From NCBI GenBank assembly GCA_963703955.1, contig CAVPGK010000003.1, forward strand, positions 1 through 43,512: a stretch of 43,512 nt of DNA, written 5' to 3'. This document shows positions 1 through 43,512 of the stretch, one piece after another. The DNA is from Nitrospirota bacterium. GTDB taxonomy: Bacteria > Nitrospirota > Nitrospiria > Nitrospirales > Nitrospiraceae. The notes beneath the pieces were generated by a model. It worked only from the letters and a program-made list of their open reading frames with translations, had not been told where the DNA came from and made no database searches. The position numbers and the translations under genes are program-made. Within the stretch, counting starts at the first letter, position 1. Each line of letters begins with the position of its first letter.

Positions 1-76
1 GTGGTGCAGCTGCTGCGTTCCTGTTGGTGGGCTCTCAAGGGGCACCGGCGGTCTCAACGCGCGGGCATCGGACCTG

Positions 77-715
77 ATGATGATTCTTTCAGCTGATCCG
101 GAAATTTTCTCGACCATTCATAACTCTGCGAATCGAAATTTCGTATGCATTCCCCGACCCAAAGCTTCGCGTCACAACGCGTGGCCTCCTTCTCCTCGAT
201 CGAGTCGCGATCAGGCCCCGGGGCCCTTCCCGCCTGGAGAACAACGAGAGGCCTCGGCTGCCGGCCAATTTGGAGCCTTTCGAGCCTCACTACTCTACTG
301 TCCAAAGTGCCGACAAGCTACCCCGACACGCGAGCGTCTCCTGCTCGTGCTGCCGACGGGCAATCTGTACGAATACCTCTGCGTTCAGTGCGGCTCGTCG
401 ACCGGCTCGAAGACGGAGCAGGATCGGGGGGACGTACGTCGTAGTCATTCCTTGAGCAGGGACATGTCGCGCTGCCCGCACGTGACGCGCGTTATTCGGG
501 GCACCGCGGACCTCACGACGGCATTGATGAATAATCCGACAGCGCTAGGCGAGACCGTCGATGGGTATCCCTTCTTCGGTGAGCATGACCGGGATGTCTT
601 CCCGGATGGGGTAGAGAATTTTCTTGTCCGCGCGGACAAGCCCTCCATCCAGCCTTTCCGTCACAATCTGACCCGCCTTGTTCTTGAGCTCTCCTGTCCC
701 GATACGATTATTTAG
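77..715 (+). CDS. Small putative zinc-binding protein (CPKC...CVQC); true start uncertain, probable natural stop at 455 after a frameshift
   Basis: Two CxxC pairs in LYCPKCRQATPTRERLLLVLPTGNLYEYLCVQCGSSTGSK. The ORF tail runs antisense into the Trm112 gene, so it is probably not real. Confidence 0.5.
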   Translation: MMILSADPEIFSTIHNSANRNFVCIPRPKASRHNAWPPSPRSSRDQAPGPFPPGEQREASAAGQFGAFRASLLYCPKCRQATPTRERLLLVLPTGNLYEYLCVQCGSSTGSKTEQDRGDVRRSHSLSRDMSRCPHVTRVIRGTADLTTALMNNPTALGETVDGYPFFGEHDRDVFPDGVENFLVRADKPSIQPFRHNLTRLVLELSCPDTII

Positions 716-835
716 CTGATCAATCAGGGCCTCGTTGGCCAGATTGACGTCTTGTTTGGTTTCAGGGCAGCAGAGGATGGCGAGCAAGTCCTTGTCGATC
801 ATGACCTTCTTTCTCGAATCGTTCGTGTTTGCCAT
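545..835 (-). CDS. Trm112-family protein
   Basis: IDKDLLAILCCPETK...LYPIREDIPVML Trm112 signature; GGAGG just upstream of the ATG. Confidence 0.85.
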   Translation of the reverse strand: MANTNDSRKKVMIDKDLLAILCCPETKQDVNLANEALIDQLNNRIGTGELKNKAGQIVTERLDGGLVRADKKILYPIREDIPVMLTEEGIPIDGLA

Positions 836-1058
836 GTTTCCTCCGGTTCATCGTTTCCTGGTCGGCTTGTGCGAGCGAGTCCAAGAAGCTTCCTAAGCTA
901 GAGGAATCATCATAATACAAGATCAAGAGTCATGCGGAAACAAAACAAGCGGACGGAGCCATTGCGGGAGTTCCAAACCTCGGCAAGATTGTGAAGATGC
1001 TCAGAAAATCTGTTAGACTTAGAGGGTTTCCAAGAACATCGGTTAAGGGGATGGTCAG

Positions 1059-2186
1059 ATGAAGCGCTATTTTCTGACGGGCCTCTTTGTCCTCCTCCCG
1101 GCGTGGGGGACGTTCTTGATTCTCCAAACGCTCTTTTATGCCGTGGATGGGATGTGGAGCGATCTTCTCGGCCCCGCGATGAAGTCAGATGTCCCTGGAT
1201 TGGGAATCGTATCTCTGCTGGGACTGATCCTCTTGGCCGGTATTGTGGCGACGGACGTTTTGGGACAGCGATTGGTTCGGCTTACCGACGATTGGGTGCA
1301 GCGTATCCCTTTGGTGCGCACGATTTACCTGACGATCAAGAGCATGACCGATCTGTTTCATTTCCGCTCACGTTTTGACAGGAGCACGGTCGTCATCTTT
1401 CCATTCCCCCGCGATGGACTGTGGGCGTTGGGATTTATCATGGGGGCGGCGCCCCCCTACATCTGTCCTGTCCAGATGGAATCGTTGGTCATGGTCTTTG
1501 TCCCGACCGCCATTCATCCGTTCACGGGCTATTTGGCCTTCATTCCAAAAGAGAAAGTCATGCCCATCAATCTGTCACCGGAGGATGCGATGAAGGTGGA
1601 GTTTTCAGCCGGACTCTTTCGTCCGCGGGCTGGGTGGTTGGCCCAACTCACCGGACCTGGGCGCCCCAGGTCGGTAATTCCCATGTCGATCGCGAATCGG
1701 CTTCTCATTCGTCCAGCCACCCGAGAAGATATCGATATCCTGGTGGGGTTCAGCCAAGCGATGGCCCTTGAGACGGAGGGCAGAAATCTGGATCTGGAAC
1801 GGCTTCGTCTGGGAACGCTCGCCGTTTTTGAGGCCACGGCGAGGGGGTACTATCTTGTGGCCGAATTGCACGAAGGGAAGCCACCGGCGGTCATCGGCCA
1901 ATTGCTAGTGACCAATGAATGGAGTGATTGGCGTAATGCCACGTTCTGGTGGATTCAAAGCGTCTATGTGGATCCGGCTTGGCGCGGTCACGGTGTGTAC
2001 CGGCGGATGCACGAGTACGTCCTGAGCCAGGCGCGGGCCCGAACGGATGTGTGTGGAGTGCGCCTGTATGTTGAGGAAAAGAATTCTATCGCCCAGGCGG
2101 CGTATGCGCGCGTGGGACTGCACAGGGCCCGCTATTGCGTGTTCGAACAGGATTTCATTCTTCCCAAAAGAGAAGAAAGGCTGTGA
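1059..2186 (+). CDS. DUF502 membrane protein fused to a GNAT N-acetyltransferase
   Basis: N-terminal KRYFLTGLFVLLP...RIPLVRTIY...VFVPTAIHPFTG (DUF502). From Met at 1683: LIRPATREDI...WWIQSVYVDPAWRGHGVY (GNAT acetyl-CoA motif). Confidence 0.8.
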   Translation: MKRYFLTGLFVLLPAWGTFLILQTLFYAVDGMWSDLLGPAMKSDVPGLGIVSLLGLILLAGIVATDVLGQRLVRLTDDWVQRIPLVRTIYLTIKSMTDLFHFRSRFDRSTVVIFPFPRDGLWALGFIMGAAPPYICPVQMESLVMVFVPTAIHPFTGYLAFIPKEKVMPINLSPEDAMKVEFSAGLFRPRAGWLAQLTGPGRPRSVIPMSIANRLLIRPATREDIDILVGFSQAMALETEGRNLDLERLRLGTLAVFEATARGYYLVAELHEGKPPAVIGQLLVTNEWSDWRNATFWWIQSVYVDPAWRGHGVYRRMHEYVLSQARARTDVCGVRLYVEEKNSIAQAAYARVGLHRARYCVFEQDFILPKREERL

Positions 2187-2608
2187 TGTCCGGATCGCGA
2201 TCGGTCGATAACCTGCGAGACAGTCGACATCACAAGGGTCCCATACCGCTGGTGTGTGGAATCCTGGTTATGTTGACCTTGGTCGAAGCGTGTGCCTTTG
2301 TCAGGGGGAACGTCGGCGATGAATTTCGCGATGATGATGTCAAATCCATCCAAAAAGGAGCGACGACGAAAGCGGAAGTGTCGACCCGTTTGGGTGCGCC
2401 GGACCGGATCATAGAGGCCAACGGTCATGAGATCTTTCAATATTATCGATACGACATCAAAGCCGGCAATATTTTGTTCTTCTCCCGCATCAACGTGAAG
2501 AGCGACGACCTCTACGTATTTTTCAATCGGGAAGGCGTGGTTGATGACGTGGTGTTCGGAAAGCGGACCGATAGCCTGAAGTTTCAGGTCTGGCCGTTTG
2601 GACAATGA
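2186..2608 (+). CDS. SmpA/OmlA (BamE-like) domain lipoprotein
   Basis: ATG overlaps the upstream TGA; hydrophobic stretch then VEAC lipobox-like; IQKGATTKAEVSTRLGAPD motif. Confidence 0.7.
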   Translation: MSGSRSVDNLRDSRHHKGPIPLVCGILVMLTLVEACAFVRGNVGDEFRDDDVKSIQKGATTKAEVSTRLGAPDRIIEANGHEIFQYYRYDIKAGNILFFSRINVKSDDLYVFFNREGVVDDVVFGKRTDSLKFQVWPFGQ

Positions 2609-2611
2609 ACA

Positions 2612-3052
2612 ATGACCGCTCAAGCAACCATGAGAACGGTAGGAATCAGCGTTGGGATGCTGGTGTTCCTCTCGGCGTTGTCCGGGTGCGGGTTTATTAG
2701 TTTCACGCGTCTCTCGGTCAATGATCTCATTCGGCCGGACGATGTGACTTTCATTGTCACGGGCAAGACGACGTTCGCTGAAGTCATCGAGAAACTTGGG
2801 GTGCCAGACGAATTGACCAGTCTCGATGAAGGCGTGATGACCGCCTACCATTTCAGGGACGCCAAATATTTGCGGGTCAATTACGGCTGGGCCCTTCGGT
2901 ACTGGTCTCCGGTGACCCCGGATCTTGTTCTCGGCGGGGGCGGCCTGGGGACGGACATGTTCCTCATCGTCTTAGACCCGGATTGGGTCGTCCGGCAACA
3001 CGCATTTGCTCACCATGTTCAAGCCAGCCGGTACAAGCCGTGGCCGTTCTGA
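2612..3052 (+). CDS. Lipoprotein, SmpA/OmlA-like
   Basis: LSGC lipobox; IVTGKTTFAEVIEKLGVPD motif paralogous to the upstream gene. Confidence 0.7.
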   Translation: MTAQATMRTVGISVGMLVFLSALSGCGFISFTRLSVNDLIRPDDVTFIVTGKTTFAEVIEKLGVPDELTSLDEGVMTAYHFRDAKYLRVNYGWALRYWSPVTPDLVLGGGGLGTDMFLIVLDPDWVVRQHAFAHHVQASRYKPWPF

Positions 3053-3096
3053 GAAGCGGCGCATGCTTCATTCACCCCTCATCGGCGTCTTGGGCT

Positions 3097-4314
3097 GTGC
3101 GAAGTATTGATCAGAGCACCCCTCTTAGTTCGCTCGCGGTTCTGGCGGGCCTGTTCCTCCTCGCGACATCGGCGATTGCGTCCGATCCTTTCGATCGCCT
3201 CGCCGTCGCCGGTCCTGAAACAACGGAAGAGCCAAGGGTCAGGGCCCGCGCCCTTGGGATTACTGTGGGGCGTTATCAGCCCGGTCTCCATAACGCGATT
3301 ACCGATGTGGATGGTGTGAAAGTCGGCCATGTGACGTTGATCCGAGGGGAGGGTCCACTGAGGCCCGGCCAAGGGCCGGTTCGAACGGGAGTGACCGTCG
3401 TGATCCCACGCGAGGACGTGTGGCATAAAAAGGTGCCCGCCAGCGCCTTCGTGTTGAATGGCACTGGGGAAATGACCGGATTGGCATGGGTAACCGAGTC
3501 CGGATTCTTGGAGTATCCGATCGCGCTCACCAATACGTTGAACCTTCCGCGCGTGGCCAACGGCGTTATGAGTTGGATGATCAGGCAGTATCCCGACATC
3601 GGCATTACCGATGACACCTTAACGCCGGTGGTCGCCGAATGCGACGATAGTCGTCTCAACGATAGTCAGGGTCGGCATGTCTCCGAGGAGGATGTGATGG
3701 CGGCGCTGGATGGGGCCACGGGAGGGGTCGTCGCGGAAGGAAGTGTCGGAGCCGGCACCGGTATGGTGTCCTACGGGTTCAAGGGCGGAATCGGGACCGC
3801 CTCCCGCCGTCTTTCCGGCCAGGAAGGAGGGCACACGGTGGGTGTCCTCGTTAACGCCAACCACGGCCGGCGGGAGGAACTGGTGATGGCGGGTGTGCCC
3901 GTTGGAAAATTATACGGGTCCGAGAGTCACGCGCGGTCCGGAGGGGAAGGATCGATCATCGTGATCATCGCCACCGATGCGCCGCTCGACAGCCGACAGC
4001 TTGGTCGCCTGGCCAAGCGGGCCGCGCTGGGGTTAGCCAGAACAGGATCCACAGCCCGGCATAGCAGCGGTGATTTCATGCTGGCCTTCTCGACGGGGAA
4101 TACGATTCCCCATTATCCTGCTGAGCAGACCTTCTCGATGACGCATTTGGCCGACACGCACATAAACCCGCTCTTGAGCGCCACGGTAGAAGCAACTGAG
4201 GAAGCGATTCTCAATGCGCTGACGATGGCCTCGACCGTCGTCGGAAGAGACGATCATCGCATCGAAGCGATATCGTTGTCGAGACTCCGCTCATTGCTGG
4301 GTGCGAAGCCCTAG
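3097..4314 (+). CDS. DmpA / P1 (S58) family aminopeptidase, probably exported
   Basis: NAITDVDGVKVGH, GSVGAGTGM, FKGGIGTASR, EGSIIVIIATDAP (G-S autoprocessing site), SSGDF. The GTG start at 3097 is inferred from the signal-like segment. Confidence 0.9.
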   Translation: MRSIDQSTPLSSLAVLAGLFLLATSAIASDPFDRLAVAGPETTEEPRVRARALGITVGRYQPGLHNAITDVDGVKVGHVTLIRGEGPLRPGQGPVRTGVTVVIPREDVWHKKVPASAFVLNGTGEMTGLAWVTESGFLEYPIALTNTLNLPRVANGVMSWMIRQYPDIGITDDTLTPVVAECDDSRLNDSQGRHVSEEDVMAALDGATGGVVAEGSVGAGTGMVSYGFKGGIGTASRRLSGQEGGHTVGVLVNANHGRREELVMAGVPVGKLYGSESHARSGGEGSIIVIIATDAPLDSRQLGRLAKRAALGLARTGSTARHSSGDFMLAFSTGNTIPHYPAEQTFSMTHLADTHINPLLSATVEATEEAILNALTMASTVVGRDDHRIEAISLSRLRSLLGAKP

Positions 4315-4326
4315 CCATCGGTCGAC

Positions 4327-4355
4327 TTGCATTTGACGCGGCGAGCCACTATTCT
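4327..4355 (+). promoter_or_regulatory. Putative sigma70 promoter
   Basis: TTGCAT-N17-TATTCT about 50 nt upstream of the ATG at 4405. Confidence 0.35.
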
Positions 4356-4404
4356 GGCGGCAATCGTGTGACCCGCAGCGCGCAACGAGAAGAAGAGGGG
4401 AAAC

Positions 4405-4632
4405 ATGACGGAGTATCAGCTCGGTGGCAGCCTCAGGCTGTTGACGGCGGTCGAAAAGACGCAGGCCTTTTCACAGTTTCTTCACAAGCGGATGACTAGA
4501 GCGATCGAGACGGAAGACCCCGCAGAGTTGCACTATCTCCTCGCACAACTTGACGACTATCATTCCTTCATCTGGCGGTATTATAAAAAGCTCCAGAAGG
4601 AACGAGGGGATCGTTTGCGCCTCGACGAGTAG
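4405..4632 (+). CDS. Small helical hypothetical protein
   Basis: GAGGGG RBS, ATG, amphipathic helical sequence filling an intergenic gap. Confidence 0.7.
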   Translation: MTEYQLGGSLRLLTAVEKTQAFSQFLHKRMTRAIETEDPAELHYLLAQLDDYHSFIWRYYKKLQKERGDRLRLDE

Positions 4633-4696
4633 ACCTGCCGCACGTACGGGACGAGATCGTAGTCAGTGATCGATCGTAACGAGAGGATGGATTCAG

Positions 4697-5899
4697 GTGC
4701 GATTCTCTTCGTCGCTCTCCCGAGACCTCGACGCCACCGAGGCGGGCCACGCCTTGGCGTTGGCGGCCGGACGCGAGTTGGGCAGCCAGCCGGTTGATCT
4801 GGCCTGCCTGTTTTTTTCGTCCCATTATGCCGGGCAGGCTGAAGAATTAGCGGCGGCGGTGCGCGGCATCTTGGCGCCGAGTGTGTTCCTCGGTTGTACC
4901 GGGGAAGGGATCATCGCGGGAACAGAGGAAATTGAGCAGGCGGCCGCCGTGACGCTGTGGGCGGCGCAGATGCCGGGTGCCTCGCTCACGCCCCTCCGGC
5001 TTTCGTCCAGCCAGGATGAGAAGCACGCGGGCTTCTGTGTTGAAGGGTGGCCGGAGGATCTCCGACACGGATCCGAGCAACCTGTCATGCTCCTTCTGGC
5101 CGACCCGTTTTCGACTCCGATGGACGAAGTCCTTTCGATGGTTAAGGACCGGACCCCGGGCTCGACCGCAATCGGCGGACTGGCCGGCGGCGGTCACGAT
5201 CTCGGCGAAAACCGCCTGTTGCTCAACGACAACGTGTACGATGGCGGCCTCGTCGGCGTGGCCATCTCCGGTGCTGTATCGGTTCGAACCGTGGTCTCAC
5301 AAGGCTGCCGGCCGATCGGGGAGCGATACATTGTGACGAGGGCGGAGAACAATGTGATCTACGAGTTGGGAGGGACTCCCGCGATGGAACGTCTTCAGGC
5401 CATGTTCGAAGCGTTGGATCCCCAGGAGCGAGCGTTGGCACAGAGCGCGTTGCATCTCGGGATCGCGATCGATGAGCAACGCAGCCGATTCGAGCGGGGC
5501 GATTTTCTGGTGCGGAACCTGGTCGGGGCCGACCGCAGCTCCGGCAGCCTTGCCATCGGCGATCTGGTCAAAGAAGGGCAATCCGTCCAATTCCACGTGA
5601 GGGACGCCCAGTCCGCAAGCGAGGATCTGCACCTCCTGCTCGCCGCCACTCGTTCGCGGCAGAAGGCGCCGCCGCTCGGGGCGCTGATGTTCAGCTGCTG
5701 TGGGCGCGGGCGAGGCCTGTTCGGGCGCCCGCATCATGACGTGACCGTGCTTCGTGAGCGAGCCGGAGAGATTCCGATCGCCGGATTCTTTGCCCAGGGG
5801 GAGATCGGGCCGATCGGTGGCAGCAATTTTCTTCACGGGTATACCGCCAGCGTCGCGCTCTTTTCCGAAAAAGCAATCGATCTGTCTAAAGGAGAATGA
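4697..5899 (+). CDS. FIST N/C domain signal-transduction protein
   Basis: [50 protein letters not shown] motifs. Confidence 0.92.
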
Positions 5900-6345
5900 T
5901 GATGAGGCGAACTCTTCCTATGCTGATCGCTCTGGTCGTGATGGTGAGCCTGGCGATCGTTGTCCATTCCGGAGAACCAGCGGGCGGAAAGGCGGCTGGC
6001 GGGAAAACCGTCACGACCCCGTCCGGCCTGCAATATATCAACCTCCTGGAGGGTACCGGCCGCCAAGCGGAACTCGGCGACACCGCAACCGTTCATTACA
6101 CCGGCTGGCTTGCCGACGGAACCAAATTCGACAGCTCCGTGGATCGCAAGGAACCCTTTTCGTTCCGCGTGGGAGCGGGGCAGGTGATCAAGGGCTGGGA
6201 CGAGGGCGTCAGTTCCATGAAGATCGGCGGCAAGCGCAAATTAATCATTCCTCCCCAACTCGGGTATGGCGCGCGTGGCGCGGGCGGTGTCATCCCTCCG
6301 AACGCGACGTTGACCTTCGACGTCGAGTTGCTGGGATTACGGTAG
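5896..6345 (+). CDS. FKBP-type peptidyl-prolyl cis-trans isomerase with signal peptide
   Basis: [46 protein letters not shown]. Confidence 0.96.
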
Positions 6346-6348
6346 CAG

Positions 6349-6484
6349 GGGTGGGCCGACTGCCCTTCGTACTCGCGCACCGCGCACACTCGGAAGGTGC
6401 TCGGGCGGGAAGGGGCGCGTCTTGGCGCGCCTGGGGTGGGCGGGTGAAAACGGGCCCGCGCAGTAAAGGGCAATCGACCCACCC
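6349..6484. repeat. MITE/REP-like palindromic element (type A) with a nested hairpin-G-run unit (type B)
   Basis: Inverted arms 6349-6367 and 6466-6484 (17/19). The core matches the element at 31993-32082. Internal GGCGC-GTCTTGGC-GCGCC-TGGGGTGGGCGGGTGAAA. Confidence 0.75.
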
Positions 6485-6601
6485 TTTGATTGTTGTTGTA
6501 GGGGTAGAGGGGGCCTAGTAACGTCAAACCCGTCTAGTCCTTGTACCTGAAAAGCATGTCTCACAAAACGTGACTTAACGACTCGGATAATCATTTACGA
6601 T

Positions 6602-7705
6602 ATGAAACGAACTGCTCTGTTCGACGGTCACGTTGCATGTGGCGCCAAGCTGGTGGACTTTGCCGGCTGGGAGATGCCGATCCAGTACTCCGGCGTGGTG
6701 GACGAGTATCAGGCGGTCCGGACGGCTGCGGGCCTGTTCGATGTCAGCCACATGGGGCGTATCTTGGTGGCGGGGCCGGGATCCTTGGCGTTTCTCCAGC
6801 GAGTGACCACGAACGATGTCGCCAAGATCGCGGTCAAGCAGTCGCAGTATTCCATGGTGTGCAACTCTCACGGCGGGATCAAGGATGACGTCTTCATCTA
6901 TCATGTCGAACCCTATCAATTTCTCGTGTGCGTCAACGCATCCAACCGTGAAAAGATCCTCGACTGGATGCGCGAACAGATCAAGCACGGGCAGGGTTGT
7001 CGGTTAGAGGATCGGTCGGTTGACCTCGCCCAGTTGGCGATTCAGGGACCTCAAGCGCGGTCGATTTTAGAACGGGTCGGGGTCCCGGACATAGCTGGAT
7101 TAAAGCCTCGCCACTGCCTGGAGGCCAAGCTGATCGGTGCATCCTGCTTGATTACCAGAACAGGGTATACCGGTGAGCCCGGGTACGAATTGTATCTGCC
7201 TGCCGACCACGCACCCCTTCTCTGGAACGAGCTACTTGGGCGCGGGCGCGCCGCCGGCCTCAAACCGGCAGGCCTCGGCGCGCGGGACCTGTTGCGGCTG
7301 GAGATGGGGTATCTCCTCTATGGAAATGACATCATGGAGGAGACGACACCGTTGGAAGCCGGCGCCGGCTGGGTGGTCGATTTTCAAAAATGTGATTTTA
7401 TCGGCCGGGACCGATTGAAGCAGCAGCAGGATCGTGGGGTCACACGCTGCCTTGTCGCCTTTGAATTGCTGCAAAAGGCGGTTCCGCGCCATGGGTTCAA
7501 GATTTGGTCAAACGGTCAACCGGCGAAAAAGGAAATCGGCGAAGTGACAAGCGGCAATCTCTCGCCCATTCTCCAGAAAGGCATTGGTCTGGGCTACGTC
7601 CAACCCGATGCGGCGGCGGCGGGTTCTCACATTGCCATCGATATTCGCGGCAAGATCGTGCCGGCTGTTGTCGTCAAGCCGCCGTTTTATAAACGCCGAA
7701 CATGA
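6602..7705 (+). CDS. gcvT: Glycine cleavage system aminomethyltransferase T
   Basis: KRTALFD, FAGWEMPIQY, GLFDVSHMG, TRTGYTGEPGYE, GLGARDLLRLEMG, VVKPPFYK. Confidence 0.97.
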   Translation: MKRTALFDGHVACGAKLVDFAGWEMPIQYSGVVDEYQAVRTAAGLFDVSHMGRILVAGPGSLAFLQRVTTNDVAKIAVKQSQYSMVCNSHGGIKDDVFIYHVEPYQFLVCVNASNREKILDWMREQIKHGQGCRLEDRSVDLAQLAIQGPQARSILERVGVPDIAGLKPRHCLEAKLIGASCLITRTGYTGEPGYELYLPADHAPLLWNELLGRGRAAGLKPAGLGARDLLRLEMGYLLYGNDIMEETTPLEAGAGWVVDFQKCDFIGRDRLKQQQDRGVTRCLVAFELLQKAVPRHGFKIWSNGQPAKKEIGEVTSGNLSPILQKGIGLGYVQPDAAAAGSHIAIDIRGKIVPAVVVKPPFYKRRT

Positions 7706-7771
7706 AGCGCTATCATCAGTTTCATGTTTTGAGTTGATTCGCTCAACGCTTTTGACTCAACACTCAGCACT

Positions 7772-8287
7772 ATGGTTAAAACTATCTATAACGGTCGTGT
7801 CGTCACGCTGAACCTTGAGACGGTGACCCTGCCCAATGGGGTGACCGTTGAGTTGGAAGTGGTCCGGCACCCCGGAGCCGCCGCCATTGTTCCGATGAAG
7901 GCTGATGGGACCGTGATCTTGCTTCGGCAGTATCGACTCGCCGCCGGGGGTTATATCTATGAAATTCCAGCCGGGAAATTGCATCCGGGCGAGGACCCCC
8001 TGCATTGCGCAACGCGGGAGATGGAAGAAGAGATCGGCTACCGAGCGACGCACATGGAAAAGCTGGCGACCTTCTTCACGGCGCCGGGATTTACCGACGA
8101 AATCATGCACCTGTTTAAGGCTACGGGGCTGGCGCCGGGTAGGCAGAATCTCGAGCGGGATGAAGTGTTGGAGATTATCGAACTACCCATCGAAAAAGCG
8201 GTTGCACTGATCAACGACGGTACGATCCGCGATGCCAAGACGATGGTCGGGCTTCAAGCGGTCTATCTTCAGGGCCTCCGAGCGTAG
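7772..8287 (+). CDS. Nudix hydrolase (ADP-ribose pyrophosphatase-like)
   Basis: Nudix box GKLHPGEDPLHCATREMEEEIG; HPGAAAIVP; IRDAKT. Confidence 0.92.
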   Translation: MVKTIYNGRVVTLNLETVTLPNGVTVELEVVRHPGAAAIVPMKADGTVILLRQYRLAAGGYIYEIPAGKLHPGEDPLHCATREMEEEIGYRATHMEKLATFFTAPGFTDEIMHLFKATGLAPGRQNLERDEVLEIIELPIEKAVALINDGTIRDAKTMVGLQAVYLQGLRA

Positions 8288-8313
8288 TCACAACCTAACG
8301 AGGGCTTCCTTTC

Positions 8314-8637
8314 ATGGAACGTCGCAAGCATCAGCGCTTTCCAGTGCAATTTCGAAGTTTGTTTTCTTCCGTCAACATGGTGAGTGGAGAAGGCATGGTG
8401 CTCGACCTGTCCGTACGCGGATGTCGAGTGAACAGCGCCACGGTGGTTCGTCCGGGTACTAATCTCATGTTGCGGCTCTCGATTCCGGATTTCGAGCCGC
8501 CGATCGAAATTGCGGTGGCGAGTGTTCGCGGGTCACAAGGTGAAGAATTTGGGCTTGAGTTTCATGATATGAAGGAAAGTGAGTGGAAACGGTTTACCGA
8601 GGTGATCAACGGACTGGAGCAGAAGGCGCGGCAGTGA
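8314..8637 (+). CDS. PilZ domain c-di-GMP-binding protein
   Basis: RRKHQR (RxxxR) and DLSVRG (DxSxxG) motifs. Confidence 0.9.
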   Translation: MERRKHQRFPVQFRSLFSSVNMVSGEGMVLDLSVRGCRVNSATVVRPGTNLMLRLSIPDFEPPIEIAVASVRGSQGEEFGLEFHDMKESEWKRFTEVINGLEQKARQ

Positions 8638-8729
8638 ACGAGGATATTGTTCGACGGAGGATTGCCGGTCGGGCGGCCAACCCGATCAATTCTCGGTGAC
8701 GGCCGCCTTCCCATGCAGAAAGGTCTTGC

Positions 8730-9050
8730 TTATTGGTGCTGCCGGTCGTGCTTCTGTCGGTGGATGGCGCGACTGCTGTGATTTAGCTTCCGGTTCAGTC
8801 GCCGCCGCTCCATCTTCGTCACTTGCCCGTCGGTTTTCGCCTTGGCCTCCGCGTTTTCGATCCGATCGAGGCGCCGGTTCATTCGATTAGCCTCTTGATC
8901 GGTCAATTGACCGCTGTTGATCCCTTCCTGAATCCGCTGTTCCTGATTCTGAATACGCTGATCAATCGCGGGCGTGTCGGTGGTCTGAGCAAGCGCCGTG
9001 CCACCGACCAGCATCGAACTGAGGGTCAAACCGATCAATCCTTTTGTCAT
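8730..9050 (-). CDS. Secreted helical-repeat hypothetical protein
   Basis: GGAGG RBS; signal peptide ending ALA; repeated G.LT..E..RLNR units. Confidence 0.8.
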   Translation of the reverse strand: MTKGLIGLTLSSMLVGGTALAQTTDTPAIDQRIQNQEQRIQEGINSGQLTDQEANRMNRRLDRIENAEAKAKTDGQVTKMERRRLNRKLNHSSRAIHRQKHDRQHQ

Positions 9051-9256
9051 ACGACCTCCATGGTAAGTGTTTGCAATGAGTCGACATATAGGTGATACCA
9101 CGTAACTTAAAATTTGCCAAGCGACTCCCCGTCCTCTTGCCGGAGTCAACGGATGACCGGAAAAACGGTGAGTAGGCCAAGTCTCCATTCTGTTGAAAGG
9201 GTGGGAGACGTATTGCGGGACGGTCTTCGATGGGAGTCGATCTTAAGGAGGGAACC

Positions 9257-10111
9257 ATGGCTCGCTATCCACGGGTGCTGATGGCCGGGGATGGCGCATT
9301 GACCATCGAGTTTGGATCGACGATCGATCCGGACATCAATCATCGTGTGATGGTCTGTTCGCGAGCCGTGGACAAGCTATCGTTATCCGGTCTGCTCGAC
9401 ATTGTCCCGACCTATCGATCGGTGACGGTCTATGTCGACCCGCTGAAAATCGATATCCTGTCGCTGGCGGAGCGCCTCCAGGCGCTCGCCGTATCGCTGG
9501 CCCCATCCACATCACGCCGTTCCCGGGCGGCAAAGAGCCCGTCCCTCGGGAAAAGAGCTGGTCTCGGCCAGCTCGGGGTGGGTGGGTGCAATAGCGATCG
9601 GGGCGGGCGAGTGAACTTGGGAAAGAGCCCGTCTCGGCGGGATCGGGGCGGGCGGGTGAAATTGAAGGAAATCCCGGTCCTCTACGGAGAAGAATATGGC
9701 CCTGATCTCCCGGCTGTCGCCGCGTTCGCCAAGCGCTCGATCGAGGATGTCATCGCGCTGCACATTTCGGTCGAATATCGCGTCTACATGCTGGGGTTCA
9801 GCCCCGGCTTTCCCTATATGGGGAAGATCCCGGATGAAATCGCGATGCCGCGCTTGGCCGCTCCGCGCGCGAAGGTGCCGGCGGGTTCGGTCGGGATCGC
9901 GGGCTCCCAGACCGGTATCTATCCGATCGAGACCCCCGGGGGATGGCTCCTGATCGGCCGAACGCCGCTTCGGCTCTACGACCCTAACCGGGCGAGGCCC
10001 TTTCTTCTTGAGCCAGAAAATCGTGTCCGGTTCGTCCGCATCGACCGCGCCGAGTACGACCGGCTTGACCGAGAGGAAAGTAACAAGTCAAAAGTTCACA
10101 GTAAAGAGTAA
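9257..10111 (+). CDS. pxpB: 5-oxoprolinase subunit B (KipI-like) carrying an in-frame ~46-aa repeat-derived insertion
   Basis: AAGGAGG RBS; DIVPTYRS, EIPVLYGEEYGPDL, YMLGFSPGFPY, VPAGSVGIAG, TPGGWLLIGRTP. Confidence 0.92.
   Translation: MARYPRVLMAGDGALTIEFGSTIDPDINHRVMVCSRAVDKLSLSGLLDIVPTYRSVTVYVDPLKIDILSLAERLQALAVSLAPSTSRRSRAAKSPSLGKRAGLGQLGVGGCNSDRGGRVNLGKSPSRRDRGGRVKLKEIPVLYGEEYGPDLPAVAAFAKRSIEDVIALHISVEYRVYMLGFSPGFPYMGKIPDEIAMPRLAAPRAKVPAGSVGIAGSQTGIYPIETPGGWLLIGRTPLRLYDPNRARPFLLEPENRVRFVRIDRAEYDRLDREESNKSKVHSKE
9524..9661 (+). repeat. Cluster of three type B hairpin-G-run repeats inside pxpB (one nested in another)
   Basis: Split copy 9524-9543 plus 9596-9615; complete copies at 9548-9591 and 9619-9661. 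Total 138 nt = 46 codons. Confidence 0.75.
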
Positions 10112-10159
10112 GGTGGAAAAGGCTTTTTTGCCTTTTTACCTTTCCCTTCGCATCAGCGT

Positions 10160-10927
10160 ATGCGCATCGATCTCAATTGCGACATGGGGGAATTCGCCGA
10201 TCCTGAGCGGCTTGCGCTGGAAGAGCGCATCATGCCTCTCGTGACGTCCGTAAGCATTGCCTGCGGGTTTCATGCAGGGGATCAGAATCTCATGCGGCGC
10301 ACGATTCGGCTCGCGCGGGCTCACGGAGTTGCGATCGGCGCGCATCCCAGTTTTCGCGATGTCGAGGGATTTGGTCGTCGGGAGATGACTTTCACGCCGG
10401 AAGAGGTGGAAAACCTCACGGCGTATCAGGTGGGAGCGCTTGCCGGGATTGCCGCGCTTGAAGGCGCATCGCTGAGCCATGTCAAACCGCACGGAGCGCT
10501 CTATAACATGGCGGCCAGGGAGCAGACCCTAGCATGGGCCATCGCGCGCGCGGTCGCCAAGGTTGATCGCCGGCTGATTCTCTTTGGGTTGGCCGGGTCG
10601 GCGCTCGTGGAAGCAGGGCGAGCCATCGGCCTTACCGTGGCAGAGGAAGCGTTTGTGGATCGCGCCTACAACGCAGATGGGTCATTGGTGCCCCGCCGGT
10701 CTGAAGGAGCAGTCATTCAGGCCGAGGCCGAGGTGATCCTCCGTATTCGGCGCTTGATTCTTGATGGGATCATCGTGAGCCATGACGACTCGTCGATTCG
10801 CCTCCATGCCGATACCATCTGTCTGCATGCCGACACGCCGGGCTCTCTTGGACTCGCGGAGGGAATCCGGCGAGAGTTGGTCAACATGAATGTCTACCTT
10901 CAGGCCGTCGCTCATGCCCCATCCTGA
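10160..10927 (+). CDS. pxpA: 5-oxoprolinase subunit A (LamB/YcsF family)
   Basis: IDLNCDMGE, IACGFHAGD, GAHPSF, HVKPHGALYN, EAFVDRAY, DTICLHADT. Confidence 0.95.
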   Translation: MRIDLNCDMGEFADPERLALEERIMPLVTSVSIACGFHAGDQNLMRRTIRLARAHGVAIGAHPSFRDVEGFGRREMTFTPEEVENLTAYQVGALAGIAALEGASLSHVKPHGALYNMAAREQTLAWAIARAVAKVDRRLILFGLAGSALVEAGRAIGLTVAEEAFVDRAYNADGSLVPRRSEGAVIQAEAEVILRIRRLILDGIIVSHDDSSIRLHADTICLHADTPGSLGLAEGIRRELVNMNVYLQAVAHAPS

Positions 10928-11876
10928 CCCTGCTCGGTTCTGGGTCATCCGCCCCGGATTTCTGACGACGGTCCAGGACCTTGGCCGATTCGGATTTCAG
11001 CGGTTTGGGATGCCGGTTGCCGGCGCGATGGACTCTGTCGCCCTGCGCCACGCCAACCGTCTGGTCGGCAATCCCGATGACGCGGCGGCGCTCGAGATGA
11101 CGGTCAAGGGAGCGGACCTCGCCTTTGAAACCGATGCGGTGATCGCGCTGACCGGAGCCGACCTGTCACCGATGATTGATCGTACGCCGGCGCCTCTCTG
11201 GACCACGGTAGAAATTAGACCTGGAAGCACGCTGAGCTTCGGTGAACGTCGAAACGGCGCGCGAGCCTACCTGGCGATAGCAGGAGGAATCGACGTGCCG
11301 GTGGTCTTAGGCAGCCGAGCGACCCACCTGGCCAGCCGGACAGGCGGATTCTTGGGCCGGGCTCTGGTCAAGAACGACAGGGTGACCTGTGGGCCTCGAC
11401 GTTCAGAAGCAGCAATGATGATCGGACGCACGATTCCAATCACCGCGCGCCCGCCATATAGTTCCGGGCCGACGCTGCGCGTGGTTCTCGGTCCACAAGC
11501 GGATTGCTTTTCGGCCGAAGCCGTCGAAACGCTGGTCCGCGAACGGTATACCGTCTCTCAGCACGCAGACCGCATGGGCTATCACCTTCACGGTCCATTG
11601 CTCGCCCATGCGGGACCGTCTGATATTGTGTCGGATGCGACCCCGCCAGGCTCGTTACAAGTCCCTGGCAATCAGCAGCCGATTCTGCTGATGGCGGATC
11701 GTCAGACGACCGGTGGGTACCCAAAGATCGGGGTAGTCATCACCGCCGATCTTCCGCTCGCGGCCCAACTGGCGCCGGGTGACACCGTCGGCTTCGCCCT
11801 GGTTGATGTGAGCGAGGCGCAAGCCATCGCTCGGGAGCAGCGGTCACAGCTCGAGGCGGCTCTGCCCGAATGGTAA
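10914..11876 (+). CDS. pxpC: 5-oxoprolinase subunit C (biotin-dependent carboxyltransferase family, KipA-like)
   Basis: TTVQDLGRFG, GAMD, GARAYLAIAGG, DRMGY, LMADRQTTGGYPKIG. Confidence 0.93.
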   Translation: MPHPDPARFWVIRPGFLTTVQDLGRFGFQRFGMPVAGAMDSVALRHANRLVGNPDDAAALEMTVKGADLAFETDAVIALTGADLSPMIDRTPAPLWTTVEIRPGSTLSFGERRNGARAYLAIAGGIDVPVVLGSRATHLASRTGGFLGRALVKNDRVTCGPRRSEAAMMIGRTIPITARPPYSSGPTLRVVLGPQADCFSAEAVETLVRERYTVSQHADRMGYHLHGPLLAHAGPSDIVSDATPPGSLQVPGNQQPILLMADRQTTGGYPKIGVVITADLPLAAQLAPGDTVGFALVDVSEAQAIAREQRSQLEAALPEW

Positions 11877-12212
11877 GAGCCTATTGGTCAAGCCGAAGTC
11901 CAACGCTTTCTCAGCTTCCCCATCTATCGATCCCAGGTAAGTCTAGCGTATACCTAAGGAGTCCCCTACAATCGGTCGCGACTTCCGTCGTGGAGCCATG
12001 TCCACAACATTAACCTAGTCTGAACGCTTAGGCTGTCTCTCCCATCGTGTTTGGAGTCATCTACGCCGCGATGGATGAATCGACCTCGTATCTGCTTCTT
12101 CTGATTTTTTCATTCCAAAACGGATTTTTCTGGCAAACGGTCCTGAGCAAAGTGTGAATCTCGCGGACTAGTGGATTCAATCTCACTCAGGATCTCGAAG
12201 CTGACACGTCAG

Positions 12213-12719
12213 TCAATTGGTGGGTAGTTCTGCGCCCGCATCCTCAGGAATAGGTGCCTGATATGCGGTCTCCACAATCGGTAAGGCTAGGAGCTTTGCA
12301 ATGATACGGTCCGCATCGTTTGTGCCGGCATGCTTCAGAGCGATGGTGATGTAGAGTCCTAAATCCCGCTTGTGACTCCCCTGAGTTCCCGACCGAAGAC
12401 CTCCGGCTTCATCGCTAAACAGCGGTTCGATACTCAGCACAGCAGGATCCTGCAATAACACGTTGAGCGTTGAGAAGGCCTGTTCTACGGCCTTGGCAGT
12501 TAACCCCTTTTTCTGAATGGGTGGGGCAGACTCCTGTTTGGGAGCAAGGACTCCCGAGACCCGCCTCTCCGAAAGGCGGATCTCGAGACCATCGACCAGT
12601 TTTACAGTGATGCGAGCTGGAAAGGAACTTTCCGGGGTCAGGCCCATTGCGCTCACGAGCGCAAGCACGCACGCTAGGGCGACGAGCAGCTGACGCCTTT
12701 GGCCCAGAATCGGAGACAT
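12213..12719 (-). CDS. Secreted stand-alone S8 peptidase prodomain-like protein (candidate inhibitor/chaperone)
   Basis: Signal-like N-terminus; colinear similarity to the prodomain of the adjacent S8 protease (VETAYQAPIPEDA vs VETAYLAPVPVDA). Start may instead be TTG 12728. Confidence 0.75.
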   Translation of the reverse strand: MSPILGQRRQLLVALACVLALVSAMGLTPESSFPARITVKLVDGLEIRLSERRVSGVLAPKQESAPPIQKKGLTAKAVEQAFSTLNVLLQDPAVLSIEPLFSDEAGGLRSGTQGSHKRDLGLYITIALKHAGTNDADRIIAKLLALPIVETAYQAPIPEDAGAELPTN

Positions 12720-12776
12720 TCTGCTCAATTATATTCACAAACTCCTGGCACTTTCATGCAAGAAGGAATGATCCCT

Positions 12777-15383
12777 CTAACGTCTCCAGTAACTCATAGG
12801 TGGATTGGGCCTCTTGACGAAACATTGTCGAGTAAATCCGTACTTCTGGATGACGTTGAGAGACGCACGAGCCTCATGTTCCTTGTCCTCAAAGTCTAGG
12901 ACCCACATGTTTCCTTGCACGATCTTCCATCGGCCGCTTACCTGCTGAACTTGCATCCCGTTAGGGTTAACCGAAATACAGTCCTCTCCTGAGAATGCTC
13001 CAGTCGGCACTTGGTTGTTCACCAACCAATAGCTCATCGAAGGATCTGGCCGACCGATAAAGCAAATCTTGTTCAATCCGTAGTGCCGGATCGTATTGCG
13101 GGCCCTCACTGCGGCCGCTTGGTCATTAGCAAAGTCCAGGAGCCAATGGTTGCCATCCACCACCTTCCAGCGATTTTGGATCCGCTGCGCCGACACGTTA
13201 TTGGGGTTCAATCCAAGGCAATCCTGTAATGGCATTTGCGACACGGCATTGCGCAGGTTTGGAAGAGGGCCGATCTGTCCTGCGTTGGTGTTTTGCTGGG
13301 GTGTTCCTGTATTGCGCAGCAGGGTGCGTAGTTGAATCGCGGGCATCCCCTCGATGCCGGCGGCGCGACGGATGCCCATCAGAGACATGACAGCCCCGGT
13401 CACGATAGGCGACGCGCTGGATGTCCCACTGAATTGGTTGGTGTACCACTGGCGGCGATCTGCTCCATTGATGCGATTTTGCGGATCAGGCACTCCGTAC
13501 CCTGTGCTCCAGACTCCTTGGCCCCAGCCATGCACGTCGACACGGCTTCCACGGTTCGTCCAACAGGTTGGCCGGAGATTGCCGTCGGACGCGCCGACTA
13601 TGATCGCACCCGAATCTCGGGTGTTTCGGTTGAAGCGGTTTCCGTACCGAGCGTCATCTAAATTCATGCTCCCGTTGCCGGCGGCCTCGACCACATGAAT
13701 TCCCCGGGCGGTCGCTGCCTGGATCGCATCGAACTCGGCCTGCCAGTATTCCATGGCAATGTATTCGAACTGCCCGCAGTTACAAGTACATTGCTGACCG
13801 CTCGCCGGCCCCTTGGCATGTTGCTCGATGAGGATCACATCGCCCCGACTCAATCGGCTTGCCGCGACGTTCACAGCATCGGCCACACTGTAGCCACCCG
13901 TCGGACGAATGACGGAGACGACGCCGTATGCACCGCCGCTCGCGATGCCTGTGACTCCATAGCTACCGTTATTTGAAACCATTTCCCCCAAGACTGCAGT
14001 CCCATGATCGCTGCTCGTGCCAATCGATCCATTCGTAAAGAACGGCGGCGGGAGATCTTCATGTTGGAGATACCAACTTCCTTCGATATCAATGACGCGA
14101 ATGCCGTTGCCTCGACCTCCCAGCAAGGTCCAGGCAAATTGCGCATCAATACCCTGGGGAGCAGGCGCAACGTACCCCTGGTTAGCCTGAAGAGTCGGAG
14201 TCGGCGGGGCGATATCTGCCTGGGCATCCACAGGAACCGGGGCCAAGTAAGCTGTTTCTACTGATGCTAACCCGTTGAACTCGTCTACCAGCTCCTCACC
14301 TTTGGTGTCCGGTTCAAGCTGGATTGTGAAATAATTACTGAGGTCCGCCTGCTCCTGAGCGGTCAGGCGTTCGGCAGCGATGCGGTCGGCTTGAAGCAAC
14401 TTCTCCTGTCTCGAAAACAACGGTGCTATCTGTTTGACCGCCTGGCGCTTCAAGATCTCATTGACTTTTGCCAGGTCGGTTTGCACTTTACTTTGAGTCA
14501 CGTTGCCCCGTTGCATCCTCGCTTTCGATTCGGCATCCTGAGCGGGGGGCATTGAGCGGAACGAGGGTTTGGTATCCCTTGAGGCCGATTGACCGAGCCG
14601 AACGACGGCTCCCTCCTTGAATTTCACAATGATTCGATCTCGGAAGAGGCCCTGGTAGAACGTGGCCCGAGCAGGGCGTTCCTCCACGACACGTGCCTTG
14701 ATCGTTGCAGTGGCCTGAGGAGCTTCCTGATCGACAGGGTCTTTCGAGGGAATTCGAAGCCCGGATTGAACTGCACTCTTGGCCTTCCCACGACTTTTTG
14801 CGATCACCGAAGCGCTGACCGGGGCCAGCGCGCGCTTGGCCACGCCAGAGTAAGTTCCTGCGGCATCCGCTGATTTGCCAGAGGGGAGGAGTAACACGAA
14901 GTGGTGTTCGTCCGGGTTTGGCCCTGCCACCGATTCGGCTTCTGGAGCAGTGAGTTTTTCCTTATGGGTTCCGCTCTTTGCCGTCAGAGTCCAGGTTTGA
15001 TTTCCGACCTCGCTCTGTACTCTGAGAGGTGGTCCCGCAGTAACTTCGACGAGGTAGTTGCCCGCATCAAGTATTGCCGGATTTCCGTCTGAAGTTTGGA
15101 ATTGAGTCGATCGTTGCAAGACGACTGGCACCGAGGCAACCGCAGCGCCACCTCGATCCTCGCCTCTCTCGGGCAACGCTTTGATCGCGGCGTCGACCTG
15201 CTCGGCGGTCGATGATGCGGAAGTTGGGTCAGCAGCCGGAGGTTCGCCTTCTTGTGCGGCAACTGGCGGTGTGAACCAACCAAGTGAGATGATTTTCTTG
15301 TCGGAGAGAGAATCGAGAGACCGATTCAGATAGGTCGCCAGAAGCAGAAGAGCGAAGACGGCTAGAATCGTTGGTTTTCTCAT
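12777..15383 (-). CDS. Secreted S8 (subtilisin-family) serine peptidase with prodomain and two C-terminal repeat domains
   Basis: Catalytic triad VIDIEG / DHGTAVLG / FSGTSSASP; oxyanion AAGNG; GGAGG before MRKPT; N-terminal hydrophobic segment. Confidence 0.93.
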   Translation of the reverse strand: MRKPTILAVFALLLLATYLNRSLDSLSDKKIISLGWFTPPVAAQEGEPPAADPTSASSTAEQVDAAIKALPERGEDRGGAAVASVPVVLQRSTQFQTSDGNPAILDAGNYLVEVTAGPPLRVQSEVGNQTWTLTAKSGTHKEKLTAPEAESVAGPNPDEHHFVLLLPSGKSADAAGTYSGVAKRALAPVSASVIAKSRGKAKSAVQSGLRIPSKDPVDQEAPQATATIKARVVEERPARATFYQGLFRDRIIVKFKEGAVVRLGQSASRDTKPSFRSMPPAQDAESKARMQRGNVTQSKVQTDLAKVNEILKRQAVKQIAPLFSRQEKLLQADRIAAERLTAQEQADLSNYFTIQLEPDTKGEELVDEFNGLASVETAYLAPVPVDAQADIAPPTPTLQANQGYVAPAPQGIDAQFAWTLLGGRGNGIRVIDIEGSWYLQHEDLPPPFFTNGSIGTSSDHGTAVLGEMVSNNGSYGVTGIASGGAYGVVSVIRPTGGYSVADAVNVAASRLSRGDVILIEQHAKGPASGQQCTCNCGQFEYIAMEYWQAEFDAIQAATARGIHVVEAAGNGSMNLDDARYGNRFNRNTRDSGAIIVGASDGNLRPTCWTNRGSRVDVHGWGQGVWSTGYGVPDPQNRINGADRRQWYTNQFSGTSSASPIVTGAVMSLMGIRRAAGIEGMPAIQLRTLLRNTGTPQQNTNAGQIGPLPNLRNAVSQMPLQDCLGLNPNNVSAQRIQNRWKVVDGNHWLLDFANDQAAAVRARNTIRHYGLNKICFIGRPDPSMSYWLVNNQVPTGAFSGEDCISVNPNGMQVQQVSGRWKIVQGNMWVLDFEDKEHEARASLNVIQKYGFTRQCFVKRPNPPMSYWRR

Positions 15384-15667
15384 GACTGCCTCCATGCAAA
15401 TGAAGTAGAGAAGTAGCGAAGGCCATTCGAATAGGTGGCTCCCTCAATGTTGGTCCTCTGGTCCCGCCAGCGAGTCAGTCACCATGCGGCATGGGAACTT
15501 GCTCAGATGCGGCGGCCAGATCAGGTCGTGTAGATCGTGGCACGCAAGGACGGTGCCCTCAGAGAAATCAGATGAAGAGTCACGGGCGGTCGACAACTTG
15601 TAAATGGAACCAAAACAAAAGAGGGGCGTCTACAAGCTTTCCTGTTTATCGTAACAGATACGCTCTA

Positions 15668-15823
15668 CTATCTGATCCGATACAGTCGACGTGTTGTTGA
15701 TTGAGCATCAACCCTGAATCTGGGGTGAAACGATACCTCTTCGCCAAGGCCCTGGTTCCACATCACGGAATCTCCGACGACCATAATTCTGCAGAGATCG
15801 CCGGAACCAGCCGTAACGTCCAT
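15668..15823 (-). pseudogene. Relic of an SGNH/GDSL hydrolase N-terminus
   Basis: 51-aa ORF MDVTAGSGDLCRIMVVGDSVMWNQGLGEE... with a block I GDS motif; no later SGNH blocks. Confidence 0.4.
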
Positions 15824-15916
15824 TGACACGGCATCATCTCCCAAGCCAGTGGAGGGCGATCAAGTCAGATACTATGGCTGCAATCTTTCTTTTTCGCGCC
15901 AACCTGTTCTGAAGAG

Positions 15917-17617
15917 CTACCCGTCCTGCTGCGCCTTCTCAATCTTTGCCCAGGAATCCCGCAATGCCACGGTTCGATTGAACACGAGTTTGCCTGGGGA
16001 TGAATCAGGATCGACGCAAAAGTACCCTTGGCGTTCGAATTGATATCGGCTTCCCGTGGGAGCCCCGGCAAGGCTCGGCTCAACACGACATGAGGTGAGC
16101 CGCTCCAGTGAATGGGGATTGAGATCCGATGTCCAATCCTGACCACCCTCCCCATCGCCTGGACTCTCCTTCTGAAACAGGGACTCATACAACCGCACCT
16201 CCGCATCCAGCGCGTGAGCAGCCGACACCCAGTGCAAGGTGCCTTTGACCTTCCGTCCCGCTTGGGATGAACCACCGCGCGTCTCCGGGTCATAGGTGCA
16301 GTGGACTTCGATCACCTCTCCGGATCGCTCGTCTTTCACCGCTCCTACACATTGAATGATGTACGCATAGCGGAGACGAACCTCTTGTCCGGGAGACAGT
16401 CTGAAAAATTTCCTGGGCGGACTCTCACGAAAATCGTCTTGCTCGATGTACACGACACGCGAGAAAGGGACCGTCCGTGTCCCCATGGTCGGGTCCTCCG
16501 GATTGTTCACGGCGTCCAAGCTCTCAACCTGCCCCTCGGGATAGTTGTCGATCACCACCCGGAGGGGCCGCAGGACGGCCATCACACGCGGTGCCCGGCG
16601 ATTTAAATCTTCACGAATAAAGTGCTCCAGCAACGCCATTTCCACAACCGCGTCCCGCTTCGCCACGCCAATGTGTTCGCAAAAGGCCCGGATCGCCTCT
16701 GGGGTATACCCACGCCGTCGCAATCCCTTGAGCGTCGGCAGGCGAGGATCATCCCATCCCGTGACGAGCCGGCGCTCGACCAGGTCCAGCAGTTTTCGCT
16801 TGCTCATGACGGTATGGGTCAGGTTGAGACGCGCGAACTCGATCTGTTGGGGATGGCATGGGACGTCCACGTGATCCAGCACCCAATCATACAAGGGGCG
16901 ATGATCCTCAAATTCCAGAGTGCAGATGGAATGGGTGATTCCTTCGATGGCGTCCGACAAGGGATGTGCATAATCGTAGGTCGGATAGATGCACCAGGCC
17001 GGTCCTGTTCGGTAATGGGAGACGTGGCGAATCCGATAGAGGACCGGATCGCGCAGATTGATGTTGGGCGAGGCCATGTCGATCTTCGCGCGTAGGACGT
17101 GGGCTCCGTCCGGGAATTCGCCCGCCCGCATTCGGGTAAACAGATCCACGTTCTCCTCGATCGACCGATTCCGATACGGGCTCTCCTTGCCTGGCTCCGT
17201 GAGCGTGCCTCGGTATTGCCGTATCTCGTCCGCGCTCAAGCTATCCACGTAGGCTTTTCCCCTCGTGATAAGCTGGACGGCGAACTTATAGAGCTGCTCG
17301 AAGTAATCCGAGGCGAAAAACATGCGATCCCGCCAGTCGAACCCTAACCAGCGCACGTCCGCTTGAATCGCCTCCACGTAGTCGGGATTTTCCGTCGTCG
17401 GGTTCGTATCGTCGAACCGAAGATGGCAGATCCCGCGATTCTCCATCGCGACCCCGAAATTCAGACAGATCGACTTGGCGTGCCCGATATGGAGATAGCC
17501 GTTGGGCTCAGGCGGAAAACGGGTCACCACACGTCCGCCGTGCTTACCGGTCTTGAGGTCCTGGGCGACGATGTCGCGGATGAAATCCGATGGGATGGTT
17601 GACTCGGGCGTGGTCAT
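15917..17617 (-). CDS. glnS: Glutaminyl-tRNA synthetase
   Basis: [17 protein letters not shown] (HIGH), VMSKRKL (KMSKS variant), [18 protein letters not shown] before MTTPES. Confidence 0.97.
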
Positions 17618-17812
17618 CGAACACAACTCCTCGTTCAGTGACTCTGTCATCAAGGCCGATCATGCGGCGAGCAGGCAGCTTCGGCATGATGCTTCGCTCT
17701 GATGGCTGAAGCCGTCTGGCATTTCTATCATAGACCGGGTCTGAGGAGAAATGGCCAAGATGACTGTTCTATTCTGACGGTGGGAGGTCCTCGGAGGATC
17801 TTGATCTATGAT

Positions 17813-18541
17813 CTATTTCAGCAGATCCAGTCCCTCTTGCGTGAATTCGTCTTGAAGCAGAGTGCCGTGAGCCTCTTGAAGGAGGTCAGGAATCATGAGC
17901 GTCGTGAGGGCACTCTCGTGGGCGAGCGGATGTTTGGGCTTCTCGTTGGCAAGCAGGTCGGAAACGTCCTCTCCAAGGTTCAAGGAAACGTCATTCTCGT
18001 AGCCAAATCTCTCCAGCATGGAGAGAAACATTTTCGTAAGGAGGCGAGCATCGTCTGGGAGTAGCCAACCGTCACGCAGTCCGACTTCGCCGTAGATACG
18101 CTTACACAGGGTTTCCTTCGATCCCTCGCTGGATAACCCGAACTCCTGGCAAATTTCTGAGAGAGTGTCCATGCCATACTGGCTGAGGTAGAAAATCGTT
18201 TGGCGGGGAGAGGTTTCCGACGGAACAACCACCCGATCGGTATGTTCTCGGATGCGAGCCATTTTTTCTTCGAGCGTCCCGTTTGGGATCTGACCGAGGT
18301 CGTGCAGCCATTCATACAGCTCTTTAGAAATCGAAAACCCAATATAGCAATCAAGAAGGTCTTTTCTTATTTTCGCATTCTGTGAACCATCACCCTCCGT
18401 TAGAGATGATGAGGTTATTGGCTTCAGAGTCGGCACGCCGACGGCCGGGGGCTGGACGGAGGTCCGATGCATCGGAGACCCACACGATGGGCAGGAGTGA
18501 GTCTCGTCAGGAAGCATCACACCACAGGATGCACACTTCAT
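17813..18541 (-). CDS. Hypothetical protein with N-terminal zinc ribbon and two SAP-like motifs
   Basis: MKCASCG...CPSCG; AGGAGGAG RBS; two GL..G.KE.L..RI-like helical motifs. Confidence 0.75.
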   Translation of the reverse strand: MKCASCGVMLPDETHSCPSCGSPMHRTSVQPPAVGVPTLKPITSSSLTEGDGSQNAKIRKDLLDCYIGFSISKELYEWLHDLGQIPNGTLEEKMARIREHTDRVVVPSETSPRQTIFYLSQYGMDTLSEICQEFGLSSEGSKETLCKRIYGEVGLRDGWLLPDDARLLTKMFLSMLERFGYENDVSLNLGEDVSDLLANEKPKHPLAHESALTTLMIPDLLQEAHGTLLQDEFTQEGLDLLK

Positions 18542-18619
18542 GGCTCTCCTCCTTGGCCGGGCTCTCGCCTTGAATGATCAACAGAAAACTATTCGGCTAT
18601 CGCTCTTCGAGTCTCTTTT

Positions 18620-19144
18620 TCAGTGCGTCCGATGGATATCGATCACCATATTATCTTCGTCCAGCTCCAAGCGAACCGGGGTGCCTTCCTGGAGGACCGA
18701 GAGCTTGCTCCCTGCCAGGGTATCGACCGCAAAGCTGTTCACTCCCTCCGGAGTCGAGACCTTGACCACTCCCCAAAACGGATCCGCATAGGTCAGTTTG
18801 CCATCAACGAGGCGATGTCCCGCGCCCGGTGAGCCTGTCTTGTGGGCGTCCACCAGCACATTGCCCTCATCAACCATGAACGTCAGCTCGTCTCCGACCT
18901 TTATCTCGTGCAGCCCCAGACGCTCGGCTTTTTTGACGCTGATGGCGCGATGTTGCAACTCATATTTGGGGCTTTTGGGGGAGACAAACACGATCCCCCC
19001 GTCGATCTTCGTCACGACGACGGGTAACTGTTTGTGCGTATGAGGACCGGGTTGATCGGCCTCATGAGCGGGCGCCGAACCCGCGTAGAAAAAGATCATG
19101 GCGCATGCCGGTAGGACGAAAGAAACGAGTTTGTGACGGCGCAT
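18620..19144 (-). CDS. Secreted hypothetical protein with two tandem small beta-barrel-like repeats
   Basis: GAGGAGG RBS; signal peptide ending APA-HE; repeats GDELTFMVDEGNVLVDAH / GTPVRLELDEDNMVIDIH. Confidence 0.8.
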   Translation of the reverse strand: MRRHKLVSFVLPACAMIFFYAGSAPAHEADQPGPHTHKQLPVVVTKIDGGIVFVSPKSPKYELQHRAISVKKAERLGLHEIKVGDELTFMVDEGNVLVDAHKTGSPGAGHRLVDGKLTYADPFWGVVKVSTPEGVNSFAVDTLAGSKLSVLQEGTPVRLELDEDNMVIDIHRTH

Positions 19145-19428
19145 AGAGCACCTCCTCGAGAAACCGGATGAAAGTGGACTGCCAGCGGGGCAAATCTCCG
19201 GACTTTGAAAGAGAGGCCTCGGCAATTATGGTCCTACTCGGAGCAGAGGGCAAGTCCACGTAGGAGGCGTGCCTGATTATGGAAGTTGCGGCACGCTCAT
19301 CCCTCCGAACAGGTGCGAGCCCATGTCTGATGTGCCTCGGCTCGTTCAGGGCACTCCGCCCCGGGAGTCCAAGGGGACTCATCTCTTGGACTCCTCGCAG
19401 CTTCCTCCCTTGCCCGCCGCGTATGGGG

Positions 19429-19605
19429 CTAGGCCGCGCGCCTTGTACCGGAGGAGGATCGTCCACTGCCCTCGCCCGGGAATTCCTGTTTCCCTTCAGC
19501 TTTCGGGATGCGAGACATGATCTCCATACACGCGAAAAAGACCGCGAGCAGAGCCAGCAGCCCGGTTACGATTCCCCAATATCCCAGTGCTCCCCAGGTC
19601 GACAT
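19429..19605 (-). CDS. 58-aa single-TM small protein (below the ORF-track cutoff)
   Basis: GAGGAAAGG RBS; MSTWGALGYWGIVTGLLALLAVFFACMEIMSRIPKAEGKQEFPGEGSGRSSSGTRRAA*. Confidence 0.7.
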   Translation of the reverse strand: MSTWGALGYWGIVTGLLALLAVFFACMEIMSRIPKAEGKQEFPGEGSGRSSSGTRRAA

Positions 19606-19845
19606 GGACCTTTCCTCGTAATGGCAAAGGCCGGATAACCGTGGTTCGTCAGACTTCTCTGGTCATTGATCCAACCGATTCACTTCGAGAATCACTTCGC
19701 CTACTGTTCCCTAGTCCTTCTGAACCACTCATCCACCTCGGTCCGGGTCGAATGATTCCCTTGTCGTTCTCCTAGAAGTCGGGACGGAAAGGCACCCCAT
19801 TCACATCGGAAAGATACAGGGCACACACCACCATAGAGGAGTTTA

Positions 19846-19887
19846 GGCAACAGCGGTGCCATATGAATTGCTTGTAACATCTTGATA
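19846..19887 (-). promoter_or_regulatory. Sigma54 promoter with upstream IHF site
   Basis: TGGCACCGCTGTTGCC (GG-N10-GC) at 19861-19846; TATCAAGATGTTA (WATCAANNNNTTR) at 19887-19875. Confidence 0.65.
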
Positions 19888-20190
19888 TCTATTGTGATCA
19901 AAAGAATAGAGCCGAATGCGTGGTTGCTTTCAACCAGGAAGAGCGTGTAAACCACCAGCACGTCAGTGACCGACCGTTCGTGAAGGTGCGGGACAATAAG
20001 GATGGGTCGATCGGCGGAGGACTCGATCAGAGAGGAGGATTTTGAGCGTGCTAGTCACAAGCCTCTGTCAGGCCACCTTCCGAAGCGACTTCTGGATTTT
20101 CGGACAGCCCCCTGCCTTCAACGGAGATCCGACCTACTTTATGGGCCGATCCTCAGGCTTTCTTAAGGATGCGAAGTCTCTTCCGCCCTG

Positions 20191-20742
20191 ATGGGGACGC
20201 GTAAGACCCTTCCAGATCATATCCGACCGGGTGCGCGGGTGTTGTTTGTCGGGATTAACCCCGGCACACGATCCGCCGCCGTCGGCCACCACTTTGCGGG
20301 TTACTCCAACCGATTCTGGAAATTATTGTTCGATTCCCATATGGTCCCGATCCCTTTGTCTCATGAAGACGACGGCCGTTTGCCGGAATGGGGCATTGGC
20401 CTTACCAATCTGGTCGCAAGGCCAACTCGGGGAATTCATCAACTGAAGCCGCGTGACTATGCCATCGGTCGCCGGAAGCTGCTGGCGAGGATCCGGCGCT
20501 ATCGCCCTCACGTGGTCGCACTTTTGGGAATTACGATCTACCAGTCGCTGTTTCCCCGCGAGCGGGCGGAACGATCCCGCACGCACATCGGGCGAGGGCA
20601 TCAACGTCTTGGGGCGCGAGAGGAAACCCTTAGCGGCGTGCGGGTCTTCGTGTTGCCAAATCCGAGCGGCCGCAATGCGCACTACTCCTACCAGCAGATG
20701 TTGGAAGTCTTTCGGTCGTTGAGGGACTTCACGGGAGAATGA
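20191..20742 (+). CDS. mug: G:T/U mismatch-specific DNA glycosylase
   Basis: VLFVGINPG, GHHFAGYSNRFW, GLTNLVARPT, VLPNPSGRN. Confidence 0.92.
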   Translation: MGTRKTLPDHIRPGARVLFVGINPGTRSAAVGHHFAGYSNRFWKLLFDSHMVPIPLSHEDDGRLPEWGIGLTNLVARPTRGIHQLKPRDYAIGRRKLLARIRRYRPHVVALLGITIYQSLFPRERAERSRTHIGRGHQRLGAREETLSGVRVFVLPNPSGRNAHYSYQQMLEVFRSLRDFTGE

Positions 20743-20831
20743 TCAGGGTGACCATCGTTTCTCTTGAGAGGTGCCTGCCTGTAAACTTCAACGATAAAAG
20801 AGATCTTTCGTCATGCAAGCAGTCATCAACG

Positions 20832-21284
20832 CTATCGCTTTGCGGGAGTCAACTCGGCGTGGTATCGGGTACCCTTCCTGTCATGCGCCTGCACGATAAG
20901 GACAGATTTGCCGTCTCGTTCGTGAAGTGTGTAGGTGGCGCCTCCCTTTTCCGATTCCGACTCCAACCTGCCATTCCGCAAATGAAGAGACCCGCTTCCC
21001 ATCAAGACCCCGCTCGTGCGATAGCTTTCGAATTCAAAGGTGCTGTCCTCAAACGAGCCGCTGTCTTCAATGGTCAGAGTTAGCCAATCTTCACCAAGAC
21101 GGTAGTTTGCCGGCGGTTCTCTTTTCAGCACTCCCTCCCATTTCCCTGCGACGGTCTTGAGGTCGGAAATGGGAACAACAGTCGAACCCGGCGGCTGCCT
21201 GGGCTCAATTCCCGCACAGCCACTCCATGTCAACGTGGCCCATCCTAGGGTCAGGAGCACTGAAACCCGAATCAGTCGATCCAT
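20832..21284 (-). CDS. Hypothetical lipoprotein (beta-barrel-like)
   Basis: AAGGAG RBS; WSGC lipobox; VAGKWEG motif. Confidence 0.75.
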   Translation of the reverse strand: MDRLIRVSVLLTLGWATLTWSGCAGIEPRQPPGSTVVPISDLKTVAGKWEGVLKREPPANYRLGEDWLTLTIEDSGSFEDSTFEFESYRTSGVLMGSGSLHLRNGRLESESEKGGATYTLHERDGKSVLIVQAHDRKGTRYHAELTPAKR

Positions 21285-21364
21285 GACCATCTCCTTGTTG
21301 TTGGCCCGTGAAGGCCGAAAACGTCGGTGCATTGCAGCAACTGACCGAGACGGTAGGCTTACCA

Positions 21365-21985
21365 TCAGTGGCCTTTTCCCCAGAGCTCCTGGAGCCGCTG
21401 AGCCCGCCCGCATTTGTACTTGTAGAACTTATACCGAATCGGGTTCTTCTGATAGAAGTTCTGGTGATACTCCTCGGCGGGATAGAATGCTGAGGCCGGA
21501 ACGATCTCGGTGACAATGGATCCCTTGAACGGCTTGGACTGCTCCAGCTTCTGCTTCGATTCCTCGGCCAGACGTTTCTGGTTCTCGCCATGATAAAAAA
21601 TGGCTGAGCGGTATTGGGTCCCATGATCACAGAATTGCCGATTCGGGGTGGTCGGATCAATATTACGCCAGAAGGTTTCCAGGAGCGTGGTGTAGGTGAC
21701 CTTGCCGGGGTCGTAGGCAACCTCCACCGATTCCGTGTGGCCGGTGCCTCCTGCCGAGACTTCCTCGTAGGCGGGATTCACCGCGTGCCCTCCAGTGTAC
21801 CCCGAGGTGGTCGAGATCACTCCGTCCACCTTATCCAAAGCCTCTTCCATACACCAGAAGCAGCCTCCCGCGAACGTCGCGGTCTCCAGCCGCCCATCTG
21901 CAGCCTGATCCGCGGCGGTTGAACTGGAAGACACAACCCCCAGCACCGCGGCAAGGAAGACCACGATGGACATGCGAACCTTCAT
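21365..21985 (-). CDS. msrA: Peptide-methionine (S)-S-oxide reductase, exported
   Basis: FAGGCFWCME, GYTGG, GTGHTESV, QYRSAIF, FYPAEEYHQ; signal peptide. Start 21985 or 21973. Confidence 0.95.
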   Translation of the reverse strand: MKVRMSIVVFLAAVLGVVSSSSTAADQAADGRLETATFAGGCFWCMEEALDKVDGVISTTSGYTGGHAVNPAYEEVSAGGTGHTESVEVAYDPGKVTYTTLLETFWRNIDPTTPNRQFCDHGTQYRSAIFYHGENQKRLAEESKQKLEQSKPFKGSIVTEIVPASAFYPAEEYHQNFYQKNPIRYKFYKYKCGRAQRLQELWGKGH

Positions 21986-22157
21986 GTTGGGGTAGTGTAC
22001 ACCAAAGCGCTTGCCGGGCGAAACGTGCTCCAAGCGAGGGAAATGAGGAGTGCATTTCACATCAAGAGAAAGTACGATGGTGCGCACGATTCGGCATCTC
22101 ATCTGTGTTGGTATCATCTACAGGACGTGGCTGCAATCTCCGCCGAAAGGAGCCGCT

Positions 22158-22733
22158 ATGATCCAGCCAGCTCATCCCACCCCGGACCACACGTTGACGC
22201 CCGCGCAGCAAGCGATGGTGGACGTCTGGGAACAGCACATCTCATCTGAGTTCAAGACGAAGAGTCTTCCGCAGACTCTCGCGACAATGACCCCGAACCC
22301 TCTCGTGAACCATGTTCCGGTGATGACAGGTGGGGTAGGGTTGAACGAGGTCAGTTCCTTCTACGGCACGTACTTCATCCCTGGTCATCCATCGGACACT
22401 GAGATCGTTCCGGTGTCGCGGACCGTCGGCCAAGATCGAATCGTGGACGAGCTCATTCATAAGTTTACCCATACCATCGAGATGCCATGGATGCTGCCCG
22501 GGATCAAGCCGACCGGGAAACGTGTCGAGCTGGCCGTGGTCGTCGTGGTTCAATTCCGAGACGGCAAGATCGAAAGCGAACATATTTATTGGGATCAGGC
22601 GAGCGTCCTGGTTCAACTGGGCTTGTTGGATGCTCGTCGACTCCCGATCGGCGGCGTCGAGACCGCGCGGAAGATCTTGGCTCCGACGCTACCGTCGAAC
22701 ACCCTCATCCAGCGGGCCGGTGTCCGGCAGTAG
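22158..22733 (+). CDS. SnoaL/NTF2-like ester cyclase family protein
   Basis: AAAGGAG RBS; NHVPVMTGG, PGIKPTGKRVE, EHIYWDQASVLVQLG. Confidence 0.85.
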   Translation: MIQPAHPTPDHTLTPAQQAMVDVWEQHISSEFKTKSLPQTLATMTPNPLVNHVPVMTGGVGLNEVSSFYGTYFIPGHPSDTEIVPVSRTVGQDRIVDELIHKFTHTIEMPWMLPGIKPTGKRVELAVVVVVQFRDGKIESEHIYWDQASVLVQLGLLDARRLPIGGVETARKILAPTLPSNTLIQRAGVRQ

Positions 22734-22848
22734 GTCACTGTTGTGGGAGTGTGGTGGATCGCGGAAGGGGGCGGCAAACTCTGTTATGATCGAATCATGT
22801 GACGGGACGGTCCACGATTTCTAGGCAGGACAACTCAGCAGGAGGGGA

Positions 22849-23262
22849 ATGATGGCTGTGAAGGTCTACGGATCAAACCATGTGGTGATTGAGGTGGATA
22901 ACGCCGAGAAGGCCGTCGAGTTTTACTCAGATGTGTTCAACCTCGACATGCTCCGTGGTGGCGAGGGCGCTGCCTGGTGCAAGCTCGGCGAACACCAGTT
23001 CATGGCCATTTTCGAGGTGGACGAACTCCGCCCCGATCGGATGAAGCATTTCGGGATCATGGTGCGCGACGACGCGCAGATTCAGGAGGTACGGGAAAAG
23101 ATCACAAAGAAGTATGGGCTCCAACTGGAGCCGGGGTTCCGGTGTGATTTTCGCGACCCATGGGGTAATCGGATTCAGGTCGTCGATCTGCACGATGAAT
23201 CATTGGTCTGGCTTCTTCCTTACGCCGAAGTTCAGAAAGCCGGGATCAAGTTTTCCGATTGA
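22849..23262 (+). CDS. VOC / glyoxalase family protein
   Basis: NHVVIEVDNAEKAVEFYSDVF, HFGI, FRDPWGNRIQV. Confidence 0.88.
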   Translation: MMAVKVYGSNHVVIEVDNAEKAVEFYSDVFNLDMLRGGEGAAWCKLGEHQFMAIFEVDELRPDRMKHFGIMVRDDAQIQEVREKITKKYGLQLEPGFRCDFRDPWGNRIQVVDLHDESLVWLLPYAEVQKAGIKFSD

Positions 23263-23319
23263 GCTGCTTCGTCGATGATGTCTCCAGCCGCAGCCCGCGG
23301 GTGCCCAGGCATCTCACAG

Positions 23320-23769
23320 CTATTTCCCCCACCGACCGCTGAACGTTCTCACATAGAGCAGCACCTGCCAGGCTTCTTCTTCAGTCAGTACCAGCGGGAT
23401 AAACGGAGCCATATCGGTCCCGGGGCTGCCGTTCTTCAGAATCCACATGAGCTCGCCGTCGGCGCGTGCTGCTTGCCAGGAGTGATCCGTAAAATTGCGC
23501 GGTAAGGGTCCCTTGAGATCAAGGTCCGTTCCGAGCCCTTTCCCTTCCCTCCCATGGCAGGCGACACAAAAAGCCTTCCCGTTGTAAAGGGCTCGTCCTT
23601 TTTCGATCTGCTCCGGAGTCGGCTCGAAAGGATTGGCAACCGATCTGGCGGCTTCGATCTGATCAGGTGGGACGCGAGGGCGCAGAACTTCCGGATCAGC
23701 TGCCCAGGCGAGCATCGCTCCCAGCAAGACAGCCGCAACCGCCAGCCACACAAGGCGGTACGCGGGCAT
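23320..23769 (-). CDS. Periplasmic monoheme c-type cytochrome
   Basis: CVACH heme motif; signal peptide; GSPGTDMAPF distal Met. Confidence 0.9.
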   Translation of the reverse strand: MPAYRLVWLAVAAVLLGAMLAWAADPEVLRPRVPPDQIEAARSVANPFEPTPEQIEKGRALYNGKAFCVACHGREGKGLGTDLDLKGPLPRNFTDHSWQAARADGELMWILKNGSPGTDMAPFIPLVLTEEEAWQVLLYVRTFSGRWGK

Positions 23770-23807
23770 AGACGATTCACTCCGTGTAGGTCAGCCGAAA
23801 GAGAAGG

Positions 23808-23848
23808 GAAAGAAAAAGCGGGAGGAACGCTGCCAGCATCCTTCCCGC
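23808..23848 (-). terminator. Rho-independent terminator
   Basis: Minus strand GCGGGAAGGATGCT-GGC-AGCGTTCCTCCCGC followed by TTTTTCTTT, just after the stop at 23865. Confidence 0.7.
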
Positions 23849-23864
23849 CTCGCCGAGAGTGCGA

Positions 23865-24368
23865 CTACTCCGTTCGGTGTTTATGGCCAACCGACTGGGG
23901 ATGTCCCACCTCACCGGTTGGCGCGGGCTTGCCCTCCGGCCATAGGTGGAAAATGATGCCGTCGGTCTTCGCGGCCGCGTCAGCAATCTCCTTGGCCTTA
24001 TCCTCCGGCAAGTCTAAGACCTGAACTCGGCCGGTCGCAATCTCGACCTCGTGATCGTGATAGTACTGGTTCCAGGTCTTCAGGGGCAGTTCGCGTGCGA
24101 TCGGCTTGGCAACAAAGTACTCGACGTCGGTCAGCTTGGCATCGGGATGAGTGGACTCAAAGAGCAGGCACTGGAGGACTTCCGGTGAGATCCCTTTGCA
24201 ATAATGATGATAAGGGCCGTGCACCGTCCCATCCTCAAATTTGTGAGGAGCGATCACGTGAATCGTGAACCCCTCCGCGGGCGTCGGCTTCTTATCCTCA
24301 GCCAAAGCAGGCCCGATGAGCATCATGAACCCACTGAATGCGCCGAAAACTGCGAGCTTACCTAACAT
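23865..24368 (-). CDS. DUF1264-like secreted protein
   Basis: AGGAGG RBS; signal peptide; HHYCK, QCLLFES, VEYFV, YHDHEVEI motifs. Confidence 0.8.
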   Translation of the reverse strand: MLGKLAVFGAFSGFMMLIGPALAEDKKPTPAEGFTIHVIAPHKFEDGTVHGPYHHYCKGISPEVLQCLLFESTHPDAKLTDVEYFVAKPIARELPLKTWNQYYHDHEVEIATGRVQVLDLPEDKAKEIADAAAKTDGIIFHLWPEGKPAPTGEVGHPQSVGHKHRTE

Positions 24369-24640
24369 GTCCGACCTCCTTGCAAGAGATGAACGGTTTC
24401 GCGTGGAGCCGACATTCCCTATCGCACCAGCCCGAGAGGCACCACGCAGATCTGTCAATGCTGATTAGAGCCGCGACTTCTAAAAAGGACTCAGAAAAAC
24501 TGTGGGCGATGCGGTTCACATTCAACACGGGGTGATGCCATCTCTTACGCGGCGACGGTGATTGAGCAATATCCTGCCCGGTTCAAGGACCTTTCTCCTT
24601 CGGACGTTTGTGCGGAGTGGAAAGGGCAAGACTACCACGC

Positions 24641-25096
24641 TTAGCCGAGTGAGCCGGTCATTCTTTCAAGGACGTGAGATGGGCGATGATCGGAGGCCGT
24701 TCGCGAGAGCGTTTGAACAAGGCCGGACAGGCGGTCACGGTCCAACGGCTTTAGGATATAAGCAGAGGCCCCTGCTTTGACAGACCGGATAGCGACGTCG
24801 TGCAGCTTGAGGTCGGCCATCGTGATGACGGGCGTCCGAGGGTGCGCCATCCGAGCAATCGGAAGCACATCCAAGCCGCTGGGTGAAAAATTCAGGTCGA
24901 GTACAATGACATCCGGTTCTATGGACATGAGAAGCTCCAGGACTTCGTCCATCTCACGCGCCACTACCGCTTCGTACCCGCCAGCGGCCAGCCAATCTGC
25001 TTGCCGCAAGCACTCAGCTTCATGCGTGATGAGCAAGACTTGCATTCTGCGGGCCGGAATTCCGTTCTGCACGGGAGCTTCCTGTCCTTGCGTCAT
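24641..25096 (-). CDS. Single-domain response regulator (receiver), atypical
   Basis: PDVIVLDLN, PVITMA, GASAYILKP. The acidic pair is replaced by THE. Start uncertain. Confidence 0.75.
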   Translation of the reverse strand: MTQGQEAPVQNGIPARRMQVLLITHEAECLRQADWLAAGGYEAVVAREMDEVLELLMSIEPDVIVLDLNFSPSGLDVLPIARMAHPRTPVITMADLKLHDVAIRSVKAGASAYILKPLDRDRLSGLVQTLSRTASDHRPSHVLERMTGSLG

Positions 25097-25301
25097 GACG
25101 TTCTCTGTCTGCGTTCGTTCGGGCATGCGCTGCATGGACCGAGGCTGGTCTCTATTTCTAAGAACTTCTACAGGAAGCCCGTTTGCGTGGGTATCGCAGC
25201 CGGTTGGATTTTTCTGTCGAATTTTGACCGGTTGCAGTGTCATCAAATATTCTACGATCGAGAGGGAGAGAGGCGGCCGAGACAGGAGAAGCACTCGCCG
25301 T

Positions 25302-25934
25302 TCACTGTAGGATATCTTGCTGGACGGCGTAGCGGGTGAGTTCCGCGTTGTTCTTCATATTCATCTTCTCCAGGATGCGGGCCCGGTATGTGCTGATCGT
25401 GGTGATGCTTAAGTGCAAAACGTCCGCAATTTCACCGACGCTCTTTCCGGAGGCGATCAGATGCAGGACCTGGTACTCACGATCCGAGAGACGCTCATGG
25501 GGCGCTTTTTCCGCCCCGTGCTTTACCGTCATTGCGAGTTTCTCACCCAAGGACGGGCTCACATATTGGCCGCCTTCAATCACCTTTTTGATCGCGCGCA
25601 CGAGTTCTTCAGGGGCGCTGGCCTTGGTCAGGTAACCATCAGCCCCCGCCTTAAACATGCGAATCGCATACTGGTCTTCCGGATGCATGCTCAACACTAG
25701 GACCGGCAGCGTCGGGCTGAGCCGTTTCACCTCTCGGAGCGCTTCGGGTCCGCTTTTGCCGGGCATGCTGATGTCCATGACGACCAGGTCCCACCGTTTC
25801 TGTTTGACCGCTTCAAACATTTCGTCGGCATTGCCGCATTCCCCCACCTTGGCCGTCTCAAAGCCTTCAATTAGGATATCTTTCACCCCTCGTCGAAACG
25901 ACGGATGGTCATCGACCACCAACACTTTTAACAT
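25302..25934 (-). CDS. NarL/LuxR-family DNA-binding response regulator
   Basis: VLVVDDH, DLVVMDISMPG, GYLTK, LSDREYQVL...LSITTISTYRARILEKM. Confidence 0.95.
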   Translation of the reverse strand: MLKVLVVDDHPSFRRGVKDILIEGFETAKVGECGNADEMFEAVKQKRWDLVVMDISMPGKSGPEALREVKRLSPTLPVLVLSMHPEDQYAIRMFKAGADGYLTKASAPEELVRAIKKVIEGGQYVSPSLGEKLAMTVKHGAEKAPHERLSDREYQVLHLIASGKSVGEIADVLHLSITTISTYRARILEKMNMKNNAELTRYAVQQDILQ

Positions 25935-25945
25935 AGGTTCCCTTA

Positions 25946-27907
25946 CTAGGATATGGACCGAGGGCTCGGAAGGTGGAGCGTAATCGTCGTGCCCTCACCT
26001 GGTTGTCCACTCACGGTGACTTGTCCTCCAAACAGGCCGGCGCGCTCCCGCATGCCCAACAGGCCCAGTGACTGAGGATCCGACAATTTGTCCTCCGGAA
26101 TACCCTGGCCGTTGTCCCGCACGTCCAGGACGATCTGGCCATTTCGCTCTTCCAGACGGATGCTCACGGAACTGGCGCGCGCGTGACGCGCGACATTCGT
26201 AAGCGCTTCTTGACAGATGCGAAACACTGCGGTCGCCCGCTCCGAATCCACATGAATATCTTCCTGACCGACCGTGCAGGCACAGGCAATACCGGTGCGC
26301 CGTTGAAAGTCCTGTGTTTGCCATTCGATCGCCGCCACCAGACCCAGGTCATCCAGTACTGCCGGCCTCAGCTCGGTCACGATCCGTTGCACGGATCGGA
26401 TCGTCGTGTCGATGTGCTCCACCATTGACCGGATCTTGGCGTCCACTTTGTGGCGCCCCGCGGAAGTCATGAGTTTTTCCATGGCGGTATTCAGTCGTGA
26501 TAGGTCGATCTTCAGGCACGTCAGCCCCACTCCTAACTCATCATGCAGTTCCCGAGCGATCCGTGTTCGTTCTTCTTCACGGATCACTTCCAGACGTCGG
26601 GACAACGTGCGCAGCCGATCTAGAGTGCTTTGCAATTGCTCCTCGGCACGCTTGCGCTCGGTGATGTGCTGAATCTGAGAGACAAAGTACAACGGCCGCC
26701 CGTCGAAATTGCGAACCAATGAGACACTCAGCAGGACCCAGACGATATGGCCGCGCTTGTGAAAATAGCGCTTCTCCATCTGGTAGGTCTGGATTTCTCC
26801 CGCCAGAATCCGGTGCACCTGAGCGAGGTCCGCCTGGAGATCATCCGGATGGGTGATCGCTTGAAAGGTTGTCGCCAGCAATTCCTCCTCGGAATAGCCC
26901 ACGATCGTACACAACGACTGATTGACTTGAAGGAACCGGCCATCCGTTGCCACTAACGCCATCCCAATGGCCGCGTAGTCGAACGCTCCTCTGAAGCGTT
27001 CCTTAGTCTCCCGCAACGCCTCCTCCGCGCGCTTACGATCGATGATGTCCGCGAGCACGGCCTGCTCATGAACCTTCAGCAACTGCTCCAGAGTCTCAAC
27101 GTAGGATTGATAGTGCAGAAACTTCGCGTCGGGCAGCCCGTCTGCCACCACGGTCGGATTCGGAGCGGGCGGCTGTGTGTGAGCCAGAGGGACGTTGGGG
27201 CCGTCGAAGGGAAGAACGGCGAGCTTGACGCTCAGCGCCAGTGTTCGGAAAAGATCGGCCGTTTCTTTGGGGATGTAGACTTTGGAAAACAGGATAACGG
27301 CAAACAGCTCCTGCGAGGGCAAAATGCCACCGAATCCAAGGACCGATCGGATCCCGAACCGCATCACGAATTCCTGTTGGACCGGTACGAAGGGGCTGCC
27401 AACGGCTTCCGGCACGTAGAAGACGTTGTACGTCGTCGCTTCCGAATCGATCAGGAGGTTGGAGTTTCCTATTGGCTGCGCCGGAAACGCCACCCCGAAC
27501 TGCTTGAGGAGTTGCGAAAACATCGGAAACTGCGCAATGAACTGAGCGCTTGCCAAGGGAATCGACTTGTATTGACGAGAGTTCTCCTTGGTGTTCCATT
27601 CAGGCCGGTCCCCGGCCGTGCCCATGAGCGTGAAACATTTCATGGTCGAAGAAGCGGGTGCCCGTCCGAGAACGTCCTCGGCATATCGGCGGCAGTCGTC
27701 GTCAAGCTCACTGTACGGACACGTCTTGAAGAAGCGGACGAGGGCGCACGCCTTTTGACCGGTACGCTTGTCTCCAAGGCTCGTGTACAGATACGCGACG
27801 ATCCGAGCAGCGACTTCCTCCATCCTCTGGGCTTCCAGGCTCAACCGGCGGAGCGCTGTCCCGCACTCAATGATGTCGTGCAGTGAGAACCGTGCGAGAT
27901 CGTACAC
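25946..27907 (-). CDS. PAS/PAC sensor histidine kinase (HisKA_3) with an uncharacterised N-terminal domain
   Basis: EERTRIARELHDELG, QEALTNVARHA, DNGQG, GLLGMRERA; PAS ITHPDD. Confidence 0.93.
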   Translation of the reverse strand: MYDLARFSLHDIIECGTALRRLSLEAQRMEEVAARIVAYLYTSLGDKRTGQKACALVRFFKTCPYSELDDDCRRYAEDVLGRAPASSTMKCFTLMGTAGDRPEWNTKENSRQYKSIPLASAQFIAQFPMFSQLLKQFGVAFPAQPIGNSNLLIDSEATTYNVFYVPEAVGSPFVPVQQEFVMRFGIRSVLGFGGILPSQELFAVILFSKVYIPKETADLFRTLALSVKLAVLPFDGPNVPLAHTQPPAPNPTVVADGLPDAKFLHYQSYVETLEQLLKVHEQAVLADIIDRKRAEEALRETKERFRGAFDYAAIGMALVATDGRFLQVNQSLCTIVGYSEEELLATTFQAITHPDDLQADLAQVHRILAGEIQTYQMEKRYFHKRGHIVWVLLSVSLVRNFDGRPLYFVSQIQHITERKRAEEQLQSTLDRLRTLSRRLEVIREEERTRIARELHDELGVGLTCLKIDLSRLNTAMEKLMTSAGRHKVDAKIRSMVEHIDTTIRSVQRIVTELRPAVLDDLGLVAAIEWQTQDFQRRTGIACACTVGQEDIHVDSERATAVFRICQEALTNVARHARASSVSIRLEERNGQIVLDVRDNGQGIPEDKLSDPQSLGLLGMRERAGLFGGQVTVSGQPGEGTTITLHLPSPRSIS

Positions 27908-28297
27908 GGATGGTCCCTTTGTCTAAGTAGTTGCTCTGGCTTGAGCTACAACCATTCCGCGCTCCCGGACTGTGCAAATGGGAAGGGAGGTGGACCGTGC
28001 CATACGTCCGGTGGGAATTGGACGGGGAAAGTCTAGGAGCGGCTCCCGCCATTGTCAAGGTATGGCGCGAGGGTTTCGTGAGTGTACGAAGAAGATGGCG
28101 GCGTACTGTTACAGCCTAAGCGGATCCGAGACTCGAGGGTGCTTGATGCCACCTGTGACTTGCCGTCAACCGACTCCGCCCGCCTCCTCTTCGTTTCGGA
28201 CGGGTGAACGCCAGTACAGCTCGGTCCAACTCTGTCGAGCGGCAGACCTTGCAGCGGGAAGTATGGTAGCATGGGGCGTTCCGTTGATGGAGGACTT

Positions 28298-30133
28298 ATG
28301 AGCGACCACCGAGAAACCGGACAAACGCGCAAGGGAGAGGCGGGTCAGCGCTCGGATCAGGATCGGCAGGACCGAAACGACCCACTTGTCCTGATCGACG
28401 AATGTCTGGCCGCGATCCCGGACGATGACCCACGGCAGAGAATTCTCTTCAGACTACGACATCTCCTGCTGCAGGACGGTGTTGTTCGACAGCAACGCGA
28501 AGCGGAGTTCAAAAAAATCAGCGAAGTCGTGGCCAAACTCACGGCTCCTGCGAACCGGATCGGGATGCTGCTCGAGTTGCCGGCTGAAGGCTTGGCCCGT
28601 ATCGTGGTCGGTGGGGCCGAATACTATACGAATGTGGATCCCCGAGTTCCTGCGGCCGACTTGAAGATTGGGACGCAGATCCTGGTGAATGAAGCGTACG
28701 CGCTGATCAAGACCCTGGGCTGTGATCGGAGTGGGCCTGTTTTGAAAGTGGCGGAAACGCTGCCCGATGGACGGCTTCGGTTCGAGCAGGAACCGGGGCG
28801 CCAAGCCCTGATCCTCCAACGGTCGAGCGACTTGATGGGGATCGAGCTGAAGGCCGGCGATGAGGTGAGAATCGATCCCAGCCACCGGATTGCGATCGAG
28901 CGGTTGGAAGATCGAAAGGCCGACACACACCTATTGGATGAAGTGCCGACCGTAACCTGGGAGCAGATCGGCGGGCAGCAGACGGCGATTGCGGCGATTC
29001 GCAAGGCCATCGAGTATCCGCTGCTGCATGCCGAAACCTTCGCCCAGTACCGGTTCACCCAGCCCAAGGGCTTTCTTCTGTACGGTCCTCCGGGGTGCGG
29101 AAAGACCTTAATCGGCCAGGCGGCCGCAGTTAGTCTGTCGAAGCTGGTGAGCGAAGCGCAGCCCGATTCGACGGAGCATTCTCCATTCCACCCGCCCACC
29201 CCACACGCGCCGAGACGCGTGTCTGACCCAATACACGCGTCCGACCCGATCACGGGCGGGGTATTCCTGCACGTGAAGGGGCCCGAGATCCTCAACATGT
29301 GGCTGGGGGAATCCGAACGCATGGTGCGGGATCTTTTTGCCCAGGCCCGCGCCCGTCGGAAGGCCGGCTCTCTCCCATTCATCTTTATCGATGAGGCGGA
29401 ATCCATCCTTGGCACGCGGCGCGCCATGCGAGCCTTTAATATCTCCAACACATTGGTCCCCATGTTCTGTTCGGAAATGGACGGTATCGAATCGTTGCGC
29501 GAAGTGGTCATCATCCTGGCTTCCAATCGGCCAGACCTCATAGACCCTGCAGTGCTCAGACCCGGACGGATCGATCGGAAGATCAAGGTGGGTCGCCCCG
29601 GGAAGGGAGAAACCGCTGAGATTCTCAGGGTCTATCTCACTCCCGAGCTTCCCCTTGATCCTTCTCTCGTCGCCGCTCATAGGGGTGATAAGCAAGCCGC
29701 CTGCGGATCGCTCATTTCGCAGACGGTGGATGCCGTATTCCGGCGCACTGATGACACTCGACTCTTATCCATCCGTCTCCGAAGCGGACAACACAAGATT
29801 CTCTATCGTGGTGACCTGGTCAGTGGGGCGATTCTCGCCTCGATCGTTCAACGTGCGAAGGAACGCGCGATCGAGCGGACGATCGCGCTTCGAGCGCCGC
29901 TCGGCGAGGACCTCGCCGCTGAAGCCAGGGGCGGCGGGCATGGCGGTCTAACTCTGGACGATCTCCTCATCTCCACGAACGCGGAGTTTCGCGAAGGGGA
30001 AATGTTACCGCCGGATGATGCTGCCGAGGAGTGGCTCAAGCTGCTGGATCATCACCCCGAACAGGTCGTCGGGATTTCTTTGTTCCGAAAAGGGCGAATG
30101 GGAGAGGAGCGGCTGGTAGGACAGATAATCTAA
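28298..30133 (+). CDS. arc: Proteasome-associated AAA ATPase (ARC/Mpa family)
   Basis: GGAGG RBS; coiled coil then OB domains; Walker A GPPGCGKT, KGPEILNMWLGESER, Walker B IFIDE, SRH SNRPDLIDPAVLRPGRID; position in a proteasome operon. Confidence 0.93.
   Translation: MSDHRETGQTRKGEAGQRSDQDRQDRNDPLVLIDECLAAIPDDDPRQRILFRLRHLLLQDGVVRQQREAEFKKISEVVAKLTAPANRIGMLLELPAEGLARIVVGGAEYYTNVDPRVPAADLKIGTQILVNEAYALIKTLGCDRSGPVLKVAETLPDGRLRFEQEPGRQALILQRSSDLMGIELKAGDEVRIDPSHRIAIERLEDRKADTHLLDEVPTVTWEQIGGQQTAIAAIRKAIEYPLLHAETFAQYRFTQPKGFLLYGPPGCGKTLIGQAAAVSLSKLVSEAQPDSTEHSPFHPPTPHAPRRVSDPIHASDPITGGVFLHVKGPEILNMWLGESERMVRDLFAQARARRKAGSLPFIFIDEAESILGTRRAMRAFNISNTLVPMFCSEMDGIESLREVVIILASNRPDLIDPAVLRPGRIDRKIKVGRPGKGETAEILRVYLTPELPLDPSLVAAHRGDKQAACGSLISQTVDAVFRRTDDTRLLSIRLRSGQHKILYRGDLVSGAILASIVQRAKERAIERTIALRAPLGEDLAAEARGGGHGGLTLDDLLISTNAEFREGEMLPPDDAAEEWLKLLDHHPEQVVGISLFRKGRMGEERLVGQII
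29186..29229 (-). repeat. Type B hairpin-G-run repeat inserted in frame (antisense) in arc
   Basis: Reverse complement GGGTCAG-ACACGC-GTCTCGGC-GCGTGT-GGGGTGGGCGGGTGGAA; encodes FHPPTPHAPRRVSDP. Confidence 0.75.
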
Positions 30134-30135
30134 CG

Positions 30136-30217
30136 ATCTGATGATGTGCTGATTTGTTGATCGAGTAGTGTTGGGATCTCAATTAATCACACACGTCAAA
30201 TCACCAGATCATCAAAT
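30136..30217. repeat. Intergenic inverted repeat made of degenerate 8-mer units
   Basis: ATCTGATGATGTGCTGATTTG (30136-30156) vs CAAATCACCAGATCATCAAAT (30197-30217), 18/21 complementary. Confidence 0.6.
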
Positions 30218-30225
30218 TCTTTCAG

Positions 30226-31752
30226 ATGCGACTATTCGGGCTTGAAACGGAGTACGGGATCACGCGCGAGGATCAGACGACAGTCGATCCGGTCGTCGAG
30301 TCGATGGAATTGGTGCGTGCCCACTTGACCGCCGCCTTCGAGCGAACGTGGGACTACAGCGGGGAAGACCCGCACGAGGACGCGCGCGGCTTCCGGGTGT
30401 CCGGGCTTCAGCAGGATCGAGAGGAAGATGAGTTCGCCAAGCTGGACGCGCATCGTCCGTTTTCGTTCCACGAGATGAAAAGCGATCTGGTTCTGCCGAA
30501 CGGAGCCCGGTTTTACAACGACCACACGCATCCGGAATATTCCACACCGGAATGTCGGACGCTGCGTGATCTGGTCGCTCATGATCTCGCTGGACAGCGC
30601 ATTCTCCAGTCTTCCGCCGCCCGGCGCAACCGTGCGCTGGGTGGCCCATACGTGCAGCTTTATAAGAACAACACCGATTTTCATGGGCACAGCTACGGCT
30701 GTCACGACAATTATCTCGTCTCCCGTTCGATCCCGTTCTCCGCGCTGATTGCAGCGCTTCTGCCCTTCCTTGTCAGCCGCCAAGTCATTGCAGGGGCAGG
30801 AAAGATGGGGATCGAGACTCAAGGGGGTGTGTTCCAGCCGGGCTCATTTCAACTCTCTCAGCGCGCGGATTTCATGGAGACGGCTCTGAGCGTGGATACC
30901 ATGCATAACCGCCCGATCCTGAATACGCGGGACGAGCCCCATGCCGACCGCGCGCGGTTCCGGAGGCTCCACCTGATTGTCGGTGACGCGAACATGTGCG
31001 AGTACGCCACCGCACTGAAGGTGGGCACCACGAGGCTCGTGCTCGAATTGATCTGGCGCGGACTGGCGCCTGCGCTGGAGTTGGATGATCCCGTGTCTGC
31101 GATCAAGACCATTTCCCGAGCTCCTGATCTGAAGGCCGTTGTTCGGCGGAAGAACGGAGGGACGATCTCCGGGTTGGAGTTACAGACCGCGTATTATCTC
31201 GCGGCCCGCCAAGAGTTTTGGGGATCGGATGAGGAGACCGATTGGATCTTGCGCGAGTGGTTGGATGTTCTGACCTTGCTCCCGGCTGAACGGTCGCAAT
31301 TGGTGGGTCGATTGGATTGGGTGACGAAGCTGTGGCTCTTGGAGACCTTTGTGCGCGAAGAGCGGCTGGGGTGGGACGACCCATGGTTGGCCAGCCTGGA
31401 TCTCGAATACCATAATATCAACCCCGATCGGGGTCTGTTCCTGGGACTCGAGGCGGAAGGCAAGACCTTTCGACTCGCCAGCAACCGGGACATCGAAGAC
31501 GCAATCGCGGCAGGACCAAGCGACACGCGGGGTGGAATTCGGGGGCTGTGCGTCCGGAGGTTTCATGATCAGATCAAGTCCGTGCAATGGGAGCGCGTCC
31601 AATTTAAGGGTATGTTCATGCCGAAAGTGCTCGAGATGGGTGATCTGTTTGAACCGGAGGCGGTGAGAGAGTTATCGTATATTCTGGAGACGGCAGCCTC
31701 ACCTGCCGAAGCGATCGAAGCCTGGGACCAACGAAAGGAATACGCGCCATGA
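30226..31752 (+). CDS. dop: Dop-like deamidase/de-conjugase (PafA2 family)
   Basis: GLETEYGI; Dop-loop WDYSGEDPHEDARGF; NGARFYNDHTHPEYSTPE; YGCHDNY; NTRDEPHAD; RLHLIVGDAN. Confidence 0.9.
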   Translation: MRLFGLETEYGITREDQTTVDPVVESMELVRAHLTAAFERTWDYSGEDPHEDARGFRVSGLQQDREEDEFAKLDAHRPFSFHEMKSDLVLPNGARFYNDHTHPEYSTPECRTLRDLVAHDLAGQRILQSSAARRNRALGGPYVQLYKNNTDFHGHSYGCHDNYLVSRSIPFSALIAALLPFLVSRQVIAGAGKMGIETQGGVFQPGSFQLSQRADFMETALSVDTMHNRPILNTRDEPHADRARFRRLHLIVGDANMCEYATALKVGTTRLVLELIWRGLAPALELDDPVSAIKTISRAPDLKAVVRRKNGGTISGLELQTAYYLAARQEFWGSDEETDWILREWLDVLTLLPAERSQLVGRLDWVTKLWLLETFVREERLGWDDPWLASLDLEYHNINPDRGLFLGLEAEGKTFRLASNRDIEDAIAAGPSDTRGGIRGLCVRRFHDQIKSVQWERVQFKGMFMPKVLEMGDLFEPEAVRELSYILETAASPAEAIEAWDQRKEYAP

Positions 31753-31973
31753 ACGTGGTCATCTGCAGGGATGATGGAGCATCGGACTTCACGACAGTGG
31801 AACGGCGAGAGCGGCCCTTCGATCCGATGCCAAAGCCGACCAGTCCTTCGGAAGAAGAAGGTGGCCCGCGACGGCCGGAGTCGGAGTCGCCGGAGAAGGA
31901 TAATCTGCTGAAGCGGATGCGCAAAGTCGATCCGAAGCAGGCGGAGCGGTATCGGCAGAGGACGGGGGAATAG
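31749..31973 (+). CDS. ubact: Ubiquitin-like protein UBact
   Basis: Short acidic, Pro-rich disordered protein ending LLKRMRKVDPKQAERYRQRTGE (R[T/S]G[E/Q] terminus), between dop and prcB. Confidence 0.93.
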   Translation: MNVVICRDDGASDFTTVERRERPFDPMPKPTSPSEEEGGPRRPESESPEKDNLLKRMRKVDPKQAERYRQRTGE

Positions 31974-31992
31974 TATTGACGGGCACGCGTGG

Positions 31993-32082
31993 GGGCGGTC
32001 GGGCCGTCCCCTGTGCTCCCGGAGCGCGCACGATCGTAATCTGCTCGCTCGACGGGCGCAGTAGTGGACGACCCGACCACCC
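31993..32082. repeat. MITE/REP-like palindromic element (type A), without nested unit
   Basis: Arms 31993-32009 and 32066-32082 (15/17). Core 32013-32047 is 26/35 identical to 6369-6403, followed by a shared GCGCAGTA. Confidence 0.7.
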
Positions 32083-32129
32083 TATCTCTCCACCGCTCGT
32101 GAGGGGGTGAGGGAGAAGAGGGGAACAAG

Positions 32130-32921
32130 ATGGGAATGCAGGGCGATTTCATGCAACTGCTGAAAGAGCAGGGGTATCAGTTCGGGACACGAGGAGTGTC
32201 CGGGGAGGGGCTGGGTCAGGGGGCGGGCGTTGAAATTACGCGTGGGACCACGATCCTGGCGATGAAATATCGGGACGGCGTGCTTGTGGCGGGCGATCGT
32301 CGTGCTACGGCCGGCAATATGGTCATGTATGACCGGACGGATAAGGTGCTGGAGTTGGATCGCCACAGCGTGATGGCGATCGCTGGTGTGCCGGCGACTG
32401 CGTATGAAATGGCTCGCATCTTAGAACATTCCTTTAAATATTATCGCCGGAGCCAGCTTCAAGAGTTGAGTTTCGAGGGGAAACTGCGGGCCCTCTCCAA
32501 GCTGCTCAAGGAAAATGTCGCCGCTGCGCTGGCGGGCACGGGCGCCGTCGCCCCGATTTTTGCCGGATACGATGTCGAACAAGCGGCGGCCAAGATTTAT
32601 TTCTACGATATTCTGGGCGCCGAGTTTGAGGGCGCGGAATACGCCGTCTCGGGCTCCGGCTCTCCGACGATTCGCGGCATTCTCCACTATCTCAACGTTT
32701 GGGGCGAACGCTCGCTCGCGGTCCTGCCTGAAGAGGACGCCACGATCCAGGCTTTGCGGCTCCTGACTTGCGCCGCGGAGTTCGATTCGGCCACTGGGGG
32801 AGTCAACCACGAAGCCAACCTGTATCCTGTGGTGAAGCTGATCACGGAAACCGGTGTCCATACGGTATCCGAAGGTCGGCTCAAACCCCTCTTCGAAGCG
32901 AAGGTCTTGCGCCATGTATGA
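32130..32921 (+). CDS. prcB: 20S proteasome beta subunit
   Basis: Propeptide then G|TTILAM (Thr1 nucleophile); AGDRRATAG; K33-equivalent TDKV; SGSGS; DSATGG. Confidence 0.93.
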   Translation: MGMQGDFMQLLKEQGYQFGTRGVSGEGLGQGAGVEITRGTTILAMKYRDGVLVAGDRRATAGNMVMYDRTDKVLELDRHSVMAIAGVPATAYEMARILEHSFKYYRRSQLQELSFEGKLRALSKLLKENVAAALAGTGAVAPIFAGYDVEQAAAKIYFYDILGAEFEGAEYAVSGSGSPTIRGILHYLNVWGERSLAVLPEEDATIQALRLLTCAAEFDSATGGVNHEANLYPVVKLITETGVHTVSEGRLKPLFEAKVLRHV

Positions 32922-33735
32922 CGAACCCTATCGTTGGGTCGAGGCGGTCGGCAATCGACGCCAGTACCTCGACGAGCAATTCAAGCAAGGCAGTCCGGTG
33001 GTGGCTGTGTCGTATGCGGACGGTATCCTGCTCTTCACGGTGAGCCGCGGAACGCCGAAGCTGTACGAAATTTACGACAGGATCGGATTGGGCGGCATGG
33101 GCCATCCGGCCGACCTGGAGAAACTGCGCTTCAGCCTGCTTGAACTGGCGCACATGGAAGGGTTCAATCGCTCGCCGTCCGATGTCACGGGGTCGCGCCT
33201 GGTGAAGTATGGATTGGCTCCCGTGATCAAACAGGCCTTCGAAGAAGTGTATAAAGCCCCCTTCATCGTCAAGATTCTCCTCGCCGAACTGGGAGCAAAG
33301 CCGGGGCGAGACGCGTTCCTCACCATTAACTACGACGGCGGGTTCGAAGAGACGACAAGCTGTGCGATCATCGCCGCGACGCCGGATGTGCAGGCTGAGA
33401 TGACCGAGTGCGTCAAGAAGGAGGCGGCGCTCCCGTCGGCTTCCCTCGCACGGGCGCTGGAGGTGAGCCTGCGTGCGTGGACGGTTGGCTCCCTGGCTCA
33501 GCGCGTCGAAGAAACGGAAGACCCTAAGGAGGAGCCGAAGACGGAGAAGCGCGCGGACGCGGCGCATGAACCTGAGCCTGCGGCTATCCAGGCGCACCTC
33601 CGCGAGATGATGGGGGAAAGAACCATCGAATGCGCCGTCCTCGAACGCAATGCCCCTGGCTCATCAAAGTACCGGGTGCTGAAGGCGAATGAAGTCACCA
33701 ACCTCTTGCCGAAGTCCCTCACTCCATCGGATTGA
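32914..33735 (+). CDS. prcA: 20S proteasome alpha subunit
   Basis: GSPVVAVSYADGILL, KLYEIYDRIG; Ntn-fold without a Thr1; overlaps the prcB stop. Confidence 0.9.
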   Translation: MYDEPYRWVEAVGNRRQYLDEQFKQGSPVVAVSYADGILLFTVSRGTPKLYEIYDRIGLGGMGHPADLEKLRFSLLELAHMEGFNRSPSDVTGSRLVKYGLAPVIKQAFEEVYKAPFIVKILLAELGAKPGRDAFLTINYDGGFEETTSCAIIAATPDVQAEMTECVKKEAALPSASLARALEVSLRAWTVGSLAQRVEETEDPKEEPKTEKRADAAHEPEPAAIQAHLREMMGERTIECAVLERNAPGSSKYRVLKANEVTNLLPKSLTPSD

Positions 33736-33738
33736 TCC

Positions 33739-35220
33739 ATGCTCAATCGGATCTTCGGGCTCGAGACTGAGTACGGCCTGCTGATCAATCAGGACCGGCC
33801 AGACCATTCCCCGTCTTGGATTGCCCATCGACTGCGCGATCACATTTTTCGCATTCAACAACGCGGTGTGCTGGATCTCCACTACCGCGGCCACGACGAG
33901 CCGCCGGGCAACGGGGGATTTCTCACGAATGCAGGTCGAATTTACCTGGACATGGGGCACTTGGAATATGCCTCGCCCGAATGCGGGGCGTTGGCCGACC
34001 TCGTCGCGTCGGATCGAGCGGGTGACCAATTGCTGCAGAGCGCGCTTCAAGACATGGGCCTGAGCGAGAGCGTCTCGCTTATCAAGAACAATATCGACCA
34101 CGAAACCGATGCCACGTTCGGCTCCCATGAAAACTATCTGGTGTCCCGCTCGTTTCCCTTCAGCCGGCGGGGATTGAGCAAGCTTGTGTCCTTTCTGGTG
34201 ACGCGCCAGATCTTTACGGGCGCCGGCCGCGTCGGGGCGACCGGGACGCCGGATGGATGGGTGCCGATGGATCAGCTTCTCGTCCGCCGACCTGGATTGC
34301 GCAATGCCGGAGATCGGGTGACGGTTCCGTTTCAGATCTCGCAACGCTCTGATCATATCGTGAACGATTTTTTCGAGTGGGTGCAACAGAACCGGGCCAT
34401 CGTGAACACGCGAGATGAACCATTGGCGGACCCGAATCAATACCGGCGCATCCATCTCCTGCTCGGCGATTCGAACATGGCCGAGGTGGCGACGGCGCTG
34501 AAGATGGGAACCACCGGGTTGGTCCTACAGCTCATCGAGGAAGGGCATGCTCCATCCGGGCTGGCGATCGAGGAGCCGGTTGATGCGCTGAAGGACATCT
34601 CGCGGGATCAGGATCGCCGGTGGCTTGTCACGCTGGAATCCGGAAAGACGATCTCGGCTATCGATCTTCAGGAGCGATACCTCGAATCGGCCTGCGAGCA
34701 CTATGCCGGTCAGGATGAAGAAACAGATTGGGTGTTGGGGCAGTGGGAATCGGTGCTCAGGGACCTACGAGGAGATTACACCAGGCTGGTGGGGCGGGTC
34801 GATTGGGCGTCCAAGCTATGGTTGTTTGACTGCTATCGCGAGGCCGAGCAGGTCGGTTGGGACGATTCGATGCTGAAGAGCTTGGATCTGGAATACCACA
34901 ATCTGCATCATGACAAGGGGCTCTACTTCGGCTTGCTGGGGGAAGGGCGCGTGCCGCGCGTCACCACCGAGAAGGCCGTGGAACTGGCCCAAGACCACCC
35001 GCCACGAAACACACGCGCGTTCGGTCGAGGTGAACTGGTCCGACATCTGCTTGCGTGTGGCCCACCTGAGGAAGAGGACCCCCGTCCGGAAGGGCGGGTT
35101 TTTCCTGCCTACGTCATCAACTGGTCGGCGTTCCAACTCCGAGGCCGCCAGCCGTTTCTGATGCCGAATCCGTTCAAGAGCTATGTGCAGGAAGTGCGCG
35201 GGCATTTGGCGGAACACTGA
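33739..35220 (+). CDS. pafA: PafA-like ligase (UBact-protein ligase)
   Basis: RIFGLETEYG, FLTNAGRIYLDMGHLEYASPE, FGSHENY, NTRDEPLAD, GDSNMAE; lacks the Dop loop. Confidence 0.9.
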   Translation: MLNRIFGLETEYGLLINQDRPDHSPSWIAHRLRDHIFRIQQRGVLDLHYRGHDEPPGNGGFLTNAGRIYLDMGHLEYASPECGALADLVASDRAGDQLLQSALQDMGLSESVSLIKNNIDHETDATFGSHENYLVSRSFPFSRRGLSKLVSFLVTRQIFTGAGRVGATGTPDGWVPMDQLLVRRPGLRNAGDRVTVPFQISQRSDHIVNDFFEWVQQNRAIVNTRDEPLADPNQYRRIHLLLGDSNMAEVATALKMGTTGLVLQLIEEGHAPSGLAIEEPVDALKDISRDQDRRWLVTLESGKTISAIDLQERYLESACEHYAGQDEETDWVLGQWESVLRDLRGDYTRLVGRVDWASKLWLFDCYREAEQVGWDDSMLKSLDLEYHNLHHDKGLYFGLLGEGRVPRVTTEKAVELAQDHPPRNTRAFGRGELVRHLLACGPPEEEDPRPEGRVFPAYVINWSAFQLRGRQPFLMPNPFKSYVQEVRGHLAEH

Positions 35221-35446
35221 TGTACCAGGCATCCCTCAAGACGGCTAGGTAGTCCCAGGACAACCCTGCCAGCAAAACCGGCCCTCTCGCAGGGTTCCGG
35301 AAATAAAAGCCGGGGGTGGTATCCAAATGGATAAGCGGTATCGAACCGGATACGCTGAGACTGCGCCTATAGTTCAAGGAGCCATCGCATGTCCCAGAAA
35401 ATCATTGTTCAAAGCCACTTGTTATATCGTTCAGGCCATGACGAGC

Positions 35447-35463
35447 TTGGCATGGCCCTTGCT
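35447..35463 (+). promoter_or_regulatory. Sigma54 promoter
   Basis: TTGGCATGGCCCTTGCT, exact GG-N10-GC spacing, about 73 nt upstream of the ATG at 35536. Confidence 0.65.
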
Positions 35464-35535
35464 TAGATTCTACGCATCAACGCTTTGGTCAGGATAGAGA
35501 CTGTACGGCAGAGGAGCACACCACGGAGGTGGATC

Positions 35536-35793
35536 ATGGAACGGACACTCAGACCAGTTGATCGCGAGCTGTGGAAACCCGAACCGACAACCGAGACACC
35601 TCGCGCCCTCACGCACGACGAGAAGAAGGCGGCCGAGGCGGCCTTCAGAGCGGATGCCTTCAATCCGATGTGGTCAGCTGCCGCCCGCAAGGTGTACGAC
35701 GGAATCGTGGAAGCTATGGCGCGCCGCGGAATCGGTTCGGTCGTCAATGTGGACACGGAGGTGGAACTGGTTGAGGTCACCGATGGTGTCTGA
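35536..35793 (+). CDS. Small hypothetical protein
   Basis: GGAGG RBS; LTHDEKKAAEAAF...WSAAARKVYDGI; upstream sigma54 site. Confidence 0.75.
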   Translation: MERTLRPVDRELWKPEPTTETPRALTHDEKKAAEAAFRADAFNPMWSAAARKVYDGIVEAMARRGIGSVVNVDTEVELVEVTDGV

Positions 35794-35878
35794 CCGATCG
35801 AGCCCTATGCTCTTTTGCATCGTCCCTCCTGCTCGCACTGTTCAGGCGCGCTCGTGTACCAACCGGTAGTCGCACCGT

Positions 35879-37099
35879 TCAAGGCTTCTCAAGATCTTCC
35901 CAGTCATGCCAGGCGCGATCCCACCACCCCCTGTGCCTAAGTTCGCCGTCGTCATCTGTGACAAAACAGTGCAACTGGTTCGGCTTGTCGGGGCCCCATG
36001 CTAAACAGTCCGGACCTTTCGAACCCTCACCTGATCCCAGGTTTTCCCAACCGTGCCAGGCACCGTCCCACCAGCCGATATGGAAGAAGGCGTGCGAAGG
36101 GGATCCCGTGGTGTATGTGGCGAAACAGTGTAGCTGGTTAGGCTTGTCCATCCCCCATGCCATGCAGTCCAGACCCAACATTTCATTTTGGCTTGAAGGC
36201 TTGTAAGGACTTCCTAGGTCTTCCCAATTGTGCCAAGTTCCATTCCACCACCCGACGTGAACAAGGTGGCTGTCATAGGATATCCCCTTCGCCGGCCCGG
36301 CGAAGCAGTGCAACTGGTCGAGTTTCTCCAGTCCCCATGCCACACAGGACGGATACCCTCCTACAGGGTGCGCTGAAGGCCTTCCCAGGTCTTGCCAGTT
36401 GTGCCAGGTACCCTCCCACCAGCCTTTGTGCCAGAGGTGGGATTCATGAACACCAGCCACGAAACAGTGCAACTCGTCGGGTTTGCTCAGTCCCCTCAGT
36501 CCCCACGCGACACAGGACGGTTGACTCTCTATCTTTTGCCCAGTCGGGGCTCCGAGGTCTTGCCAGGTCTGCCAGCCGCCGTCCCTCCACCCTTTCTGCC
36601 AGAGATGACCGTCATCGCCAGTGACGAAGCAATGCAGCTGGTTGGGTTTGTCGAGCCCCCATGCCAGACAGCGCGGATCCCAGTCAACGATACCCCCAGC
36701 CGGTTTACCAAGATCTTGCCAGTCGTGCCAGGCTCCATCCCACCATCCCTTGTGTTGGAGGGTTGAGTCGGACGATCCTCTGACGAAACAATGCAACTGG
36801 TCCGGCTTGTTGGGTCCCCAGGCGACGCAGGACGGCTGACCCTCAACCTTTTGCCTAGGCGAGGCTCCAAGGTCTTGCCAGGTGTGCCAGGTGCCGTCCC
36901 TCCACGCTTTCTCCCAGAGATGACCGTCATCACCGATGACGAAACAGTGCAACTGATTGGGCTTGTCGAGCCCCCACGCCACGCAGTCTGGCCGACTCTT
37001 TAGCACAACAGAAACCGCTTGGGACGACCACAAGAACAAGACGGAGAGCGCGACGAAGGTTGCCACCATTGTCTTGAAGCTGGTCTTTCTGCTCATCAT
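35879..37099 (-). CDS. Secreted seven-repeat Trp-rich beta-propeller, PLL/fucose-lectin-like
   Basis: Signal peptide and seven ~50-aa repeats PxCxAWG.DKPNQLHCFV.G.DGHLW.KGW.DG.WH.WQDLG. Confidence 0.85.
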   Translation of the reverse strand: MMSRKTSFKTMVATFVALSVLFLWSSQAVSVVLKSRPDCVAWGLDKPNQLHCFVIGDDGHLWEKAWRDGTWHTWQDLGASPRQKVEGQPSCVAWGPNKPDQLHCFVRGSSDSTLQHKGWWDGAWHDWQDLGKPAGGIVDWDPRCLAWGLDKPNQLHCFVTGDDGHLWQKGWRDGGWQTWQDLGAPTGQKIESQPSCVAWGLRGLSKPDELHCFVAGVHESHLWHKGWWEGTWHNWQDLGRPSAHPVGGYPSCVAWGLEKLDQLHCFAGPAKGISYDSHLVHVGWWNGTWHNWEDLGSPYKPSSQNEMLGLDCMAWGMDKPNQLHCFATYTTGSPSHAFFHIGWWDGAWHGWENLGSGEGSKGPDCLAWGPDKPNQLHCFVTDDDGELRHRGWWDRAWHDWEDLEKP

Positions 37100-37300
37100 A
37101 TCGTCCTCATTATTATTTTCACTTTACGTAAAGTCGTGTTTCATGGAGAACGATGAACCTGCCGTTTGCTTCTTTCTCACGAATCGATCTGGATCTACCG
37201 AAAAGATTTGCAGGGCTCGCATTGGGTTCCGTTTGAGACTTCTGGTACAAGAAGTACTTCGTTGTCCGGTCTTCAGGTCCCCCTGATCTCTTGGGGAGGC

Positions 37301-37810
37301 TCAGTCGAACCATAAACATAGCGCCGTTTGGGCCATTGCCGCAAGACTGTACAGAAATATCGGTTTGCCAAAGTTAGAGCCTGCGGCGTTCGGCGTTTTG
37401 GCGACGAAATAGTGCCGCTTCAAGAGGAGACGAATGGTGAAAGAATGGCCGAGGACGGTCGTTGTGCCCGTTCGTTCACCATTCTCACCGATGGTGGCTT
37501 TGATGGATAGTAGTGGGCGATCACGATCGGATCGGTCGCCCCAATAGAGCGCCGTGTGCGCGTTGAAAATTTGAAATCCACTCATGATCAAGATCGGCAG
37601 GCACAGTGCGTTGATCCAATGAGCCACCCGAACGGGAAGTCTGTGACGATACGTCGGAAACGCGGGCGTGAGGCCAATGTCAGGCACTAAGCGATCCGGT
37701 GCCGGTTGGTCGGAGTGGAGAACGGTTTGTCCCTGTGGCCCGGCGTGGTGAACGGGATCACCCGCCCCATCTTCAGCTGCACCCGCCGACATGTCGGTTT
37801 CAGCTTTCAT
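37301..37810 (-). pseudogene. 3'-truncated cytochrome b/b6-domain (YdhU-like) membrane protein
   Basis: YRHRLPVRVAHWINALCLPILIMSGFQIFNAHTALYWG is the first heme helix. Recognisable similarity ends near 37435 and the later TM helices and His ligands are absent. Confidence 0.7.
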
Positions 37811-38125
37811 CAACACCCTCTCAACGGCTCAGTCTTGGGGACGCTCATTTCGTCACAGGGAACCGGCCGGCGCCGGAAGAGCCATCCGAGGACGGACGGG
37901 CGCTCTTATCCGGACGCATTGAAATCGCAAAGATTTTCGGATACTCACGACGGGCTCGATAAAGGCCCAAATTTTTATGTAGACATTCTGTTCTGACCGG
38001 CACTATGTTATGCACAGGCGCTGATTCGCCACCCCCTTTTCCTGATTGAGCCGCGACCACGAATAACGGCCTCAACCTGACCCTCTCAAGGCCAGTCCAA
38101 TCGTACGCGGCGGGAAGGACGCTAT

Positions 38126-39169
38126 ATGAAAAACCGGGTCCCTGATCCCGTGAAGATGATACAACTCCTGCCGGTGGACAACGAGCTTTCCAAGCGACCC
38201 TTGATGCCGCGGCCGGATTTCTCTGCCTTCATCAAAAGACTCATCCAGGCGTTTCGCCAGGCGGCAGCACGGATGATGAAGACCATACATCAACTGACGG
38301 AGTCGATCCAACAGAGAAATCGGGACCTTGATCAGCTCACCACACCGATGATCGAGGAAGATCAAGGACAACTTCATCCTGGACCGGCCCAAGAGTCTGC
38401 AAGGTCGCCCCTTCAGCGGACTGACACCGACTCCATGCTCGCACCCGTGTGGGCGGATCGCCCTCAGGATATTGTCGTGAAAGATCTTGTCGTCCTCCAG
38501 CCCCAGCCGTCGCTTCCAATCACCACCGATCCGGCTAATCTCATCGCCGATCACATCGATGAGAATGTGACGACCGCGCAGCTAGTCGATGTGCGACGGC
38601 GTTTCGAAACGGTGAAAGCGGCGATTGTCGCGCAATGGCTTCGCGAGAAGGAGCAGATTGCCTCGATCATGACACCGATGCTGGCCAAAGTTCCTCCACG
38701 CTTGGAGCGCACGCAGCAGTCGTTACGGGCTGTGCGCACTGAGTTTCCGGAAAGGTGGAGGGCGGTCACGCGTTTCGTTCGGCAGCGCGCCGGTCAGACG
38801 TTCACTCGCCTCCAGGCTCTTTCGGATCAGAGACAAGAGAGAGGCGAGGCACAGTCGACTGCAGCTCGCGACTTGGCTCAAGACTTGACCCACGAGCTTG
38901 AGGTCACGAAGGCCACGCTGTTGGCTCAACAACAAGCCTTAGAGAACGTTGCGGTCCAATTGACCGCCGTTCAGAAGGAGTTGGCGCGCCATAAGAATCT
39001 ACTGGCAGGTCTCATGTCGCAGGTCGAAGCACTCGACCTGAAGATCGTCGGCGCCGCGCAAACGCCGACGCCTCGAAAATCCAAAGTCACCACCGAAGCC
39101 GGTCAACCGAAACAAGCGTCTGCGAAAAAAGATCTCACTGTCGAGCGTTCGCGAGAACAACGAGTGTGA
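38126..39169 (+). CDS. Coiled-coil hypothetical protein
   Basis: Long ORF with Q/E/L/A heptad-rich C-terminal half. Start uncertain. Confidence 0.65.
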   Translation: MKNRVPDPVKMIQLLPVDNELSKRPLMPRPDFSAFIKRLIQAFRQAAARMMKTIHQLTESIQQRNRDLDQLTTPMIEEDQGQLHPGPAQESARSPLQRTDTDSMLAPVWADRPQDIVVKDLVVLQPQPSLPITTDPANLIADHIDENVTTAQLVDVRRRFETVKAAIVAQWLREKEQIASIMTPMLAKVPPRLERTQQSLRAVRTEFPERWRAVTRFVRQRAGQTFTRLQALSDQRQERGEAQSTAARDLAQDLTHELEVTKATLLAQQQALENVAVQLTAVQKELARHKNLLAGLMSQVEALDLKIVGAAQTPTPRKSKVTTEAGQPKQASAKKDLTVERSREQRV

Positions 39170-39490
39170 TGCGTCCTCCGTGTGAGCGTGAACTACATTC
39201 TCTCCCATCGACCCCACTCTGGCGTGTGCCATACTGTCCTGCATGAGGACAAGATATCCTGAATAGCTGAACCCGGTCTCAGTCCTGCCTTCACCTTCGC
39301 TCCTATTCTGCTGATCTTAGGAAGGAACGGGTTTTCTTCATAGTCAGCCCACAAAGGCTAACTATTTGCACATGGTCGTTAGAATAGGTCTATGTCCCAT
39401 CACGTAGGAGGATTTCGGATGTTGGAAGCGTTTTCTTTCACAGTAATATGAATATGAACAGAAGTCCTATCACTGTAAATGGAGGTTTGT

Positions 39491-39802
39491 ATGAACAAGC
39501 ATCTGCTATTGGGAAGTGCCGTCGTATTCAGTCTTGGGCTCGTTACGGTCGGCTGCTCGGACTCCGCCATGTCCAAGCGAGATGCAAGTCCCACCATGAG
39601 CGAACGTGTATCTAAGGAGGCTGTGAAAGGCCAACTGGTGAGAACCGACGGGGTCTACCTCTTGGTTAGGGAAGATGGCGGGAAAGAAGTGCGCGTCCAT
39701 GTCGATGACCGAACTAAGATGGATAAGGTGATACCCGGGGATCAAGTCAAAGCTTACATTAACGAGGACGGCCACGCGACCACCGTTCAGCGTAAAGACT
39801 AA
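39491..39802 (+). CDS. Small lipoprotein with an OB-like (DUF5666-like) domain
   Basis: GGAGG RBS; TVGC lipobox; GKEVRVHVDDRTKMDKVIPGDQVKA. Confidence 0.8.
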   Translation: MNKHLLLGSAVVFSLGLVTVGCSDSAMSKRDASPTMSERVSKEAVKGQLVRTDGVYLLVREDGGKEVRVHVDDRTKMDKVIPGDQVKAYINEDGHATTVQRKD

Positions 39803-39822
39803 TAGATACTCTGGCAGGTGAG

Positions 39823-39854
39823 GCGGGGTGACATTCCTTTGAGTCTCACCCCGC
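39823..39854. terminator. Hairpin between convergent genes (possible terminator)
   Basis: GCGGGGTGA...TCACCCCGC perfect 9-bp stem; no clear U-tract. Confidence 0.45.
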
Positions 39855-39926
39855 AGCGCTTGGGGTAGCGACCTGTCATCAACGTTGAATTAGTCTGCCC
39901 TTTGCAGCCCCCCAGCGTGAGAGTTC

Positions 39927-40643
39927 TCAGGGCTTCTGCGAATTGGCGGCTTCGTGGCGTGATCGAATAATGGGGGCGCGCGCTTCGAGCGCAGCGGCCT
40001 CCGCGTCTCGGTGGGTCCGCCGGAGCAAGGCTGCATAATCCCGCAGGGTCTTCGCGAGATCAGGATGATCCGGGGGCAACGACTTCTCTCGGATCGCCAA
40101 TGCGCGCGCGTAGAGAGGTTCGGCCTGCCTGTACTGCCCTTGCGTATAATAAAGCATACCCAGGTTGCTGAGGCTCAAGGCCACTTCCAAATGCTCCGGC
40201 CCGAAGACCTTTTCCTTGATGGCAAGCGACCGTTTCAAGAGGGGTTCGGCTTCAGCGTGCTGACCGTGCATCCGGTGAAGCACGCCTAGGTTATTGAGCG
40301 TGGCGGCGACATTCGGATGTTCGTCACCATGGGCGTATTGATAGATGGCGAGCGCGCGAAGGAACAGCGGTTCGGCGCCGACATAGTTGCCCTGGGTCGA
40401 ATACACCTGCGCGAGTTGATTGAGTGATAGCGCGATGCGAGGGTCGGCGGCTCCAAACTGCTCGGCTTTCAGAACAGCCGCCGAGTAGAAACGAACCGCT
40501 TCGTCATAGCGTCCCTGCGCGTAGGCCTGCTGTCCGGCTCCCATATCCGTCTCCCATGTGGAGCGAGGGCACCCTTGAAGAACCATCATGCTCACGCCCC
40601 ACACTAGACAGTAAAAGGCGAGCGGAGCGTCTAGAACCCTCAT
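39927..40643 (-). CDS. Tetratricopeptide repeat protein (kinesin-light-chain-type TPR), possible lipoprotein
   Basis: Repeats SLNQLAQVY..QG.Y..AEPLF.RALAI; LQGC lipobox-like. Confidence 0.88.
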   Translation of the reverse strand: MRVLDAPLAFYCLVWGVSMMVLQGCPRSTWETDMGAGQQAYAQGRYDEAVRFYSAAVLKAEQFGAADPRIALSLNQLAQVYSTQGNYVGAEPLFLRALAIYQYAHGDEHPNVAATLNNLGVLHRMHGQHAEAEPLLKRSLAIKEKVFGPEHLEVALSLSNLGMLYYTQGQYRQAEPLYARALAIREKSLPPDHPDLAKTLRDYAALLRRTHRDAEAAALEARAPIIRSRHEAANSQKP

Positions 40644-41491
40644 GAGTCAAACCGGTCCGCGCGGCCTTGCGTTCCCGTGAACGTCTGCAGAAAACGACGG
40701 AGAATCGCCTGCTCCAGCCGAGACGTGCGGTGGGCCGGGGCAGGGATGCGCAGGAGAAGGTTGATGCGTCCCGGCTCCGGCAGTTGGATCGACACGCGGG
40801 GCTGGACCGACGGCGCGTCCAGCCACGCTTTCCCCTCCAGTTGCTTCATATGCTGCCGAGCCTCCTGCATGAAGGGTGCGCATTCGTTGGTCGCGATGTC
40901 CAAGAGAAGCTTTTCGGCCTGTTGCCAGTCATCCTGACTTGTCAGCGGAATCGTCACGATGTGGACGACATACTCTTTCATGAACGTCTCATTGATCACG
41001 GGATGGCTAAGTAGAAGGCTGTTCGGAAAGATTACCGCGCGGCCGGTGTACTGGGACGATGTGCGCCCAGGCCCGATCTCCAACACCGTGGTCGCCAGCA
41101 AGTTTTGATCGATGACGTTGCCTCGGGTCCCCACGATTTCGATGCGGTCGCCAAGGGTGTAGGCGTTAGTGCCTGCGCGCAGCACCGTGCCGCTCAGACA
41201 GAGGATCAGTTCCTTCGTGGCCAGGACCAGCGCAACCGCGATGGCGACCAGAGAGACGGCAAAGGTGCTGAGTTCATGGAACCAGATAAAGACCAATCCG
41301 ATCATGAAGATCAGCGCCAGACCGTTCCGAGTGGTCAACACCCAGCGACGCCGGGTCTCTATGGAGAGCGCCTCGCTCCGCAGGATGGCGCGCGCCAAGA
41401 CGAGTCGCGCGACCAGGACGATGGCGAGGAGGATAAGTGACTTAAGGATGTCGGGGATCAAGGCGCTATCGGAATACGGCCACCAATTCAT
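40640..41491 (-). CDS. MscS-family small-conductance mechanosensitive channel
   Basis: TM helices then YTLGDRIEI...GNVIDQNLLATT...IFPNSLLLSHPVINET. Confidence 0.9.
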   Translation of the reverse strand: MNWWPYSDSALIPDILKSLILLAIVLVARLVLARAILRSEALSIETRRRWVLTTRNGLALIFMIGLVFIWFHELSTFAVSLVAIAVALVLATKELILCLSGTVLRAGTNAYTLGDRIEIVGTRGNVIDQNLLATTVLEIGPGRTSSQYTGRAVIFPNSLLLSHPVINETFMKEYVVHIVTIPLTSQDDWQQAEKLLLDIATNECAPFMQEARQHMKQLEGKAWLDAPSVQPRVSIQLPEPGRINLLLRIPAPAHRTSRLEQAILRRFLQTFTGTQGRADRFDS

Positions 41492-41544
41492 CGTGAAAGG
41501 TCTCCTCTTTGTCGGTCCTGATGCGAATGCTAGAATGGCACTCC

Positions 41545-41859
41545 ATGATTCCGCCGGATGGCACGGTTCGGCAACGCCTCATGCATCTATTGACAGGGTC
41601 TCTCCGCTCGTCGCGCGAACTCGCGGACCTATTGGCGATTCCGGAGCGGCAGGTTGAAGACCACCTGGCTCACGTAGTCAGATCGATCGCGCGCGACCCA
41701 ACCCGGCAGTTCATTCTCAACCCCTCGACCTGTTACGGCTGCGGTTTTCTCTTTCGTGAACGAACGCGCCTCACCCGACCCAGCCGGTGTCCACGATGTC
41801 GTGGGGAAGACATTTCAGCGCCACGGTATGGAATTGAGATCGAGCAGCGCCCACCATGA
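41545..41859 (+). CDS. HTH plus zinc-ribbon putative transcriptional regulator
   Basis: SSRELADLLAIPERQVEDHLAH HTH; CYGCGF...PSRCPRC. Confidence 0.82.
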   Translation: MIPPDGTVRQRLMHLLTGSLRSSRELADLLAIPERQVEDHLAHVVRSIARDPTRQFILNPSTCYGCGFLFRERTRLTRPSRCPRCRGEDISAPRYGIEIEQRPP

Positions 41860-41871
41860 CGAGGCCCGCGG

Positions 41872-42348
41872 CTACAGGAAGGTCCAGTGTGAAAATGTAG
41901 CCGCCTGGCCATGGAGCTGCTGATCCTGACCCACCACGTTCCAGACAAAGGCGCGTTCGACCAGAAAGCGTCGACCCTTCGCGGAAACTCGCACACCCCG
42001 ATAGTCGTCGATGAATCCCTGCGTGCTCGCCCGTGCAAGCATGCGCTCGCGCTCGGCCTGGTTCGCCGGCTCGGCGGTGAGCCGGGACGGTGTCGAGCTG
42101 AACTGCTCCCAACTGGTTTCCCACAGTTCCAAGGCCACACGGTTTCCATAGTTGAGAATCGGGTCTTGCTCGGTGCCGTGAGACACCACCGCGAAGGGCG
42201 CGCCAAATAAGGCCTGCGCTTGGTCTTCGCCAGACCCCACTCGTTCCATCAGATCCCGACCTGCCCACCGCCGAAAGCTGTCCAGGAGGACCTGACACCA
42301 GTTGACCATCGCCGGCTCGATCCACCACGCCTTTCGGCTCATCATCAC
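41872..42348 (-). CDS. MEKHLA domain protein
   Basis: APFAVVSHG..DPILNYGN..ALELWE, PSRLTAE, DYRGVRVSAKGRRF, GQAATF. Confidence 0.92.
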   Translation of the reverse strand: MMMSRKAWWIEPAMVNWCQVLLDSFRRWAGRDLMERVGSGEDQAQALFGAPFAVVSHGTEQDPILNYGNRVALELWETSWEQFSSTPSRLTAEPANQAERERMLARASTQGFIDDYRGVRVSAKGRRFLVERAFVWNVVGQDQQLHGQAATFSHWTFL

Positions 42349-42801
42349 CGATCTACTCGTGTACAGGCCGTGATCATCAATGCATGTGCGTCACGACTGC
42401 GAGGGTCCCCCGAACGAGCAATCTTACTCAATTTTCGCCTCCAGAGGAATCTGCGGATCGACCATGGGGAAGAAGTCTTGACCCGCCATCGTCATAGTGG
42501 GGGAACGGGATCGAACTGGGTGATCACTCTGGCCGTGATCTCTCCCAATGCGGACGTCCTCGGATCGACGAGGGCAATGCGCATGGTTCGATTCGGGAGC
42601 ACATCGCGAAAGGAGACCGATGTGGCGGCGGAAGCTGTTGACATGACGAGCACAAGAGAGGTCTGCGCTAAACATCAGTCCTATCGCTGAGTCATGATTG
42701 GCGACTTATGGCCCAAGATCCGCTGGACCTTATAAAAGATCCACTCCCGCTTGTACCATTTGGGTGGCGCAGGTATGGCGCTCATTTTCAGTTGGCCTTC
42801 C

Positions 42802-43398
42802 CTATTTGGGGAGTGGAATCGTTATAAGAATCCCACCCATCACGTCTCCCGCCTTGAAATCCCTCTTTGGGCTTTTGGGGTGCACATTGTGACAATCGGC
42901 GCACCTCTGAGACAGGGCTTTATCGGGATAGAGTGCTTGGAAGACGCGAGCCCTGCCCTCGGTTGTAACGCCTGCATAGGGACGATCGGTATTCACGAGG
43001 ATTTTCGTAAGCGCGGTCCGCTGGAACTCTGTCGTTGGGCTATTCCTTTTATTTATCGCCCAACTGCTGATCAGCCGGAATCGAATTCCACTTGGTTGTT
43101 CAGCCACGAGCCTCCCCGTTTCGAGTAAAAATTGGGCGGGTAAAGGGAGATCTCCGGTCTCTTTCCAATTTTCCGAGGCAGAGACAACGCCTCGCGTCTG
43201 CAATCGCTCCACAACCTCGGTCGTGTAAAAAGTTCGCTCCGCCTCGACCACATCATGCACATAATCGGCGACAATTTCGGGGGATATGCCCTTGGGCGGA
43301 TCTGTCTCCTTGCTTGCGGCGGAGAACACCCACTGACCGAGTAGGCAAGTGGAGATGGTTCCAACAGCGAGTCCCAACCAGAAGCCTCTTATGTTCAT
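42802..43398 (-). CDS. DUF3365 (Tll0287-like) c-type heme protein
   Basis: GGAGG RBS; N-terminal TM; LPLPAQF; CADCH; FKAGDVMGGI. Confidence 0.87.
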   Translation of the reverse strand: MNIRGFWLGLAVGTISTCLLGQWVFSAASKETDPPKGISPEIVADYVHDVVEAERTFYTTEVVERLQTRGVVSASENWKETGDLPLPAQFLLETGRLVAEQPSGIRFRLISSWAINKRNSPTTEFQRTALTKILVNTDRPYAGVTTEGRARVFQALYPDKALSQRCADCHNVHPKSPKRDFKAGDVMGGILITIPLPK

Positions 43399-43512
43399 GA
43401 TGCGTCCTCCATTTCTTTTTCTTGGCTCCGATAGCCGCGCTCTCAAACCAATAATGCCGAAGAGTTCTTGAACTATTGTTTTTGAACCGCAGGAAGGATC
43501 GTGCATTTCCTA

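Follow-up and report, generated by a model that had tools for sequence, protein, structure and literature searches.

Palindromic repeats that lie in frame within genes are known from several groups of bacteria. Rickettsia palindromic elements (RPEs), as summarised in passages of two articles (PMC10969869, PMC3733652), lie within unrelated housekeeping genes, where they keep the reading frame, as well as in intergenic DNA, and a table in PMC3184786 gives their length as 105–146 nt. The available part of Di Nocera 2013 (PMC3733652) describes intragenic REPs and BIMEs tagged with GTAG or CGTC, reports in-frame repeats in Opitutus, Thauera and Xanthomonas, and states that REP clusters encode 43–82 aa; Nitrospira is not mentioned in that part of the article. 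In-frame palindromic repeats of Bordetella, named BRE, appear in the relevant section of PMC3184786. PMC2996986 and PMC2700814 describe Geobacter families whose insertions in genes occupy every frame, including an intragenic family of G. metallireducens based on the heptamer GGACCGG. Excerpts of PMC6006769 and PMC12306157 complete the literature used for comparison.

In-frame palindromic repeats have thus already been reported well beyond Rickettsia, and the phenomenon as such is not new. What is new here, as far as alignments and trees can tell, is that relatives of one protein, PxpB, carry 0, 1 or 3 units of a repeat, and that a near-identical unit occupies the same site of a peptidase, which we take to be of the M28 type, in unrelated lineages. 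The family to which these units belong works like RPEs and intragenic REPs, and it fits none of the named families tested.

The insert in PxpB and its allelic forms

The gene pxpB (9257..10111, plus strand) lies in the window, that is, the whole analysed stretch of 43,512 nucleotides. It encodes 5-oxoprolinase subunit B, a protein of 284 aa with the insert, identified by the equivalog TIGR00370 (195 bits against a cut-off of 145.55), and orthologue alignment also indicates 9257 as its start. It is the first gene of pxpB-pxpA-pxpC, followed on the plus strand by pxpA (10160..10927) and pxpC (10890..11876). Coverage by the RNA run X8 near the locus is limited to 10686–10953, and a metagenome scan with PxpB returned distant relatives only. 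Two other features of the window were seen in passing: an 872-aa open reading frame at 12777–15395 resembling a subtilisin-like peptidase with extra domains, for which the gene model start differs, and seven imperfect repeats of about 156–180 nt with conserved Cys and Trp codons at 35880–37000 (minus strand), probably a repeat protein that the gene caller overlooked.

The net in-frame insert (9527..9661, plus strand) measures 135 nt, or 3 × 45 nt, and adds 45 aa to the linker between the N- and C-terminal domains of PxpB, whose boundaries were taken from structures 2phc and 2zp2. It was delimited in this way because three close empty relatives (P0003, P0123 and P0124) show an exact gap, with SRRSR joined straight to LKEIPV. 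The repeat insert and its peptide lie between the two domains just as the preliminary description had it; its length of 138 nt has to be corrected, since the arginine codon at 9524–9526 belongs to the host protein, and PxpB without the insert has 239 aa rather than 238. All 18 orthologues compared, from the same family, lack the insert. The gap is 45 aa, where about 46 aa had been expected, and none of the 18 has an equally long unrelated linker. In the alignment-based AlphaFold model that was used, both domains mostly exceed a pLDDT of 90, and residues 87–123 and 126–129 fall below 50, a low value that is partly due to sparse aligned rows in the insert; a single-sequence AlphaFold prediction gave a pLDDT of 32.

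The order of parts within the insert is the left half of unit 1, unit 2, the right half of unit 1, and unit 3, in agreement with the earlier parse in which the second of three copies splits the first at its loop. The 5' half of unit 1 (9527..9546, plus strand) contains the arm GAGCCC plus GTC (9535–9543), with a residual CCT after it. Its 3' half (9592..9618, plus strand) contains GCGATC (9594–9599) and the tail GGGGCGGGCGAGTG (9600–9613), and is 92% identical to 9641–9664, 45 nt downstream. Unit 2 (9547..9591, plus strand; nhmmer 35.6 bits) sits inside the unit 1 loop, where it lengthens that unit's canonical spacing by a net 45 nt, and consists of GAGCTG (9555–9560), the loop GTCTCGGC (9561–9568), CAGCTC (9569–9574) and the tail GGGGTGGGTGGGTG (9575–9588). 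Unit 3 (9619..9661, plus strand) is intact, and it is the sole unit remaining in the one-unit allele.

A 76-nt double-hairpin segment upstream of pxpB (9126–9201) is probably another small insertion, because it is missing from a related contig of run X4; similar hairpin motifs occur three to six times in the genome. The C-terminal tail of PxpB, SNKSKVHSKE, and the gap before pxpA (10075–10150) look derived from a short A-rich repeat, and distant orthologues end before this tail.

Among the 95 parsable PxpB sequences (26 of 121 could not be parsed and were dropped), the linker measures 31 aa in 84, 30 aa in seven, 46 aa in P0002, 54 aa in P0004 and 76 aa in two. P0001 and P0122, from other sources, have this same three-unit linker, and P0002 has the 15-aa segment of unit 3 alone. 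A contig of X4, a DNA-type run, joins 9528 to 9619, omitting 9529–9618 (90 nt) and keeping unit 3. Contigs of run X5, from another study, cover 9499–9582 and 9554–9710 with three and five differences. Both GAGCCC-type copies of the present sequence share an A at 9597 and 9642, and X5 has a C at both positions.

In a PxpB tree of 15 rows, built with the insert excluded, empty and one-unit alleles are nested among three-unit alleles with supports of 83–88, and holding the filled alleles together was rejected (AU p=1e-4). Because relatives carry 0, 1 or 3 units and the shorter alleles are nested, the unit appears to be gained and lost in 45-nt steps. The simplest reading of this tree would be a three-unit pxpB ancestor followed by loss in whole units. 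Recombination among pxpB alleles, evident from mosaic sites, could yield the same tree picture.

A dispersed hairpin family and its copies inside genes

The motif recurs throughout the genome, as the preliminary description had supposed. An iterated nhmmer profile finds 103 matches at 77 loci in 3.3 Mb, with none in the reversed-genome control; one locus appears twice, on contigs C8 and C20, which leaves 76 non-duplicate loci, and C8 was omitted from the orientation and stem counts for the same reason. In the window, the tail with at most one mismatch occurs five times against 0.09 expected, and the 8-base loop alone barely exceeds chance (nine against 4.5 expected). C8 and C20, like C9 and C19, are multi-kb duplicates at 97% identity, which suggests a strain mixture or redundant assembly.

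The strict motif was found only in two Nitrospirales families: it is present in 30 of 61 relatives (20/36 in f1, 9/9 in f3, 0/10 in f2 and 0/5 in f4; controls 0) and in none of 249 genomes from other families of the phylum. An exact 33-mer matches 89 GTDB stretches; among the 80 matches listed, 79 are from Nitrospirota and none is from Rickettsia. Two matches in viral contigs are uninformative, and the insert has no match in Rfam. Copy number among relatives ranges from 0 to about 30 with no shared locus, and genomes with a single copy have no locus in common.

The unit, about 45 nt long, comprises GGGAAG on the 5' side, a 6-bp stem whose sequence is free, a GTC-TY-GGC cap that is fixed and includes a T·G mismatch, and a 3' GGGGYGGGYGGGTG tail; column counts give the 5' foot as GGGAA(G/A). 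What had been called a loop is able to pair with itself (G-C, T·G, C-G). A canonical intergenic copy lies in the gap between an FKBP gene and gcvT (6406..6450, plus strand; GGGCGC/GCGCCT; nhmmer 44.1 bits). The four stems named earlier are all real, at 9555, 9625, 6408 (intergenic) and 29186 (antisense, in the ARC ATPase gene), with an A·A mismatch in GAGCCC/GGGATC. Their covariation holds, and the tail is less fixed than was claimed, copy 1 reading GGGGCGGGCGAGTG. In 57 units selected on loop and tail, with no stem requirement, 313 of 342 stem positions pair, against a shuffle mean of 252 and maximum of 266; slid controls pair at 31–43%. Stem changes are compensatory and of many types, and the T·G cap is kept in 54 of the 57 units.

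Nine of the 76 loci fall within conserved genes, another five overlap 3' ends, and most are intergenic. The earlier analogy with RPEs is supported by the empty orthologous sites, the dispersal of the family and the way other coding copies keep frame in loops or linkers; the notion of a family that adds peptide segments to enzymes fits only the minority of copies that are coding. Because they are a minority despite a genome that is about 77% coding, by the calls of a crude in-house gene model, the coding copies are read as survivors of selection and not as the work of a protein-aimed element (the depletion test used eight internal loci, the final internal count being nine). The host genes encode PxpB, ARC, GlmU, HflX, an SDR protein, a metallo-beta-lactamase-fold hydrolase, an alpha/beta hydrolase, Lhr and CopA.

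A clear in-frame gain is seen in seven of these nine genes against three to five orthologues each (18 for PxpB). It amounts to about 60 aa in GlmU, 42 in the metallo-beta-lactamase-fold hydrolase, 30 in the alpha/beta hydrolase, 28 in HflX and 13–14 in SDR; the linkers of Lhr and CopA are too variable for the gain to be sized. In the proteasome ATPase gene ARC (28298–30133), identified by Pfam AAA plus proteasomal OB domains, an antisense unit (29186..29228, minus strand) adds 16–21 aa in frame after the Walker A region, as the gap against three orthologues indicates. In GlmU relatives the same loop holds inserts of differing composition, each in frame locally, and some genes hold stand-alone units without host-repeat context.

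No unit splits one gene into out-of-frame halves in the gene calls of this genome, G000. Against the picture of tolerated coding copies, the HflX and alpha/beta hydrolase genes have frameshifts elsewhere in the gene in this assembly, where frameshift-like junctions number eight in 174 matched loci; HflX of G006 is intact, and its matching site holds a diverged insert of the family. In hflX of G000 (L033, G000:C15:33580-33670), two single-base insertions upstream of the repeat represent an assembly error or a pseudogene. The unit lies within a predicted ORF in 26 of 91 GTDB and viral loci, of which only the M28 case was checked against orthologues; presumably these ORFs include CusA, RimO and DnaX, as recognised from sequence. 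The gene cobT (L036, G000:C18:53317-53358) takes its final codons and its stop codon from a unit. An apparent avoidance of TGA in the stop-bearing frame (0/7) was set aside as circular, since copies are called coding only when their frame is open. Judging from the alignments, coding copies survive only in frame, in linkers or loops.

The modal net length of a unit is 45 nt, so many insertions keep the frame by default, and the canonical unit has a stop in only one of six frames. The unit is thus predisposed to keep frame, though it does not always do so. Thirteen automatically parsed self-nested composites show gains of 45 nt in six, 46 nt in four, and 42, 47 and 50 nt in one each, with one of the 46-nt cases not a true nest and the 50-nt case a mis-parse. 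The unit lands in the loops of other repeats as well as in its own, and one host repeat is found both empty and unit-filled in the same genome. There is no terminal inverted repeat and no consistent target duplication at the pxpB, M28 and host-repeat sites; the junctions of filled sites differ from the empty allele by 3–6 nt. G000 also contains four or more other repeat modules that nest within each other, with about 116 segments in one cluster, and one repeat module with inverted AGGATGCT-type ends carries the 45-nt unit as cargo.

Recurrence at one site is seen in the M28-type peptidase, where seven of 23 tree rows hold a near-identical unit at one codon, a likeness inflated by the fact that five of the seven were first found with an exact-match pattern; the units of the two filled alleles that a protein search turned up are likewise close to canonical. 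The net gain is 45 nt (15 aa) in six of the seven, the seventh having an assembly gap. Filled alleles are polyphyletic, several lineages standing beside empty sisters (AU p=1.6e-48), in a tree that leaves out L243 and six more distant loci. The flanks track lineage, and the 3' junction is common to the filled sites. Because a near-identical unit stands at the same position in unrelated lineages, repeated arrival at one site is indicated, and the sequences point to a hotspot or to short-patch homing, the two being inseparable here.

Likeness to described repeats and the search for a mobilising gene

Like RPEs, the units keep frame within protein genes that are unrelated to one another and whose orthologues have an empty site, and a dedicated transposase has been shown for neither, as far as the RPE passages cited above extend. 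Unlike RPEs as described there, the unit is about 45 nt long, asymmetric with a G-rich tail, and self-nesting; only about one in eight loci is gene-internal, and the host is a free-living member of Nitrospirales, not Rickettsia. This separation is one of description rather than of direct DNA comparison, and PxpB has no match to an RPE domain in NCBIfam or Pfam.

With the intragenic REPs of the portion cited, the unit shares a stem-loop of 20–45 nt with an unpaired tail and a mostly intergenic, sometimes in-frame, location. It differs in lacking a terminal GTAG or CGTC tag, its foot being GGGAA(G/A) and not an unpaired GTAG, in being arranged head to tail or nested where inverted dimers dominate REPs, and in having no RAYT beside it. 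CGTC is confined to the stem, and there to one subtype, other subtypes having GGTC or TGTC, unlike the CGTC REP/NTS-SRM, which in the accounts used have a terminal unpaired CGTC, an 8–9-bp stem and a CCA tail; nor does the unit flank a GIY-YIG gene at any of 30 loci compared. Unlike a MITE, it has ends that are not complementary and no consistent target-site duplication. BoxC/PIT, in the relevant portion of PMC4666352, is likewise an asymmetric hairpin plus a G-rich 3' tail containing GGGTG; the unit is set apart by its mixed covarying stem, as against a purine/pyrimidine class II triplex, and by its absence from 30 DUF559 loci. NTS/SsnA, as outlined in part of PMC11893778, serves as a model of a hairpin repeat with a small nuclease as its partner, and here no unit lies near the GIY-YIG genes of those 30 loci. 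The Geobacter multicopy sequences were set apart by the description in those articles, a comparison that stops short of the supplementary alignments, which could bear on novelty.

The preliminary description knew of no account of this family, and none was found in the open literature combining Nitrospira or Nitrospirales with REP, G-quadruplex, and MITE or palindromes, a scope that leaves most subscription papers outside. The family looks undescribed.

No mobilising gene was found among Y1_Tnp, IS110, DUF559 and GIY-YIG partners or among neighbouring ORFs. G000, which is 82% complete, has no Y1_Tnp match, and 30 Y1 loci of relatives, taken from a larger set of matches, contain no unit, barring two weak partial matches (E 0.7–0.84). 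There was one weak match (E 0.013) in 30 IS110 loci, and the unit is present in none of 30 DUF559 loci and none of 30 GIY-YIG loci. Many DUF559 loci of these relatives carry BoxC; in L323–L352, DUF559 genes are bracketed by inverted BoxC/triplex motifs, as is the GIY-YIG locus L359. Pfam searches of 93 of the 131 small ORFs beside units revealed no transposase or recombinase, the only nuclease being one BglII-like protein. At L198, a cupin gene is bracketed by a convergent unit pair. At L397 (G004:C53:26000-30500), two near-identical unit-bearing direct repeats stand 1 kb apart around a two-gene pair, presumably a bacterial toxin-antitoxin module by its appearance.

Explanations for the spread of the unit

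The insert is probably a stack of three non-autonomous, Nitrospirales-specific mobile units of about 45 nt, a hairpin-recognised parasite tolerated as a neutral protein loop. By analogy with REP/TnpA-REP or NTS/SsnA, an enzyme acting in trans would recognise the unit in its single-stranded hairpin form, and the unit would spread by targeted insertion or short-patch homing. Host proteins would translate it as a neutral Gly/Arg-rich loop, with no splicing out.

A bolder version of this reading is put forward only tentatively. The unit might serve as substrate for a site-specific system of single-strand DNA mobility that awaits discovery. It would then insert or home repeatedly at identical sites in different genera, with hairpin loops, its own among them, as targets, and could exit cleanly in 45-nt (15-codon) steps. 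Such a system would recognise the unit through its sequence-free stem, fixed mismatched cap and G-quadruplex-prone tail, and the lengths of protein loops would toggle within populations.

It is also possible, if rather doubtful, that no dedicated enzyme is involved and that the units are cargo of MITE-like host repeats, multiplied by replication slippage, template switching at hairpin or G-rich DNA, and gene conversion, with stem covariation arising from quasi-palindrome correction. Many copies indeed sit within a longer, inverted-end repeat, there are tandem arrays of 45-nt units, the A shared at 9597 and 9642 against C at both in X5 suggests conversion, and the enzyme searches came back empty. 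However, some units inside genes stand alone without host-repeat context, and same-site arrival in separate M28 lineages needs targeting or homing. Template switching, moreover, should erase the T·G mismatch, yet nearly all units keep it.

An unlikely alternative sees the unit as a domesticated cis-acting RNA or DNA structure, a hairpin plus a G-quadruplex formed from the 5' GGG and three tail G-tracts, that controls mRNA stability or transcription, the coding copies being regulatory. G-tract positions in the tail are conserved in 88–100% of units, with variable spacers; all four tracts are present in 35 of 67 hairpins, and the G4Hunter score has a median of 1.36 and reaches 1.76 for the pxpB insert. 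A hairpin-loop G-quadruplex is possible by such predictions, but ViennaRNA with G-quadruplexes allowed retained the plain hairpin for two of three single units. Of 44 co-directional gaps, 36 have the G-rich strand as sense strand (p=2.5e-5), a bias that is weaker in GTDB loci (28 vs 15, or 28/43) and that may reflect the purging of template-strand copies. Against a regulatory role stand the scatter of copy numbers among relatives with no shared locus, the unrelated host genes and the alleles that freely lose the insert.

Very little speaks for an intron-like or translationally bypassed element removed at the RNA level, and we regard this as highly improbable: the insert is structured, and large in GlmU, but it has no Rfam match, the 90-nt joint comes from a DNA-type run, and every coding copy checked, the remodelled GlmU and HflX inserts among them, is open and preserves the frame whichever strand it lies on, which removal would not require. 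An assembly artefact of an error-prone genome bin, to which the indel-like errors of the assembly might lend colour, has a negligible chance of being right and was rejected, since the three-unit linker also appears in P0001, P0122 and the X5 contigs from another study.

How RPE-like repeats enter genes and keep frame has been an open question since 2000. With a mobile hairpin unit as the preferred reading, an allelic series at one codon boundary, a site filled repeatedly in unrelated lineages and a length that is a multiple of three make insertion, homing and excision testable against one another. The family may lead to a new single-strand DNA enzyme, and it accounts for unusual Gly/Arg-rich insertions in Nitrospirales proteins and for spurious peptide similarity between them.
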